38,333 bases of DNA from a virus. Both the position numbers and the translations under genes were made by a program. The stretch is taken from positions 1 through 38,333 of IMG/VR virus record IMGVR_UViG_3300009960_000009; one strand, written 5' to 3'. Of this stretch, positions 1 to 38,333 are shown one piece after another; the stretch's first letter is position 1, and the number at the start of each line of letters is the position of its first letter. The notes below the pieces were generated by a model. It ran no database searches. It was not told the origin of the DNA and saw only the letters and a list, made by a program, of their open reading frames with translations.

Positions 1-115
1 ATTCTCATTCCACGCCTGAGCCGTGCCGTTTTGGGTTTCTTGCCAAACTTGACCCATGCCGTTCGTATTCTCATTCCACGCCTGAGCCGTGCCGTTTTGG
101 GTTTCTTGCCAAACT
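1..115. repeat. Terminal direct repeat: 1..115 recurs near-identically at ~38219..38333. Internally it is two 49-nt copies separated by a ~16-17-nt spacer. It is coding (C-terminus of the wrap-around tail-fibre ORF).
   Basis: Direct string comparison of the first and last ~115 nt. A single-T difference in the spacer may be real or may be my reading error. Confidence 0.85.
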
Positions 116-1419
116 CCAGGTCTATCAGAGACGAAACCGCTCGCTATATAGTCCAAGTTAATTATTTGCTCAATACAAGCGCCTGCAGCATATGATATAT
201 CGTCAGTAAGACCTATATATCCGCTAGATATATATACTATCGACGACTCTTGTACGATAGTTGCCCCAGATGCGTACTCTGTTGTCTTTTTATCAACAAT
301 AATACCGCTTGCTGCGTATCTACTACTGTTAATTTCATCAACGATAGCGGAAGTATTGTATTTAAGCTCAGTTTTGCCCTCAATTCGTGCACCAACGCTG
401 TAGCTAGAGCTGCCAGGAATATGCCACGAGTCTAGCTCAGCGCCAGCTATATATTCCACTGCACGGTTAATATCCAGAGCGGCCGACGCCTTGTATCCAG
501 TACTAATCTGATATTGTACAGTGGCATTAGTCTTATAGCTTGATAAAATCTGGCGTTCAACTATAGCACCAGCAGAGTATCGGTTGCTCTGAACATGTTG
601 GATAGTAGCATTAGAAACATATTTGGTGTTTTCCGCCCCCTCAATGCGCCCATTAGCCAAATAAGCACTCTCTACCTCCACATACGACGGTATAGCAACA
701 GTACCATATCCGCCATTACCATAAGCTGTGACACTACCATAGCCGCCCCAGAAAAGTCCTGGCGTATCGATAGGGGCCGCTTGCGGATAAGCTATCTTCG
801 CGCCAGCTTTGTATGTTGTGTTGTTTACAGCTCTTGGCGCTGTATCGCCGTTTGTTCCAAACGAGATGAACGAATATCTAACCGTACCCGTCATATAGGT
901 GTGTAAACCAGAATAACTGCCAGTTGGGCGCGCTGTATTGGTGGCATTGAGCATCCAGTTGGCAGGCTCGGGCTGTCCGTCCGTCCACACCTTGGCTTGC
1001 ATCGTACTGCCATTAACCCTAAATCTGGCCCAATAAGTTACGTTCGGCAAATAATTCCACGGTGTCCACGAAAAGTTGCCAGTACCGCCCTCATCGATAG
1101 ACAAATGGCCCTTACCTCCAATAATAGACCCAGATAGCGTATATCCGGTGGTGTTTGCTTCGGCGGTGCCGCCATAACGCAAAGACACAATACCCTGTTT
1201 GCCTCGGTCGCTAGATAGGGTAAACCTCACTAGGGCTTCAACGTCATTAATCCCGTTTATCGGGTTAAATGCCGCCACCTTTGTGCCCGCACTAGTACTC
1301 TCCAAGCTTAGAGAGCCAGCCTCAGCGTATAATCTATGACCGCCGTTTCCTTGCCTAAAAGACCAATCAGATACGTTAGGAGTAGAGCCGTCTCGATAGT
1401 CGAATAGATACTGCGCCAT
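1..1419 (-). CDS. Tail-fibre-like protein with ~10 tandem 14-aa repeats (Y-[AI]-[AS]-[SG]-G-x9). It is truncated at the window edge and continues into 38212..38333, where the C-terminus is ...QAWNENTNGMGQVWQETQNGTAQAWNENV*.
   Basis: Start ATG at 1419 in frame (MAQYLFDYRDG), GGGG RBS 8 nt upstream. Hand-translation of 121..420 shows an open frame with repeats YAASGIIVDKKTTE/YASGATIVQESSIV/YISSGYIGLTDDIS/YAAGACIEQIINLD/YIASGFVSDRPGVW. No other long ORF lies in 1..1420, and the frame is consistent across the 1/38333 junction. Confidence 0.7.
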   Translation of the reverse strand, partial: MAQYLFDYRDGSTPNVSDWSFRQGNGGHRLYAEAGSLSLESTSAGTKVAAFNPINGINDVEALVRFTLSSDRGKQGIVSLRYGGTAEANTTGYTLSGSIIGGKGHLSIDEGGTGNFSWTPWNYLPNVTYWARFRVNGSTMQAKVWTDGQPEPANWMLNATNTARPTGSYSGLHTYMTGTVRYSFISFGTNGDTAPRAVNNTTYKAGAKIAYPQAAPIDTPGLFWGGYGSVTAYGNGGYGTVAIPSYVEVESAYLANGRIEGAENTKYVSNATIQHVQSNRYSAGAIVERQILSSYKTNATVQYQISTGYKASAALDINRAVEYIAGAELDSWHIPGSSSYSVGARIEGKTELKYNTSAIVDEINSSRYAASGIIVDKKTTEYASGATIVQESSIVYISSGYIGLTDDISYAAGACIEQIINLDYIASGFVSDRPGVWQETQNGTAQAWNENTNGMGQVWQETQNGTAQAWNEN

Positions 1420-1424
1420 CCATA

Positions 1425-2213
1425 TTACCCCGCTACAACCTCATAATTCATAACGATATACGGCGGCATATTGTTGTGGGCTTGGTCTGCACCGAATTCG
1501 AATGAAACGTTACCAATACTCTGCGCACCAGCAATGCCGCTGCCACCAGAGCGATATCTGCCGTATTGCTTAGGGATATTTTTTACAGCCCCCGAAGAAG
1601 ATACTCTTGATAGTACCGTGCTGTCACCGTCACCATGGAAGCCAAGAAAAAATTTGCTATTTGGCAATTCGTCGCCAGTAAGGGTATGTTTCTCTTCTCC
1701 TCCGGTAGAGCCAAGTGTATAACTACCCCCAGGACCAAAAGGCATTCTAGTGCGCATATCGGCTAGCGTGAACGTTGTAGATGTCACAATACCATATGCT
1801 GAATTGTTCTTGACATGGTCGTATAGCAGAGGAAAATCTGATTTGTTATGAGTGCCTCCGTTCATGAACAACCTGCCAGACGCTGGTGCTGCATTTAATG
1901 TCATGACGATATCGCCGATAGCTGGCGCGGTTTCTGCATAGATACCGCTCGACATAATAGCCCCATTCTCAAATTGCTTTGCGTCAGTGCCCTTCTTCCC
2001 GCGCTCGACAACCACAAAACCATAGTCAGTTTGTGTCACCAAAACTATCTCGCTATTGAGTGGGGTGCTTAGCTGTCCAGGCGGAGAAATCGTCATATAA
2101 AACGGCGGTTCCGGCAATATACTAGTATAATTTGAGTCAAAACGCACAATCGTGTCTATCGCCGATAGCTGGCCTAGCAATACAAGGTTGAGTAAATTTC
2201 TTTTATTATCCAC
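1425..2213 (-). CDS. Tail fibre / receptor-binding protein with a phage tail-collar (MdpB-like) C-terminal domain.
   Basis: GEEKHTLTGDELPNSKFFLGFHGDGDS ... HNNMPPYIVMNYEVVAG matches the tail-collar domain signature (…H.H…NMPPY…NY…). TAA stop at 1425..1427. Confidence 0.7.
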   Translation of the reverse strand: MDNKRNLLNLVLLGQLSAIDTIVRFDSNYTSILPEPPFYMTISPPGQLSTPLNSEIVLVTQTDYGFVVVERGKKGTDAKQFENGAIMSSGIYAETAPAIGDIVMTLNAAPASGRLFMNGGTHNKSDFPLLYDHVKNNSAYGIVTSTTFTLADMRTRMPFGPGGSYTLGSTGGEEKHTLTGDELPNSKFFLGFHGDGDSTVLSRVSSSGAVKNIPKQYGRYRSGGSGIAGAQSIGNVSFEFGADQAHNNMPPYIVMNYEVVAG

Positions 2214-2616
2214 GGATCGTCACCACCTTCTTGATATTTTTACCGTTAGCATCCTTAATCTCATACCCAAAATTATAAGATACAGTCTGCACTTCGCCGG
2301 TCTGTAAATTGGCTTGCTGCGTACGATAGTAGATTAGCTTACGCTCAGTAGAATCTACTGGAGGTCCAGCGATATGAAAAGTGGCATTATTAACGTAGAA
2401 TTCGCCAGTAGCCATAGATACTGCAAAGATATTAGGAACTTCCTCGCCTATCAGCGCAAAAAACGCCAGCGGCGACTTTTTTTGGTAATCTAAAATATCA
2501 CGAAAAGCCGACGGGTTATGCTCGGCCTTATCATCGTGCTTTGAATATCTATCATCAGCTGGCTGCGTGATAACATGTCCGTCTAAGAACGTCGCTTCCC
2601 AAAGGTATTTAAGCAT
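2206..2616 (-). CDS. Hypothetical tail-associated protein.
   Basis: ORF with AGGAGG RBS 7 nt upstream of ATG. 8-nt overlap with the downstream fibre gene. Confidence 0.5.
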   Translation of the reverse strand: MLKYLWEATFLDGHVITQPADDRYSKHDDKAEHNPSAFRDILDYQKKSPLAFFALIGEEVPNIFAVSMATGEFYVNNATFHIAGPPVDSTERKLIYYRTQQANLQTGEVQTVSYNFGYEIKDANGKNIKKVVTIRG

Positions 2617-2638
2617 TGTATTGCCTCCTGCGTATTAA

Positions 2639-3169
2639 TTAATTCTCGTTCCACTGCAAGGTCATCGTCATGTCGCCGATGTCGCCCTTAGCGGCCGTAT
2701 TTTGCGTCTGAAGCTGCGTTACCAGGTATTGGCTGTAGCCAGCAGCGGTTAGTTTATTCGCTGCCGCGCCCTCAGGCCCAGTTGTAGAAAACTGCACGTT
2801 CATGCCATTGTTAATCTGCGTAGGCGTGCTGATATTAGTAGCGTCAGCCAATGCGTCTCTGGCTGGTGTCGCGTAAGTACTGGTAACCTTGCCTACAATA
2901 GACAGTCCAGAGCCAAGCGAGCCAGCAGTATGCGCGAACTTCGCTGCCGACACCTCGTTAAACGTGCCAGAAAATTTTACGAACCGATATTTATGGAAGC
3001 TATTTTGTCCTGCGATAATGCGCGAGGTAGCTTTAGTAGCTGTAGCGCTATCTACCGCTACGAAATCACTGCGGCTATTGTTATCGCCTGTCTTAGTGCG
3101 CGTAGCACCTTTAGCTGGCGCTCCAGTGGCCGCGCCATTATCTTCATACCATTCTGCTACTGCTGTCAT
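2639..3169 (-). CDS. Hypothetical virion protein, Ala/Thr-rich. Its C-terminus ...TLQWNEN* echoes the AQAWNEN ending of the repeat fibre.
   Basis: AAGGAG RBS 8 nt upstream of ATG (MTAVAEWYEDNG). Confidence 0.5.
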   Translation of the reverse strand: MTAVAEWYEDNGAATGAPAKGATRTKTGDNNSRSDFVAVDSATATKATSRIIAGQNSFHKYRFVKFSGTFNEVSAAKFAHTAGSLGSGLSIVGKVTSTYATPARDALADATNISTPTQINNGMNVQFSTTGPEGAAANKLTAAGYSQYLVTQLQTQNTAAKGDIGDMTMTLQWNEN

Positions 3170-3608
3170 GTGTTATCTCCTTATTATGTTCTAGCTTTAT
3201 AATAGCACGGTCTGGAGTTGCATAACTCAGCGGTATATAATTGCCGTTTGCTAATACTGCTACAGCTTTGCCATCTAAATCCCTGCACGTGTTAACGCCT
3301 TCAAATCCTAAACAATATACCCCTTGAATTCTACTATAAATCGGCCGCGATGAACGTATTTTGTAGTCTGTCATTAGAATTCTATCGTCTGGTGTTGAGA
3401 TATAAGCATCACCGTCGAAATCGAAATCGACGGTGTACTTTTGTCCGTTCACATACAGACTGAAATATTCAAGATAGTGTTTCTTAGGGTTATCAAGCGT
3501 TCCGTACAGATAATCTACCAAATCCTGTACAAGACGTTCCTCCTCCTCAAAGTTGGGGCACTCTATCAGCCGCTCATCGCGAAATAAAGCTTGCCATCCG
3601 AAGTTCAC
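3144..3608 (-). CDS. Hypothetical protein (GTG start).
   Basis: TAGGAG RBS 6 nt upstream of GTG. Lies in the late operon between the lysin and fibre genes. Confidence 0.45.
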   Translation of the reverse strand: MNFGWQALFRDERLIECPNFEEEERLVQDLVDYLYGTLDNPKKHYLEYFSLYVNGQKYTVDFDFDGDAYISTPDDRILMTDYKIRSSRPIYSRIQGVYCLGFEGVNTCRDLDGKAVAVLANGNYIPLSYATPDRAIIKLEHNKEITHDSSSRMV

Positions 3609-3617
3609 CCTATACTC

Positions 3618-5873
3618 CTATTTTTTAGAACTTAGCTTGAATATGATTTTCATATTGCCTAAGAATGCCGTGATAGCTCCAGCAACAGCAAATATCTCAG
3701 TAATTCGGCTAGGAATAAACACCGACGTGACAACAGCTACCATACCTGCTAACGCAATACCAATGTCTGTAACAAAGTAAACCTTGTCTTTTACTTGCGT
3801 TGAGATTGTCGGCGAGTATTCAGTGTCGCCTACTTGTTTGTTAATATTTTCTTGAAATTTTTCTAGCTGAGCCATTTGCTCCTCCGTTAGTATTAATGGT
3901 TTATTACCTATTTCAGCTGGTTTTTCCACTTCACCGCTCCCATCTTTAGGCTTTTGCTCAGATTGCCCATTTCCTGGCTCTGCAGGAGGCGTTACATCTT
4001 GAGATGGCTGATTATTCGTCTCAGGTTGCTTCTGCGGCTCCTGCGAACTCTCAGGCTGCTCGTTTTTTGGCGCTTCTACCTGCTTTTTGAGCGGCTGAGG
4101 AGTTCCTGCATCATTTTCGCTGATTTCAGTCATCGGCTCTACGTCAATCCAGCAGTCCATGCCGCCAATATGAAGTTTTGCCATCCACTGCTCGCTTGTA
4201 TCGCTCTTGCCTAAATCAAGTACGCGATATTTACCAGGGATTTTGAATAGCTCGCCGACATTCAAGTCTTGGTCTGGTGTAGCGTAGCTTGCGCGGTCTA
4301 CCTCGACTAGCGGCTCTACTGGTACGCCATTATCTGACCACGTAAAGTCTTGCTTGCACAAAGTATTGCTACGAACTTGCCAAACGCCATCAACTATTTG
4401 CATGTCGTCCACCTGATAAATCCCATCGAACCTCACCCAGCTACCAACTTCAAGGTCTTGATCGACTGGATTATTTGGCGCAACTGGCGCTGGAGGATTA
4501 GAGCTACCGCCTCTGTAACGAAATACGCGCAGTTGCTTTACGCCAGCAGCGCTAGCAAAGGCGTCGTGGTTATTAACGCTCATACCGTAGCTAAAATTAC
4601 AATGAACGATATCGTTAGGGTTGATAAATATGCCTGTGTGAGCTCCGCCGCCTGGCGTCGTCCAATCTCCAGAGATTAGCCAGAGGAAAATGTCGCCGCG
4701 CTGAGCATCAATCGTGCCGTTAGCGTCGGCTGGTATTTCAGAAAACCCGTGAGCTGGCAGGTCGCTAAACATCCGTCCAGTCCAGCCAATCGGCGTACTA
4801 GGCGGGAGGATGCCGGCTGCTTTTAAAGCGTGATAGACTGCACTCGAGCAGTTACCGGTGATAAAAGGTGTGCCGTTGACACGTGCAACTATATATGTGC
4901 TCTCTACTGAGATACATGACACCATAGTCTCGCGAGTAGAGATTTTCTGGCCAAGGCTATAGCTTGGATTAGTATAGTAAGTCAACACATAGTAATCTGA
5001 GTAATTCTCGCTCCGGTTATCAACTATTTTTCGTTGTGTTGATTTGACGCCGTTGACAGTAAATACAGCCTGAACAGTATCTACATCTTTTTTATTTGTA
5101 GAGCCAAATAGCTTTCTTGCGCCGTAATCCGTGCCGTCCCACTTGTACAGCTCGTGGAAGAATACATCGAACTTATGTTCGTCGATGTTCACCCAGTCTT
5201 CTGTAAACGATTTGTCTTTCAGATACTTCTCTGCGAAATTATCAATAATGGTATTGTCATCAATCGTTATCTGAGCAGTATCATCCTTTAACTCATCGTA
5301 AATAGTGTATGTTAGGCCAATACTCTCTAATAGGTCGAGGAGCCTATTAATTTTCCTCTTCTTGCTGAGGTGAAAATGAACACGTGTTGTGTTGCCAGAT
5401 ATCTTTTTGTAGTGGCCGTCGGCTTGAATCGCCACAAGCAGCTTAAACTCATCATCAGATAGGTCATTCAGCGCTGTGTACGGCTTGTCCATAGTAGTCA
5501 TATCTGGCGTGATAACAGAATAGCTGTCCTTAATGTCACCCCATAACGCTTCTCGAATATAGTTTGTCTTCTTAGTGCGATACAGTACTCGGTGGCTATC
5601 AGTCGCTTCAAAGTCTCCACGGCGTGTGACTTCTGCCATATATGGCTCAACAACGTTCATGACCTTTGTTGGAGACAATTTGTTGGTTTTGACGTCATAT
5701 TGCACCACATCGTCGCCAACTGCGAACTCGCTCAGAGGTTTCCAGCCTGTCGGTGTAAGAAGTTCTGTACTGTCTAATGGCAGGCAGTCGTAACTCTCTG
5801 GTCCATTCCTATTCTCCATCGAGTAGCTAACTTTACCGACACGAGATAACATCCAGTTGATCGCTTGTTCCAT
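3618..5873 (-). CDS. Intein-containing NlpC/P60-CHAP-type cysteine peptidoglycan endopeptidase. It also carries an SH3b-like module, a Pro/Gln/Glu-rich linker and two C-terminal TM helices. Likely a virion-associated lysin or endolysin.
   Basis: Spliced extein reads ...NRNGPESYD|CSSAVYHALKAAGILPP...GDIFLWL...GGGAHTGIFINPNDIVHCN, a Cys/His NlpC-P60 signature. C-terminus IGIALAGMVAVVTSVFIP...IFAVAGAITAFLG is hydrophobic. AAGGAGAGG RBS. Confidence 0.8.
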   Translation of the reverse strand: MEQAINWMLSRVGKVSYSMENRNGPESYDCLPLDSTELLTPTGWKPLSEFAVGDDVVQYDVKTNKLSPTKVMNVVEPYMAEVTRRGDFEATDSHRVLYRTKKTNYIREALWGDIKDSYSVITPDMTTMDKPYTALNDLSDDEFKLLVAIQADGHYKKISGNTTRVHFHLSKKRKINRLLDLLESIGLTYTIYDELKDDTAQITIDDNTIIDNFAEKYLKDKSFTEDWVNIDEHKFDVFFHELYKWDGTDYGARKLFGSTNKKDVDTVQAVFTVNGVKSTQRKIVDNRSENYSDYYVLTYYTNPSYSLGQKISTRETMVSCISVESTYIVARVNGTPFITGNCSSAVYHALKAAGILPPSTPIGWTGRMFSDLPAHGFSEIPADANGTIDAQRGDIFLWLISGDWTTPGGGAHTGIFINPNDIVHCNFSYGMSVNNHDAFASAAGVKQLRVFRYRGGSSNPPAPVAPNNPVDQDLEVGSWVRFDGIYQVDDMQIVDGVWQVRSNTLCKQDFTWSDNGVPVEPLVEVDRASYATPDQDLNVGELFKIPGKYRVLDLGKSDTSEQWMAKLHIGGMDCWIDVEPMTEISENDAGTPQPLKKQVEAPKNEQPESSQEPQKQPETNNQPSQDVTPPAEPGNGQSEQKPKDGSGEVEKPAEIGNKPLILTEEQMAQLEKFQENINKQVGDTEYSPTISTQVKDKVYFVTDIGIALAGMVAVVTSVFIPSRITEIFAVAGAITAFLGNMKIIFKLSSKK
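4851..5786 (-). mobile_element. Intein (~312 aa, residues 30-341 of the lysin) with a LAGLIDADG-type homing-endonuclease core. It is inserted immediately before the catalytic Cys of the NlpC/P60 domain.
   Basis: Block A is CLPLDSTELLTPTGWKPLSEFAVGDDVV (Cys1 codon 5784..5786). Block B is EATDSHRVL (TxxH). The endonuclease motif is FKLLVAIQADGHYKK. C-terminal block ...YIVARVNGTPFITGN precedes +1 Cys (Asn codon 4851..4853, +1 Cys TGC 4848..4850). The penultimate residue is Gly, not His. Confidence 0.75.
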
Positions 5874-6259
5874 TATTTCCTCTCCTTAGCGTCAATCGTT
5901 CCTTTAATAACATTAGATTGCTGAAAAAACTGCTGTGCCATCTGCATTGCATTCAATCCCGTGGCTACGATAAACAGAGTAAAGGTTGTGCCAGCAAAAA
6001 AATTCAATATCTTATTCTCGGACAGTACAATCACTTTTATTAAAAAGTTGTTTGTCAGCTTGTTGTTTAACTCTTTTAAGCTAGCCAATGATTCGTCGGT
6101 CTCTTTTCTGTACTCCTCGAGCTCGCGCTTAAGCGCCAGATTGTCCAGCTTCTCATTTATTTTTTCAAGCATGACGGTATGCTTGTTGGATTCGTCTTTA
6201 ACATGTGCTATGTCAGATTGCATCATGCCGAACTCTTTAGCGGATATTTCAGAACACAT
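5873..6259 (-). CDS. Coiled-coil protein with a C-terminal TM helix. Possibly lysis-associated (holin or spanin-like) or an assembly factor.
   Basis: N-terminal heptad-like KLDNLALKRELEEYRKE. Hydrophobic FFAGTTFTLFIVATGLNAMQMA. TAATG stop/start overlap with the lysin gene. Confidence 0.4.
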   Translation of the reverse strand: MCSEISAKEFGMMQSDIAHVKDESNKHTVMLEKINEKLDNLALKRELEEYRKETDESLASLKELNNKLTNNFLIKVIVLSENKILNFFAGTTFTLFIVATGLNAMQMAQQFFQQSNVIKGTIDAKERK

Positions 6260-6342
6260 TGATTTCTAGCAATTTATTTATATTATTCATTTTCGCCCTC
6301 CTATACTATTAGATTAGCACGGAGGGCGAGAAAAACTGTTGT

Positions 6343-6894
6343 CTATTCGCTAAAACCCAGGTCTTCAACCTCTGCGTCGTCTAGCTCGAGGTCAACTGGC
6401 TTTTTCTTGGCTGGCTTAGCTGTTTGTTTTTTAGGTGCACTTTTTACCTTGTCTTTTACTGGAGCTGAGCTTTGGCTAGCTGGATCGAATACACCACCGT
6501 AAGCTAAGCTTAAGAATTCTTGCCGCGCCTGCGCGTCTGTTGCGACCATGCTCAGATTACCCTTTTCCTGAGCATACTCTTTAAACAGACGGTCTAACGC
6601 GACTAAAGCTTCCCAACCGCGCACAGTAACGCTAGCGCCCTCGTCGAGTACTCGTATTTGTCGAGGTCCATGATACACGCGACGTGTATTCTGATTAGGC
6701 TCCTCAACGACTTCATCGTGCGGGTCTACATAAATCCAGCCTGTTTTATGCTTGAATGGATTTTTAATTATTACGTAGTCGTCTGAGCGAAACATCTCAG
6801 ACAATTCTTGCGCCAGCGTCTTGCTAGCCGAGCCTGGCGCGCTTACACCGCCTTGTAGCTCTTGTTCTAATTGTTGCTCAATATAATCATTCAT
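6343..6894 (-). CDS. Hypothetical head-module protein with a Lys-rich C-terminus.
   Basis: ORF in the late operon. No recognisable motif. Confidence 0.45.
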   Translation of the reverse strand: MNDYIEQQLEQELQGGVSAPGSASKTLAQELSEMFRSDDYVIIKNPFKHKTGWIYVDPHDEVVEEPNQNTRRVYHGPRQIRVLDEGASVTVRGWEALVALDRLFKEYAQEKGNLSMVATDAQARQEFLSLAYGGVFDPASQSSAPVKDKVKSAPKKQTAKPAKKKPVDLELDDAEVEDLGFSE

Positions 6895-6909
6895 CTTTGA
6901 TAAACTCCT

Positions 6910-7968
6910 TTAATCATCAAATTCATCTGCAAACATTTCGGCCAGCTGTTGCGAGGACAGTCCTTGTCCAGCATATCGTCCAGACGGGCGGCTGGTAGCA
7001 TTATTAACCTTACTCTGCGTGCCTCTACTGGATTTACCTGCGACATTGCGCGAGATTTGTTTACGTTCCTTATCAGCGGCCGAGCTAGTCTTTGCCTTCG
7101 CGTTTGAGAGCTCGCCAGCGTAAAGCTCTGGGTGTATTGCCTTAAACAAAAATCCAGCCGTTACCACAGACACTTTTTCGCCCTGCTGCGCCAACTGACG
7201 CTGCAAGTTGATAATCTCGTTAGCGCGCATCACGCCAGCGTCATTGTCAAACTCAGCTGTACCTAGTTTAGCTTTAATTTCTGGAACAATTCCTTGTTTG
7301 ACCAAAGCTTCTATACCCTCGACAATCTCCTGCGATTCTTTTTGAGAAACCTGTCGCTGCTCATATTCTTCGCGATTCCTTTTAATCTCTCGCCTCATCT
7401 CTTCAGCGCGTTGCGTTTGCACCTGTATCTCAGAGTTGAACCGAGAGCGCTCCCTGTCGTCGGCGGCTTCAAATCCATCTGGCAGCTGCTCAGGAGTTTT
7501 TACGCGGTGTACATTACCGTCCTTGTCGCGAACAGAGATATATGGCAGATTATGATAGATAAATCGGCGCTCTGCGTCCATTCTGTCCCACGCGTCTTCA
7601 CTAACCTCTTTTGGACGCTTATCCCAGAACGGCGGCTCTTGCGGTTGCTGTTGTTGGGGCTGCTGAGGCTGTTCCTTGTTATCAACAGCCTTCAGCCCGC
7701 GGCGCTCCAACTCTTTCTGAAAATCCTCGTCAGACATGCCAGCTGGTTCATCGGGCGTGTCGTCGGTATCGTTAGTGTCCTCGTCTGTTTCAGACTTTTC
7801 ATCAGGAGCTTCGTTATCGGTGCTGTTGCTTTCGTCAGCTTCAGCCTCGTCGCTATTTGGCTCTTCTGTGTTCTCGTCTTGAGTATCGTTTTCCTCCTGA
7901 GATTCACTCTCTTGAGCAAAATCTTCCTCAGTTAGGCTATCTGCTAGTTCTTGCAGCTCGCTGCTCAC
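6910..7968 (-). CDS. Highly acidic protein. Putative scaffolding protein.
   Basis: N-terminal ~100 aa are >40% D/E (SDEAEADESNSTDNEAPDEKSETDED). Central region is charged and coiled-coil-like. Position is downstream of portal. Confidence 0.4.
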   Translation of the reverse strand: MSSELQELADSLTEEDFAQESESQEENDTQDENTEEPNSDEAEADESNSTDNEAPDEKSETDEDTNDTDDTPDEPAGMSDEDFQKELERRGLKAVDNKEQPQQPQQQQPQEPPFWDKRPKEVSEDAWDRMDAERRFIYHNLPYISVRDKDGNVHRVKTPEQLPDGFEAADDRERSRFNSEIQVQTQRAEEMRREIKRNREEYEQRQVSQKESQEIVEGIEALVKQGIVPEIKAKLGTAEFDNDAGVMRANEIINLQRQLAQQGEKVSVVTAGFLFKAIHPELYAGELSNAKAKTSSAADKERKQISRNVAGKSSRGTQSKVNNATSRPSGRYAGQGLSSQQLAEMFADEFDD

Positions 7969-8029
7969 TATGCCCTCCTTTTAAAATTAGTGTTGATTTT
8001 ATAATACGATATTGTTCAATGATTAGCAA

Positions 8030-9373
8030 TTATGCAGATTCTCGCGGGTCTCCTAAATATTCTGCGAGCCCAGCGGTAGGAGCTAAAGCGCCAAGCCCTA
8101 GCACGTACGGTGATTTGCCGCGCTTGCCAGTCTTAGCTAAATAGGATAGCGCCAAATCTAAATCACCTTTATCGACGTATTTATTGATGTTATTGACGCC
8201 TAGCTTTTTCAAATCGTCTATTACTTGCTGTGACGAGCCTTCTGGAATATAGGCGCTATGGAATTCGTTGCCGCCAACTACACGGCGGGGTTTTGCTTCA
8301 AAATACGAAACGGGCACTTCTTTGTACAATTTTTTTAAATTAGTTACGTCATCTGCGACGTCATTAGGTAATTCACTTTTAGCAGCTTTTAGCTTGCTGG
8401 GGCTTTTCAGCGCGTCATTAAGGTACTCTGTAGCGCTATCATCTAGCCCAAAGTTTAGCCCCTCAAATTGCGGTAAGTCAGATTCTTTGACACGCTCAAG
8501 AACGTTGCTAAATAAATTATCAGCAACCTCTTTTGTCGCTTCTCCAGTTCGATTATCTATTAACCTGTACTTATTTTTATATAAATCATCTAAGCTATTG
8601 AGCTTTCTTGTGTTGTCAATGTAGGCTTGCGTATTAGGAGGTGTCCACCCCTGCTCACCGCTAATAGCAGCTAGTTCATTCATGGCGTCACTTGCATTTT
8701 GGGCTGTAAGAGGCAGCTCCTTTTCTGTTCCGCGTTTATTAGTATATTTTATTATTTTGTCGCCGCGTAATTTATCAAGATTCTCTTGAGCAAATTTATT
8801 AAATTCAGGATTGCCTCTAATCTCTGACGTGTATGCATCAGCAAATTGCGGATTTTGCAGCTGAAAAGCGTCTCGCATGGCTGGGCTGTAAAGCTCGTCC
8901 AGGTCCAAATTACTCCTAGCAGAGGCGTTGGACATATTATTGGCTGCCGCAAATTCTCTCAGCGCATCATCGTTCATTTTATATGTTGTGTTTGGAAAAC
9001 GCGGCGAATAAATATCTCGGTCGCCAAGTATCACTTTAGAAGCTGCGTTAGCTGGGTCTACCATGTCTCGGTTAGCCACCATTACGATGTCGCCAAAGTC
9101 GCTACCTGGCAAAAAATTGGTACCTTTATTGGCGTCAACAACAGCCATAGACGGCTGCACAAAACCTCCTAAATCGGCCGCTCCACGCAGTTTTTCGGGC
9201 GTTAGTTGGTGAGTTGCGATTAGATTACCGTACTTATCAGCAATATCATCAGCACTGTTTTTGGACATAAACTTAATAACGTCGTCAGAATAATTAGACG
9301 CTATTTTATCAGCAACGTCGTCGCCGGCGTTCTTGAATATTCCGCTAAACAATCGGCTCAGGCTGCTCATCAC
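8030..9373 (-). CDS. Hypothetical head-morphogenesis or minor virion protein.
   Basis: 447-aa ORF directly downstream of, and overlapping, the portal candidate. Confidence 0.4.
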   Translation of the reverse strand: MMSSLSRLFSGIFKNAGDDVADKIASNYSDDVIKFMSKNSADDIADKYGNLIATHQLTPEKLRGAADLGGFVQPSMAVVDANKGTNFLPGSDFGDIVMVANRDMVDPANAASKVILGDRDIYSPRFPNTTYKMNDDALREFAAANNMSNASARSNLDLDELYSPAMRDAFQLQNPQFADAYTSEIRGNPEFNKFAQENLDKLRGDKIIKYTNKRGTEKELPLTAQNASDAMNELAAISGEQGWTPPNTQAYIDNTRKLNSLDDLYKNKYRLIDNRTGEATKEVADNLFSNVLERVKESDLPQFEGLNFGLDDSATEYLNDALKSPSKLKAAKSELPNDVADDVTNLKKLYKEVPVSYFEAKPRRVVGGNEFHSAYIPEGSSQQVIDDLKKLGVNNINKYVDKGDLDLALSYLAKTGKRGKSPYVLGLGALAPTAGLAEYLGDPRESA

Positions 9374-11477
9374 CGCCTCCTAGCAAAACACTCAACACAC
9401 CAGCATCTTGCGGCATCTGTGGAGCTTGCATATCACCCATCTGCGGCATAGCTGGCATCTGTCCGGCATCTATTGGCTGCTGTTCTGCTGGAATCATCTG
9501 CTGTTGCTGAGGCATTGGCTCTGGCGGCTCTGGCGTGATTGGCAGGCTAGGGTCAACTAGCAGCCCCTGCTGGTCGTCCTCCTCTAGTTTGGCGCGCTGC
9601 GCTAGACCAACGACACTCTTCTTAATGAAATCAATCCAGTTCTGCCGATTGTTCTCGTCTGCATAGAGAAACTCATCTGTCAGCATCAACTGGCGAGCCG
9701 CTTTAATGTAGCTAGGCTTAATATTGTTGCGAATATTTACTTCGCCGCCGTTCATAAATACACTAAAGTCGATATACGCCCCTCTATCTGATACTTCTGA
9801 ATCGATTTCGTTTAGTAGCGACATTGGGTCAACCTTAAACTGCACAAGATTGCCATAACGCTTTGACGAATCTTTGAGCGATAGGTCTTTATAAAGCGTG
9901 TATGGATCGATAAGCCCCATCTTGGCTAAGTTCATCGCCACGTTTTCGCGGCGCTCGCGGTCTACTCGCAAGAGCGAGCCGTGCGATATCGAAATGTTGG
10001 CAATGTTCGGGATAGTTGCGCGAGACAACTGCACAGAGACGAATTTACCGTCTGTATCACGAGTAGCGAACGATTTGCTCTCGTCATAGTAGACTTTCAT
10101 CATCTGAACTAGCAACCTGAAGTAGTCGTCAAGCCCGCTCTCGAGGCAGCGGACCACCTCATCTTGCCGTCCGCCAGCCTGGCCTTGAATCATCTTAGCC
10201 TCGCCCAGTGTGCCGACGTCGCGTTTGCTGTCGTCGCCGCGGAACTGGCTTGGCGTACCTAAAACGTTATGGATAGCATTTTTTGTATTCTGATAATCCT
10301 CAATAACGTAGCTCGGCAATAAATGCGGTGATATCTCACCGAATGCGCTCTGAATCGGCTGCTCTGGCTGAGTGTCAAGGCGTAGCACCTGTCGAGGGTC
10401 TCTAGTCAAATTGGCGGCATCCTCTTCGTTGAGCGCCTCAGACTTAAACACAAGCACACTGTTAGCTGTATCAGCATTCTCGATAATCTGTCGGCCGCGC
10501 TTATTCAGAGCATCTTGCAGCGGGATTACCTGCTCGATAGGCGAAGTCTGGTCGATTAAGCTTGAGCCGTCATTGAGGTAATTGAAGAATAGGTATGGCT
10601 TAGTCGGCAAGTCTACGAAATTTTTAATGCTTAGACTCTCGCTTTTGTACAGATAATTAGGATTGCGGCGTTTATCAAGTACTACGCTGCCGAAATACCA
10701 AGCAACACACTCGCGCTCTTCATCTGGCGCAGATTCGTCAGTAAACCAAATCTCGTTATAGGCGACAATCTCGTTAAGTAGCTTGTTAGTTTTGCGCTCG
10801 CGGCCAAGCTCTCGCATGATTTCAGATTCTTTGTCTGGAAACTTGCGCAGCAGCGTCGCTACAGAGTCTGTACAGATTTCGCATAGAAATGTTGGATTCT
10901 CGCCTAAACGGCAATCTTTGTCAAGAATCAAACGGCGCGGGTCAACCACGACAGGCACGATATCTTTCGTGATATCGTCATACTTTAACTTAATAACACC
11001 TACGCGATGCACGTAAAGATTACGCGCCACTGCTTTAATCTTATCGCTGAGCTTGAATTTTTCGCAGTGGATATTGATAGCCGTCTCTAAATCTTGCGCC
11101 ATCACCAGAGACTGTGTGGTGTCGTCTTCAGGCACTACTTCGCATGATGGCGTGTTGGCTGAAACGTACGCTAAAATTGCCTGGATACCAACATAAATCT
11201 GGTTGTCGGTATACGGCACCTGGTAATCGTAAAGCTCGCTTGTATCGATTTGCTTGCCGAGCAGGTAGCGTTCGTTCTTATTACGAGCGTACTTTAAGTT
11301 GTAGCCTTTGCGGCTGTCCCAATACGTTTGAGAATCGAGCGTCCAGCGCTTAAAGTTGCCAATCAGAGATTTATCGTCTAAATCCAGCGACAGAGACGAC
11401 CGTTCGTCAACTACACCTGTATCTTCAGTAACGTCGTTGACGCTGCTGTCTGAAAATAGCTGAGATTCATCGTTCAT
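9345..11477 (-). CDS. Putative portal protein with a Pro/Gln/Met-rich low-complexity C-terminus.
   Basis: 710-aa ORF immediately downstream of TerL. Size and synteny fit portal. C-terminus is PEPPEPMPQQQQMIPAEQQP... Confidence 0.55.
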   Translation of the reverse strand: MNDESQLFSDSSVNDVTEDTGVVDERSSLSLDLDDKSLIGNFKRWTLDSQTYWDSRKGYNLKYARNKNERYLLGKQIDTSELYDYQVPYTDNQIYVGIQAILAYVSANTPSCEVVPEDDTTQSLVMAQDLETAINIHCEKFKLSDKIKAVARNLYVHRVGVIKLKYDDITKDIVPVVVDPRRLILDKDCRLGENPTFLCEICTDSVATLLRKFPDKESEIMRELGRERKTNKLLNEIVAYNEIWFTDESAPDEERECVAWYFGSVVLDKRRNPNYLYKSESLSIKNFVDLPTKPYLFFNYLNDGSSLIDQTSPIEQVIPLQDALNKRGRQIIENADTANSVLVFKSEALNEEDAANLTRDPRQVLRLDTQPEQPIQSAFGEISPHLLPSYVIEDYQNTKNAIHNVLGTPSQFRGDDSKRDVGTLGEAKMIQGQAGGRQDEVVRCLESGLDDYFRLLVQMMKVYYDESKSFATRDTDGKFVSVQLSRATIPNIANISISHGSLLRVDRERRENVAMNLAKMGLIDPYTLYKDLSLKDSSKRYGNLVQFKVDPMSLLNEIDSEVSDRGAYIDFSVFMNGGEVNIRNNIKPSYIKAARQLMLTDEFLYADENNRQNWIDFIKKSVVGLAQRAKLEEDDQQGLLVDPSLPITPEPPEPMPQQQQMIPAEQQPIDAGQMPAMPQMGDMQAPQMPQDAGVLSVLLGGGDEQPEPIV

Positions 11478-11530
11478 ATCTCAATATTATCACACTAATT
11501 GTATCCTACCTCTATTAAAAATAAGGAAAA

Positions 11531-13159
11531 TTAAATCGTACGCCAATCTTTATTTTTGCGGTTGCCACGTTTAATCATGTCGTTTAAGTCTAAGCCGATG
11601 TCTTTCAGATTGACTTTTTGTCCACCGACAAACGACAAATTCGGCTTAGCTTTGAGCTCTGATTTATTTAGCAGCATGCCGCGCTCGCGGTTAGCTGTCA
11701 GTAGAGTATAGAATAGCGCGTCTAGAGCGTGATCGACGTTGTTGTTGTCTAACTCTTCGCCGCCAGAATCTTTGGCATAAATAATCGTCGGCAACGTCTC
11801 AATCAGATATTCGCACGTACGGTGAATCTGAATAGACGGCTTGCCGTCTTTGGCCGGAGCAAACATAGCGTGCAGACTGTTGATAGCAGACTTCTTGACG
11901 TCGCGAACTAGCTTGCTAGATTTAACTATTCGCGGACGCTTATCGGCTGGCAGGGTTTGCAGCGTTTGCTTGAATACGTCAGCGATAGGTTTATTACCGC
12001 CTAGATGCGAAAAAGCGTCGTGTGGCAGCGCTAAAACGTCGACAGGATCCTTTTCTTGAATTTTTGCGAACTCATCTGCCCACCACTGAGGATTTTTGTG
12101 GTTGTCATGCCGCTCGCGATAAATAAACGCCCGTTCCTGATTTTCAGTGATTCTGTCGAACGTAGCCCACAAAATTACACATTCGTCGTTATATCCCCAG
12201 TCCATACCAGCGATTCTGAACGAGCCTTTAAAGTCTTTAGAGCTGATGCCCCAATCTGAGAAATTACTAAACACATGCAGATTATGCTTGAAATCGTCGA
12301 ACACAGCACCGAATTGCACGTCCCAATCGCCGTGTCGCCAGGCTTGATAGAGCTCAGGGTCAATCTCTTGAAGCGACTCAAGATACTGCACGTATTCAGG
12401 GTCATTTTCAAGCAGTATCGGATTACTGTCGAGCGTAGCTGGCACGTACGCGCGCCACAGACCTGTTTTTTTATCGATTATAGTTTGCCAATTTGTTACC
12501 TGTTCAACACCTTTATTGTCTATCCACTTGTATTGATGCTTGATTCTGATCGTAGTTTTCGGGTCGGGCGTGACGAACCGCTTCTTGACCCACGCCATGC
12601 CAATTCCACCTGGATTTGTAGTGCAGAAAATTTGCGGGAATAAGTCTGGATATTTCGAGCGCGCAGAGCCAGTTAGCTTGAGATACATATCCTCGCGAGG
12701 TATCTGAGTGAGCTCCTCGATATTGATACGGTGATATTCGTGTCCCTGATACTTCGAATAGGCGTCATCGTCTTTGAGGTGTCTACCCAATATTCTGCCA
12801 ATCCGGTGTCTATTGCCACCTGAGATTGTCATCGGCTTGCGACGCAGCTTCGCTCCCATTGCACGGAACGCAATCTCTGCGCGGTCCTCAAAGTCAGTTA
12901 AATCCTCAGCGTTACGACGAATGACGAGCTGCTTGGTGCGCGGATCAGCTAATCGCTCACCTAGTATCGCTATTGAGGCGTCTGTCTTGCCAGGACCGCG
13001 AGCGCCGCCGAATAGTATTTCGCGGTATCGCTTGTCGCGGCTCAACGCGATAGCGAGTGTTTGAGGACCTGGAAATGGGACCCAGTACCCCTGTTCGCGA
13101 TACTGATTAGCGAGATTTGAGCTCAATACCTCATTGTTTACACGTTTGCGCTTCGCCAT
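11531..13159 (-). CDS. terL: Terminase large subunit (ATPase + nuclease).
   Basis: Walker A GGARGPGKTD. TTNPGG motif. C-terminal nuclease-like MDWGYNDECV...D..LD. Confidence 0.85.
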   Translation of the reverse strand: MAKRKRVNNEVLSSNLANQYREQGYWVPFPGPQTLAIALSRDKRYREILFGGARGPGKTDASIAILGERLADPRTKQLVIRRNAEDLTDFEDRAEIAFRAMGAKLRRKPMTISGGNRHRIGRILGRHLKDDDAYSKYQGHEYHRINIEELTQIPREDMYLKLTGSARSKYPDLFPQIFCTTNPGGIGMAWVKKRFVTPDPKTTIRIKHQYKWIDNKGVEQVTNWQTIIDKKTGLWRAYVPATLDSNPILLENDPEYVQYLESLQEIDPELYQAWRHGDWDVQFGAVFDDFKHNLHVFSNFSDWGISSKDFKGSFRIAGMDWGYNDECVILWATFDRITENQERAFIYRERHDNHKNPQWWADEFAKIQEKDPVDVLALPHDAFSHLGGNKPIADVFKQTLQTLPADKRPRIVKSSKLVRDVKKSAINSLHAMFAPAKDGKPSIQIHRTCEYLIETLPTIIYAKDSGGEELDNNNVDHALDALFYTLLTANRERGMLLNKSELKAKPNLSFVGGQKVNLKDIGLDLNDMIKRGNRKNKDWRTI

Positions 13160-13267
13160 ACTTATCTCATATTTGATATTAAATTTTGAGGGCTATTTTC
13201 ATTTTCCCGCATTTTCGTTGTCTCTTTTTCTAAAAAACGTCCAAAATATACCACCCAGCGCATATTT

Positions 13268-13672
13268 TTACTTCAAATACTCTTCACCAGCCTGTTTTTT
13301 AATGTCGTCATTGATAAAGTCGCTAGGTGCTGAAGGTATAATAAACCCTTTGATAACCACTGCAGCGTCGCCAGAGATATCGAGGTCGATATCATGCTTA
13401 GGTCGTCCCTCGACGCGATCAGTTATCTCTTTAGTATTCTTTAGCGCTAACTCGCCATCAGCAGTAGATATCGCTGCTTGAACGCGTTTATAAGCTATCT
13501 CTTGAAATGGGTTAGCTGGTGTGAATTTCTTGAATTCAGCGTTATTCATTCGCCCCAGTTTGTTGTACCAATACGAGACTGACGTCTCTTTTGACCACTT
13601 GCCGTTACTACGATTTTCTGGGTGATCGCCGAAACCACCTTTACCTTTTGGGTTATTATTTCTACGTGCCAT
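13268..13672 (-). CDS. Putative terminase small subunit / DNA-binding packaging protein. The track's GTG start at 13714 is probably an N-terminal over-extension.
   Basis: Basic N-terminus MARRNNNPKGKGGFGDHPENRSNGKW. Position is immediately upstream of TerL. The internal ATG at 13672 sits 7 nt after a TATAAT. Confidence 0.4.
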   Translation of the reverse strand: MARRNNNPKGKGGFGDHPENRSNGKWSKETSVSYWYNKLGRMNNAEFKKFTPANPFQEIAYKRVQAAISTADGELALKNTKEITDRVEGRPKHDIDLDISGDAAVVIKGFIIPSAPSDFINDDIKKQAGEEYLK

Positions 13673-13679
13673 AATTCTA

Positions 13680-13707
13680 ATTATACAATAAACAAAATCT
13701 TCTGCAA
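13680..13707 (-). promoter_or_regulatory. Sigma70-like promoter for the late/packaging operon: -35 TTGCAG, 16-nt spacer, -10 TATAAT, then 7 nt to the ATG. Predicts a leaderless or near-leaderless mRNA.
   Basis: Minus-strand reading ttgcagaagattttgtttattgTATAATtagaattATG. Confidence 0.5.
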
Positions 13708-13722
13708 TTTTCACAAAAACCC

Positions 13723-13751
13723 TTGACTTTTACAAGCCGGCTTGCTATACT
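13723..13751 (+). promoter_or_regulatory. Sigma70-like early promoter: -35 TTGACT, 17-nt spacer, -10 TATACT. It is divergent from the late promoter.
   Basis: ccTTGACTtttacaagccggcttgcTATACTaaag. Confidence 0.55.
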
Positions 13752-13850
13752 AAAGACAGTTAGATAAGAAACGGCACAGATAAATCACAAGGTGCGACAG
13801 TCAACAATCTGACTAGTAATAACTAATCAATAAAAGAAAGGGCTATAAAA

Positions 13851-14129
13851 ATGTCACGACAAGAAGTAAAAGATAAGACATTTATACGAGTTACTAGTCA
13901 GTTTACAGCTGGTGGTATTCAGTTCAATATCTTTATACACAACAGCACACACGCCAACACAGCACCAATCAATATGATGCGTGGCTTACGTAATAAAGAC
14001 GCTAAAAAGCTAAACGAGTTTCTAGATAAATACTCTGACGCTCAGCCGTTTGATGGGCTAGAGGTCATAAACGAGCTGGACGGTGCACGCACGAAGCGCT
14101 TTATAAAAGAAATTCGAGAGTATCGATAG
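13851..14129 (+). CDS. Hypothetical early protein.
   Basis: Preceded by the conserved element AATAAAAGAAAGGGCTATAAAAATG. Confidence 0.55.
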   Translation: MSRQEVKDKTFIRVTSQFTAGGIQFNIFIHNSTHANTAPINMMRGLRNKDAKKLNEFLDKYSDAQPFDGLEVINELDGARTKRFIKEIREYR

Positions 14130-14199
14130 CTCTAGATAGCCGCGCCGGCGGCATTGTAGCCGGCAAATAATATTTTAAGAAAAGTGAGTATAAACTTTT

Positions 14200-14508
14200 A
14201 TGAAAATAGTAATTCGCTGGAATAATACGTACGACAACGGCTTAGGACACCGCACAACAGTCATAAAGTCCGAGAAGCCTAAAACATCAGCTGAGCTAAT
14301 TGTAGGCTGGATGACGGCTCATGGACGCTCTCTCGACGAAATTATCATTCACGATATAGTCGTAGACAATTTCGATCAGAAAATTCGCGGCCGCAAAACA
14401 ACGCAGAAGTTAACACCTGAGCAGCTAAGCGAGCGTGGACGAAAAGGTGCGCTCGCCAGTGCTAAGGCGCGAGCAGCTAAGAAAAAACTTAAAGAAAGCG
14501 AGGTATAA
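14200..14508 (+). CDS. Hypothetical early protein with a basic C-terminus.
   Basis: ORF with AAGAAAAGTGAG upstream. Confidence 0.5.
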   Translation: MKIVIRWNNTYDNGLGHRTTVIKSEKPKTSAELIVGWMTAHGRSLDEIIIHDIVVDNFDQKIRGRKTTQKLTPEQLSERGRKGALASAKARAAKKKLKESEV

Positions 14509-14595
14509 TGCAAGCAGCTGTATATTTCATCGGCTGGTACTTGATTGGGCTGGCCGTTGCAATGATTATTAACCACTTTAAAAAACGTAAGTAGG
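14509..14595 (+). CDS. Small hydrophobic protein (28 aa, MQAAVYFIGWYLIGLAVAMIINHFKKRK). It is absent from the ORF track because of its length.
   Basis: ATG immediately after the upstream stop (TAATG). Single TM helix. Confidence 0.35.
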
Positions 14596-14774
14596 AGAAC
14601 TGACGTGAGTGATATTGAAACTAAACTAGAGAACTTGACTAACGAGGAAATGATTGATTTGATGCATCATCAATACACGCGATTCAAAGCGCTTAACAAG
14701 CTTCAAATCAACTTGCATGCCTTGTGGAGACGCTGGATTCGCACTAAATAACAGATTAATCGTGCACCTACCTA

Positions 14775-14803
14775 TTGACAACACATACTGCATATGCTAT
14801 AAT
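14775..14803 (+). promoter_or_regulatory. Consensus sigma70 promoter: -35 TTGACA, 17 nt, -10 TATAAT.
   Basis: cctaTTGACAacacatactgcatatgcTATAATgctag, then the conserved AAAAGAAAGGGTTATAAAATG element. Confidence 0.7.
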
Positions 14804-14835
14804 GCTAGTATAAACATAAAAGAAAGGGTTATAAA

Positions 14836-15108
14836 ATGTTTAGAAATATCAACAAATCTAAGAATGAAAATCTCAACGTAATCTACAAATCAGACGAGGC
14901 TACTCGTCGTGCTATCGACGCTCTATACGTATCGAAGCGCAATCGTACTAAAGCAGTAATAGCTGCTACGGTTATATCGCTACTACTTGGTCTAGTAGCT
15001 GGAACATTAATCGGCACGAAGGTACTTAGCAAAGCTATTGATAGCAAGTCTACTGTACGCGTTGAGGTATCTGATTCTTTAAAAGCAAAGGTCCAGCCAA
15101 GCAAATAA
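14836..15108 (+). CDS. Small membrane protein (one TM helix).
   Basis: AIAATVISLLLGLVAGTLIG hydrophobic segment. Conserved translation-initiation element upstream. Confidence 0.55.
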   Translation: MFRNINKSKNENLNVIYKSDEATRRAIDALYVSKRNRTKAVIAATVISLLLGLVAGTLIGTKVLSKAIDSKSTVRVEVSDSLKAKVQPSK

Positions 15109-15135
15109 AGCAAGCGGGGGCGATAGCACAGGTTG
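15108..15135. terminator. GC-rich hairpin GGGGGCGA-(12-nt loop)-TCGCCCCC. Possible terminator; a T-rich tract is present only on the minus-strand side.
   Basis: Perfect 8-bp G/C stem immediately after the stop of 14836..15108. Confidence 0.4.
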
Positions 15136-15158
15136 TCGCCCCCCCCTCACCAAAGCCT

Positions 15159-15476
15159 TTGACTAATTGCGAGATAGTCAAAGCTGAGGTTGCTAAGTAT
15201 TCTGGCTGGAACATTGGTATCATGACCGCAATAAGCAAGGCTGAGAGTGGCTGCCGATTAAACGCTCGTGGTGATAATCATTTAACTTTTCAGCAAAACG
15301 GTCGAACCTACGGTTATAGCCTAGGTCCTTTGCAGGTACGAATTTTGCCAGGGCGCGAGCACTGCGATACTCTAGATACTTCGATACTAGTGCGATGCGC
15401 GTATGATATCTATAAGAGTCAAGGCTACAGAGCATGGTCAGTTTATTTAAACGGTAGTTATGCGCGCTTTTTATAA
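15159..15476 (+). CDS. Rpf/transglycosylase-like (lysozyme-fold) small protein. Start uncertain: TTG at 15159 or internal ATG at 15222.
   Basis: AISKAESGCRLNARGDN...GYSLGPLQVRI...SQGYRAWSVY resembles the transglycosylase-like CESGG / GLFQI / ...G.AW motifs. Confidence 0.5.
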   Translation: MTNCEIVKAEVAKYSGWNIGIMTAISKAESGCRLNARGDNHLTFQQNGRTYGYSLGPLQVRILPGREHCDTLDTSILVRCAYDIYKSQGYRAWSVYLNGSYARFL

Positions 15477-15793
15477 AAGATAATCAAGTCGTCGTGGTCG
15501 TCGTCTGGCAGGTCAAAATTATAGGCATAATCTGCTACAGCTTCGTTAGGCTTAACTAGATCCTCGTCTTGTAGAATTTGAAACGAGGCACGCGCAGCAA
15601 ATGCTGTGTATGATTGCCTAATCAAATCGCAAATCAGTTTGCGAGCATCTTTAGAAATCTCGCTATCTTTAATATTTCGGACGGCAAAGTCCATGCCTAC
15701 GCTCAAATTCAAAATGTCGCAGATAATGTCTGCCTGCTGGTTCTTGACTCGTAAAGTCTGAAAATCTGATAAATCATTGCTGTTCTGGCTCAT
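15458..15793 (-). CDS. Hypothetical acidic protein, in an operon with GroES/EL.
   Basis: ORF. Overlaps 15774..16028 by 20 nt (coupled). Confidence 0.45.
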   Translation of the reverse strand: MSQNSNDLSDFQTLRVKNQQADIICDILNLSVGMDFAVRNIKDSEISKDARKLICDLIRQSYTAFAARASFQILQDEDLVKPNEAVADYAYNFDLPDDDHDDLIIFYKKRA

Positions 15794-16028
15794 TTTCGCC
15801 CTCCTCTTCTATAAAGCCATAATTTTTCGCATCATCTGGGAAATAATCTATAAAATCTTGATTGGAAGAGCCATCGCGGTTGTATGGTTGTATCAGGTTG
15901 TGAGCATGCGCTTCAGCTTGACGCTCGAGAACAAATTGCTCGTGGATTCCAGCTACAGTAGTGTCTGTCTGCTGCTGAGCGTCAGGCTTGCTGTTTCGAT
16001 AGTAAACTCCATTTTTTATGTAGCCCAT
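15774..16028 (-). CDS. Hypothetical acidic protein.
   Basis: ORF downstream of GroEL. Confidence 0.4.
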   Translation of the reverse strand: MGYIKNGVYYRNSKPDAQQQTDTTVAGIHEQFVLERQAEAHAHNLIQPYNRDGSSNQDFIDYFPDDAKNYGFIEEEGENEPEQQ

Positions 16029-16102
16029 TTTAATCGAGATAGCCGTACGATTGGCCCTCCTTTAGTTTTTTTCTATTTTCGTAACGATAAATAGCATATC
16101 TA

Positions 16103-17539
16103 TTACACATCTTCGACAAACGGCAGCGCTAGTTTAACTGATAGTAGCTGCGCGGCTGCTGAGTGCGAGTTAATCACTGCCTCTTCAATAGCTTTTGCGC
16201 TGTCTACAATACCAGCTTCTACTACATCTACAGTCTCGCCAGTTTCGATATTGGTGCCGGTATTATCTTTAAAGACTGAATCGCTGGCTGAGCGGTTAGT
16301 TAGTAGTTCGAAAGGTTTTTTGAAATAATCGAGTTCTAATTTTTTCAAGAATACGCCACCGCCTGGCAAAACGCCATAGTCAAAGGCGGTGCGAGCTGCG
16401 CAAACAGCATCTTCAATGCGAAGTTTTAGTTCTTGACGCTCAGCTTGAGTTGGCGCACCGACAGAAATTCGTACGGTTTTGCCGAGCAAACGCTCGCGAC
16501 GTTCGGTCGAATCAACGCTTTTAGCATATTCAGCTAATGAATCTGGGGAGGTACAACCTGTCAGTGTGGTTTCTGTCAATGAGATAAAAGCAGAATTTAC
16601 AGTGCCTACGTATTCTTCAACGTCAAAATCATCGGCGTTACCAGTATACTGCTCTGTCGATGCGTATTTGGCTATGTCGTTCAAGAACGCGTCGCGGTCT
16701 AATGCGATTGGCTCAACAATAGCAATATCTAAATTACCTTTAAGTTTATTAGCCACGATAGTCTCTAATGCTTGGCCAGATACGTCGGCAACTAACAAAA
16801 TAGGCGATTTATCAGCGCGCAAGCATTTGTCAAGGATAGGCAAGATATCTTCACTTTTAGAAATAAGTTTTGGCAAAACGATGATGGCTGGGTTGTCATA
16901 CTGAGTACGCAGCGTCTGTAGATTGTCTGCTAATGCTGGCACTCGTAATCCCTTTTTAAAAGTAAACCCGTTAATCGTTTCAGACGATATCTGATTTTCT
17001 GGAGTTTCGACAACAGCGACGCTGCCGAGCTTACCGACGCTCGACACCGCATCTGCTACCATCTCACCGATAGCTGTATCGCCAGCAGAAATTACTGAGA
17101 CATGGCGCAGCAGTTCGTCGTTACATTCTAGCTTTTCTGCTTCAATTTTTTTCAGCACTTCGGCCACCGTCTGATTAATACGGCGCTGAGCTTCACGCGG
17201 CGTCAGGTCTTGTCTGCGCCAGTAATCGTACGCCAATTTCGTGAGCACGATTGTGAGCGTTGTAGAATCGCCAGCATTTCGATTAGTTCGCTCGCTAGCT
17301 TGTCTAACCACTGAAATAACCGAATTTTCGATTGAATCTTCTATAACTAAGTTTTTGACGTTAGTGATGCCGTCGTGCGAAATTAACGGCTCGCCAAAAC
17401 GCGGCTCAATCATGACGTTGCCAGAGTTAGCGCCGTATGAGGCCAACGCGACCTCGCAAATCGCGTTAACACCATTTTCAACAGACTTCTGGATTTTTTC
17501 GCCAGAAACGATTTTTCTGATTAAATTACGCTTTGGCAT
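16103..17539 (-). CDS. groL: Phage-encoded GroEL-family chaperonin (Cpn60), 478 aa. It lacks the GGM tail.
   Basis: NAGDSTTLTIVLTKLA resembles the GroEL AGDGTTTATVL motif. IEDAVCAARTAFDYGVLPGGGVFL resembles [23 protein letters not shown]. C-terminal AAAQLLSVKLAL. Confidence 0.8.
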   Translation of the reverse strand: MPKRNLIRKIVSGEKIQKSVENGVNAICEVALASYGANSGNVMIEPRFGEPLISHDGITNVKNLVIEDSIENSVISVVRQASERTNRNAGDSTTLTIVLTKLAYDYWRRQDLTPREAQRRINQTVAEVLKKIEAEKLECNDELLRHVSVISAGDTAIGEMVADAVSSVGKLGSVAVVETPENQISSETINGFTFKKGLRVPALADNLQTLRTQYDNPAIIVLPKLISKSEDILPILDKCLRADKSPILLVADVSGQALETIVANKLKGNLDIAIVEPIALDRDAFLNDIAKYASTEQYTGNADDFDVEEYVGTVNSAFISLTETTLTGCTSPDSLAEYAKSVDSTERRERLLGKTVRISVGAPTQAERQELKLRIEDAVCAARTAFDYGVLPGGGVFLKKLELDYFKKPFELLTNRSASDSVFKDNTGTNIETGETVDVVEAGIVDSAKAIEEAVINSHSAAAQLLSVKLALPFVEDV

Positions 17540-17813
17540 CGAAACCTCGCAATTCTTTTAATGGCAAAAATACATACTCGTCGTCGCCAATTTTGATTGG
17601 CTCGCCTTCATTAAACGGCTCGAAATAAACAGTTTTGCCAACTGCCATATCATACGAATACATTGCTTTTAATTCTGTATCTTTACCTGTTTTGAAGTCA
17701 ATCATAACACCGCAACTTCGCCGTTCAAATCTCTGCTTTTCGCTGGACAGTCCCGAAGCATATTTCTTTTCGAGCCGTATAAGCGCGTAACCTGGTAATG
17801 GCTTCAAATTCAT
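17526..17813 (-). CDS. groS: GroES-like co-chaperonin (Cpn10).
   Basis: MNLKPLPGYALIRLEK... VGKTVYFEPFNEGEPIKIGDDEYVFLPLKELRGF has the GroES pattern. 14-nt overlap with groL. Conserved translation-initiation element upstream. Confidence 0.7.
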   Translation of the reverse strand: MNLKPLPGYALIRLEKKYASGLSSEKQRFERRSCGVMIDFKTGKDTELKAMYSYDMAVGKTVYFEPFNEGEPIKIGDDEYVFLPLKELRGFDAKA

Positions 17814-17871
17814 TTTTTATAGCCCTTTCTTTTATTACTCTACCTCTATAATATCATACTTTTGAACAAAT

Positions 17872-17901
17872 AAAAATAGCCCCCGTGTCTAGGCTATTTT
17901 T
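17872..17901. terminator. Bidirectional rho-independent terminator: AAAAATAGCC-(10 nt)-GGCTATTTTT.
   Basis: Perfect 10-bp stem flanked by an A-run on one side and a T-run on the other, between minus-strand gene 17987..18478 and groS. Confidence 0.7.
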
Positions 17902-17986
17902 ATGTGAAACATAGGGAACATCCAAGGTAGTCGAGAAAAAGAAAGGGTTAGTTTCATAAACTCGACCACCCCTATTCTAGCACATC

Positions 17987-18478
17987 TCAGGCAGAAATAA
18001 AAGCCCAGAAATATGCGTTTGCTGAAACGGCGACTTCTGCAGTACCAATCACTTTGGTAGCTCCAGTTTTAACACCGCAGAACTGGTTTTGATTAATTTT
18101 AACTGCGGTGCCTTTAGGAAATGGAGCGTCTAGGTGATCGCTGAGTGACACTACACCAGATTTTGTTAGACCATCAACCAGATACTGAGCTTTGTCGACA
18201 AGAGCGATTCCGTCTTCATAGACATCTGGATTCGACGGACCAGCAGCTAAGGTCAACATGCCATCACCGACTTTAGCGTCATCTTTAGTTGTCGATGAGT
18301 GCGCTGGTGCGGCAGCAGCTTCGACTGTAGCGCCTGCTGCAAGAGCAGTGCCACCATTTTTAGCATAACGATAAATGCGTCCGTCTGCTGTTCGTGCAAT
18401 TTGCCCGAGCACACCTTGTTTGTCAGTAGTGACTTCATGCAGCTGTGTTGCTGTTAGGGTTTGATTTACGCTTCCCAT
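17987..18478 (-). CDS. Hypothetical Ala-rich protein.
   Basis: ORF with AAAGGA RBS 8 nt upstream. Followed by the terminator. Confidence 0.5.
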   Translation of the reverse strand: MGSVNQTLTATQLHEVTTDKQGVLGQIARTADGRIYRYAKNGGTALAAGATVEAAAAPAHSSTTKDDAKVGDGMLTLAAGPSNPDVYEDGIALVDKAQYLVDGLTKSGVVSLSDHLDAPFPKGTAVKINQNQFCGVKTGATKVIGTAEVAVSANAYFWAFISA

Positions 18479-18680
18479 GTGAAAATCCTTTCGTTATTTT
18501 TACAACTTAATTTTACAGTATTTTGACTTGCTTGTGTTGAATTTGTTCAATGATATTGCTATGTTTATTTCTGTGAGATAATTAGATAAAAATTGAACGA
18601 CGAAATGAGCCAGACAGGATTATCTCACACAATTTTCAATTTTTTCTGGCTGGCTTTTTTCGTGGAATAGGGAGTACTTA

Positions 18681-19430
18681 ATGTACGATTTTGAAAATCA
18701 GCAAGTGGTTGAGCCACCTCGTCAATTTACTGGTGTCTGGATACCAAAAGAAATATTGTTAAACGATAGGTTAACTGGCGCTGAAAAAATACTGTACGCC
18801 GAAATTGCTAGCTTTGGCGATAAAGGCTGTTGGAAGAAATCCGAAGAACTAATGTCGCTTACTGGTGTTAGAACTTCTACTTTTCAGGCTTCGTGTCGCA
18901 AATTAGTGTCTCTTGGCTATATCACTCAAAAACGACAATACGGCAGAATGGTCAGATGGTCTAATTTAGGGTTTAGTACTAACCAAAATACAAGCTGTTC
19001 ATCAACGTATAATTCACATCAACGTAAAAATCAACGGGATGTACCCGTTAAAAATCAACGGGATGTACCCGTTAAAAATCAACGCGTTCATAAAGATAAC
19101 ACAAAAGATAACACAAAAGATAACACAGTCTATGAACGCGAGCGTTCAGGTCGTGCTGACGATGAGGTTGCAAGATTGTACTACCAAGTAGTTAAAGCTC
19201 TATCGTTACCAGTGACTAACCACAACGTTTTAAGAGCTAAAATTGCTGAGATGAAAAAAACTTATCAAGAGAACGTCTGTATCGATTATCTGACATTTAT
19301 GCGCGACAACTACGCTTCATGGCAAACTCGTTACAAACCGCAAATCAACAACGCGCTTGATATCTATGCGAAGTCGATGCAAATTATGAGACGATTGAAA
19401 GACGATCAACAGAAACAGGAGGTGTTCTAA
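18681..19430 (+). CDS. Replication initiator / replisome-organiser-like protein (N-terminal winged helix) with an internal iteron-encoded peptide repeat.
   Basis: FTGVWIPKEILLNDRLTGAEKILYAEIASFGDKGCWKKSEELMSLTGVRTSTFQASCRKLVSLGYI has the DnaD / phage Rep winged-helix pattern. The central region reads KNQRDVPVKNQRDVPVKNQR...KDNTKDNTKDNT. Confidence 0.6.
   Translation: MYDFENQQVVEPPRQFTGVWIPKEILLNDRLTGAEKILYAEIASFGDKGCWKKSEELMSLTGVRTSTFQASCRKLVSLGYITQKRQYGRMVRWSNLGFSTNQNTSCSSTYNSHQRKNQRDVPVKNQRDVPVKNQRVHKDNTKDNTKDNTVYERERSGRADDEVARLYYQVVKALSLPVTNHNVLRAKIAEMKKTYQENVCIDYLTFMRDNYASWQTRYKPQINNALDIYAKSMQIMRRLKDDQQKQEVF
19017..19126. repeat. Candidate replication-origin iterons inside the rep gene. 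A 24-bp unit AAAAATCAACGGGATGTACCCGTT occurs twice, each with the palindrome AACGGG-ATGTA-CCCGTT, followed by a degenerate third copy that contains a different palindrome (AACGCGTT). AAAGATAACAC then occurs three times.
   Basis: Exact tandem repeats at 19026..19049, 19050..19073, 19074..19090 and 19091..19123. Confidence 0.6.
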
Positions 19431-19432
19431 AA

Positions 19433-19726
19433 ATGTTCGAGATTACAACTTATGATGGCGAGGTTTATCAAATCATTCAAAACGATCCAAAACGCATTGC
19501 CGAGTTGGCTCATCGGCTGGACCTCGTTCCAGTGCGTCTAGTAGGCGGAGAAGTGCGTTATTTTGCAAAAGGCAATGTTAGTAGCATTTCTTATCGAAAA
19601 ACGCAGCAGGAGGCACTAGACGACGCGAGAGAGGCTATTGCGAAAGACAAGCAATCACGAAATGATGCTGAGACCACTAAATTAGCCGAAAACAGCCAAA
19701 AAAGACTGGAGAAAAGCAATGATTAA
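19433..19726 (+). CDS. Hypothetical protein.
   Basis: ORF tightly packed after rep. Confidence 0.45.
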   Translation: MFEITTYDGEVYQIIQNDPKRIAELAHRLDLVPVRLVGGEVRYFAKGNVSSISYRKTQQEALDDAREAIAKDKQSRNDAETTKLAENSQKRLEKSND

Positions 19727-19991
19727 TACAAACGAAGCTAAACGATGGCAATGGCTAGTGCGTGTTCTCGATCCAAAAAATTCAATCGACAAAAAAGCAA
19801 TTGACCATTTGAACGCTGGGTTCTGTTACTACCTGCTAGCACCACCATCAGCTATGCAAAAATTCTACATTGTTGGTTACAAACATTTTGGCGGACCGAT
19901 TCCTTACTATGCTGAGCCAGCAGATGAATTGCAATCCAAACGCTTAGATGAATTAGATACCACTAGATATTACGCCACAAGCTTATTGTAG
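19719..19991 (+). CDS. Hypothetical protein.
   Basis: ORF with an 8-nt overlap to the previous gene. Confidence 0.45.
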   Translation: MINTNEAKRWQWLVRVLDPKNSIDKKAIDHLNAGFCYYLLAPPSAMQKFYIVGYKHFGGPIPYYAEPADELQSKRLDELDTTRYYATSLL

Positions 19992-20044
19992 ACAAAATAC
20001 ACCTCTGTTGTTCAGAAAATAATAAGCAGCTAACCATAAAACTA

Positions 20045-20073
20045 TTGACATTGTTATAACGCTTTGCTACAAT
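20045..20073 (+). promoter_or_regulatory. Sigma70 promoter: -35 TTGACA, 17 nt, -10 TACAAT.
   Basis: ctaTTGACAttgttataacgctttgcTACAATgaaa, then the AATAAAAGAAAGGGTTAAGATG element. Confidence 0.65.
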
Positions 20074-20103
20074 GAAAATATCATCAATAAAAGAAAGGGT
20101 TAA

Positions 20104-20371
20104 GATGACAATTACAAAAATACCAGTTCATAGAAAAGCGGCATTTATCGTCGTTCATGTTGGCGAGCCAGTGAAAGATAAAACCTTCGGCGGTAATAAA
20201 TTTCGCGAAGTGAAATTTATTAGTAAGGACGGCAAACTTCTAAAAGTCTCGCTATACGACAGTAGATTCGACGACCTGAAAGGCATTCTTGTTGAAGAGA
20301 ATGTCGTTGAACTCGATTACAATACTGAACTAAAAAGCATCCATACGATAAACGGACACAGGTGGAATTAA
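20104..20371 (+). CDS. Hypothetical protein. The start is refined to the ATG after the conserved element (the track start at 20072 is upstream).
   Basis: MTITKIPVHRK... preceded by AAAGAAAGGG. Confidence 0.5.
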
Positions 20372-20417
20372 GATGACGCAAGTAGTATTTGACCGAGCTT
20401 TGTCGAGGGAGGCCTAG

Positions 20418-21188
20418 ATGGAAAAACCTATTGAAAATGTTGACCACTGGTCATACTCATCGGCCAAAAACATCTACCACAGCGGCATTGATTACGCTGT
20501 CGGGTTGAAGCTTGGACTGATTGAGAAAACCTACAGCAAGGCTGTAGACATTGGCAAATTAGCACACGCACACCTACTTGGCGGCGAACAAGAGTTTGTG
20601 GTCAAGCAATATCCAGACTATCGCACGAAAGAGGCGAGAGACTGGCGTGATGCACAGACTCTACCAATCATTGACGAAGCCGAGTTTGAAACGATTTGCA
20701 CAATCGCCGAGCGAATTAAAAGCCATCCGCTGGCAAATCAGCTGGTGCTTGGCAAGAACGCTCGCCACGAAATACCACTTAAAGCAAAAATCGAGGGCAA
20801 AGACTGGGTTGGTCGAGCTGACGTCGTTGGCGTCCAGGACGATGAAATCAAGTATTGTCTCGATGTCAAAACCACTGCTAGGTTCGACGACTTCAAGTGG
20901 GAAGCACGCCGAATGGACTATGACCTGCAGGCAGCACTCTATTCACTGATCGCCGAGTGCGAGAGTAAAGAGTTCTTCTGGGTCGTGGCCGAGACGGTCG
21001 CACCGTACCGCGTTGGTGTCGCAACAGCATCGCCAGAGTTTATCGATAGCGGCTTTGTAAAGCTAGAGCGAATCGTTAGCGAAATCAAACGCTTTGATAA
21101 ACGAGCTGGCAAGACAGACCTCGAAAAGGTCAACTTTAACATAAACGAAACCATGGACGACATCCTTGTTCTTGGAGATTGGAGCTAA
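20418..21188 (+). CDS. PD-(D/E)xK exonuclease (YqaJ / lambda-Exo-like), the partner of RecT.
   Basis: ...GRADVVGVQDDEIKYCLDVKT has the D...D/E.K signature. It lies directly upstream of, and overlaps, recT. Confidence 0.6.
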   Translation: MEKPIENVDHWSYSSAKNIYHSGIDYAVGLKLGLIEKTYSKAVDIGKLAHAHLLGGEQEFVVKQYPDYRTKEARDWRDAQTLPIIDEAEFETICTIAERIKSHPLANQLVLGKNARHEIPLKAKIEGKDWVGRADVVGVQDDEIKYCLDVKTTARFDDFKWEARRMDYDLQAALYSLIAECESKEFFWVVAETVAPYRVGVATASPEFIDSGFVKLERIVSEIKRFDKRAGKTDLEKVNFNINETMDDILVLGDWS

Positions 21189-21958
21189 TAGTGACAGAGA
21201 CAGCTATTCAAAAAACAAGCAACACACCGCTGACCTTACAGCAATTAGTAAAGTCTGACGCGATTATGAAGTCGGCTGAGCGTACGCTTGGCGAAAAAGG
21301 CAGGCAGTTTCTGACAAGCGTGCTAGCACTAGCGAACAGCAGTCCAGCAATCGCCAAATGCGACCCGATGACAACATACAACGCTTGTCTGACAGCAGCG
21401 ACATTAGACTTGCCAGTCAATCAAAACCTAGGTTTTGCCTACATCGTGCCATACGCTGGCAAGGCTCAATTCCAGATGGGCTGGCGCGGATTTGTGCAGT
21501 TAGCGATGAAGACAGGTCAATTTAAAAGTTTAGGAACTAGAGCTGTTTACGAAAGCGAGCTGGTTGGCGTCGATTCGTTTACTGGTGAGCCAGAGTTTAA
21601 CTTTAATATTGAGAAAGGTGGTAAGATTATCGGCTATATGGCGTATTTCGTGCTACTGAACGGTTTTCGCAAAGCTGAGTTTATGACTAACGACGAGCTT
21701 GAGAAACATGCGAAGCGATATTCAAAAACCTATAAAAGTGGCGGCGGCGTTTGGAAAGATAATTTTGACGCAATGGCGAAAAAGACAGTGCTCAAATTAC
21801 TGTTGGGACGTTACGCGCCACTAAGCATTGAAATGAAAACAGCGATTATTGAGGATCAGAAAGCCGGTGGCGAGTATGTCGATAATAAGCCAGGCTCGTC
21901 GCTAGAAGTCGAAGATGCTGAGGTAATTTTAGAGGAAGACAATGGCAGCAATAAATAA
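21179..21958 (+). CDS. recT: RecT-family single-strand annealing protein.
   Basis: GFAYIVPYAGKAQFQMGWRGFVQLAMKTGQ is the RecT core motif. Confidence 0.75.
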   Translation: MELIVTETAIQKTSNTPLTLQQLVKSDAIMKSAERTLGEKGRQFLTSVLALANSSPAIAKCDPMTTYNACLTAATLDLPVNQNLGFAYIVPYAGKAQFQMGWRGFVQLAMKTGQFKSLGTRAVYESELVGVDSFTGEPEFNFNIEKGGKIIGYMAYFVLLNGFRKAEFMTNDELEKHAKRYSKTYKSGGGVWKDNFDAMAKKTVLKLLLGRYAPLSIEMKTAIIEDQKAGGEYVDNKPGSSLEVEDAEVILEEDNGSNK

Positions 21959-22400
21959 CGTAACCTTAATCGGTCGCGTCGTCCGAGATATTGAAGTCAA
22001 AACGACGAACAGCGGCAAGTCCATAGCCTCATTCGCCTTAGCGGTTGACGGCTACGGCAAAGATGCCGACGCTAGTTTCATCGATTGTGTTGCCTGGAAT
22101 AAAGCTGCCGAGCTACTGGCAGAGTATGCACCAAAAGGCAAGCAAATTGGCATAACTGGCAGATTGCAAACGAGAATCTGGGAAAAGGACGACATCAAGC
22201 GTAAAGCCACTGAAGTCATCATCGACCAGTTCCAGTTCTTGAGTAACGCCAAGGGCAGCGGCAATAACACTGCGCCGGCTACTGAGCGATACGCCGAAGA
22301 TGATGCCAAAGCGGCAAATACAACAACTAACCAAGCAACGAAAACAACCGAGGATATCGACCTCGACGCGCCGATTGATTTGAGTGAAATACCATTTTAA
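21942..22400 (+). CDS. ssb: Single-stranded DNA-binding protein.
   Basis: OB-fold N-terminus (VTLIGRVVRDIEVKTT..G). Acidic tail DIDLDAPIDLSEIPF, the SSB C-terminal D-I-P-F type. Confidence 0.75.
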   Translation: MAAINNVTLIGRVVRDIEVKTTNSGKSIASFALAVDGYGKDADASFIDCVAWNKAAELLAEYAPKGKQIGITGRLQTRIWEKDDIKRKATEVIIDQFQFLSNAKGSGNNTAPATERYAEDDAKAANTTTNQATKTTEDIDLDAPIDLSEIPF

Positions 22401-22411
22401 GGAAAGGAGAA

Positions 22412-22617
22412 GTGTGCCAGGAACAAAAGTGGGCGGACTCAAAGCTCGCGAGACAAACTTAAAGAATAACCCCAATTTCTATCGTGAAATTGGTAAACTG
22501 GGGGGGCAGAAGTGTTGCAGGAAAGGTTTTGCTGTCAATCCAGAGCTAGCACGAATAGTTGGCGCTAAAGGCGGTAGAAAAAGCCGGAGGAGTAAGAAAA
22601 CAAATGTTACGATATAG
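22412..22617 (+). CDS. KGG-repeat stress-protein homologue (YciG / con-10 family), GTG start.
   Basis: AAGGAG then GTG. NPNFYREIGKLGGQK...GFAVNPELARIVGAKGGRKS has the duplicated KGG motif. Confidence 0.5.
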
Positions 22618-22676
22618 AAGAAAACAGAGAAGACTGGTTGATTTATTTTGGAATTAAGAAAGGAGAACAAGAATAA

Positions 22677-22799
22677 TGTCGGCGATGACAGTAGTCTCTT
22701 GGATTGGCGCAGTATTGCTTGGAGCTATCGCAATTTTAGTGTTAGTAGCGACCATTATATTGGTTGTGATTGTCATAAGAGCAATAATCGAAACGTAAA
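22677..22799 (+). CDS. Small hydrophobic membrane protein (40 aa, MSAMTVVSWIGAVLLGAIAILVLVATIILVVIVIRAIIET). It is not in the track.
   Basis: AAAGGAG RBS 8 nt upstream of ATG. One TM helix. Confidence 0.5.
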
Positions 22800-23640
22800 C
22801 GCCATTAACCAATGACCTGTCATATGTCGAAAAACTGGGCTAGATTAAACCAATTTCCCCACTTGGGAAAAATGGTTTAGAACATTAACAATTCGACCGC
22901 ATAACTGGATAGACAACTGAGGTCTCGCCTTAGAACCGTGCCATTCCCGAGAGGACATGGAAGGTTGTCTATTCAACTGGACAGATGATATGCACATCCT
23001 TTCCTAGGGCGCGCCAACGCCACCTCGGCGCGTGACCGAAAAATCGTGAAACGTTGTGAGTCAGTTTTTAAACATTTTCAATGCGGTGCAACGTGTATCG
23101 TCTGTTCAACTGGTAGCATCAGTACCTTCAAACGACCAACGCCAAAAGGCGCAAATACTGTAGCGCTGGTGCTATCAAATGGCAATATCAGTGTCTAAGC
23201 CTTTTATTTGCTTATAGAATTGAGCGCAGGTGGAAATCGGCTCAATCTGGTGTTGTCACTGGCTATATAAGTGGCGGAATAGGTAGACGCTCATAAGCAG
23301 CAGGTTAAGAGTTATTGGATAGCCAACTCAAAGAAACCAAAAGTGCCGTATGAAAAATAGCGCAGCTGCTCGGAAATTGTGATGTGACTATACGAGTACT
23401 GAAACGACGCTACAGTAGCATTATTGCTAACGCGTGAAGGATTGAAGCCTCTTGTCAAATCATCACCTTATATAGCCGATACTGGCAATAGTTGAAGCAT
23501 CTGCCGTAACGAGACAGCTCTGCGTGCGAGGTTGTGTACCAAAGTGTTAGCTTGACCGTCAGGAATTAAAAGAAGCAACCTTAAAGTATCCACCGCTCTT
23601 GCCAGTACCAGTTATGCGGTTGAATATAAGAATAATAAGG
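22800..23640. ncRNA. ORF-free ~840-bp region with multiple local and long-range inverted repeats. Candidate structured ncRNA or cis-acting element.
   Basis: No ORF >=60 aa in any frame. ATAGACAAC (22909) pairs with GTTGTCTAT (22966). CGCGCC pairs with GGCGCG (23010-23035). GGCTATATAAG (23261) pairs with CTTATATAGCC (23468). CAACTGG recurs 3 times. Confidence 0.35.
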
Positions 23641-23661
23641 AGAAGATAAAGAAAGAGCTAT

Positions 23662-24102
23662 ATGGGATTCATGATAACAATCAAAGTAGATGGCGGGAAA
23701 GAGCTGTATATATCAAATGGCTACGGAGATTTTTCGGTTGGTCCTCTTGATAAACTAGCTCGTAAGTATCGGCACACTGGTACTTATGATGACCAAGATG
23801 GGTGCTTTGAAGTAGAGATACCCAATGTTGATAACCTGGCAGACGCATTGGCTGAGATTCAGCAAATAGCTGAAGAGAAGATTGGCGAGAGAGTTTGGAA
23901 CTTAAAACTTGACATATCGTACGACCAAGATTCTAAACAATACGTTGCAGACCAAATTGGTCTTGACGATGGCTGCTATGCCTTGGTTGTTGGTAGAGTG
24001 TTTAACTATCTGTTTGAACAGGGCTGTTTACGTTTTGATGGCACCACTAAAAGTGGCTTTAGACTGAAAGACGGTAAGAAGATTATCTTAAGGGGTAGTT
24101 AA
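23662..24102 (+). CDS. Hypothetical protein.
   Basis: AAGGAG RBS. A degenerate copy of the conserved translation-initiation element (ATAAAGAAAGAGCTATATG) lies upstream. Confidence 0.5.
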   Translation: MGFMITIKVDGGKELYISNGYGDFSVGPLDKLARKYRHTGTYDDQDGCFEVEIPNVDNLADALAEIQQIAEEKIGERVWNLKLDISYDQDSKQYVADQIGLDDGCYALVVGRVFNYLFEQGCLRFDGTTKSGFRLKDGKKIILRGS

Positions 24103-24156
24103 GATAATATCATCAACTAAACCACTAATTTTGTGGACATGAGAAAGGAGATGCCA

Positions 24157-24426
24157 ATGAGAATATCAGATATTTCAGATGATGACCTTGTTTTTCTAAG
24201 GCCAGATGGAACTCCATCAGAAAATGCTATTTATACTCAAGAAAACAAAGATGGTGAGATTATGTTTTTTGAATTACTAGGACAGTCAAAGCTTAACGGT
24301 ATAAAGCTAACTATAGACGGTAAGGAACCTTATCGCAGGCTACTTATTCGTCGAGTTTATCCAGCTATTAAAAATCAACCAACGGTCAACGAAAATAACA
24401 GAGGCGAGAATGATGAAAAGCAGTAA
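24157..24426 (+). CDS. Hypothetical protein (start refined to the ATG 6 nt after AAAGGAG).
   Basis: gagAAAGGAGatgccaATGagaata. Confidence 0.45.
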   Translation: MRISDISDDDLVFLRPDGTPSENAIYTQENKDGEIMFFELLGQSKLNGIKLTIDGKEPYRRLLIRRVYPAIKNQPTVNENNRGENDEKQ

Positions 24427-24643
24427 TAAATCAATCAACGGTCAACGAAAGTCGATTTCCAAAGATGCTGTTGTTGCTTTCCTGAGTCTGCTAGTTTTTG
24501 TCCTACTGCTTGGCTTTAGTTCCAGTATAAGCAGCTACGATTTTGACAAGCAATCTGAGTTGTCTGCTCGTTGTAGGTCTATGGGTGGGCAGATTGGAAA
24601 CGGCAAGTGTTTTAAGGAAGGGAAGGAGATATGGCAAAACTAA
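24410..24643 (+). CDS. Small TM protein with C-terminal C-x10-C loop (ARCRSMGGQIGNGKCFKEGKEI), paralogue A.
   Basis: TM segment VVAFLSLLVFVLLLGF. Conserved C-terminus shared with 24842..25084. Confidence 0.5.
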   Translation: MMKSSNKSINGQRKSISKDAVVAFLSLLVFVLLLGFSSSISSYDFDKQSELSARCRSMGGQIGNGKCFKEGKEIWQN

Positions 24644-24876
24644 AAGTCAATGACGTTGTGCAGTTCAATGAAAACCACAAATGGTGTGGTGCTTTGGGAA
24701 TCGTGAGTGAGATTAAAGAGCTCAAAAACGACACAAAGTATCTGATTGGCGTGCCGATTCCCGAAGCGGCTAGTGTTGGCATTGCCTATATTTTTGTCAT
24801 GGCGAGTGAGATGGCATTAGAGAGGATCGGCGTAGCAGAGCATGGAGAAAGCGGCAGGAGTGAAAATGAAAACTGA
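24631..24876 (+). CDS. Hypothetical protein.
   Basis: ORF between the two paralogues. Confidence 0.4.
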   Translation: MAKLKVNDVVQFNENHKWCGALGIVSEIKELKNDTKYLIGVPIPEAASVGIAYIFVMASEMALERIGVAEHGESGRSENEN

Positions 24877-25084
24877 CTTTAGTTCATCTAATAGTAGTTG
24901 GAATAGCGTAGCTATTGCCGCAATAATAGCTTTAGCAATTGTCGTCTTATTCGCCTTGTTGATCAAATCTGCGCAGGAGGTCGCTGATCAGCTAAATGAA
25001 AACGATAACACTTATGCCCGCTGTAAAACAGCTGGCGGTGAGATGGGCTACTCGAAATGTTACAAAAATGGAAAGGAAATCTAA
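24842..25084 (+). CDS. Small TM protein with C-terminal C-x10-C loop (ARCKTAGGEMGYSKCYKNGKEI), paralogue B.
   Basis: TM segment VAIAAIIALAIVVLFALLI. Same C-terminal motif. Confidence 0.5.
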   Translation: MEKAAGVKMKTDFSSSNSSWNSVAIAAIIALAIVVLFALLIKSAQEVADQLNENDNTYARCKTAGGEMGYSKCYKNGKEI

Positions 25085-25524
25085 TGCGTGAAATACAGTT
25101 CAGAGTTTGGGATAAGGCAAGCCGCAAGTACCTGCCACCCCGTCAGACGCTAATTGACGGCAAGGGCAATCTACTCAATCTCTTAGAGAGCGATAATAAC
25201 TGTATTATTGGGACTGTATGTCGAACTGGTTGTTTAAGACGCAATCGAGAACCTGAACTCATTATCGAACAATCTACAGGATTAACAGACAAAGATGGTA
25301 TAGAGATTTATGAGGGCGATATTGTTCAATACTATCCCCGCCACAACGGCGTTCCATATAGAGTTTACTGGGCTGATGAGTCTGCCAAATTTCTCATAGG
25401 TCGCAAAGGTGTGGTTGGTCAAGAACTATCTTCTATTATGTACAACTTGGATACAGGTCGTATTGCATTAGAGGTTATTGGAAATATTCACGAAAACCCT
25501 GAGTTGCTGGAGGAGGAGAAATGA
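25084..25524 (+). CDS. YopX-family phage protein.
   Basis: MREIQFRVWDK...STGLTDKDGIEIYEGDIV...EVIGNIHENPELLE is the YopX signature. GGAAAGGAAA RBS. Confidence 0.75.
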   Translation: MREIQFRVWDKASRKYLPPRQTLIDGKGNLLNLLESDNNCIIGTVCRTGCLRRNREPELIIEQSTGLTDKDGIEIYEGDIVQYYPRHNGVPYRVYWADESAKFLIGRKGVVGQELSSIMYNLDTGRIALEVIGNIHENPELLEEEK

Positions 25525-25961
25525 CCGACCTAAAGCTACCAGGTGACCCTCGCTCGCTATCGTGCAATGATGGACACGATTTGTGTTACTGTGCTGGTCG
25601 TCCAGAGTGCCATAACTGCGGCCAGCCGCTATGGGACGACTACGTTAAAGAACCGCTAGACCATAGCAGCTACAACTATAACCATGCAGAGTGTTGTGAC
25701 CTGGTTTTGAGCCATTTTACCTACGACGATTGGGAAATAGGCGATGATGACAAGTTGCGGATGCACGATTATGTTTTGGTTATCTATCCAAATGCGGAGA
25801 CCGGCAATAAGATTAATATTGTCTGTCAGATTGTAGAGATGTTTGGCGTGGGACTACCAGCGCTTAGAGTCTTAGAGACTGGCGATAGAACAAGCATCAT
25901 GGGTGCGTATATTACAAAATGCCGCCTTGTGCGGATTAAGAAGCCAGAGGAGAAACAATAA
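25521..25961 (+). CDS. Cys-rich protein with a putative zinc-binding N-terminus.
   Basis: CNDGHDLCYCAGRPECHNCGQP...HAECCD. Confidence 0.45.
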   Translation: MTDLKLPGDPRSLSCNDGHDLCYCAGRPECHNCGQPLWDDYVKEPLDHSSYNYNHAECCDLVLSHFTYDDWEIGDDDKLRMHDYVLVIYPNAETGNKINIVCQIVEMFGVGLPALRVLETGDRTSIMGAYITKCRLVRIKKPEEKQ

Positions 25962-25977
25962 TGCAGACAGTAAAGAA

Positions 25978-26232
25978 ATGAAACAAGAAGCTACGATATT
26001 CAAACTTAGCTATGGTGGCTTTAGCGTCGGCGACGAAGTCTATTATCCAATCGTCGAAAATGAGTATGGGCTCGGTACAGTTGTTGCTGGGAAGATAGAG
26101 CGGAAACGTTGCTCAAAGATACCACTTCTGCCTTTTATGCGTGATACCGCTGCTCTGATTGTCAAAGTAGGAAATCACTATTTCGAGAAGCCTGCGCATA
26201 AGTGTTACAAGGCTACTGAATATAATCACTAG
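25978..26232 (+). CDS. Hypothetical protein, paralogue of 26245..26580.
   Basis: SYGGFSVGDEVYYP..YGLGTVVAGKIE compares with DFDGLAVGDKVYFN..YGLGVVVAGGV. Confidence 0.45.
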   Translation: MKQEATIFKLSYGGFSVGDEVYYPIVENEYGLGTVVAGKIERKRCSKIPLLPFMRDTAALIVKVGNHYFEKPAHKCYKATEYNH

Positions 26233-26244
26233 TAAGGAGATGAT

Positions 26245-26580
26245 ATGTTACCAATCAGTAAAGATTTGAAAAATAAAATAGACAGGAGTATGTTAATTGA
26301 TGACTTTGACGGGCTTGCTGTCGGTGACAAAGTGTATTTCAATTATCGAGATGAAAGAAAAATTCGTCCCGACAGATATGGACTTGGCGTTGTTGTTGCT
26401 GGCGGAGTAACCGAGGAGCAACATACTACGCGCCTACTTGATGGACTCTTCGTAATATTCAAAACTCGAAAAGTTACCAAGGTGCTGGTTGAAATGAAAG
26501 ATGGCGAGAACACTGAACGCTTTTTGAGGAAGCCGAGTGAGTGTTTCAAAGTAGTTGGCGGAGGAAGTAGCAATGCCTAA
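26245..26580 (+). CDS. Hypothetical protein, paralogue of 25978..26232.
   Basis: Shared VGD.VY....YGLG.VVAG motif. AAGGAG RBS. Confidence 0.5.
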   Translation: MLPISKDLKNKIDRSMLIDDFDGLAVGDKVYFNYRDERKIRPDRYGLGVVVAGGVTEEQHTTRLLDGLFVIFKTRKVTKVLVEMKDGENTERFLRKPSECFKVVGGGSSNA

Positions 26581-26998
26581 TCTCGCAAACATAGACAACC
26601 CGACCGAGGATCAAGAGCAAGAAGCATTTGTGCAGTGGCTGCGGCTGAAAGGTTACCCACATTTTAGAGTACCTAACGAGACCTACACCAAAAGCCACAA
26701 ACAGCGAATCAAAAACAAAAAGCTTGGCGTAAGTTCTGGCGTGCCAGACTTGGCCGTAGTTGTGCCGAACACAGGAACACGACGAATCTACGTAGAAACA
26801 CTTGATAGCGACGATAGCGCTGATTACGACCAGCCTATTAACCGCTTGGTGTTCATCGAAATGAAACGCAGGAAAGGAGGCGTAACGTCAGCAAATCAAA
26901 AGAAGTGGATTAAAACGCTCAATGAGGCCGGCATTCAGACTGTTGTTTGCAAGGGCTGTGATGCAGCAACTGAGTTTATTGAATCAATAACTAAATAG
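26573..26998 (+). CDS. VRR-NUC domain nuclease (PD-(D/E)xK).
   Basis: EQEAFVQWL...GVPDLAVVVP...FIEMKRRKGG.S.NQKKWI...VCKG. GGAGG RBS. Confidence 0.75.
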   Translation: MPNLANIDNPTEDQEQEAFVQWLRLKGYPHFRVPNETYTKSHKQRIKNKKLGVSSGVPDLAVVVPNTGTRRIYVETLDSDDSADYDQPINRLVFIEMKRRKGGVTSANQKKWIKTLNEAGIQTVVCKGCDAATEFIESITK

Positions 26999-27007
26999 AA
27001 GGCTAAA

Positions 27008-27346
27008 ATGTCTAAAGTCAAAATAATCTATGAGATGAAAAATTTCATAAGTCATACAGCGACTTCTTACATTAGCAAACTGCAAACATATTGTATCTAT
27101 TGTAATTCATATCGAAATGAGTGGTTCGGTGTTAAGGGGTTTATATATAGAAGAGGGAGATGCTTTTACTGTAGAGTTGATCGTCTAGATAGGCTTTATG
27201 GCCCGAGCATGACAGCAAAAATGGTTAAACAGCTAAGAAAACATTATATATCACCGCTACCAAATCATAGAGAGACTAAAAGGCTGTATAGGCATATCAA
27301 TAGACGTACAAGGAAAGGCATCTATCGTTGGTGGGTATCGTGTTGA
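27008..27346 (+). CDS. Zinc-ribbon basic protein. Possible late-gene regulator.
   Basis: CIYCNSY...CFYCRV C4 arrangement. Basic C-terminus. Last gene of the early arm. Confidence 0.4.
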   Translation: MSKVKIIYEMKNFISHTATSYISKLQTYCIYCNSYRNEWFGVKGFIYRRGRCFYCRVDRLDRLYGPSMTAKMVKQLRKHYISPLPNHRETKRLYRHINRRTRKGIYRWWVSC

Positions 27347-27534
27347 TTCAGCTGCATTTTCTGTCTTCCAAGGCATTCACTATCGTATAGGTCCAGTTTT
27401 ATAAGCCAATTACGTACAGTGTTGTGTGCTACTCCTAATTCTGCCGCGACTTTTCTGAGCGGTTGCCGTACACCATTTTTCCAATAAGCAGCAATAAGTC
27501 GATTACGGCTCATCGGTATTTTACGGTAGGACAT
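27322..27534 (-). CDS. Small HTH DNA-binding protein.
   Basis: RQPLRKVAAELGVAHNTVRNWL is an HTH. Confidence 0.5.
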   Translation of the reverse strand: MSYRKIPMSRNRLIAAYWKNGVRQPLRKVAAELGVAHNTVRNWLIKLDLYDSECLGRQKMQLNQHDTHQR

Positions 27535-27545
27535 GCATATATCAT

Positions 27546-27577
27546 AAAATAGGTAGTCAATAAAGGCTACCTATTTT
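27546..27577. terminator. Bidirectional rho-independent terminator: AAAATAGGTAG-(10 nt)-CTACCTATTTT.
   Basis: Perfect 11-bp stem with an A-run and a T-run, directly after the stop of the capsid-like gene. Confidence 0.7.
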
Positions 27578-27593
27578 AAGTCAGCTACTATTA

Positions 27594-28673
27594 CTAGGCT
27601 ATCTTTGTGATTCCCGTAAGTTTGCCGTTACGGCGTGGATTGCGATGAATCAAATTACCTAGAACGACAAGAGCCGCAACTTCGCCAAGCTGATTGACTG
27701 GACTCAAGAAGTCTCGCATCTGCAAGAACGACGGCTTCTGGTCTTCCTTATTCGGGTTCTCAGTAACCTCAATCTTTGAGCTAATCTGCTTGAGGTCTGG
27801 GTCGATTAGTCGGTAGAAGTCTAAGTAATTCTCGTTAATCCAGTGGAATACACCCGACGGACACTTATCATCGGCAACAACGTTTTTGCCGCGATAGGTG
27901 ATTGAATCAGCTCCAAACGCCCCTTTCAAGCTGCTTGCAGGCACTGACACACCTACTGGAGTTTTACCAGTAACGCGGTTGTAGCCACTAATAGATACTG
28001 GATTGTAGCTGGCAGTTAGCTTACTGTTCATCAACTTCTCAAACATACTCCAGATAGCCTTGGTCGTGTAAGCAATGGTCGGAGCATCTTTGCTAATACC
28101 AGCGGCACTGACGTTATCAAACTCAGCAGATACCAGGTCTAGAGTTAGCGTGCCGCCAGCAGCAGCTGTTGTGTCGCCATTGATGAGTGGCAGATTAGCA
28201 CGTGAAACTCCACCATAGCTTGAAGTCGCAGTACCGTTGTCTGTGATTAGCCCTAAACCTTCCAGATTCTTACCAACACCGTAGCCATAGAACTGGTCGC
28301 CGAGAGAATCAATCACTGAATCTTTCGCCTCGTCAATTTGAGCTGCCAGCAAGTCAACTGCCTTTTTATTACCAGCACCATTGATAGCCTTCTCGACAGA
28401 TGACATCACGATTGGCTGTACATATCCCTTGACATACCACGTCAGACTACGTACGTTATTGGTCATTGAGGTGTCAAACTCATCAAGCCCATCAAACGCC
28501 GTACCGGTTGTAGAATTAGCTACGCGCACTGGTTGGCTAATAGTTTTACCTTTCCAGTTTTTTGGATTTGACGTTACTCGCGACGTCAAGATATTCGAGT
28601 TATTCACCAAATCGACGACGTTCGGCAAAATCTCGTTATACGTGAATTCGGTTACTCTCTCCGAAAACTTCAT
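27594..28673 (-). CDS. Putative major capsid protein, tentative.
   Basis: 359 aa, Gly/Ser/Thr-rich. Last large gene of the late operon, followed by a strong terminator. No motif-level proof. Confidence 0.35.
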   Translation of the reverse strand: MKFSERVTEFTYNEILPNVVDLVNNSNILTSRVTSNPKNWKGKTISQPVRVANSTTGTAFDGLDEFDTSMTNNVRSLTWYVKGYVQPIVMSSVEKAINGAGNKKAVDLLAAQIDEAKDSVIDSLGDQFYGYGVGKNLEGLGLITDNGTATSSYGGVSRANLPLINGDTTAAAGGTLTLDLVSAEFDNVSAAGISKDAPTIAYTTKAIWSMFEKLMNSKLTASYNPVSISGYNRVTGKTPVGVSVPASSLKGAFGADSITYRGKNVVADDKCPSGVFHWINENYLDFYRLIDPDLKQISSKIEVTENPNKEDQKPSFLQMRDFLSPVNQLGEVAALVVLGNLIHRNPRRNGKLTGITKIA

Positions 28674-28746
28674 TTTATTCTCCTTAATTAGGTTTTATAC
28701 TTTGATATTACCACAAGAATACATTTATATTCTGAGCGTTTTTGCA

Positions 28747-30507
28747 TTATTTTGCTTGCAAAATAGCCATCAAGTTGTCAATTTTCTTTTTAGCCACCTT
28801 ATTATCATCTGTGTTTTTCGGTAACATATCTAGCGCCGCTTGGACATCGCGGTCAGATAGCTGTCCACTGTCGCCCATAGCTTTAATTATTTTAACCGCT
28901 GCGCCTCTGGATTGCGCTGAGTACGTTTCAGCAGCTGGATTATAACCGCCGCCAGTAGCTTTATTCAGCAAATTAGTGAGCGTACCGCCAGCAACACCCT
29001 GTCCGCCGCCACCCTCGTTATACACACCCATCAGCGTGTTTAGTGTAGATATTGCATTCTGCTTTTTAGTATCATCTGTATCCTTACCTTTAGAGCTGTT
29101 CTTAACCTTTGCAGCACTCAATGCTCGAGCTTCGTTTTTATCCATTAGGTCAATAATGGAGCCAATAGCTTGAGCTGCTTTTGGATTATTATCCATTAAA
29201 GCTTTAACGTAGCCGTCCTCAAGCTGTTTTCTTGTGTAGCCGCCTACCGTCATCTCGCCCATACTATTGGTTATCGGCATCGTACCGCCGCTCAAAGAAG
29301 ATGCTTTGTCCGATGTGTCTCTTTGTGAAGAACCTGTCATATTAGCATTAACGCCAGAGATATCGCTAGCTTTTGCGATATCCTTATTATCATTATTTTT
29401 TACAGAGGCGGCCGCTAATAAGCCAGCACCACCAGCCCCAATTGCTGCTGATTTTTTGAGCTTCTCTTGGGCTGTGCCCTCTTGGAACTCACGACCGACT
29501 TTTCGCATAGTTTCACCGACTTTTTGCGTGGCACGTTCTACTGGCTGCGCTAGAAAAGCATCTGCAGCTCTTCCGACAACTGGCACATCTCTAACTGCGC
29601 GCGAGAATGAGCCTCCGCCTTTCGTCTGATCGTTTCTCTCTAATATCTTAGATAGATCAACAAAATCTCGTTTGGAACTACGGAAGTTAGCAATGGTGCG
29701 CTCTTCGGCCGGCGTCTCGGCATATTCTTTAGCTAGACGCTCGTATGCCTCGGCTTTTGTCTTATCTCCTTCGCGAAGAGCCTTTTGCGACCGATATAAG
29801 AATTCATTGCTAACGTTATCGTAAGCCTCATTAATATATTTTGGGTCAACGCCAGCATCAATCCTCTCGTCTATTAGAGACCCAAGCTTACCATAGAATT
29901 TTCCCTCTTCGCCCCTAACGGCATTTTCAGAGGCAGACCTTTTTATATTAGTGGACATTCTCTTTAGAATATTAGCCTTTTCGATCGGGTCGGCTTCGTC
30001 GAATAATTCTCCGCCCAAACTGCTCATGCTATCGCGCGCTTTTCGGATCTGCGGCCCAAGATCATTTAAATCAACATTGTTACCGTGTCCAAGGTTAGAA
30101 CGTATAGCGTCTGTCACCTCATCAAGATACGCACGCGATTCCTTGTTACCAGTTAATTCTTTAGCAAAACTTCGTAAGTCCTCTAAATTACTCATGCCAG
30201 TGCGATCAAACAGTTCGCCTATTTTTTCGTAAGTGCCAGGACCTATTTCTCTCATGTCTTTTTTGCCGAGAGCGAACGGAGCGTTTAACGCTGTGTCTGA
30301 TGCACGAACAAGCGCATCGCCTACCTTAGACTTTTTAGCGCTGCTTGCTACAGAATCGCCAATACTAGACAGCACGCTTCGCGCTGCGTCGTCGCCATAT
30401 TCAGTAGCGACATTGCGCAAAACATCGTCGCCATATTCAGAAGCTAGGCGAGAAGCAGCTTTGCCTCCGCCTTTTGATAATAGTCTATTTAATACTCCAC
30501 CAAACAT
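28747..30507 (-). CDS. Large hypothetical virion protein (586 aa).
   Basis: ORF in the structural arm. Charged and helical with Gly-rich stretches. Confidence 0.5.
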   Translation of the reverse strand: MFGGVLNRLLSKGGGKAASRLASEYGDDVLRNVATEYGDDAARSVLSSIGDSVASSAKKSKVGDALVRASDTALNAPFALGKKDMREIGPGTYEKIGELFDRTGMSNLEDLRSFAKELTGNKESRAYLDEVTDAIRSNLGHGNNVDLNDLGPQIRKARDSMSSLGGELFDEADPIEKANILKRMSTNIKRSASENAVRGEEGKFYGKLGSLIDERIDAGVDPKYINEAYDNVSNEFLYRSQKALREGDKTKAEAYERLAKEYAETPAEERTIANFRSSKRDFVDLSKILERNDQTKGGGSFSRAVRDVPVVGRAADAFLAQPVERATQKVGETMRKVGREFQEGTAQEKLKKSAAIGAGGAGLLAAASVKNNDNKDIAKASDISGVNANMTGSSQRDTSDKASSLSGGTMPITNSMGEMTVGGYTRKQLEDGYVKALMDNNPKAAQAIGSIIDLMDKNEARALSAAKVKNSSKGKDTDDTKKQNAISTLNTLMGVYNEGGGGQGVAGGTLTNLLNKATGGGYNPAAETYSAQSRGAAVKIIKAMGDSGQLSDRDVQAALDMLPKNTDDNKVAKKKIDNLMAILQAK

Positions 30508-31559
30508 TAATAGCCTCCTTGTTGTGCTCGTTTCATTAGTTCCTGCAACTCTTGATAGCTAGGCGTATATCCAAGCTGCTGTTGTACCTGGCGAGATAAT
30601 TGATTCATTGCATCATTCTGCGTATCAAACTGCTGCTGAAGCCCTGGCTGCTGCTGTCCGCCGCCAAATGCTCCGAGCAATTTACTGCCGCCAAACAATG
30701 CGCCGCCGCCCAAAGCTAGTTTACCCATATTTGATTTTGGCAACAAATTCTGACGCCCAACACTACGTAAGGTCTGACTACTTGGGTCGGCCGCCATCAT
30801 CGCTGCTTGGAGTGGATTAATCCCACCAGCCGTCAGCCCCCTGTAAGTACCTTCAGGATTATATTCAGCAGCGCCGCGCTTTAGCAGCATATTACCGCCA
30901 GCTTTCTGTACAAGCGGGATAGCACCGCCAAGAGCGCCGCCCATACCAGCCTGCTTAAGTGCATCTCCAAAATTAGTTTCTGCACCGCCTTGGCGATAAG
31001 CCTCAGCGCCGCCCATACCAGCGCCTATCAGAGCACTTCCAAGAGGCGATTCGCTCATCGTCTTAGCAGCTGCGCCTAGCTTACCGAGCTTACTGCCTGC
31101 ACCAGCAATCTTGCCAAGAGCGCCCGCTCCAAACGGTATTAGTGATAACGCAGTCTCTACGCCAGCGCCAATATCGCTAGCTACATCGCGCTTATTGGTG
31201 TCATAATTACCAGTAACTAGGTCGCCTACCGCTGTTGCTGTTTGTGCGGCCGGATTAAGCAGCATGCCAAGCAGTCCGTTGCCAAAGTAGTCATTCTTAC
31301 GCTCTTTATTTTCCTGATCGTATAGCTTATTTATTTGCCCATACTGATTGCCGAGTGAGCCGCGCTTCTGGTCTAGACTATTAAACTCGTTGATACGCTT
31401 CGCCTGCTCATCACGGCCGAGCTTATCCCAGTCAACGTTCTCAATATTCTGCTTATAATAATTATTAGCAGCATTATTAGCGTCGTTATACTGATTGTAC
31501 ATTTTATTTGTATCATCGTAATTTGTTTGTCTTTTGGTACCGAATAGCCAGTCGAACAT
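30507..31559 (-). CDS. Gly-rich hydrophobic-patch protein (possible tape-measure or ejection/internal protein). Start refined to MFDWLF.
   Basis: GGAGGCAATAAAATG RBS immediately after the stop of the upstream gene. GAGALGKIAGAGSKLGKLGAAAK Gly-zipper-like segments. Confidence 0.5.
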   Translation of the reverse strand: MFDWLFGTKRQTNYDDTNKMYNQYNDANNAANNYYKQNIENVDWDKLGRDEQAKRINEFNSLDQKRGSLGNQYGQINKLYDQENKERKNDYFGNGLLGMLLNPAAQTATAVGDLVTGNYDTNKRDVASDIGAGVETALSLIPFGAGALGKIAGAGSKLGKLGAAAKTMSESPLGSALIGAGMGGAEAYRQGGAETNFGDALKQAGMGGALGGAIPLVQKAGGNMLLKRGAAEYNPEGTYRGLTAGGINPLQAAMMAADPSSQTLRSVGRQNLLPKSNMGKLALGGGALFGGSKLLGAFGGGQQQPGLQQQFDTQNDAMNQLSRQVQQQLGYTPSYQELQELMKRAQQGGY

Positions 31560-31560
31560 T

Positions 31561-32463
31561 TTATTGCCTCCAGAAGTCGCCATTAAATAGCATAAATGGT
31601 GTAGATAGTATCTGCTGCAATGGATTGGCGCTATTATAAGCTCTACGCATAGCCGAGCCGCTCGGACGGCTATTTCCACCGCTGTTTCTAGGTGCGCTAT
31701 ATCCTCCACCGCCATTGTTAGTCGGGCGGTTCAATCCAGCAATACGTTCGTTGCTATCTGTCAAATATTTCTGCAGAGCATAGTTAGTCGCTCTATCAGC
31801 AGCCGCACGAGTGTTCGCCTGCTGTTCTTTCCAGCGGTCCAACGCCATTTGGTCTTGTGCAAGCTGCCATTTATCTCGTGCGCCGTACTGGTCTGCCAAT
31901 AATCCGCGGTCTTGCTGGTTTTGACTGTATGTAGTATTGCGCTGTCCAAGCAGAGTTTGCCAAGCATTTTGCAGTGCATTAACGACGTTCCAGTCGCGCG
32001 CGTCATTACCCTGCGCGGTAAACATGGCTTCTTTTAGTCCTCTATCAGACAATCGATTATAGTCATCAGATGTATTTTGGTAATTAGTGCTCAGTAGATT
32101 TAGGGTGTTACCCATAGCCGCTCGCTGATCGCCTAGCGCGCGCTCTCGCTGCGCCGCCGTCATGGTAGTACCACCAAACTGCTGTCTGATAGTCTCGGGC
32201 AGTTTATTGATAGTGGTATTCATCTGATTTACCGCATCACGCGCCTCTTGATATGCGCCCTGAGCTTTTTTCATCTCTGGCGTGTCAAAATACTGCCCGC
32301 GCGCTTGATTGTAAATATCACCAAAACTACGATGCTGATACTTATCTAGCCCAGCGTTAAATTTATCACCAGCCTGGTCGGCTTGCTGCTGATATTGGTT
32401 GTATGTGTTTCTACTAGTGTTTACATCATTCTGAGCTCGCGCTATTCGACCTTCAAAACCCAT
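31561..32463 (-). CDS. Gln-rich coiled-coil protein, paralogue 1.
   Basis: AAAGGAG RBS. QQFGGTTMTAAQRERA motif shared with 32521..33357. Confidence 0.55.
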   Translation of the reverse strand: MGFEGRIARAQNDVNTSRNTYNQYQQQADQAGDKFNAGLDKYQHRSFGDIYNQARGQYFDTPEMKKAQGAYQEARDAVNQMNTTINKLPETIRQQFGGTTMTAAQRERALGDQRAAMGNTLNLLSTNYQNTSDDYNRLSDRGLKEAMFTAQGNDARDWNVVNALQNAWQTLLGQRNTTYSQNQQDRGLLADQYGARDKWQLAQDQMALDRWKEQQANTRAAADRATNYALQKYLTDSNERIAGLNRPTNNGGGGYSAPRNSGGNSRPSGSAMRRAYNSANPLQQILSTPFMLFNGDFWRQ

Positions 32464-32520
32464 TATTATTAGCTCCTTTATCTAAAGTTTACCACGGCAA
32501 TAATAATATCCATTGTGCGT

Positions 32521-33357
32521 TTAATCAACATATATGCCTCGAGACATTCGCGAAGTAAATTCTCGAGCAGATAATTTATTCTGCCTGAATAACGACGAAT
32601 CATCTGCAAATCTTTGTCTAGCTGCTCTACTGTCTCTAGCTCGCTGCTCCGCCCAATCATTCGCAGCACGCATAGAACTTGACATCGCAGCTCGCTGCTG
32701 TGCTGCAAACTGATTTTGCCATGCCACGAACTCGCGCTGCCTTTGCATAATCTCTTGCTGCATGCGCCAATTCTGATACTCATTCTGCGTCTGCCGTAAT
32801 TGGCTCTGGCTCGTCCAGTACATCTTGTTCCACTGCTCTTCATTTTTGATAGCAGCTTTCCATATATCGAACTTCTTGCGCACCACCTTCCAATATCGGT
32901 CGTAGTCCTTGTTGGCCACATCCATCGATGTATTAAACGCATCTTCCACCTTTTTGTTATAATCTGCAAACTGTGTCTGATATGCTGCGTTATATTGCGT
33001 GAACTGGCTCGACAGCTCCTGGTTTTGCTGTTGCTTAGCTCGCTCGCGCTGCGCCGCCGTTAAAAAAGTACCGCCAAACTGCTGGTTTATCGATTCAGAT
33101 AATTTGTCAATTCTGGTGCGTAAGGCATCGACCGCTTCTTTAGTGTTTTGCCATGTACTCTTTGCGGCACGTATTTCGGCCGTATCTTGATATTGCTGTT
33201 TATATTTTTCGTAATACGTTTGAAAATTAGGCGCAGTGGTAATGGACTGATTATAATTATCCATTGCCTGGCCAGTCTCGCGTTGCGCGCGTTCATATGC
33301 GCCCCGTGTCTGGTCTACGTGCTGCTGAGCTTCCTGTATTCGCCGTTCAAAATCCAT
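32521..33357 (-). CDS. Gln-rich coiled-coil protein, paralogue 2.
   Basis: QQFGGTFLTAAQRERA. N-terminus MDFERRIQEAQ compares with MGFEGRIARAQ. Confidence 0.55.
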   Translation of the reverse strand: MDFERRIQEAQQHVDQTRGAYERAQRETGQAMDNYNQSITTAPNFQTYYEKYKQQYQDTAEIRAAKSTWQNTKEAVDALRTRIDKLSESINQQFGGTFLTAAQRERAKQQQNQELSSQFTQYNAAYQTQFADYNKKVEDAFNTSMDVANKDYDRYWKVVRKKFDIWKAAIKNEEQWNKMYWTSQSQLRQTQNEYQNWRMQQEIMQRQREFVAWQNQFAAQQRAAMSSSMRAANDWAEQRARDSRAARQRFADDSSLFRQNKLSAREFTSRMSRGIYVD

Positions 33358-33362
33358 ATTAT

Positions 33363-34118
33363 TTACCTAATAACAATGTCTCTATCTCTATAATACGGCA
33401 AGATGTAAAAAGTAAACTGGTACCAACTGCCAGTTAGGTCTGGCCAGAATTTCATATACCTATCAAAACCGCCCCAGGCGGCGCGCACGCTATGATGCAG
33501 TACTATTCCGTAAATTGTTGCGAAAATATAAATATTGGCAGTATCTGCCCTAATTTCAAATTCACTCCTAAAATAGCCTGAGTTTGCTGTGTTCTGATAT
33601 GGCACGTTATGGTAGGTCATTCCTTGTACTGACAGCGGCCAGGGGATTGGCGATTCAACACCATACAGCCTCGGAGGTAGTTCGACATAATCAGAATATG
33701 TTGGCGTTGGTAGGAGAACGACATTGTGTAAAATATTGCCGCTTGGATGCTCTCTATAAAAATATCGCATCTTTTCACCTCGCCTAGCTCGAGCGCTTCC
33801 TGTGACCATCAATAACGGTGTTCTACCCAAATGATGGGGTATCGTAGCTACTCGCCTGTTCTTTATAGCGACAAAATCCTCCTGGTGCCACTGGTTGTCT
33901 GCTACAAAGTTTATATTAAGAGGCGGCTCATTAAAAACAGCGCTATTCGTGCATACGACGCGGTGGGTTATCATCATTGGGTGCTCGCTAGTTATGTCGT
34001 GTCCGAATATCGGATATTTAGCATTAAAAATCTCATGCCCAGTAACTGGATCGAGCACTTTCATGCCATAATTTCTACCTAGAAAAATAGGGTGGTCATC
34101 GGGGATTGAGTAAGCCAT
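33363..34118 (-). CDS. Hypothetical virion protein, paralogue of 34118..34987.
   Basis: Shared N-terminal motif (FLGRNYGMKVLDP / ISRRNYGMKIAMP). Confidence 0.5.
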   Translation of the reverse strand: MAYSIPDDHPIFLGRNYGMKVLDPVTGHEIFNAKYPIFGHDITSEHPMMITHRVVCTNSAVFNEPPLNINFVADNQWHQEDFVAIKNRRVATIPHHLGRTPLLMVTGSARARRGEKMRYFYREHPSGNILHNVVLLPTPTYSDYVELPPRLYGVESPIPWPLSVQGMTYHNVPYQNTANSGYFRSEFEIRADTANIYIFATIYGIVLHHSVRAAWGGFDRYMKFWPDLTGSWYQFTFYILPYYRDRDIVIR

Positions 34119-34987
34119 TAGAATACACTCTCTGTTCTATGAGCTGCTACCATTGGCAAGCGCGTCACTATCAACGAGGTTGCTAAAATATGTTCATCTG
34201 TTGTTACCGACAACTTATTTTCTTCGCGATTAATTCTTATCGACGGCAACTGCTGCGAATACTGAGCAGAGTGAGCCCATGTTTCTAGCCCAGTAAACGG
34301 GGCCTTAATCTTATACATACAATAGGCTACACAATCATCGACAGTCATTCCTTTAGGAATGTTATAATCTATCCACCACAATGCGCCTGGTGTGCTTGGT
34401 TTGTCAATTAAAGTCTTATCTGTCTTTATTGCCATAAGCATCTGAGATTGTAATCGTATGTTAATCCCATAATTATTGAAATCCTTATCTTCGATATTGC
34501 CATGCTCCACGCTCTTAAAGCCGTAGTTACCTATCTTATTACGAATATAATCATCTATTTGCAGAGGTCTCGCTGTATATGGATACTCAATATCTTGAGT
34601 GACGTCAATCGGGCAAATAAGAACCTTTTCATCATTACGACGAATATCTTGTCTATTCAAATAGATGAACTGCTCGTCAACACTATAATAGTCGGTTATT
34701 TGTGAGCCTTTTTTATCTAAAACTATAAAAAAAGGCGGATATCCTAGTCCGTGATACCATCTTGCTAGGTGAAAACCGTTCTTTTCTCCGCAATACTCAC
34801 CAGCATGAGGCAAGTCTCGCACATCAGCGCTGTTTGACCCTAGCGACGCTAAAACCTTTATCTGGAGAATAGGAAATGACGAGTTAAACAGCAGCTCGTT
34901 GTCACCAGCAGTACGCGCATCGAACCCTGGCATAGCGATTTTCATGCCGTAGTTTCTCCTGCTGATTAGTGTGCTCTTATTGGCCAC
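34118..34987 (-). CDS. Hypothetical virion protein, paralogue of 33363..34118 (GTG start).
   Basis: AGGAGGAGG upstream. RNYGMK motif. Confidence 0.5.
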   Translation of the reverse strand: MANKSTLISRRNYGMKIAMPGFDARTAGDNELLFNSSFPILQIKVLASLGSNSADVRDLPHAGEYCGEKNGFHLARWYHGLGYPPFFIVLDKKGSQITDYYSVDEQFIYLNRQDIRRNDEKVLICPIDVTQDIEYPYTARPLQIDDYIRNKIGNYGFKSVEHGNIEDKDFNNYGINIRLQSQMLMAIKTDKTLIDKPSTPGALWWIDYNIPKGMTVDDCVAYCMYKIKAPFTGLETWAHSAQYSQQLPSIRINREENKLSVTTDEHILATSLIVTRLPMVAAHRTESVF

Positions 34988-34996
34988 TGCCTCCTC

Positions 34997-35269
34997 CTAA
35001 AATATATTGTGCTCTGATTGCCCCATCACCATCACTACGCGGCCGTTTCTATCTTCGACCTTATATAGTCCGCGTATCTGCTGGTCTCCGCGCGTCTGGC
35101 CAGTTCTAACCTGGCGCGGCGTTATCTGCTGCTGCTGCTGAGTATCCTCGATGCTGGTGTATCCAATCTCGCGAAACCCTTGCATCATTTTGGTTTCTTT
35201 AGACTGTGTACGCTCCGAGATTATATCGCCAGTATTTTGGTTAAATACGTTGTTATTACTAGCGCTCAT
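34997..35269 (-). CDS. Small Gln-rich hypothetical protein.
   Basis: ORF between large structural genes. Confidence 0.4.
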   Translation of the reverse strand: MSASNNNVFNQNTGDIISERTQSKETKMMQGFREIGYTSIEDTQQQQQITPRQVRTGQTRGDQQIRGLYKVEDRNGRVVMVMGQSEHNIF

Positions 35270-37311
35270 CGATGCATCTTCCCCTCTTCCTTAAGTTCGC
35301 GCGCATTTAGCCCAACTGCCGTGATACGTGCAGGAGTGGTGCTGGTACCATCATTAGTTCCTACAATACCAAACTGTATTTCGCGGAATCGCTTATTTAT
35401 ATCAAAATATACCTCTGTATCTCCCTCTTTAGCAGCGTGAGAATCTTCTACCCATGGGCGGTTATCTATCTTGTAGCGCATTCGTATCTCACATCCTTTT
35501 GGCAGCGGGTCAAAAGAGGCGGCAATACGTAAGGCTTCCTTAGCTTTCCATGGCATACCACCGTCATACTTGAGACTGTCGTACTTAAATTTAGCTGCGG
35601 GTGTAGACATATTGTCAACGATTGCCATATTATATGCAGCTACTTCGCCATGGTCTGTTGCCGACACTGTCTTGTACGAGAAATACAACGTGTCGCCAAA
35701 GTTCCAAATACCACCCAGAGTAAGTTTTTTACGATCGGTGTTATAGTTTGTCTCCTCTGGAATACTGTATGAGTAGTAGAAGCAATTTGGATAATCTTTG
35801 TCTACAGAGCCGTAACTGTAGATACCATGCCGCATCGTTAATAGTGTTGTAGTACTTGGGTAGGCTAGCAGCAAAATGCCCCTCCGCACCGCCATGCAAT
35901 TTGAAAACACATCTGTTGTATCACTGATACCACTAAACTCGCTTTGCGACTCTTGAATCGTACGTACTTTTGTCAACGCCTTAGCGCCAGTGTAGCAATA
36001 CAGCGCGCCATCGATAATCATGTATGTAATATTTTGGTATGTGTACATGCTTTTTGGCTCGCCCATTGGTGTATCAATCATGAAGTTGATGCCGTCTGTA
36101 AACCCGTCCCAGAAAGCGAGCATGCCCTGTTGGAATATCCTAGTGCCTGCTTTACCCACTTTTTCGCAGCCCATTACCACGTATTCGTCGTTGCTGGTTA
36201 AGCTGGTTATTTCCATACCGCTTCCAACGATTATTTTATGGCGCTTAAATTCAGACCAATCTACCGTTTCTAGCCCGCTCGGCAGCCAGTCTACAAGATA
36301 TTGCCCATTACCAACTAATAGCTTAGTGCCATTCCAGTTTATAATTGGGTGTATTTTTTTATTAGTGGTTAGTAATAGCGACGCATAGTACCAATAATGT
36401 AGCCCCATCAAGTCATCATTCTGGTAAGCAGCCACTTCTACGCCCTGCTTATTAGCGTACAGATGAATGTGATACTCAGCACCGAAGTTAGCGAAATCTT
36501 GTAGCTTTATCTGTGGAAAAGTAAATTTAAGCTTGCCGTCGTTGGATATAGCAGATAACGGTTTAGTGTCGCTAGCTACGACGTGGTCGGCTTCATCATG
36601 AACCTCAATAGTAACGTCAGCATCTGCTGGATGCTTGGTAATCTTCACCTCAATTGCCGTCATTGGCGTTTGGTCTGGCATAAATATACATCTATTATTA
36701 GCTGCCTCATAAGTAGTGCCACCCTTGTAGCTAGCATTGCCCGGCCACGGCAGCATCCAGCGGCCGTTAGAGCCATTCTTAAATGTCCACCTGTTAGTGC
36801 CGCCGCCTATCCATTTGCCATCTCTGTCTTTTACTAGTATTTGCGCCATGGTAGGGTATGTACTGTATTTGCCAGTCAGGGTCGTTACCTTTGGCGTGCC
36901 CTCCTCTACAACTGGTGATACTTTATAAATCCTATCTAGCCCAGTGATAAACAAACAGTCCTTATTACCCCAGTAAACAATTGAGCCTTGCGCGCCATCA
37001 CCCCAATTCGGCAATACGGCCAGCTTGGTGATATCGTTAGCTAAATCAATCTTATATAAATCACCCTTATCAGAGATACCCCAACGCATACCATCTGGTG
37101 TTTGCTCCATAGCTGTGATTAGTCCGTCTAAATCTTCATCCACCAATTTACGCGTTCCTGGCAATACAGACATGGCGCTAGGGTTTTTGCGCGCGTCAAT
37201 ACACTCAGAATCAGCATAGCTGTTTTTAATGCCAATTTTGTCATCGGTACCAGTTCCGCCATAAAATGAGGTCTGGCTTATTATGATATCGCCACTATTA
37301 CCAACCGCCAT
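35266..37311 (-). CDS. Large hypothetical virion protein (681 aa), Trp/Tyr/Gly-rich.
   Basis: Long ORF. Overlaps neighbours by 4 nt (ATGA-type coupling). Confidence 0.55.
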   Translation of the reverse strand: MAVGNSGDIIISQTSFYGGTGTDDKIGIKNSYADSECIDARKNPSAMSVLPGTRKLVDEDLDGLITAMEQTPDGMRWGISDKGDLYKIDLANDITKLAVLPNWGDGAQGSIVYWGNKDCLFITGLDRIYKVSPVVEEGTPKVTTLTGKYSTYPTMAQILVKDRDGKWIGGGTNRWTFKNGSNGRWMLPWPGNASYKGGTTYEAANNRCIFMPDQTPMTAIEVKITKHPADADVTIEVHDEADHVVASDTKPLSAISNDGKLKFTFPQIKLQDFANFGAEYHIHLYANKQGVEVAAYQNDDLMGLHYWYYASLLLTTNKKIHPIINWNGTKLLVGNGQYLVDWLPSGLETVDWSEFKRHKIIVGSGMEITSLTSNDEYVVMGCEKVGKAGTRIFQQGMLAFWDGFTDGINFMIDTPMGEPKSMYTYQNITYMIIDGALYCYTGAKALTKVRTIQESQSEFSGISDTTDVFSNCMAVRRGILLLAYPSTTTLLTMRHGIYSYGSVDKDYPNCFYYSYSIPEETNYNTDRKKLTLGGIWNFGDTLYFSYKTVSATDHGEVAAYNMAIVDNMSTPAAKFKYDSLKYDGGMPWKAKEALRIAASFDPLPKGCEIRMRYKIDNRPWVEDSHAAKEGDTEVYFDINKRFREIQFGIVGTNDGTSTTPARITAVGLNARELKEEGKMHR

Positions 37312-37313
37312 GA

Positions 37314-38189
37314 TTAACCAATCCTCCTAGGAAATGCAAGTCCGCCGCGAGGCACCACGCCGCTCGCTCGTACATTTATAACCCCACCTGTTGTCTTGTC
37401 GCCGTACACACGTCTATATTCGTTGTAGGCATTGTCGTAAAGTTGCTTGTACATACTGGAGCTTTCCAGGTCTTTGCGCATCAGGAAAAACTGTTGTGCA
37501 GCGAAATAAACAGGCGCGTGATGGAACTCCTCGGGGAACGTCGGGCACTGTCCGATACGCACTTTCAATCCATGTTTTGATACCCCCGTATATGGTCGCT
37601 CTAATTTAATACTGTTACTACCAGAAATACCTATAATTTTGTACCAAAAACCATCATACCCCCCATCAATTGAGGTGTAGCACTGGTTAGGGAGTTTGCT
37701 AAACATATCAGTGTCAAAATTGCCTGTTATTGTATCGCTATCGTGCTCTACATTTGTAATAATCTCGAAATCTTCAATACACAAATCTGCCATTCTCGGC
37801 TCATACGACAGTTTAAGCGTATATTCCCCGCCAGCGGCTGGATATAGTTCCATTTTGCTGCTATCTTTGACAAAGAATGCACTAGGACGTCCAGACGACT
37901 TCGTACTATTCATACACAGCCACTCTTTTTCGCTATGTATCTCAATCAGCGGCATTGAATCGATAGACAACTCGGAAACTCGTAATAAATCACCAGGTAG
38001 TTTTACAGAGGAGACTCCAGCTACAATCTTTGACGTTTTTTCTTTACGTGTCCAATAGCGTCGAGCAGCATTATTAAACATCTTAATACCGGTATTTATA
38101 TCTGCAGCTATTTTCTTCATCTCCCGCGAGTCTTCGTACAAACCGCAAAGGTCCGCAGCCTCTTTTTTCATTTCCGTCCAAGTCAACAT
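37314..38189 (-). CDS. Hypothetical virion protein (291 aa).
   Basis: AAGGAG RBS immediately after the stop of the wrap-around fibre gene. Confidence 0.55.
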   Translation of the reverse strand: MLTWTEMKKEAADLCGLYEDSREMKKIAADINTGIKMFNNAARRYWTRKEKTSKIVAGVSSVKLPGDLLRVSELSIDSMPLIEIHSEKEWLCMNSTKSSGRPSAFFVKDSSKMELYPAAGGEYTLKLSYEPRMADLCIEDFEIITNVEHDSDTITGNFDTDMFSKLPNQCYTSIDGGYDGFWYKIIGISGSNSIKLERPYTGVSKHGLKVRIGQCPTFPEEFHHAPVYFAAQQFFLMRKDLESSSMYKQLYDNAYNEYRRVYGDKTTGGVINVRASGVVPRGGLAFPRRIG

Positions 38190-38211
38190 ATCTCTTGTTC
38201 TCCTTAACTCA

Positions 38212-38333
38212 ATTATACATTCTCATTCCACGCCTGAGCCGTGCCGTTTTGGGTTTCTTGCCAAACTTGACCCATGCCGTTCGTATTCTCATTCCACGCC
38301 TGAGCCGTGCCGTTTTGGGTTTCTTGCCAAACT
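38212..38333 (-). CDS. C-terminal segment of the same wrap-around tail-fibre ORF. Its stop TAA lies at ~38212..38214, immediately upstream of the RBS AAGGAG of gene 37314..38189.
   Basis: The minus-strand reading of 38212..38230 gives ...A W N E N V * followed by ttgagttAAGGAGaacaagagatATG. Confidence 0.65.
38219..38333. repeat. Right-hand copy of the terminal direct repeat (circular-assembly overlap or terminal redundancy).
   Basis: Same sequence as 1..115 (attctcattccacgcctgagccgtgccgttttgggtttcttgccaaact, spacer, repeated). Confidence 0.85.

Follow-up and report, generated by a model that had tools for sequence, protein, structure and literature searches.

The 38,333-nt phage sequence analysed here (IMG/VR record IMGVR_UViG_3300009960_000009, positions 1 to 38,333; hereafter the window) encodes an endolysin whose gene very probably carries a mobile intein of the LAGLIDADG type. 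This intein shows class 1 features and separates, within a single reading frame, Asp29 from the catalytic Cys of the enzyme (Table 1). While the proposed splicing mechanism is canonical, the class of host protein and the lysin-associated lineage of the intein are new. The strongest evidence for the intein reading is a natural allele without the segment (phage contig L058 of IMG/VR), in which the DNA on both sides of the lysin gene is ~95% identical to that of the window, and in which the lysin (1317 nt) has 439 aa, i.e. the exact length predicted for the splice product, to which it is 98% identical at protein level. In comparison to L058, the window has 936 additional bp, inserted in frame and exactly at the predicted intein borders. 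Moreover, the window protein aligns (after excision) gap-free across the junction with 25 intein-less clusters, and within its own 90% cluster the intein is present in 3 and absent from 12 of the 15 listed members. Together with the 439-aa allele, these relatives argue that the segment is not an ordinary domain in related phages, in agreement with the preliminary description of this DNA.

Table 1. Features of the lysin precursor gene and its surroundings (window coordinates; aa, precursor numbering unless stated otherwise).
Feature	Coordinates	Strand	Remarks
Upstream 128-aa protein	5873..6259	-	coiled-coil stretch and one hydrophobic helix; no family match
Precursor ORF	3618..5873	-	751 aa, 83.8 kDa; N-extein, intein and C-extein in a single frame
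N-extein, aa 1-29 (MEQAINW...GPESYD)	5787..5873	-	first part of the Amidase_5 catalytic domain
Intein, aa 30-341 (312 aa, 35.8 kDa)	4851..5786	-	Hint splicing domain with inserted LAGLIDADG homing endonuclease domain
Block A, begins CLPLDSTELLTPTGW at aa 30	5742..5786	-	Cys30 (intein Cys1), N-terminal nucleophile; invariant in 24 relatives
Block B, FEATDSHRVLY	5580..5612	-	TDSH at aa 91-94; Thr62 nearly invariant (at least 90% of relatives) and His65 invariant (intein numbering)
First LAGLIDADG motif, FKLLVAIQADGHY	5409..5447	-	Asp123 and Gly124 invariant
Second LAGLIDADG motif, FFHELYKWDGTDY (KWDG)	5124..5162	-	Asp217 invariant, Gly218 nearly invariant
Block F, MVSCISVESTYIVA	4884..4925	-	invariant Cys291 (intein numbering)
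Block G, GTPFITGN, and Cys342	4848..4874	-	Asn341 terminal; Gly340 in place of the penultimate His; Cys342 is the +1 nucleophile and the lysin catalytic Cys
C-extein, aa 342-751	3621..4850	-	remainder of catalytic domain, wall-binding domain, linker, membrane helices
GGGAHTGIFI motif with catalytic His	4623..4652	-	aligns with His101 of Lys2972; unoccupied insertion site b (GH|TG)
ZoocinA_TRD cell-wall-binding domain, aa 485-578	4140..4421	-	Pfam, E 2e-18
Pro/Gln/Glu-rich linker, aa 592-659	3897..4100	-	predicted disordered (AlphaFold model)
Two C-terminal hydrophobic helices, aa 698-720 and 727-745	3639..3782	-	kept in full-length relatives

The motifs that the preliminary description had quoted were all found in place, and excision joins ...GPESYD to CSSAVYHALK. 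The match to Amidase_5, which in the precursor falls into two pieces (121 bits), becomes a single contiguous one after excision (136 bits, E 9e-40), with residues 2-147 of the spliced protein covering positions 3-141 of the 142 of the profile (PF05382). The catalytic domain had been described as NlpC/P60-CHAP: its name in Pfam is a different one (Amidase_5), and its membership in the CHAP/NlpC-P60 group stands. The module taken for SH3b-like turned out to be the ZoocinA_TRD domain, and the two C-terminal transmembrane helices were recovered both as Kyte-Doolittle peaks (roughly aa 697-745) and as a helical hairpin predicted there by AlphaFold. The catalytic Cys (DCSS, at the start of a helix in the AlphaFold model) and His (AHTG) are invariant and align (E 5e-19) with the structure of Lys2972 (PDB 8tw1), whose catalytic residues are C35 and H101 (PMC10980517). 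Lys2972 is the closest solved relative of the extein and shares with it the two-domain layout and both catalytic residues, but has neither an intein, nor a Pro/Gln/Glu linker, nor C-terminal membrane helices. PHROG searches with the C-terminal membrane region and the neighbouring small ORFs returned no meaningful match. A SAR (signal-anchored) endolysin was considered and rejected, as the N-terminal anchor helix is absent and the sole hydrophobic segments are the C-terminal ones.

The genomic context raises the alternative that the gene product is a virion-associated (entry) lysin, so that the intein would affect infection and not release. In the window the lysin gene is flanked by portal-proximal genes and by tail-fibre-like ones instead of closing a late operon, and endolysins do not usually have a membrane hairpin at the C-terminus; on the other hand, the protein combines an enzymatic with a wall-binding domain, as does the endolysin Lys2972, and the PHROG family that fits the spliced sequence best (phrog_998, E 4e-47) is annotated ‘endolysin’. 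Furthermore, the small membrane protein encoded directly upstream (the 128-aa protein of Table 1), a possible candidate holin, has a stop codon that overlaps the lysin start codon, and in a prophage the intein-less homologue occupies the classic endolysin position, preceded by the tape measure gene, the tail genes and a 102-aa ORF, and followed a few genes later by the integrase. We consider an entry role unlikely and refer to the protein as an endolysin.

Turning to the intein, C1, H65, D123, G124, K142, K145, D217, C291, G311 and N312 (intein numbering) are invariant in 24 diverged relatives, and all of them have Cys, Thr or Ser as the +1 residue, which upholds the splice junctions as first proposed. 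The features of class 1 inteins that we found comprise an in-frame insertion with intein-less homologues, an N-terminal Cys, a TxxH motif, a terminal Asn followed by Cys/Ser/Thr, and a Hint fold; those of LAGLIDADG endonucleases comprise two motifs (IQADG, within the stretch LLVAIQADGHY that falls within aa 143-155 of the precursor, and KWDG), an acidic residue in each, and the fold. The exception is the penultimate His of class 1 inteins, in place of which there is a Gly (as the preliminary description had pointed out) that is invariant in the relatives of the lysin intein. A penultimate His is common in inteins, and not obligatory. The intein contains exactly two Cys (Cys1 and the block F Cys291), the +1 Cys being additional.

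At the level of sequence profiles, the Pfam LAGLIDADG_3 model passes narrowly (23-25.5 bits against a cut-off of 22.5), while splicing-domain HMMs (Pfam Hint and Intein_splicing; NCBIfam) do not match the segment. By sequence, the PDB gave marginal matches only (E 0.048). The AlphaFold model of the intein (pLDDT 92.6, pTM 0.91) has as its top Foldseek matches the TliVMA intein (7qsu; E 1e-13, TM 0.70), PI-SceI and PI-PfuI, and its central domain matches I-DmoI structures (E about 1e-7, target TM about 0.64). The gathering score passed by LAGLIDADG_3, the matches to known inteins and the fold match corroborate the initial claim of homology to inteins, and since homology and structure prediction are joined by a natural intein-less allele, chance resemblance is excluded. 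A six-frame scan of the 38-kb window with an intein profile recovered the lysin copy only, and tRNA and Rfam scans of the window found nothing.

The same data bear on the possibility that the gene is a pseudogene, its extra segment being either an artefact of assembly or an insertion that has decayed and does not splice. Such a reading could draw on the splicing-domain HMMs that do not match and on the absent penultimate His; it is contradicted by the identical 751-aa protein on two independent contigs (with close variants of 749 and 741 aa on others), by the intact reading frame, by splice residues and both endonuclease Asp that are conserved among relatives at 23-70% identity, and by an extein 98% identical to the intein-free allele. 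In addition, the inteins of the window and of contig L053 display moderate amino-acid divergence (dN 0.23, a comparison that is qualitative only, as synonymous sites are too diverged to estimate). We regard decay or artefact as extremely improbable, and treat the segment as an intein in what follows.

Like PI-SceI, TliVMA and PI-PfuI (its best structural matches), the lysin intein is built from a Hint domain into which a two-motif LAGLIDADG endonuclease is inserted; it also has Cys1, the TxxH of block B, the terminal Asn and the +1 Cys in common with them, and like them it interrupts its host protein at an active-site motif. It differs from them in sequence (identity only 8-13%), in length (312 aa versus 366-537 aa for those structures), in its penultimate Gly (instead of His) and block F Cys (instead of Asp), and in its host protein, which is a peptidoglycan hydrolase and not an ATPase or polymerase. 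Its nearest homologues in deposited phages (22-29% identity over the full intein length, with the same architecture) are inteins of RNR, NAMPT, RtcB ligase, primase/helicase, PhoH and PolA; carriers of such phage inteins include Staphylococcus Twort-like phages and Corynebacterium phage Darwin. Where their function is known, the host genes among the listed phage inteins belong to nucleotide/nucleic-acid metabolism or encode a protein phosphatase, and a lysin annotation is absent from the 60 records listed, which sample the 202 matching records evenly.

The arrangement of these parts suggests how the enzyme may be produced. The 84-kDa precursor would be unable to cleave peptidoglycan, since the intein breaks up its active-site helix and ties up its catalytic Cys as the +1 residue of the splice junction. 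Splicing would begin with an N-S acyl shift at Cys30, continue with transesterification to Cys342 and cyclisation of Asn341, and be completed by an S-N shift, the predicted products being a 48-kDa lysin of 439 aa with a restored YDCSS active site and a free 36-kDa intein. The block F Cys291 occupies a position at which, by our mapping of the motif, class 1 inteins usually have Asp, and by the same mapping a His that is common in block F is missing from the lysin intein. As the penultimate His is absent too, splicing could be slow, conditional or follow a different route.

One such route would be similar to that of class 3 inteins, with the block F Cys291 (and not Cys1) forming the branched thioester. 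Cys291 is invariant in the 24 relatives and lies, by our motif mapping, at the class 3 block F position, and the copy in the window has a Thr before the penultimate residue, as in the ‘WCT’ signature (class definitions in PMC7664689 and PMC5050341). These likenesses are outweighed by the differences: Cys1 is invariant, whereas class 3 inteins are without an N-terminal nucleophile; the residue two positions after the block B His is Val, Met or Ile and never the Trp of the signature; and at the position of its Thr most relatives have Val, Ile or Ala. A class 3-like route is, in our view, very unlikely, and the class 1 pathway is retained as the preferred one. A penultimate Gly is also found in the class 1 intein of gp51 (RDF) of Mycobacteriophage Bethlehem, which is inserted in another host protein; this intein splices with its Gly, and the change of Gly to His slows splicing (Kelley 2016, PMC5050341).

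The position of the intein invites the question of whether its splicing is conditional, serving as a safety catch or timer on lysis (e.g. by needing a reducing cytoplasm, given that Cys1, Cys291 and the +1 Cys would be redox-sensitive). An insertion at the catalytic Cys implies that lysin activity should need splicing, the Cys residues of the intein are just Cys1 and the invariant block F Cys (plus the +1 Cys), variation of the penultimate residue tunes the splicing rate in phage inteins (PMC5050341), and alleles with the intein have been retained in several lineages of phages and in lysins of two folds. However, targeting by a homing endonuclease would by itself predict insertion at the most conserved catalytic motifs, without benefit to the phage, and the prevalence of intein-less alleles among near-identical phages (12 of 15 listed) indicates that the intein is dispensable. 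A timer function appears rather doubtful to us. Equally speculative, and rather unlikely, is its extension to a whole intein lineage specialised on phage peptidoglycan hydrolases, in which the splicing chemistry (Cys1, block F Cys, +1 catalytic Cys and no assisting His) would make lysin activation conditional; if true, it would constitute a natural intein control of an enzyme outside nucleic-acid metabolism, in phages of Saccharibacteria and gut Firmicutes.

With respect to mobility, the freed intein is predicted to act as a two-motif homing endonuclease. Its target would be the conserved stretch coding for DCSS in lysin alleles without the intein, carried by co-infecting phages or by prophages (in the L058 lysin gene the cut would fall near GTTACGAC|TGCTC), and recombinational repair could then copy the intein into the cleaved allele. 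The phage encodes its own RecT and exonuclease genes. The DCSS stretch is the most conserved peptide of the lysin family. Substitutions between the window and L058 cluster round the insertion site (18 in one 160-nt stretch; scan-permutation p = 0.003), and 16 of these 18 are in codons without amino-acid change. A second insertion site (b) exists in the same Amidase_5 lysin family after the catalytic His, and syntenic phages carry an intein at the first site (a), at site b, or none (the three kinds of allele were compared pairwise after excision; in a joint DNA alignment both inteins aligned to each other). The window protein and P0002 have inteins that are 70% identical and exteins that are 40% identical, the corresponding values for a pair at site b are 64% and 41%, and exteins with 91-96% identity may yet differ in the presence or absence of the intein. 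The GC content of the intein (42.9%) is not distinct from that of the window (44.7%), hence uninformative on foreign origin.

Judging by sequence comparisons, most members of the lineage to which the lysin intein belongs reside in peptidoglycan hydrolases. In 25 clusters of Amidase_2 lysins an intein is located at H-x7-|CP (where the Cys of H-x7-C is probably a zinc ligand), in further Amidase_2 lysins it adjoins other conserved motifs, and 69 of the 79 representative proteins scanned are Amidase_2 enzymes with wall-binding domains. The lysin inteins all group together in a neighbour-joining tree (computed without support values), and members of the lineage are present at no fewer than five insertion sites, spread over two unrelated folds of lysins and dozens of sequence clusters from metagenomes. 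When the whole precursor and the Amidase_2 intein-lysin P0055 were compared with deposited phages by tblastn, no record covered at least 80% of them and the extein matches were intein-less, and the region had no near-identical counterpart at DNA level among 50,697 deposited phage genomes. Lysin inteins were likewise not found in the searchable literature: none is reported in a 2012 survey of 224 mycobacteriophage endolysins, in a 2016 intein survey (PMC5050341) or in a 2025 survey of ~800 actinobacteriophage inteins, the phage intein hosts in such surveys being mostly DNA- or nucleotide-handling proteins and some structural proteins. Both searches are consistent with the earlier impression that lysin inteins are unreported.

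A self-splicing mobile element of another kind is known from a homologous lysin gene (Amidase_5 and ZoocinA_TRD) of Streptococcus thermophilus phages (Foley 2000; phage 2972), about half of whose lysin genes carry a group IA2 intron (PMC10980517); unlike the lysin intein, it splices at the RNA level. We considered and rejected a shared insertion site, as the intron of phage 2972 follows about codon 199 and is not at the catalytic Cys or His.

Full-length relatives of the lysin occur only in oral Saccharibacteria genomes, on account of which members of this group are the likely hosts of the phage; since the other ORFs of the window show no similarity to Saccharibacteria and prophage loci, the assignment derives solely from the lysin. 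Few phages of Saccharibacteria have been characterised, and the window would apparently provide an intein-bearing example. It also makes phage lysins a new functional class of intein hosts. The natural, near-isogenic alleles with and without the intein, together with the simple read-out of lysis timing, offer a means of asking whether inteins merely parasitise their hosts or also regulate them, and lysin inteins could serve engineered lysins as built-in activation switches. Moreover, unannotated inteins may be hidden in the lysin genes that are collected from metagenomes with antibacterial applications in view; an intein-bearing lysin is present in GenBank (DAV01833.1), deposited simply as an amidase.

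All motifs quoted in the preliminary description, which had claimed a LAGLIDADG intein splitting the catalytic Cys of an NlpC/P60-CHAP lysin, were found in the precursor ORF (see table). In the intact 751-aa protein the Pfam Amidase_5 match was broken into two pieces (121 bits) and accompanied by ZoocinA_TRD (aa 485-578) and by LAGLIDADG_3, which passed its cut-off of 22.5 bits (23 bits); in-silico excision of aa 30-341 merged the two Amidase_5 pieces into a single contiguous match (profile positions 3-141 of 142, 136 bits, E 9e-40). The spliced sequence matched the solved endolysin Lys2972 (PDB 8tw1, E 5e-19) and, in the same database, the zoocin A recognition domain; the CHAP catalytic residues of Lys2972 (C35 and H101; PMC10980517) aligned with the Cys of DCSS and the His of AHTG in the window lysin. 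In PHROGs, the extein (i.e. the lysin after excision) matched 'endolysin' families and the insert a PhoH family, which evidently includes an intein-containing member. By scanning IMG/VR with the extein alignment we recovered an empty site (locus L058, IMGVR_UViG_3300011978_000008), in which a 1317-nt lysin gene encodes 439 aa that differ from the predicted splice product at 10 amino acids. On either side of the gene, the DNA of L058 matches that of the window at 94-96% identity, and the sole large difference is a 936-bp gap exactly at the predicted borders (GTTACGAC/TGC...). Among the 15 listed of the 30 members of the window protein's 90%-identity cluster, the insert is present in 3 (of 751, 749 and 741 aa) and the remaining 12 have a length of 439 aa, so that the intein-less alleles which the preliminary description had proposed to seek in related phages do exist. 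Taken together, the L058 empty site and the 439-aa cluster members rule out that the insert is an ordinary domain, a pseudogene or an assembly artefact.

Features of the window and insertion sites of the lysin-associated inteins (a slash marks the insertion point; aa positions refer to the precursor ORF)
Feature	Location	Strand	Details
Precursor ORF	3618..5873	minus	751 aa
Intein	4851..5786 exactly	minus	aa 30-341
Intein start	aa 30		Cys30, first residue of CLPLDSTELLTPTGW
Block B	aa 91-94		TDSH
First LAGLIDADG-type motif	aa 143-155		FKLLVAIQADGHY
Second LAGLIDADG-type motif	aa 238-250		FFHELYKWDGTDY
Intein C-terminal end	last residue aa 341		...GTPFITGN, then Cys342
Lysin C-terminal hairpin	3639-3782	minus	hydrophobic two-helix hairpin, followed by a Lys-rich tail
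447-aa protein	8030-9373	minus	PBECR5 domain, E 1e-16
GroEL-like chaperonin	16103-17539	minus	Pfam Cpn60_TCP1 E 4e-32; phrog_5725 E 1e-103
Exonuclease + RecT gene pair	20418-21958	plus	phage-encoded recombination system
Site a (Amidase_5)			...SYD/C...GN/CSS; +1 residue is the catalytic Cys
Site b (Amidase_5)			...GGH/C...VGN/TG; immediately C-terminal to the catalytic His
Main Amidase_2 lysin site			H-x7-/CP(G)
Additional Amidase_2 lysin sites			WH/CG and IH/S

The splicing-domain HMMs of Pfam and NCBIfam, to which the preliminary description had pointed as a check, did not match the segment, and a PDB sequence search with the intein gave marginal matches only; the case for an intein thus draws on the predicted fold, the empty site and homology to other inteins. 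Searching 5.8 billion proteins, we obtained full-length relatives that have this insert in the identical position (protein clusters P0001-P0004), members of the lysin family in which a related insert occupies a second position (P0005-P0017 and P0034), 25 insert-free clusters of that lysin (P0018-P0042, P0034 excepted) and 25 Amidase_2 lysin clusters whose insert is related (P0043-P0067). PolA, AAA ATPase, primase, RtcB and PrkA proteins also contained related inserts. Once the inserts had been excised in silico, all Amidase_5 sequences aligned without gaps over both junctions. Across 24 aligned inserts (23-70% identical to that of the window; residue 1 is Cys30 of the ORF), Cys1, Glu8, His65, Asp123, Gly124, Lys142, Lys145, Asp217, Cys291, Gly311 and Asn312 were invariant and Thr62 and Gly218 nearly so, a set in which the nucleophile of the intein, the block B His, the two endonuclease Asp and the terminal Asn are all represented. 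The AlphaFold model computed from this alignment (mean pLDDT 92.6, pTM 0.91) had TliVMA as its top PDB structural match (7qsu, E 1e-13, TM 0.70), followed by the intein-endonucleases PI-SceI, PI-PfuI and PI-TkoII, and its central domain matched I-DmoI.

We consider canonical class 1 splicing followed by homing, with steps that would follow established intein chemistry, to be the best-supported reading. The window intein departs from the textbook form in its penultimate residue (Gly, not His) and, on what we take to be the block F consensus, in a block F that lacks His and has Cys in place of Asp, presumably at the class 3 nucleophile position. With only two Cys in the intein (Cys1 and Cys291), a redox effect or an alternative branch route involving the block F Cys is conceivable, and we regard both as unlikely. 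For class 1 splicing with a penultimate Gly, the Bethlehem gp51 intein offers a functional precedent: it shares this residue with the window intein and splices, and replacing the Gly by His slows the reaction (PMC5050341).

An intein profile searched against 1.84 billion proteins retrieved 20,013 representative proteins at E ≤ 0.001 and 3,912 at E ≤ 1e-30. The H-x7-/CP signature accounted for 69 insertions among the best 142 new proteins, and Pfam assigned Amidase_2 to 69 of the 79 proteins scanned, with SPOR, PG_binding_1, SH3, CW_7, LysM or choline-binding domains as companions; exteins of this group are similar to endolysins from phages of Faecalibacterium, Acutalibacteraceae and Clostridium. 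The zinc ligands of T7 lysozyme are His17, His122 and Cys130, and the Cys of the H-x7-/CP site should, we presume, be equivalent to the third. In a neighbour-joining tree (without support values), the lysin inteins of all sites formed one group, inside which the two Amidase_5 intein groups were sisters, and polymerase, P-loop ATPase and reductase inteins fell outside. Two Amidase_2 lysins (P0076 and P0077) carry two inteins of the lineage each, located at different conserved motifs (WH/CG or IH/S, plus H-x7-/CP), and another (P0192) has one such intein and, upstream of it, a distinct LAGLIDADG match suggestive of a further intein. Another interruption was seen in a prophage Amidase_5 lysin of Streptococcus thoraltensis DSM 12221 (locus L050, NZ_KB904586.1, 6285-7225), where ~0.95 kb with a 208-aa HNH endonuclease ORF lies between ...KRGQSAG and GGHTGIFVD..., two or three codons upstream of site b; this insertion looks like an intron, and Rfam returned no match for it at the gathering score or E ≤ 1.

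With respect to mobility, the window and P0002 share 70% identity in the intein and 40% in the extein (64% and 41%, respectively, for P0005 and P0013 at site b), and some exteins that are 91-96% identical differ in intein presence. Among syntenic phage contigs, the intein is found at site a in L053, at site b in L056, and at neither in L054 and L055. Substitutions that separate the window from L058 concentrate around the insertion point (18 fall in a single 160-nt stretch, 16 of which affect codons without amino-acid change, and zero in the next 177 nt; p = 0.003, scan-statistic permutation), a pattern that fits a co-conversion tract or endonuclease-target divergence and is only suggestive. 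Homing endonucleases are expected to target highly conserved stretches, and within the family the locus-finding step picked the peptide spanning site a (NGPxSYDCSS) as the best-conserved one. The site-a intein alleles P0002-P0004 read GH/VG, not GH/TG, at site b, as do the intein-less P0039 and P0041; since Val is incapable of acting as the +1 splice nucleophile, a functional intein at site b would be impossible in such alleles. Furthermore, the repair step of intein homing could be aided by the RecT and the exonuclease that the phage encodes.

The mechanism is already known, and what is new is the host-protein class together with the large lysin-associated intein lineage. In agreement with the earlier impression that inteins had gone unreported in cell-wall hydrolases, we found no report of a lysin intein in the searchable literature, whose coverage excludes most subscription journals, so that an earlier report is possible. 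None of 224 mycobacteriophage endolysins is interrupted by an intein (PMC3314691), and lysin inteins are absent from a 2016 survey of mycobacteriophage inteins (PMC5050341) and from a 2025 survey of ~800 actinobacteriophage inteins in 19 host genes. Homologues of the window intein occur in 202 records among 50,697 deposited phage genomes; the 60 listed, sampled evenly over the ranking, fall within reductase, ligase, primase, PhoH, phosphatase, thymidylate synthase, terminase, polymerase or unannotated genes, and an intein-lysin like the two queried was absent from all records of that collection. A 574-aa Amidase_2 lysin with a lineage intein (P0260) is deposited in GenBank as DAV01833.1, under the title 'MAG TPA: N-acetylmuramoyl-L-alanine amidase [Caudoviricetes sp.]', with the intein unmentioned.

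The window is a phage contig, with genes for a terminase large subunit, portal, major head protein, SU10-type adaptor, tail-fibre-like protein, replication proteins and a GroEL-like chaperonin. In a search of 185,579 species (one genome apiece), relatives of the whole 439-aa lysin, including its C-terminal membrane hairpin, were found on 10 MAG contigs (L006-L012, L016, L017, and L009), six labelled Candidatus Saccharibacteria or Saccharimonas (one with an ORAL tag in its name) and four 'uncultured bacterium' only; in Streptococcus, Enterococcus and other genera the match was limited to the catalytic domain. On a 369-kb contig, a prophage carries the intein-less homologue P0030 downstream of its tail genes; a small ORF of 102 aa precedes the homologue, and an integrase follows a few genes later. 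We lean towards Saccharibacteria as the host, an assignment drawn from the lysin sequence, since the other window ORFs showed no similarity to the Saccharibacteria and prophage loci. The hairpin of the lysin, conserved in P0018-P0042, is preceded by a disordered Pro/Gln/Glu linker and followed by the Lys-rich tail, a layout common to the full-length relatives, the majority of which are in Saccharibacteria-labelled genomes; it had no match in PHROG, and a membrane tether or a fused holin-like module are candidate roles. Moreover, the 447-aa protein adjoining the portal gene carries a nuclease domain of the Barnase/EndoU/colicin-like type.

Follow-up and report, generated by a model that had tools for sequence, protein, structure and literature searches.

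A short GroEL-like chaperonin and its putative GroES-like lid encoded in a 38 kb phage genome

Introduction

Most of the chaperonin pairs known in phages come from marine viromes and from large phages. The overlapping GroES-like and GroEL-like genes on the minus strand at 16103..17813 raise the question of whether a phage of about 38 kb has a chaperonin system of its own and, if so, how such a system might be built. The window, by which we mean the whole 38,333-nucleotide stretch that was analysed, is a complete phage genome with a 115 bp terminal repeat and with TerL, portal and tail genes, together with recombination genes. Its nearest deposited relative is the TM7 phage DolZOral124_53_65 (MG269973.1), a circular genome of 38.8 kb that is assigned to a TM7/Saccharibacteria host. 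A megablast search of the region against deposited phages gave no nucleotide matches, and the relatives are recognized at the protein level only.

Full chaperonin pairs had been predicted to be rare in phages of this size, with the known cases mostly in large phages, and the survey agrees. GroEL homologues occur in 205 of 50,697 deposited phage records, and the complete genomes listed among those 205 are nearly all at least 60 kb in length; among the complete genomes listed, only the TM7 phage and MW202497 (42.9 kb) match the size class of the window. About 70 related viral contigs, most of them 36–43 kb in length, have kept GroES and GroEL together as a pair. Some contigs with relatives have been binned into metagenome-assembled genomes (MAGs) of Saccharibacteria (four), Atopobium/Atopobiaceae (three) and Prevotella (one), and the host as read from this binning is ambiguous. 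In the literature searched on Saccharibacteria/TM7 phage chaperonins, we found no paper that describes the pair in the window.

The 478-residue protein is a divergent Cpn60

The larger ORF (16103..17539, minus strand) encodes 478 residues and contains both of the GroEL motifs on which the original prediction was based, NAGDSTTLT at residues 88–96 and IEDAVCAARTAFDYGVLPGGGV at residues 375–396. The protein scores 112.1 bits against the Pfam family Cpn60_TCP1 (PF00118; gathering cut-off 34.3) and matches the PHROG family phrog_5725, 'chaperonin groEL', with an E-value of 1.2e-103. With the NCBIfam GroEL model TIGR02348 it reaches 212 bits, where the equivalog cut-off is 582, and it also misses every subfamily cut-off. 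Alignment with cellular GroELs using hhalign gives a probability of 100% (E = 9e-73, 473 aligned columns); the best solved relative is Thermus thermophilus GroEL (187 bits), and the identity to any cellular GroEL found is only about 29%. The protein is thus a divergent member of the Cpn60 family and not a GroEL equivalog.

The AlphaFold2 (AF2) model is confident in all three domains (equatorial, intermediate and apical), with a pLDDT of 88.3, and a Foldseek search with this model gives TM-scores of 0.82–0.88 to apo and trans GroEL chains, for example 2cgt_H and 4ki8_A. The ATP-site and catalytic residues D52, G53, D87, T89, D398, G414 and D495 are kept in all 94 relatives, and T90 (91 of 94), G415 (92), G416 (93) and S151 (91) are nearly invariant; the catalytic residues stay fixed while the identity among these 94 sequences drops from 98 to 32%. 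Family membership and retention of the ATP-binding residues, the points on which the prediction could have failed, are therefore both upheld, and the modelled fold is that of GroEL.

Around this constant core the family departs from cellular GroEL. The nucleotide pocket is changed family-wide (T91L, P33A/V, G35S, R36G, L31Y and G88S/A), as are two allosteric residues (E386Q and E257Q). In the hydrophobic groove formed by apical helices H and I, L259 is present in 94 of 94 sequences and the equivalents of L234, L237 and V263 are still aliphatic, with Y199L/I, Y203A, F204L and V264A/S as replacements across the family. The protein was also expected to be short and to lack the GGM tail, which is the case: it is 70 residues shorter than Escherichia coli GroEL, its equatorial domain is truncated and its C-terminus lies at about E. 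coli position 527, before the Gly-Met-rich tail. All 94 relatives are 476–517 residues in length.

The 95-residue protein is a divergent GroES

The overlapping upstream ORF (17526..17813, minus strand) encodes 95 residues. It passes the Pfam Cpn10 (PF00166) cut-off of 21.1 marginally, at 22.1 bits, and matches phrog_3188 (E = 1.4e-5); seven of 24 diverse family members match Cpn10 at E ≤ 0.01. A single-sequence search of the PDB yielded nothing significant (E = 0.06–0.17), so that evidence from the family profile and from the fold was needed. The family profile aligns with E. coli GroES over 89 of the 95 residues (hhalign, 95.3%, E = 2.4e-8). In the AF2 model (pLDDT of 82), residues 19–29 form a disordered loop (pLDDT < 50) at the place expected for the mobile loop, and the top 28 PDB matches of the model in Foldseek are all GroES, Cpn10, gp31 or Cpn20 structures, with TM-scores of up to 0.67 (to 1p3h_A). 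On the strength of the profiles and the predicted fold, the GroES pattern originally noted in this ORF is confirmed and we assign the protein as a divergent Cpn10/GroES.

In the mobile loop of E. coli GroES, a Gly precedes three small hydrophobic residues (G24-I25-V26-L27). At the corresponding positions the window lid reads G-L-S-S and the family S-[FL]-S-[TS]-E, so that the first hydrophobic residue alone is kept. Similar polar substitutions in the mobile loop have been reported for 23% of viral GroES sequences (Marine et al., 2017; PMC5649160).

Organization of the chaperonin cassette

The GroES and GroEL ORFs overlap by 14 nt, the end of GroES lying on the start of GroEL, and almost every related locus has an ORF of 80–110 residues that abuts GroEL or overlaps it. 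Since the GroES stop overlaps the GroEL start, translation of the two genes is expected to be coupled. The first gene of the leftward cassette is p163 (17987..18478, minus strand), which in 42 related loci is the gene immediately upstream of GroES. It encodes a putative virion structural protein, as hinted by PHROG: six of 13 family members match phrog_26298, 'virion structural protein' (best E = 8e-8). A profile search of p163 against the PDB gave no match.

Two acidic small ORFs had been noted after the operon as candidate co-factors or substrates, and both are present. The product of p84 (15774..16028, minus strand; pI 4.40), 3' of GroEL, has tblastn matches in 61 of the 78 related loci, the distant clade among them, and has the conserved motif LIQPYNPDGxPNxDFIxYYPxxAKxYGF. 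Neither the protein nor its family profile matched Pfam, PHROG or the PDB, and an exhaustive HMMER search retrieved only 34 clusters, all of small stand-alone proteins that give no clue to function; the two long matches, P0244 and P0261, were rejected as repeat artefacts. The last gene, p111 (15458..15793, minus strand; pI 4.49), is conserved in 12 close relatives only. When the window is aligned with its closest relatives, L004 and L007, it shows an 11-codon remnant (16062..16097, minus strand) of a further small ORF before p84, which was destroyed by a 247 bp deletion with its junction near 16084–16088; the intact counterpart in the TM7 phage is CQ476_28.

A divergent intergenic region (18479..18680) separates the cassette from the replication-initiator gene. 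The replication module (replication initiator, exonuclease, RecT and SSB) occupies 18681–22400 on the plus strand, and the cassette diverges from it on the opposite strand. The chaperonin genes belong to a leftward unit of their own, with the gene for a putative virion protein at its head, and their original placement in the early arm of the genome is not supported.

Promoter, terminator and RNA elements

The operon was also thought to have its own terminator and promoter. A consensus scan of 15000–19000 found five promoter-like sites and four terminator-like sites, compared with 8.1 and 4.3 expected from shuffled sequences. One of these matches, a weak σ70-like site at 18577..18550 (minus strand), lies in the divergent intergenic region. 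The scan missed a hairpin between p163 and GroES because of its loop length, and the region was rescanned by script. This intrinsic-terminator-like element, TAAAAATAGCCT-N8-GGGCTATTTTTA followed by a T-run (17871..17902, minus strand), is the only convincing hairpin with a T-run; it is directly 3' of p163 and upstream of GroES, and 13 of the 14 relatives have a hairpin with a T-run at this site, the stems being unrelated in sequence. No terminator-like element was found after GroEL or p111, so the downstream terminator is not supported. The promoter part of the claim stands as plausible: an extended −10-like element, TGATATTAT (17848..17856, minus strand), identified by consensus match only, precedes GroES, and 12 of the 15 genomes have a TGnTAnnnT equivalent at a distance of 30–45 nt from the start of GroES, on its upstream side. 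The conserved extended −10 is thus a plausible candidate for a promoter belonging to GroES–GroEL itself.

Further upstream, hairpin 1 (17924..17972, minus strand; z = −3.9), with the stem GGGGTGGTCGAG/CTCGACTACCTT, is found in 11 of 15 genomes, in which the stems differ yet remain paired. Its loop contains a conserved CCCUUUCUU that is complementary to the Shine–Dalgarno region of GroES, read from the sequence as AAAGAAAGGG (17823..17832, minus strand). Specific covariation between the loop and the Shine–Dalgarno region is unsupported, the complementarity being perfect in seven of the 11 genomes and poor in four, and the loop may therefore simply be anti-Shine–Dalgarno-like. CIRCE, the operator for HrcA in groESL operons of bacteria, was looked for with up to three mismatches and not found. 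Rfam returned nothing in the whole window at the gathering threshold and nothing in the p163–GroES spacer at E ≤ 1.

A probable phage-owned chaperonin system

Taken together, we consider it probable that the pair constitutes a group I chaperonin system belonging to the phage itself and comprising a 52 kDa GroEL-type ATPase and an 11 kDa GroES-type lid. In such a system the GroEL-like subunits would assemble into a heptameric ring with an apical groove to which non-native proteins of the phage bind, the client would be enclosed through ATP binding together with the phage lid, and hydrolysis, involving the D398 equivalent, would time its release. For some protein that is hard to fold, the phage would then not depend on the chaperonin of its host. 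As a putative structural gene leads the cassette, a virion protein would be the most plausible client.

Three other accounts of the locus can be weighed against this one. That the operon is cellular, a host groESL on a bacterial or misassembled contig, might be suggested by the occurrence of relatives in MAGs of Saccharibacteria, Atopobium and Prevotella, but the contigs concerned are themselves mostly about 38–40 kb and hence phage-sized, the closest record is a circular phage genome, the window has a terminal repeat and a set of phage genes, and the protein is remote from every cellular GroEL found; we regard this origin as extremely improbable. It is also very unlikely that the GroEL-like protein is a degenerate, noncatalytic derivative with a structural or scaffolding role and no ATP-driven foldase activity. 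The loss of about 70 residues, equatorial helices and the tail among them, the scores under the NCBIfam equivalog cut-offs and odd pocket substitutions such as T91L would fit such a derivative, but the catalytic and phosphate-binding residues are invariant across sequences that diverge to 32% identity and all three domains are modelled with confidence.

The remaining alternative concerns the partner of the lid, which might serve the host GroEL in the manner of T4 gp31 while the phage GroEL works without a lid, like EL gp146. T4 gp31 is among the structural matches of the lid (Foldseek rank 18), the mobile-loop tripeptide of the lid is degenerate and the characterized phage chaperonin EL gp146 does not bind GroES (PMC7185714). 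Against this, EL gp146 is only distant kin, with a partial match, and the genes for GroES and GroEL show translational coupling and co-inheritance across the whole lineage. The lid loop motif (S-[GS]-[LF]-S-[TS]-E) and the apical residues that the loop would contact (positions 199, 203, 204 and 264) are, moreover, both family-specific, which suggests a co-adapted interface. We therefore judge a host-directed lid to be unlikely and retain the phage-owned pair as the preferred reading.

The pair takes up about 4.5% of the 38 kb genome and is kept across the Saccharibacteria-linked lineage. Saccharibacteria have very reduced genomes. Retention of the pair lineage-wide at such a genomic cost argues that the phage cannot rely on host folding for some essential protein.

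Could the chaperonin work as a single ring?

In the alignment, the inter-ring positions A109, E434/D435, E461, S463 and V464 fall in deletions, and the equivalent of R452 is E411 in the window protein. The double-ring contacts K105/A109/E434–D435 and R452/E461/S463/V464 are accordingly predicted to be lost. The unusual combination seen here, of changed or deleted inter-ring positions, an absent GGM tail and a single hydrophobic anchor in the lid, suggests a possible natural single-ring lidded chaperonin. That the clade represents a naturally evolved, minimal, lid-dependent single-ring chaperonin, having lost the inter-ring contacts and the Gly-Met tail and weakened the anchor of its lid loop, is a proposal that we advance tentatively and hold at somewhat below an even chance. 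Were it correct, the weakened mobile-loop anchor could let the lid come off even though no second ring signals its release. In addition, the conserved upstream RNA hairpin, with a loop that mimics an anti-Shine–Dalgarno sequence, may control the chaperonin. The family, at about 52 and 11 kDa, offers a compact natural experiment on the long-standing question of whether one ring is enough for a machine of the GroEL/GroES type to cycle.

Comparison with known chaperonin systems

The closest system is that of TM7 phage DolZOral124_53_65, in which the Cpn60 (CQ476_27) is 64% and the lid (CQ476_26) 50% identical in amino-acid sequence to the window proteins, compared with 73% for TerL and 67% for the portal protein. 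The cassette order is alike (a 164-residue gene, lid, GroEL and small ORFs), although the gene of about 100 residues between GroEL and p84 is missing from the window owing to the 247 bp deletion. The TM7 phage record annotates the Cpn60 and lists the lid as a 'hypothetical protein'.

Phage GroES>GroEL operons are already documented, and the pair in the window is a variant of them. Judged by their published description, the virioplankton operons have the same canonical gene order, and their lids are often polar at mobile-loop positions 2 and 3, have Ser or Asn in place of the loop glycine and have a variable or missing roof region; they differ in coming from contigs of marine origin, in some of which sHSP genes lie upstream (Marine et al., 2017; PMC5649160). 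That paper makes no mention of inter-ring contacts or of a shortened equatorial domain. E. coli GroEL/GroES resembles the window pair in its three-domain fold, in its ATP-site residues and apical H/I groove, and in having a lid with a mobile loop or, in the window, a predicted one. The window GroEL is about 25% identical to E. coli GroEL and differs from it in the missing GGM tail, in the changes of R452 to Glu and of E386 and E257 to Gln, and in deletions (E. coli numbering) at ∼107–109, at ∼424–442, in parts of ∼459–468 and of ∼14 residues around 349–362. The lid differs from E. coli GroES in having L-S-S rather than I-V-L in the loop and a predicted helix in the region of the roof hairpin.

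T4 gp31 and RB49 CocO are likewise phage-encoded lids of the GroES fold with an altered roof (PMC5649160), but the T4 lid uses the host GroEL and has no phage GroEL, whereas in the window a cognate GroEL gene adjoins the lid gene. The phage GroEL homologues EL gp146, OBP gp246 and AR9 gp228 populate single rings (PMC7185714; PMC9598537). They come from giant or jumbo phages and have no co-chaperonin, whereas the window system keeps its lid; EL gp146, with 558 residues in the solved structure, is only weakly similar to the window GroEL (67 bits, residues 10–228).

The engineered single-ring GroEL (SR) carries R452A/E461A/S463A/V464A. All four positions are altered in the window GroEL, a likeness in sequence only, and the K105–D435 contact region is also deleted. 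A weakened hydrophobic anchor in GroES is the change that lets SR–GroES cycle (PMC5575113), and the anchor of the window lid is similarly weakened, again a resemblance at the level of sequence. If the single-ring reading is true, the clade would be the phage counterpart of this engineered E. coli system, of a kind that is debated for mitochondrial Hsp60/Hsp10, and would, as a minimal system, lend itself well to studies of structure and mechanism.

Genome context of the chaperonin cassette

An exact 115 bp direct repeat is common to both ends of the window (1–115 and 38219–38333), which is therefore a complete phage genome, about 38.2 kb long and assembled as a circle; an internal periodicity of about 66 nt is also present at the ends. 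The minus strand encodes the large terminase, portal, tail proteins and a lysin-like protein, and the plus strand encodes the replication initiator, an exonuclease, RecT and SSB. A 751-residue protein of the structural arm (3618–5873, minus strand) has partial PHROG matches to PhoH-like, amidase/endolysin and Sak4-like proteins and may be a multi-domain virion-associated lysin. The cassette p163–GroES–GroEL–p84–p111 runs from 18478 down to 15458 on the minus strand. The original prediction placed it inside the early arm; it is instead a separate leftward unit, diverging from the rightward replication module and converging with a rightward gene for a 105-residue lysozyme-like protein (15159–15476, plus strand), which runs 19 nt into the end of p111 and whose position is kept in 47 related loci.

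The 478-residue protein is a divergent GroEL

The 478-residue ORF (16103–17539, minus strand) contains the motifs from which it was predicted to be a GroEL (AGDSTTL and IEDAV..ART....GVLPGGG), and profile searches place it inside the Cpn60 family. It scores 112.1 bits against Pfam Cpn60_TCP1 (gathering score 34.3) and matches PHROG 5725 'chaperonin groEL' with E = 1.2e-103, and a profile of 21 relatives aligns with one of 23 cellular GroELs over 473 columns (100% probability, E = 9e-73). The protein is divergent, since the NCBIfam GroEL models give only about 210 bits against equivalog and subfamily cut-offs of 352–582. The best solved relative is Thermus thermophilus GroEL (187 bits), whereas gp146 of phage EL is a weak match (67 bits). 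The AlphaFold2 model (116 sequences, pLDDT 88.3) has the GroEL fold, with TM-scores of 0.82–0.88 to GroEL chains in the apo or trans state.

Residue conservation was read from 94 family members aligned to Escherichia coli GroEL by MAFFT. The equivalents of Asp52, Gly53, Asp87, Thr89, Asp398, Gly414 and Asp495 are invariant, and those of Thr90, Ser151, Gly415 and Gly416 are present in 91–93 of the 94 members. The ATP machinery is thus intact, and its residues stay fixed while identity within the family falls to 32%. In the apical groove, the equivalents of Leu234, Leu237, Leu259 and Val263 are still aliphatic. Family-specific changes comprise T91L, G88S/A, P33A/V, G35S, R36G, L31Y, Y199L/I, Y203A, F204L and V264A/S, and the allosteric residues Glu386 and Glu257 are both replaced by Gln.

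The protein was correctly described as short and without a GGM tail: 70 residues are missing relative to E. coli GroEL, the entire Gly-Met tail among them. Profile and HMMER alignments place the deletions (E. coli numbering) at ∼107–109 (three residues), near 349–362 (about 14 residues), at ∼424–442 (19 residues) and inside ∼459–468 (eight residues), with a few single gaps. The deletions at ∼107–109, ∼424–442 and ∼459–468 remove Ala109, Glu434/Asp435, Glu461, Ser463 and Val464, and Arg452 aligns with Glu411. The inter-ring contacts of GroEL are reported to be Lys105–Asp435 and Glu461–Arg452, and the laboratory single-ring variant is R452A/E461A/S463A/V464A (PMC5575113); all of the positions altered in that variant are therefore changed or absent here.

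The 95-residue protein is a GroES-type lid

The 95-residue ORF (17526–17813, minus strand) overlaps the GroEL ORF by 14 nt, and an ORF of 80–110 residues overlaps or adjoins the GroEL start in about 70 related loci. The single sequence passes the Pfam Cpn10 cut-off narrowly (22.1 versus 21.1 bits) and gave no significant match in a PDB search. The family-level evidence for a GroES-type lid is much stronger: in a diverse set of 24 members, seven reach E ≤ 0.01 against Cpn10, and their profile can be aligned to E. coli GroES along its whole length (hhalign probability 95.3%, E = 2.4e-8). The AlphaFold2 model (pLDDT 82) is a β-barrel in which residues 19–29, at the expected mobile-loop site, are disordered and a helix (48–57) is predicted in the roof-hairpin region; the top 28 Foldseek matches in the PDB are all GroES, Cpn10, Cpn20 or T4 gp31. 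These results support the predicted GroES identity. Where the E. coli loop has G-I-V-L, the window has G-L-S-S, and the motif among 121 relatives is S-[FL]-S-[TS]-E; similar polar loop substitutions, with Ser or Asn also replacing the loop glycine, have been reported in viral GroES (PMC5649160).

Transcription signals and flanking genes

The first cassette gene encodes the Ala/Gly-rich p163 (17987–18478, minus strand), in whose family six of 13 members match PHROG 26298 'virion structural protein' (best E = 8e-8). One relative (L014) has a 234-residue version with another C-terminal half. The p163–GroES spacer (17814–17986, minus strand) has a layout conserved in 11 of 15 related genomes: an extended −10-like element (TGCTAGAAT, 17982–17974) directly after the p163 stop codon, hairpin 1 (17972–17924), a terminator hairpin with a T-run (17902–17871), a second extended −10 element and the GroES Shine–Dalgarno (SD) sequence (AAAGAAAGGG). 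The operon had been credited with its own terminator and promoter. The strong hairpin at 17902–17871, the only good one with a T-run, lies between p163 and GroES and belongs to the upstream gene (an equivalent with unrelated stem sequences occurs in 13 of 14 relatives), and no terminator-like element was found after GroEL or p111. The extended −10 element downstream of it is conserved in 12 of 15 genomes, so GroES–GroEL may have its own promoter.

The stems of hairpin 1 (fold z = −3.9) are lineage-specific in sequence with pairing kept, and the loop always contains YCCUUUCU(U), resembling the anti-SD 3′ tail of 16S rRNA. Loop and GroES SD are perfectly complementary over 8–11 nt in seven of 11 genomes, a match equalled by 0–1 of 500 shuffles, and over just 4–5 nt in the other four. 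An Rfam search of the spacer gave no match. Hairpin 1 could sequester the SD in cis, like a thermometer, or form part of a small RNA of about 95 nt.

Downstream of GroEL, both small proteins are acidic as predicted (p84, pI 4.40; p111, pI 4.49), and they may act as co-factors or clients. In 61 of 78 loci a match to p84 (15774–16028, minus strand) follows GroEL, even in the most distant clade (GroEL 33–35% identical); p84 has the strongly conserved motif H-x-H-[DE]-LIQP-[YH]-NPDG-x-PN-x-[DE]-FI-x-YYP-xx-AK-x-YGF. The protein matches nothing in Pfam, PHROGs or the PDB and falls in just 34 clusters among 1.84 billion representatives. In most related genomes examined, an ORF of about 100 residues with a hydrophobic N-terminus (MLFIVFTIGIMLAYQ...) sits between GroEL and p84. 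Relative to its two nearest relatives (L004 and L007), the window has lost most of this ORF through a clean 247 bp deletion flanked by TCGT microhomology (16062–16100, junction ∼16084–16088), which leaves an 11-codon remnant.

Lineage and distribution

The nearest deposited genome is the TM7 phage DolZOral124_53_65 (MG269973.1; 38 840 bp, circular), with identities of 64% for GroEL, 73% for TerL and 67% for the portal. Its cassette order is identical, with CQ476_28 as the ORF deleted here, and its record annotates Cpn60 but labels the lid 'hypothetical protein'. About 98 cluster representatives of the short GroEL (476–517 residues) were found in the protein database; the next matches, well separated from these, are cellular GroELs with about 29% identity. 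The claim that chaperonin pairs are rare at this genome size holds for deposited phages, of which 205 of 50 697 records carry a GroEL homologue, the complete genomes among those listed being nearly all 60 kb or larger. It fails for metagenomic contigs: IMG/VR holds 77 loci with relatives, the majority on contigs of 36–43 kb. Among species-representative genomes the relatives are mostly on phage-sized contigs binned with Saccharibacteria (four), Atopobium/Atopobiaceae (three) and Prevotella (one); a Saccharibacteria host is therefore likely but not proven. One 71 kb contig of a Prevotella MAG (JAFTFC010000001.1) carries two short-GroEL copies about 40 kb apart (L084/L085) and is probably a ∼40 kb phage genome that was assembled as a concatemer and placed in a bacterial MAG by binning.

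Comparison with known chaperonin systems

The window thus encodes a GroEL/GroES pair with the family fold, a conserved active site and groove, a flexible-loop lid and coupled, co-inherited genes. Such a pair would form an ATP-driven folding cage shut by the phage's own lid and would presumably serve phage proteins during infection. It is not a new kind of system, as GroES–GroEL operons are already documented in phages (PMC5649160) and the Cpn60 of the closest relative has been in GenBank since 2017. Our literature search found no published description of the lid gene in the TM7-phage group, of the conserved equatorial truncation at the ring–ring interface or of the RNA architecture upstream of GroES. 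As a further step, the lost inter-ring contact segments and a lid with a single hydrophobic anchor would fit a single-ring cycle. Single-ring E. coli GroEL traps GroES and is functional only after the GroES Ile25 contact is weakened, and the same salt bridges are missing from mitochondrial Hsp60, whose binding of Hsp10 is weak (PMC5575113). EL gp146 and other characterized phage chaperonins are also found as single rings but lack a lid (PMC7185714).

Follow-up and report, generated by a model that had tools for sequence, protein, structure and literature searches.

A gene-free island in a Saccharibacteria-type phage genome as a candidate array of tRNA-like and hairpin RNAs enclosed by a long-range helix

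What occupies the one large gap between the genes of a tightly packed phage genome? The window we analysed is the whole 38,333-nt stretch of the IMG/VR virus record IMGVR_UViG_3300009960_000009. It is a phage genome related to TM7 phage MG269973 at the protein level only, and no GenBank phage record has a DNA match to the region or to 20 kb of the window. An ORF scan finds no ORF of at least 60 aa overlapping positions 22799-23661 on either strand, so the ORF-free island of about 860 bp reported in a preliminary description of this DNA is real. At that cut-off the gap extends from 22671 to 23661 and is the sole gap of at least 350 nt in the window. The same description placed the island between a recombination/SSB module and a block of small early genes, and the flanking genes agree: on the upstream side are an exonuclease, RecT and SSB, and the downstream side has small genes on the + strand.

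The first answer to consider is that the region holds short protein genes that were not annotated, or genes written in an alternative code. There are ORFs of 35-50 aa on both strands of the region. However, TAA, TAG and TGA are mixed in all six frames of 22799-23661, at 11-20 stops per frame, and because each frame carries all three kinds the recoding of a single stop cannot rescue an ORF; an alternative genetic code or stop-codon recoding is thereby ruled out. The longest ORF per element shifts in strand and length over the 100 relatives discussed below, none of six short ORFs has a significant PHROGs match (best E-value 0.055), the indels in the alignments of the region's parts are not multiples of three, and no conserved frame with synonymous-biased substitution was seen. 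The preliminary description had said that short coding genes with conserved homologues would count against an RNA, and neither the 100 relatives nor the PHROGs search of the six ORFs turned any up. We reject short conserved proteins as the filler of the region and give the coding explanation almost no credence. The statistics of ORF gaps in the relatives are uninformative, because chance 60-aa ORFs split those gaps.

The region does contain the inverted repeats that were described earlier. The repeat ATAGACAAC / GTTGTCTAT (I9) lies at 22906-22917 / 22964-22975 with 46 nt between its arms, CGCGCC pairs with GGCGCG at about 23010-23034, and the 11-bp pairing GGCTATATAAG / CTTATATAGCC (I11) lies at 23261-23271 / 23467-23477, its arms 195 nt apart. 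CAACTGG was said to recur three times, but the exact heptamer occurs only twice in the region, at 22974 and 23107; AACTGG occurs four times (22833, 22903, 22975 and 23108). The longest pairing of all was overlooked. It is 18 nt long and 94% complementary, with 699 nt between its arms (repeat I1), and it closes the whole domain of about 735 nt, the 5' arm ATTCGACCGCATAACTGG at 22891-22908 on the + strand pairing with the 3' arm CCAGTTATGCGGTTGAAT at 23608-23625 on the same strand. The minimum free energy of the region on the + strand is -255 kcal/mol (z = -3.1 over 20 dinucleotide shuffles), and the - strand fold has z = -2.1.

Three features, all on the + strand, precede the closing helix. A conserved upstream block, ACGCCATTAACCAATGACC...GAAAAACTGGGC at 22799-22842, ends in AACTGG and keeps about 85-90% identity in many relatives, also in those that diverge in the remainder of the element; no consensus promoter was found in it. 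A small hairpin, TAAACCAATTTCCCCA / TGGGAAAAATGGTTTA at 22846-22879 (inverted repeat I5, MFE z = -5.7), is optional. It is missing from most relatives, where GGGC directly joins GAACATTAACA, and in some a different hairpin takes its place. The conserved 5' flank GAACATTAACA itself (22880-22890) is found in nearly all relatives of the main genomic context. Downstream of the 3' arm the sequence differs among relatives, and often the ribosome-binding site and start codon of the next gene follow immediately, which is an operon setting.

We found 100 distinct relatives of the element on IMG/VR contigs and on contigs of Candidatus Saccharibacteria MAGs. Among genome contigs, perfect pairs of arms occur only on the latter. 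Saccharibacteria (TM7) are ultrasmall episymbionts of the human mouth. Across the relatives the arms and the junction motif hardly vary, and these together with the basal stems of the hairpins are far more conserved than the adjoining sequence. In all 54 of the 54 elements that lie in gene-oriented loci the element is on the gene strand. We scored the closing helix on its 16-nt core in the 100 elements. At position 10, 50 elements have G-C, 48 have U-A and 2 have a mismatch; at position 8, 58 have C-G and 42 have U·G. There are about 69 cells of the G·U type in this helix versus about 13 of the A·C type.

Inside the closing helix are six hairpin cassettes on the + strand, linked by (U)CA-AC-UGG junctions, and an unconstrained fold of 22891-23625 reproduces this architecture. 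Most of the basal stems are invariant and give no covariation signal of their own because they never vary; the covariation given here consists of pair counts on 8-37 sequences per family. Cassette 1 (slot 1, family F46, 22909-22972) has a 9-bp basal stem, ATAGACAAC / GTTGTCTAT, and two inner hairpins (z = -2.6). It gave no match in an exact-match scan of IMG/VR, and it is present on two metagenome contigs, one of which has a compensatory change from A-U to G-C. Cassette 2 (slot 2, F1, 22978-23108) has the basal stem UGGACAGAUGAUAU / GUGUAUCGUCUGUUCA and two hairpins, and its family counts 37 distinct relatives. In an F1 alignment of 19 sequences 95.9% of the cells are paired, and both partners have changed in 11 pairs, where shuffles give 5.3 ± 1.2 (0/500 reached this number). 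Three near-invariant pairs of this cassette are nearly fixed as U·G. Cassette 3 (slot 3, F9, 23111-23177; z = -4.0) stands on UGGUAGCAUCAG / CUGGUGCUAUCA, and C-G to G-C swaps are seen in the stem across eight distinct relatives (CAUCAG/CUGGUG versus CACGAG/CUCGUG). Cassette 4 (slot 4, F15, 23180-23258; z = -3.6) stands on UGGCAAUAUCAG / CUGGUGUUGUCA and folds at -26.2 kcal/mol on the + strand versus -11.9 kcal/mol on the - strand; in relatives its interior stands on the basal stem of slot 3 or on that of slot 4.

Cassette 5 (slot 5, F10, 23260-23478) has a cloverleaf-like four-way junction in the consensus fold of 10 relatives, a fold in which there is also covariation. It comprises an acceptor-like stem of 12 bp, UGGCUAUAUAAG / CUUAUAUAGCCG, a hairpin like a D arm, GGCGGAAUAGGUAGACGCU, and the arms AGCAGC/GCUGCU and GUGAUG/CAUCAC. 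Its sub-hairpins are themselves exchanged as modules in relatives, and a 109-nt version in relatives adds a T arm, GGTTCGATTCC. Cassette 6 (optional slot 6, F11, 23480-23607) has the stem ACUGGCAA / UUGCCAGU and is followed by A and then by CCA, the start of the 3' arm. A compensatory replacement of C-G by U-A in it separates the window from relatives (GGUUGC...GCAGCC versus GGUUGU...GCAACC).

The compensatory changes, together with the excess of G·U over A·C, indicate that structure is selected in an RNA read from the + strand. This bears on the idea that the region is a DNA element, that is, an origin, a packaging site, a recombination hot spot or something like a MITE with terminal inverted repeats of 16-18 bp. 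Several features of the locus fit this idea: the 18-nt terminal repeats are perfect or near-perfect and kept in 100 elements, the exonuclease, RecT and SSB module adjoins it, the element also appears in a second genomic context and sometimes twice per contig, and its mosaic interior suggests frequent recombination. However, the U·G at helix position 8 (42%) and the three U·G pairs of cassette 2 would turn into A·C mismatches if the opposite strand were read, and neither the compensatory changes within hairpins nor the matches to tRNA models in the slots are what a DNA element predicts. Nor do the usual marks appear. Tandem Repeats Finder gives no tandem repeats or iterons, there is no AT-rich dip (GC is 0.42-0.45, the same as the rest of the genome), no target-site duplication flanks the arms in either context, no empty site was found, and the 46 window ORFs scanned, which comprise all but a few small ones, have no Pfam or PHROGs match to a transposase or integrase. 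The packaging site and second origin suggested earlier are disfavoured because the pairing is strand-asymmetric, iterons and tandem repeats are lacking and the composition is ordinary. We consider a DNA element very unlikely.

Several related candidates were tried and rejected. An integron reading of CCAGTTG as an attC core (GTTRRRY) fails since only some junctions fit the consensus, the slot order is fixed and no integrase is among the ORFs scanned. A type III antitoxin RNA array and a CRISPR array were set aside with 0 rows from Tandem Repeats Finder at a minimum score of 30; the sole recurring unit in the region is the 7-8-nt junction motif. A stand-alone sRNA gene was rejected as well. No terminator-like site was found on the + strand of the region, the only promoter-like site on that strand (22648-22677) is upstream of a 40-aa ORF, and the number of promoter-like sites is no higher than in shuffles.

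If the region is an RNA, is it one RNA? As read from the contig sequences, the locus is hypervariable among about 100 relatives. The interior is 126-792 nt long across the 100 distinct elements and holds two to seven cassettes. Both arms are present in 33 loci and enclose interiors of 26-758 nt there, and in the loci L008 and L009 only the two arms remain, forming a hairpin. The slots are ordered, each with its own basal stem, and their tips are unrelated alternative versions, so that whole hairpins in relatives are substituted by other hairpins. CAACTGG occurs at 4.8 per kb inside elements versus 0.086 per kb outside. No slot is common to all elements, and for this reason a single fixed fold of the ribozyme kind does not seem to describe the locus. 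The interpretation given in the preliminary description is upheld in part: compensatory changes, G·U bias and the replacement of hairpins by hairpins support a large structured noncoding RNA, but the locus is more specific than was guessed and partly different, a modular array of hairpin and tRNA-like cassettes within a conserved closing helix.

The opposing view is that the whole is one integrated, ornate RNA like GOLLD or ROOL, for example a scaffold or an oligomer. The size of about 735 nt, the multi-way junction with tight 2-nt linkers, the near-invariant sequences of the junction and basal stems, and the phage setting beside tRNA-like genes are all what one would expect of such an RNA. 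Under this view the functional core would consist of the junction and the basal stems, with the tips as expansion segments that are tolerated. Both GOLLD and ROOL are found in phages, in the neighbourhood of tRNA islands, and the GOLLD linker sometimes contains tRNAs (PMC12286853; PMC5737381). The shared features are a length of several hundred nucleotides, multiple junctions, a phage or prophage genome and often a tRNA island nearby. The GOLLD variable part can contain tRNAs (PMC12286853; PMC5737381), and the elements of some relatives carry tRNA-model matches inside. The region does lie in a phage near tRNA genes as GOLLD and ROOL do, and this is a matter of context, not of membership.

Unlike those families, the locus has no covariance-model match and no large universal core, and it varies by replacing whole cassettes and by changing their number. 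The Rfam scan that had been proposed for the window matched no family: nothing reaches the gathering threshold, and at E up to 10 there are only chance-level eukaryotic families with E of at least 0.035. Neither the GOLLD model nor the ROOL model has a match in the window (E up to 10) or in 25 relatives, eight of which were searched at E up to 1; in these relatives the only matches are to tRNA, and only in some of them. Rfam also gives no match in the window to group I or group II introns, known ribozymes or riboswitches. With no universal slot and with cassettes so variable in number and length, a single conserved tertiary fold is unlikely, and the survival of the arms alone in two loci and the occupation of slots by tRNA-model matches weigh in the same direction. 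We think a single large RNA rather unlikely.

The slots themselves suggest another answer. The preliminary description saw no tRNA-like T arm, and a T-arm pattern scan of the window element finds none. ARAGORN reports neither a tRNA nor a tmRNA in the window, Rfam likewise has no tmRNA there, the Rfam tRNA model has no match at E up to 10 in 22600-23800, and none of the window cassettes matches a tRNA model. The statement that there is no tRNA is correct for the window itself, but it overlooked a likely ancestry in tRNA islands, to which the slots of the relatives point. Some cassettes there match the Rfam tRNA model at 35-48 bits (the gathering score is 29), and ARAGORN calls tRNA-Met, tRNA-Tyr and 'tRNA-???' with odd anticodon loops. 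Slot 1 in relatives holds an 85-nt tRNA-like RNA or other versions; the alignment of these RNAs shows a D arm, a T arm and an acceptor stem, and the anticodon arm is abnormal, with 'anticodon' loops of 4, 6 or 8 nt. The last slot is a tRNA-Tyr-like gene in three relatives, and in the acceptor stem of this RNA the pairs 2-71 and 3-70 are Y·Y mismatches. All of the tRNA-like cassettes of relatives are abnormal, and they may be decaying genes.

By our working definition a tRNA-like cassette has an acceptor-like stem, a D-arm-like hairpin and a 3' N-CCA. Between the last cassette and the CCA that opens the 3' arm there are one or two bases, usually A or AA. Where slot 5 is the last cassette in relatives it is followed by A-CCA, and in the window it is followed by G-AUA-CUGG. 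Its D arm may resemble that of E. coli tRNA-Leu. The window's slot 5 retains an acceptor-like stem, this putatively Leu-like D arm and an arm in the T-arm position.

We believe, with a probability of about 0.5, that the region is a co-transcribed + strand island of tRNA-like and minihelix RNAs within a processing stalk. The region would be transcribed with the + strand early operon, as its gene-strand orientation suggests, and would fold as RNA. The 18-bp long-range helix 22891-22908 / 23608-23625 shuts a multi-helix junction from which six cassettes radiate, each on a basal stem of 12-14 bp and separated by two-nucleotide AC linkers within UCA-AC-UGG. The locus would be a derived phage tRNA island, in keeping with the tRNA-model matches or tRNA-like RNAs in the slots of relatives. 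The closing helix would act as a processing stalk, as in rRNA operons, and free the array from the mRNA, and the acceptor-like minihelices would be separated by enzymes of tRNA maturation of the RNase P and RNase Z type. Against such cutting, the internal junctions are U-CAAC and not N-CCA, and basal stems of at least 12 bp with paired leader and trailer are not a standard substrate of RNase P or RNase Z. The products would be stable small RNAs, mimics of tRNA and not decoders, and phages would swap cassettes through recombination in the conserved stems and junctions.

It could be said that this is only the remnant of a tRNA cluster, decaying and functionless, kept by linkage and shuffled by recombination. 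The tRNA-like cassettes are indeed defective as decoders, the elements vary greatly in content and the loss of cassettes is frequent. But the conserved parts recur in 100 distinct elements on contigs whose flanking genes differ, compensatory change maintains the pairings, and 860 nt of junk would be expected to vanish fast from a tightly packed 38-kb phage genome. We find a mere remnant very improbable.

It is useful to set the proposed array beside known systems. Neither phage tRNA islands nor the RNAs GOLLD and ROOL are new, and what they do is largely unexplained. The transcript of the T4 tRNA cluster is a precursor that yields eight tRNAs as well as the species I and II RNAs (PMC2330249). 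Like that cluster the locus would be a co-directional array of tRNAs or tRNA-like RNAs within a phage transcription unit, like phage tRNA islands its content is mosaic between related phages, and the T4 cluster also makes several small RNAs, partly of unknown function, from one long precursor (PMC2330249), as we propose for the array. Unlike the T4 cluster, the window has no recognisable tRNA cassette, the array lies within a conserved long-range helix of 16-18 bp, and its units sit on slot-specific 12-bp stems around an invariant UCA-AC-UGG junction. We know of no T4-type cluster with such an arrangement of closing helix, slot stems and junction.

Three other systems share parts of this design. 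In rRNA-operon stalks and at RNase III sites of the T7 type, sequences that flank structured RNAs form a long-range helix in a polycistronic transcript; the helix here differs in being only 16-18 bp and in enclosing hairpin cassettes rather than rRNA, and its role as a stalk is putative. The TMERs of murine gammaherpesvirus 68 join a tRNA-like module to hairpins, are matured by host tRNA enzymes and do not decode. They are eukaryotic units transcribed by Pol III, every one from a promoter of its own; only the phage element has the closing helix and slot grammar, and there is no homology between the two. The pneumococcal BOX elements (boxA, a variable number of boxB, and boxC) and MITEs have ends that pair around variable internal modules. 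In BOX a single module is repeated in the interior and the elements are scattered over a genome in many copies, whereas here no two slots are alike, a phage carries one or two copies and the pairing is strand-specific.

What might such an array do? A bolder version of our reading is that it is a new class of phage RNA, a rack shuffled by recombination in which tRNA mimics and hairpins sit on acceptor-like sockets and act as decoys or inhibitors of tRNA-directed enzymes. We regard this as quite unlikely as it stands. The mimics on this version include an anticodon-less cloverleaf that has a Leu-like D arm and an A-CCA end and that might be a substrate of tRNA enzymes. Candidate targets are host anticodon-nuclease defences or the phage's own PBECR5 virion protein (8030-9373), and the versions of each cassette would diversify in an arms race within Saccharibacteria. 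If cassettes do mimic tRNA against tRNA-targeting enzymes, the locus would amount to a counter-defence that is made of RNA and evolves by modules; if the region is one large RNA, it would be an additional class of ornate phage RNA.

The locus joins the ideas of the tRNA island and the large phage RNA, with a stalk that closes it, a junction that is invariant, sockets specific to each slot and payloads that can be exchanged, and its roughly 100 natural variants are a ready-made mutational series. The phage-host biology of Saccharibacteria is almost unknown, and we found no paper that describes an RNA element in their phages. Gaps do lie near the KGG-repeat gene of MG269973, but neither a long-range helix of this kind nor a tRNA or an Rfam match was found. 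Among the window ORFs scanned there is no RNA ligase, CCA-adding enzyme or Ro60, and the sole RNase-fold match is the PBECR5 domain of the virion-module protein.

The gap between two + strand ORFs, of 40 aa (22676-22798) and 146 aa (23662-24102), lacks ORFs of 60 aa or longer in all six frames across 22799-23661, as the preliminary description had claimed. No other stretch of at least 350 nt in the 38,333-nt window is ORF-free at this cut-off. All three stop codons are present in every frame, at 11-20 stops per frame, so a gene cannot arise by reassigning a single stop codon. We looked for short conserved coding genes here and found none. The idea that short protein genes fill the region is, for practical purposes, excluded.

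The three inverted repeats originally named in this gap are all present, and the CAACTGG motif does recur, but the exact heptamer occurs twice in the region and not three times as claimed; AACTGG occurs four times. The longest pairing had been overlooked. It joins ATTCGACCGCATAACTGG (22891-22908) to CCAGTTATGCGGTTGAAT (23608-23625), 18 nt on each side and 699 nt apart. In the + strand's minimum-free-energy fold (z = -3.1; z = -2.1 for the - strand fold) this helix is the closing one, and folding 22891-23625 without constraint returns it together with six top-level hairpin domains. Its two arms are the constant part of the element among relatives: arms TTCAACCGCATAACTGG and CCAGTTATGCGGTTGA enclose interiors of 26-758 nt in 33 loci, and the sequence immediately 3' of the 3' arm differs between relatives. 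In two related contigs (L008 510-560 and L009 3892-3945) the interior is nearly empty and the arms form a plain hairpin (TTCAACCGCATAA TATAGCCAA CCAGTTATGCGGTTGA). This minimal form is either a deletion derivative or else the ancestral state.

Flanking proteins retrieved 96 IMG/VR loci. Searching the relatives with the region by BLAST gives a mosaic in which the sub-segments in common differ by locus. An extra scan with the 3' arm brought the set to 100 distinct elements, which are 126-792 nt long. We forced the closing helix when folding each element and clustered the top-level hairpins, which yields an ordered grammar of slots. The basal stem is constant for each slot (RYAGAYRAY... in slot 1, ACAGAUGAU / AUCGUCUGU in slot 2, UAGCAYCA / UGGUGCUA in slot 3, CAACAUCA / GGUGUUG in slot 4, CUAUAUAAG / CUUAUAUAG in slot 5; slot 6 is optional), but at the apex there are alternative versions unrelated to one another. 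Slot 1 is 26, 64, 83, 85, 109 or 120 nt long, the interior of slot 5 consists of exchangeable sub-hairpins, and slots may be missing from an element. Folding and clustering assign the window's own cassettes to families F46 (22909-22972), F1 (22978-23108), F9 (23111-23177), F15 (23180-23258), F10 (23260-23478) and F11 (23480-23607).

The cassettes meet at a near-invariant (U)CAACUGG, and CAACTGG is 56-fold enriched inside elements (4.8 per kb versus 0.086 per kb outside). The UGG before a stem could pair with the UCA after it, leaving AC alone unpaired. A second element class has AGG and CCU at the equivalent places, a difference compatible with covariation of the outermost pair. Just 5' of the element, a 16-bp hairpin at 22846-22879 is missing in most relatives, and some have another hairpin there (AATCGGGTACAAATCGTACCCAG) or both, so the site acts as an additional optional cassette position. 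Many relatives (e.g. contigs L016, L157 and L011) have a strong conserved hairpin, CCCGTAGAGCGTTTTATCTAAAAAACACGCTCTACGGG, directly 3' of the 3' arm that is absent from the window; lacking a U tail, this hairpin is not a standard intrinsic terminator. CCAACGCCA occurs in the hairpin loop of cassette 2 (23014-23022) and in an internal loop of cassette 3 (23136-23144), which may be chance or a common binding motif.

The proposal that this region encodes a structured RNA is supported by compensatory changes among relatives, seen in the closing helix and in cassettes 1, 2, 3, 5 and 6. Across the 100 elements, position 10 of the closing helix shows a clean compensatory alternation between G-C (50) and U-A (48), with a mismatch in the other 2; position 8 is either C-G (58) or U·G (42). 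The helix as a whole has about 69 G·U-type cells versus about 13 A·C-type cells in the same elements. In an alignment of 19 cassette 2 sequences, 95.9% of cells are paired, and both sides change in 11 pairs versus 5.3 ± 1.2 in column shuffles (0/500); sliding the partners by 1-3 columns leaves 19-57% pairing. Compared with relatives, one or more compensatory changes are found in each of cassettes 1, 3, 5 and 6. U·G is nearly fixed at three pairs of cassette 2. A fixed U·G would read as an A·C mismatch on the opposite strand, so this points to selection on structure acting in RNA from the + strand, on which all flanking genes lie. The elements lie on the gene strand in 54/54 gene-oriented loci.

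The terminal inverted repeats, the location and the second genomic context in some relatives would also fit a DNA element, such as an origin, a pac site or a MITE. The strand-asymmetric pairing, the compensatory changes and the tRNA content all contradict this, including the packaging site and second origin first suggested, and no iterons or target-site duplications were found, nor a recombinase match among the 46 window ORFs scanned. We consider a DNA element improbable. There is no + strand terminator in the region and no promoter above shuffle expectation, and in many relatives the ribosome-binding site of the following gene comes right after the 3' arm. It therefore seems that the element is carried within the early operon transcript. 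Its anatomy, its strand and the selection on its structure are well supported.

Known RNA families leave the element unmatched. Rfam has no matches in the window at gathering scores, and at E up to 10 just three chance-level eukaryotic families match. The non-tRNA cassettes of the window and of 25 relatives likewise match no Rfam family. A single large ornate RNA, like GOLLD or ROOL, would agree in size, in its tight junction and in its context of phage and tRNAs (PMC12286853; PMC5737381). However, there are no covariance-model matches, no slot is universal and an element has from two to seven cassettes. This alternative is possible but rather unlikely.

ARAGORN finds neither tRNA nor tmRNA genes in the window, and none of its cassettes passes a tRNA model. 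With ARAGORN and with the Rfam tRNA model, matches do appear in relatives, to cassettes in the slots. Slot 1 holds a family of 79-85 nt with an acceptor stem, a D arm, a GGTTCRAnTCC T arm and an abnormal anticodon arm, one version of which is called tRNA-Met (35 bits). The last slot of three elements holds a tRNA-Tyr(GUA)-like gene (L017 3769-3854, 48 bits; L232 3340-3425; L285 3523-3608). Its acceptor pairs 2-71 and 3-70 are pyrimidine-pyrimidine mismatches in 3/3 contigs even though the bases themselves vary, and its 3' CCA is the opening three bases of the closing-helix arm. In the main element class the last cassette is followed by 1-2 bases, usually A or AA, and then by the CCA that opens the 3' arm. 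Slot 5, which is occupied in the window, has a consensus fold with a four-way junction, a 12-bp acceptor-like stem, the hairpin GGCGGAAUAGGUAGACGCU, which seems to resemble the D arm of class II tRNA-Leu, and two more arms; a 109-nt version bears a GGTTCGATTCC T arm.

To judge from sequence, the tRNA-like units seen are all defective for decoding, which makes a role as tRNA mimics likelier than codon supply. Defective tRNAs could also mean that the whole element is a functionless remnant, but the arms, junctions and stems are strongly conserved across contigs with differing flanking genes, and we find this hard to credit.

The evidence best supports reading the element as a phage tRNA island in derived form, with tRNA-like and minihelix-type hairpins arrayed on a long-range stalk in an early operon. 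By analogy with the rRNA-operon stalk, the closing helix would be a processing site. By analogy with the T4 tRNA cluster, where a primary transcript of ~1.75 kb gives rise to eight tRNAs plus the species I and II RNAs (PMC2330249), the units would be cut apart by tRNA-maturation enzymes. The conserved stems and junctions would double as short homologies for cassette swapping in these RecT-encoding phages, and an accessory or conflict-related function would fit the allelic diversity of each slot. Both tRNA islands and tRNA-like RNAs of phages are already known, and a large IMG/VR screen reported many short tRNA-like candidates (PMC10690425). We found no paper on an RNA element in Saccharibacteria phages. 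The architecture of a conserved closing helix, an invariant junction motif, slot-specific sockets and exchangeable payloads appears undescribed.

Beside the element lie genes for an exonuclease, RecT, SSB and then a KGG-repeat protein; gene products from other parts of the window include a portal protein, a large terminase, an endolysin and a Cpn60/Cpn10 chaperonin pair (16103-17813, - strand). The sole GenBank phage relative is TM7 phage DolZOral124_53_65 (MG269973), with one structural protein 50% identical and structural genes at 65-71% nucleotide identity; Cpn60 is annotated there too. The noncoding region has no DNA matches to GenBank phages. A genome-wide scan with the 16-nt arm finds perfect inverted pairs only on Candidatus Saccharibacteria MAG contigs that also hold the neighbouring phage genes, so the host is Saccharibacteria (TM7). 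Related sequence on Saccharibacteria MAG contigs of 118-147 kb may reflect phage integration, or binning or assembly joins; the 46 window ORFs scanned, which leave aside a few small ones, have no integrase or recombinase match in Pfam or PHROGs.

In the head-morphogenesis block, a 447-aa protein (8030-9373, - strand) has a PBECR5 domain (E = 1.2e-16), with the fold of Barnase, EndoU, colicin E5/D and RelE-like RNases. It is possibly a phage-borne RNA or tRNA nuclease; a tie to the tRNA-like array is speculation. The endolysin (751 aa; 3618-5873, - strand) combines Amidase_5 with a ZoocinA target-recognition domain, and a LAGLIDADG_3 match at residues 149-215 (23.0 versus the Pfam cut-off of 22.5 bits) suggests that an intein or homing endonuclease has inserted. 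Short elements of 139-189 nt with two cassettes and the same arms (L296 8467-8605; L295 6792-6930; L228 2381-2520; L284 7078-7266) are found in another genomic setting, which lacks the GAACATTAACA flank. L296 has two elements, and a tRNA-Asn gene (8263-8339) is located about 130 nt from the short one.
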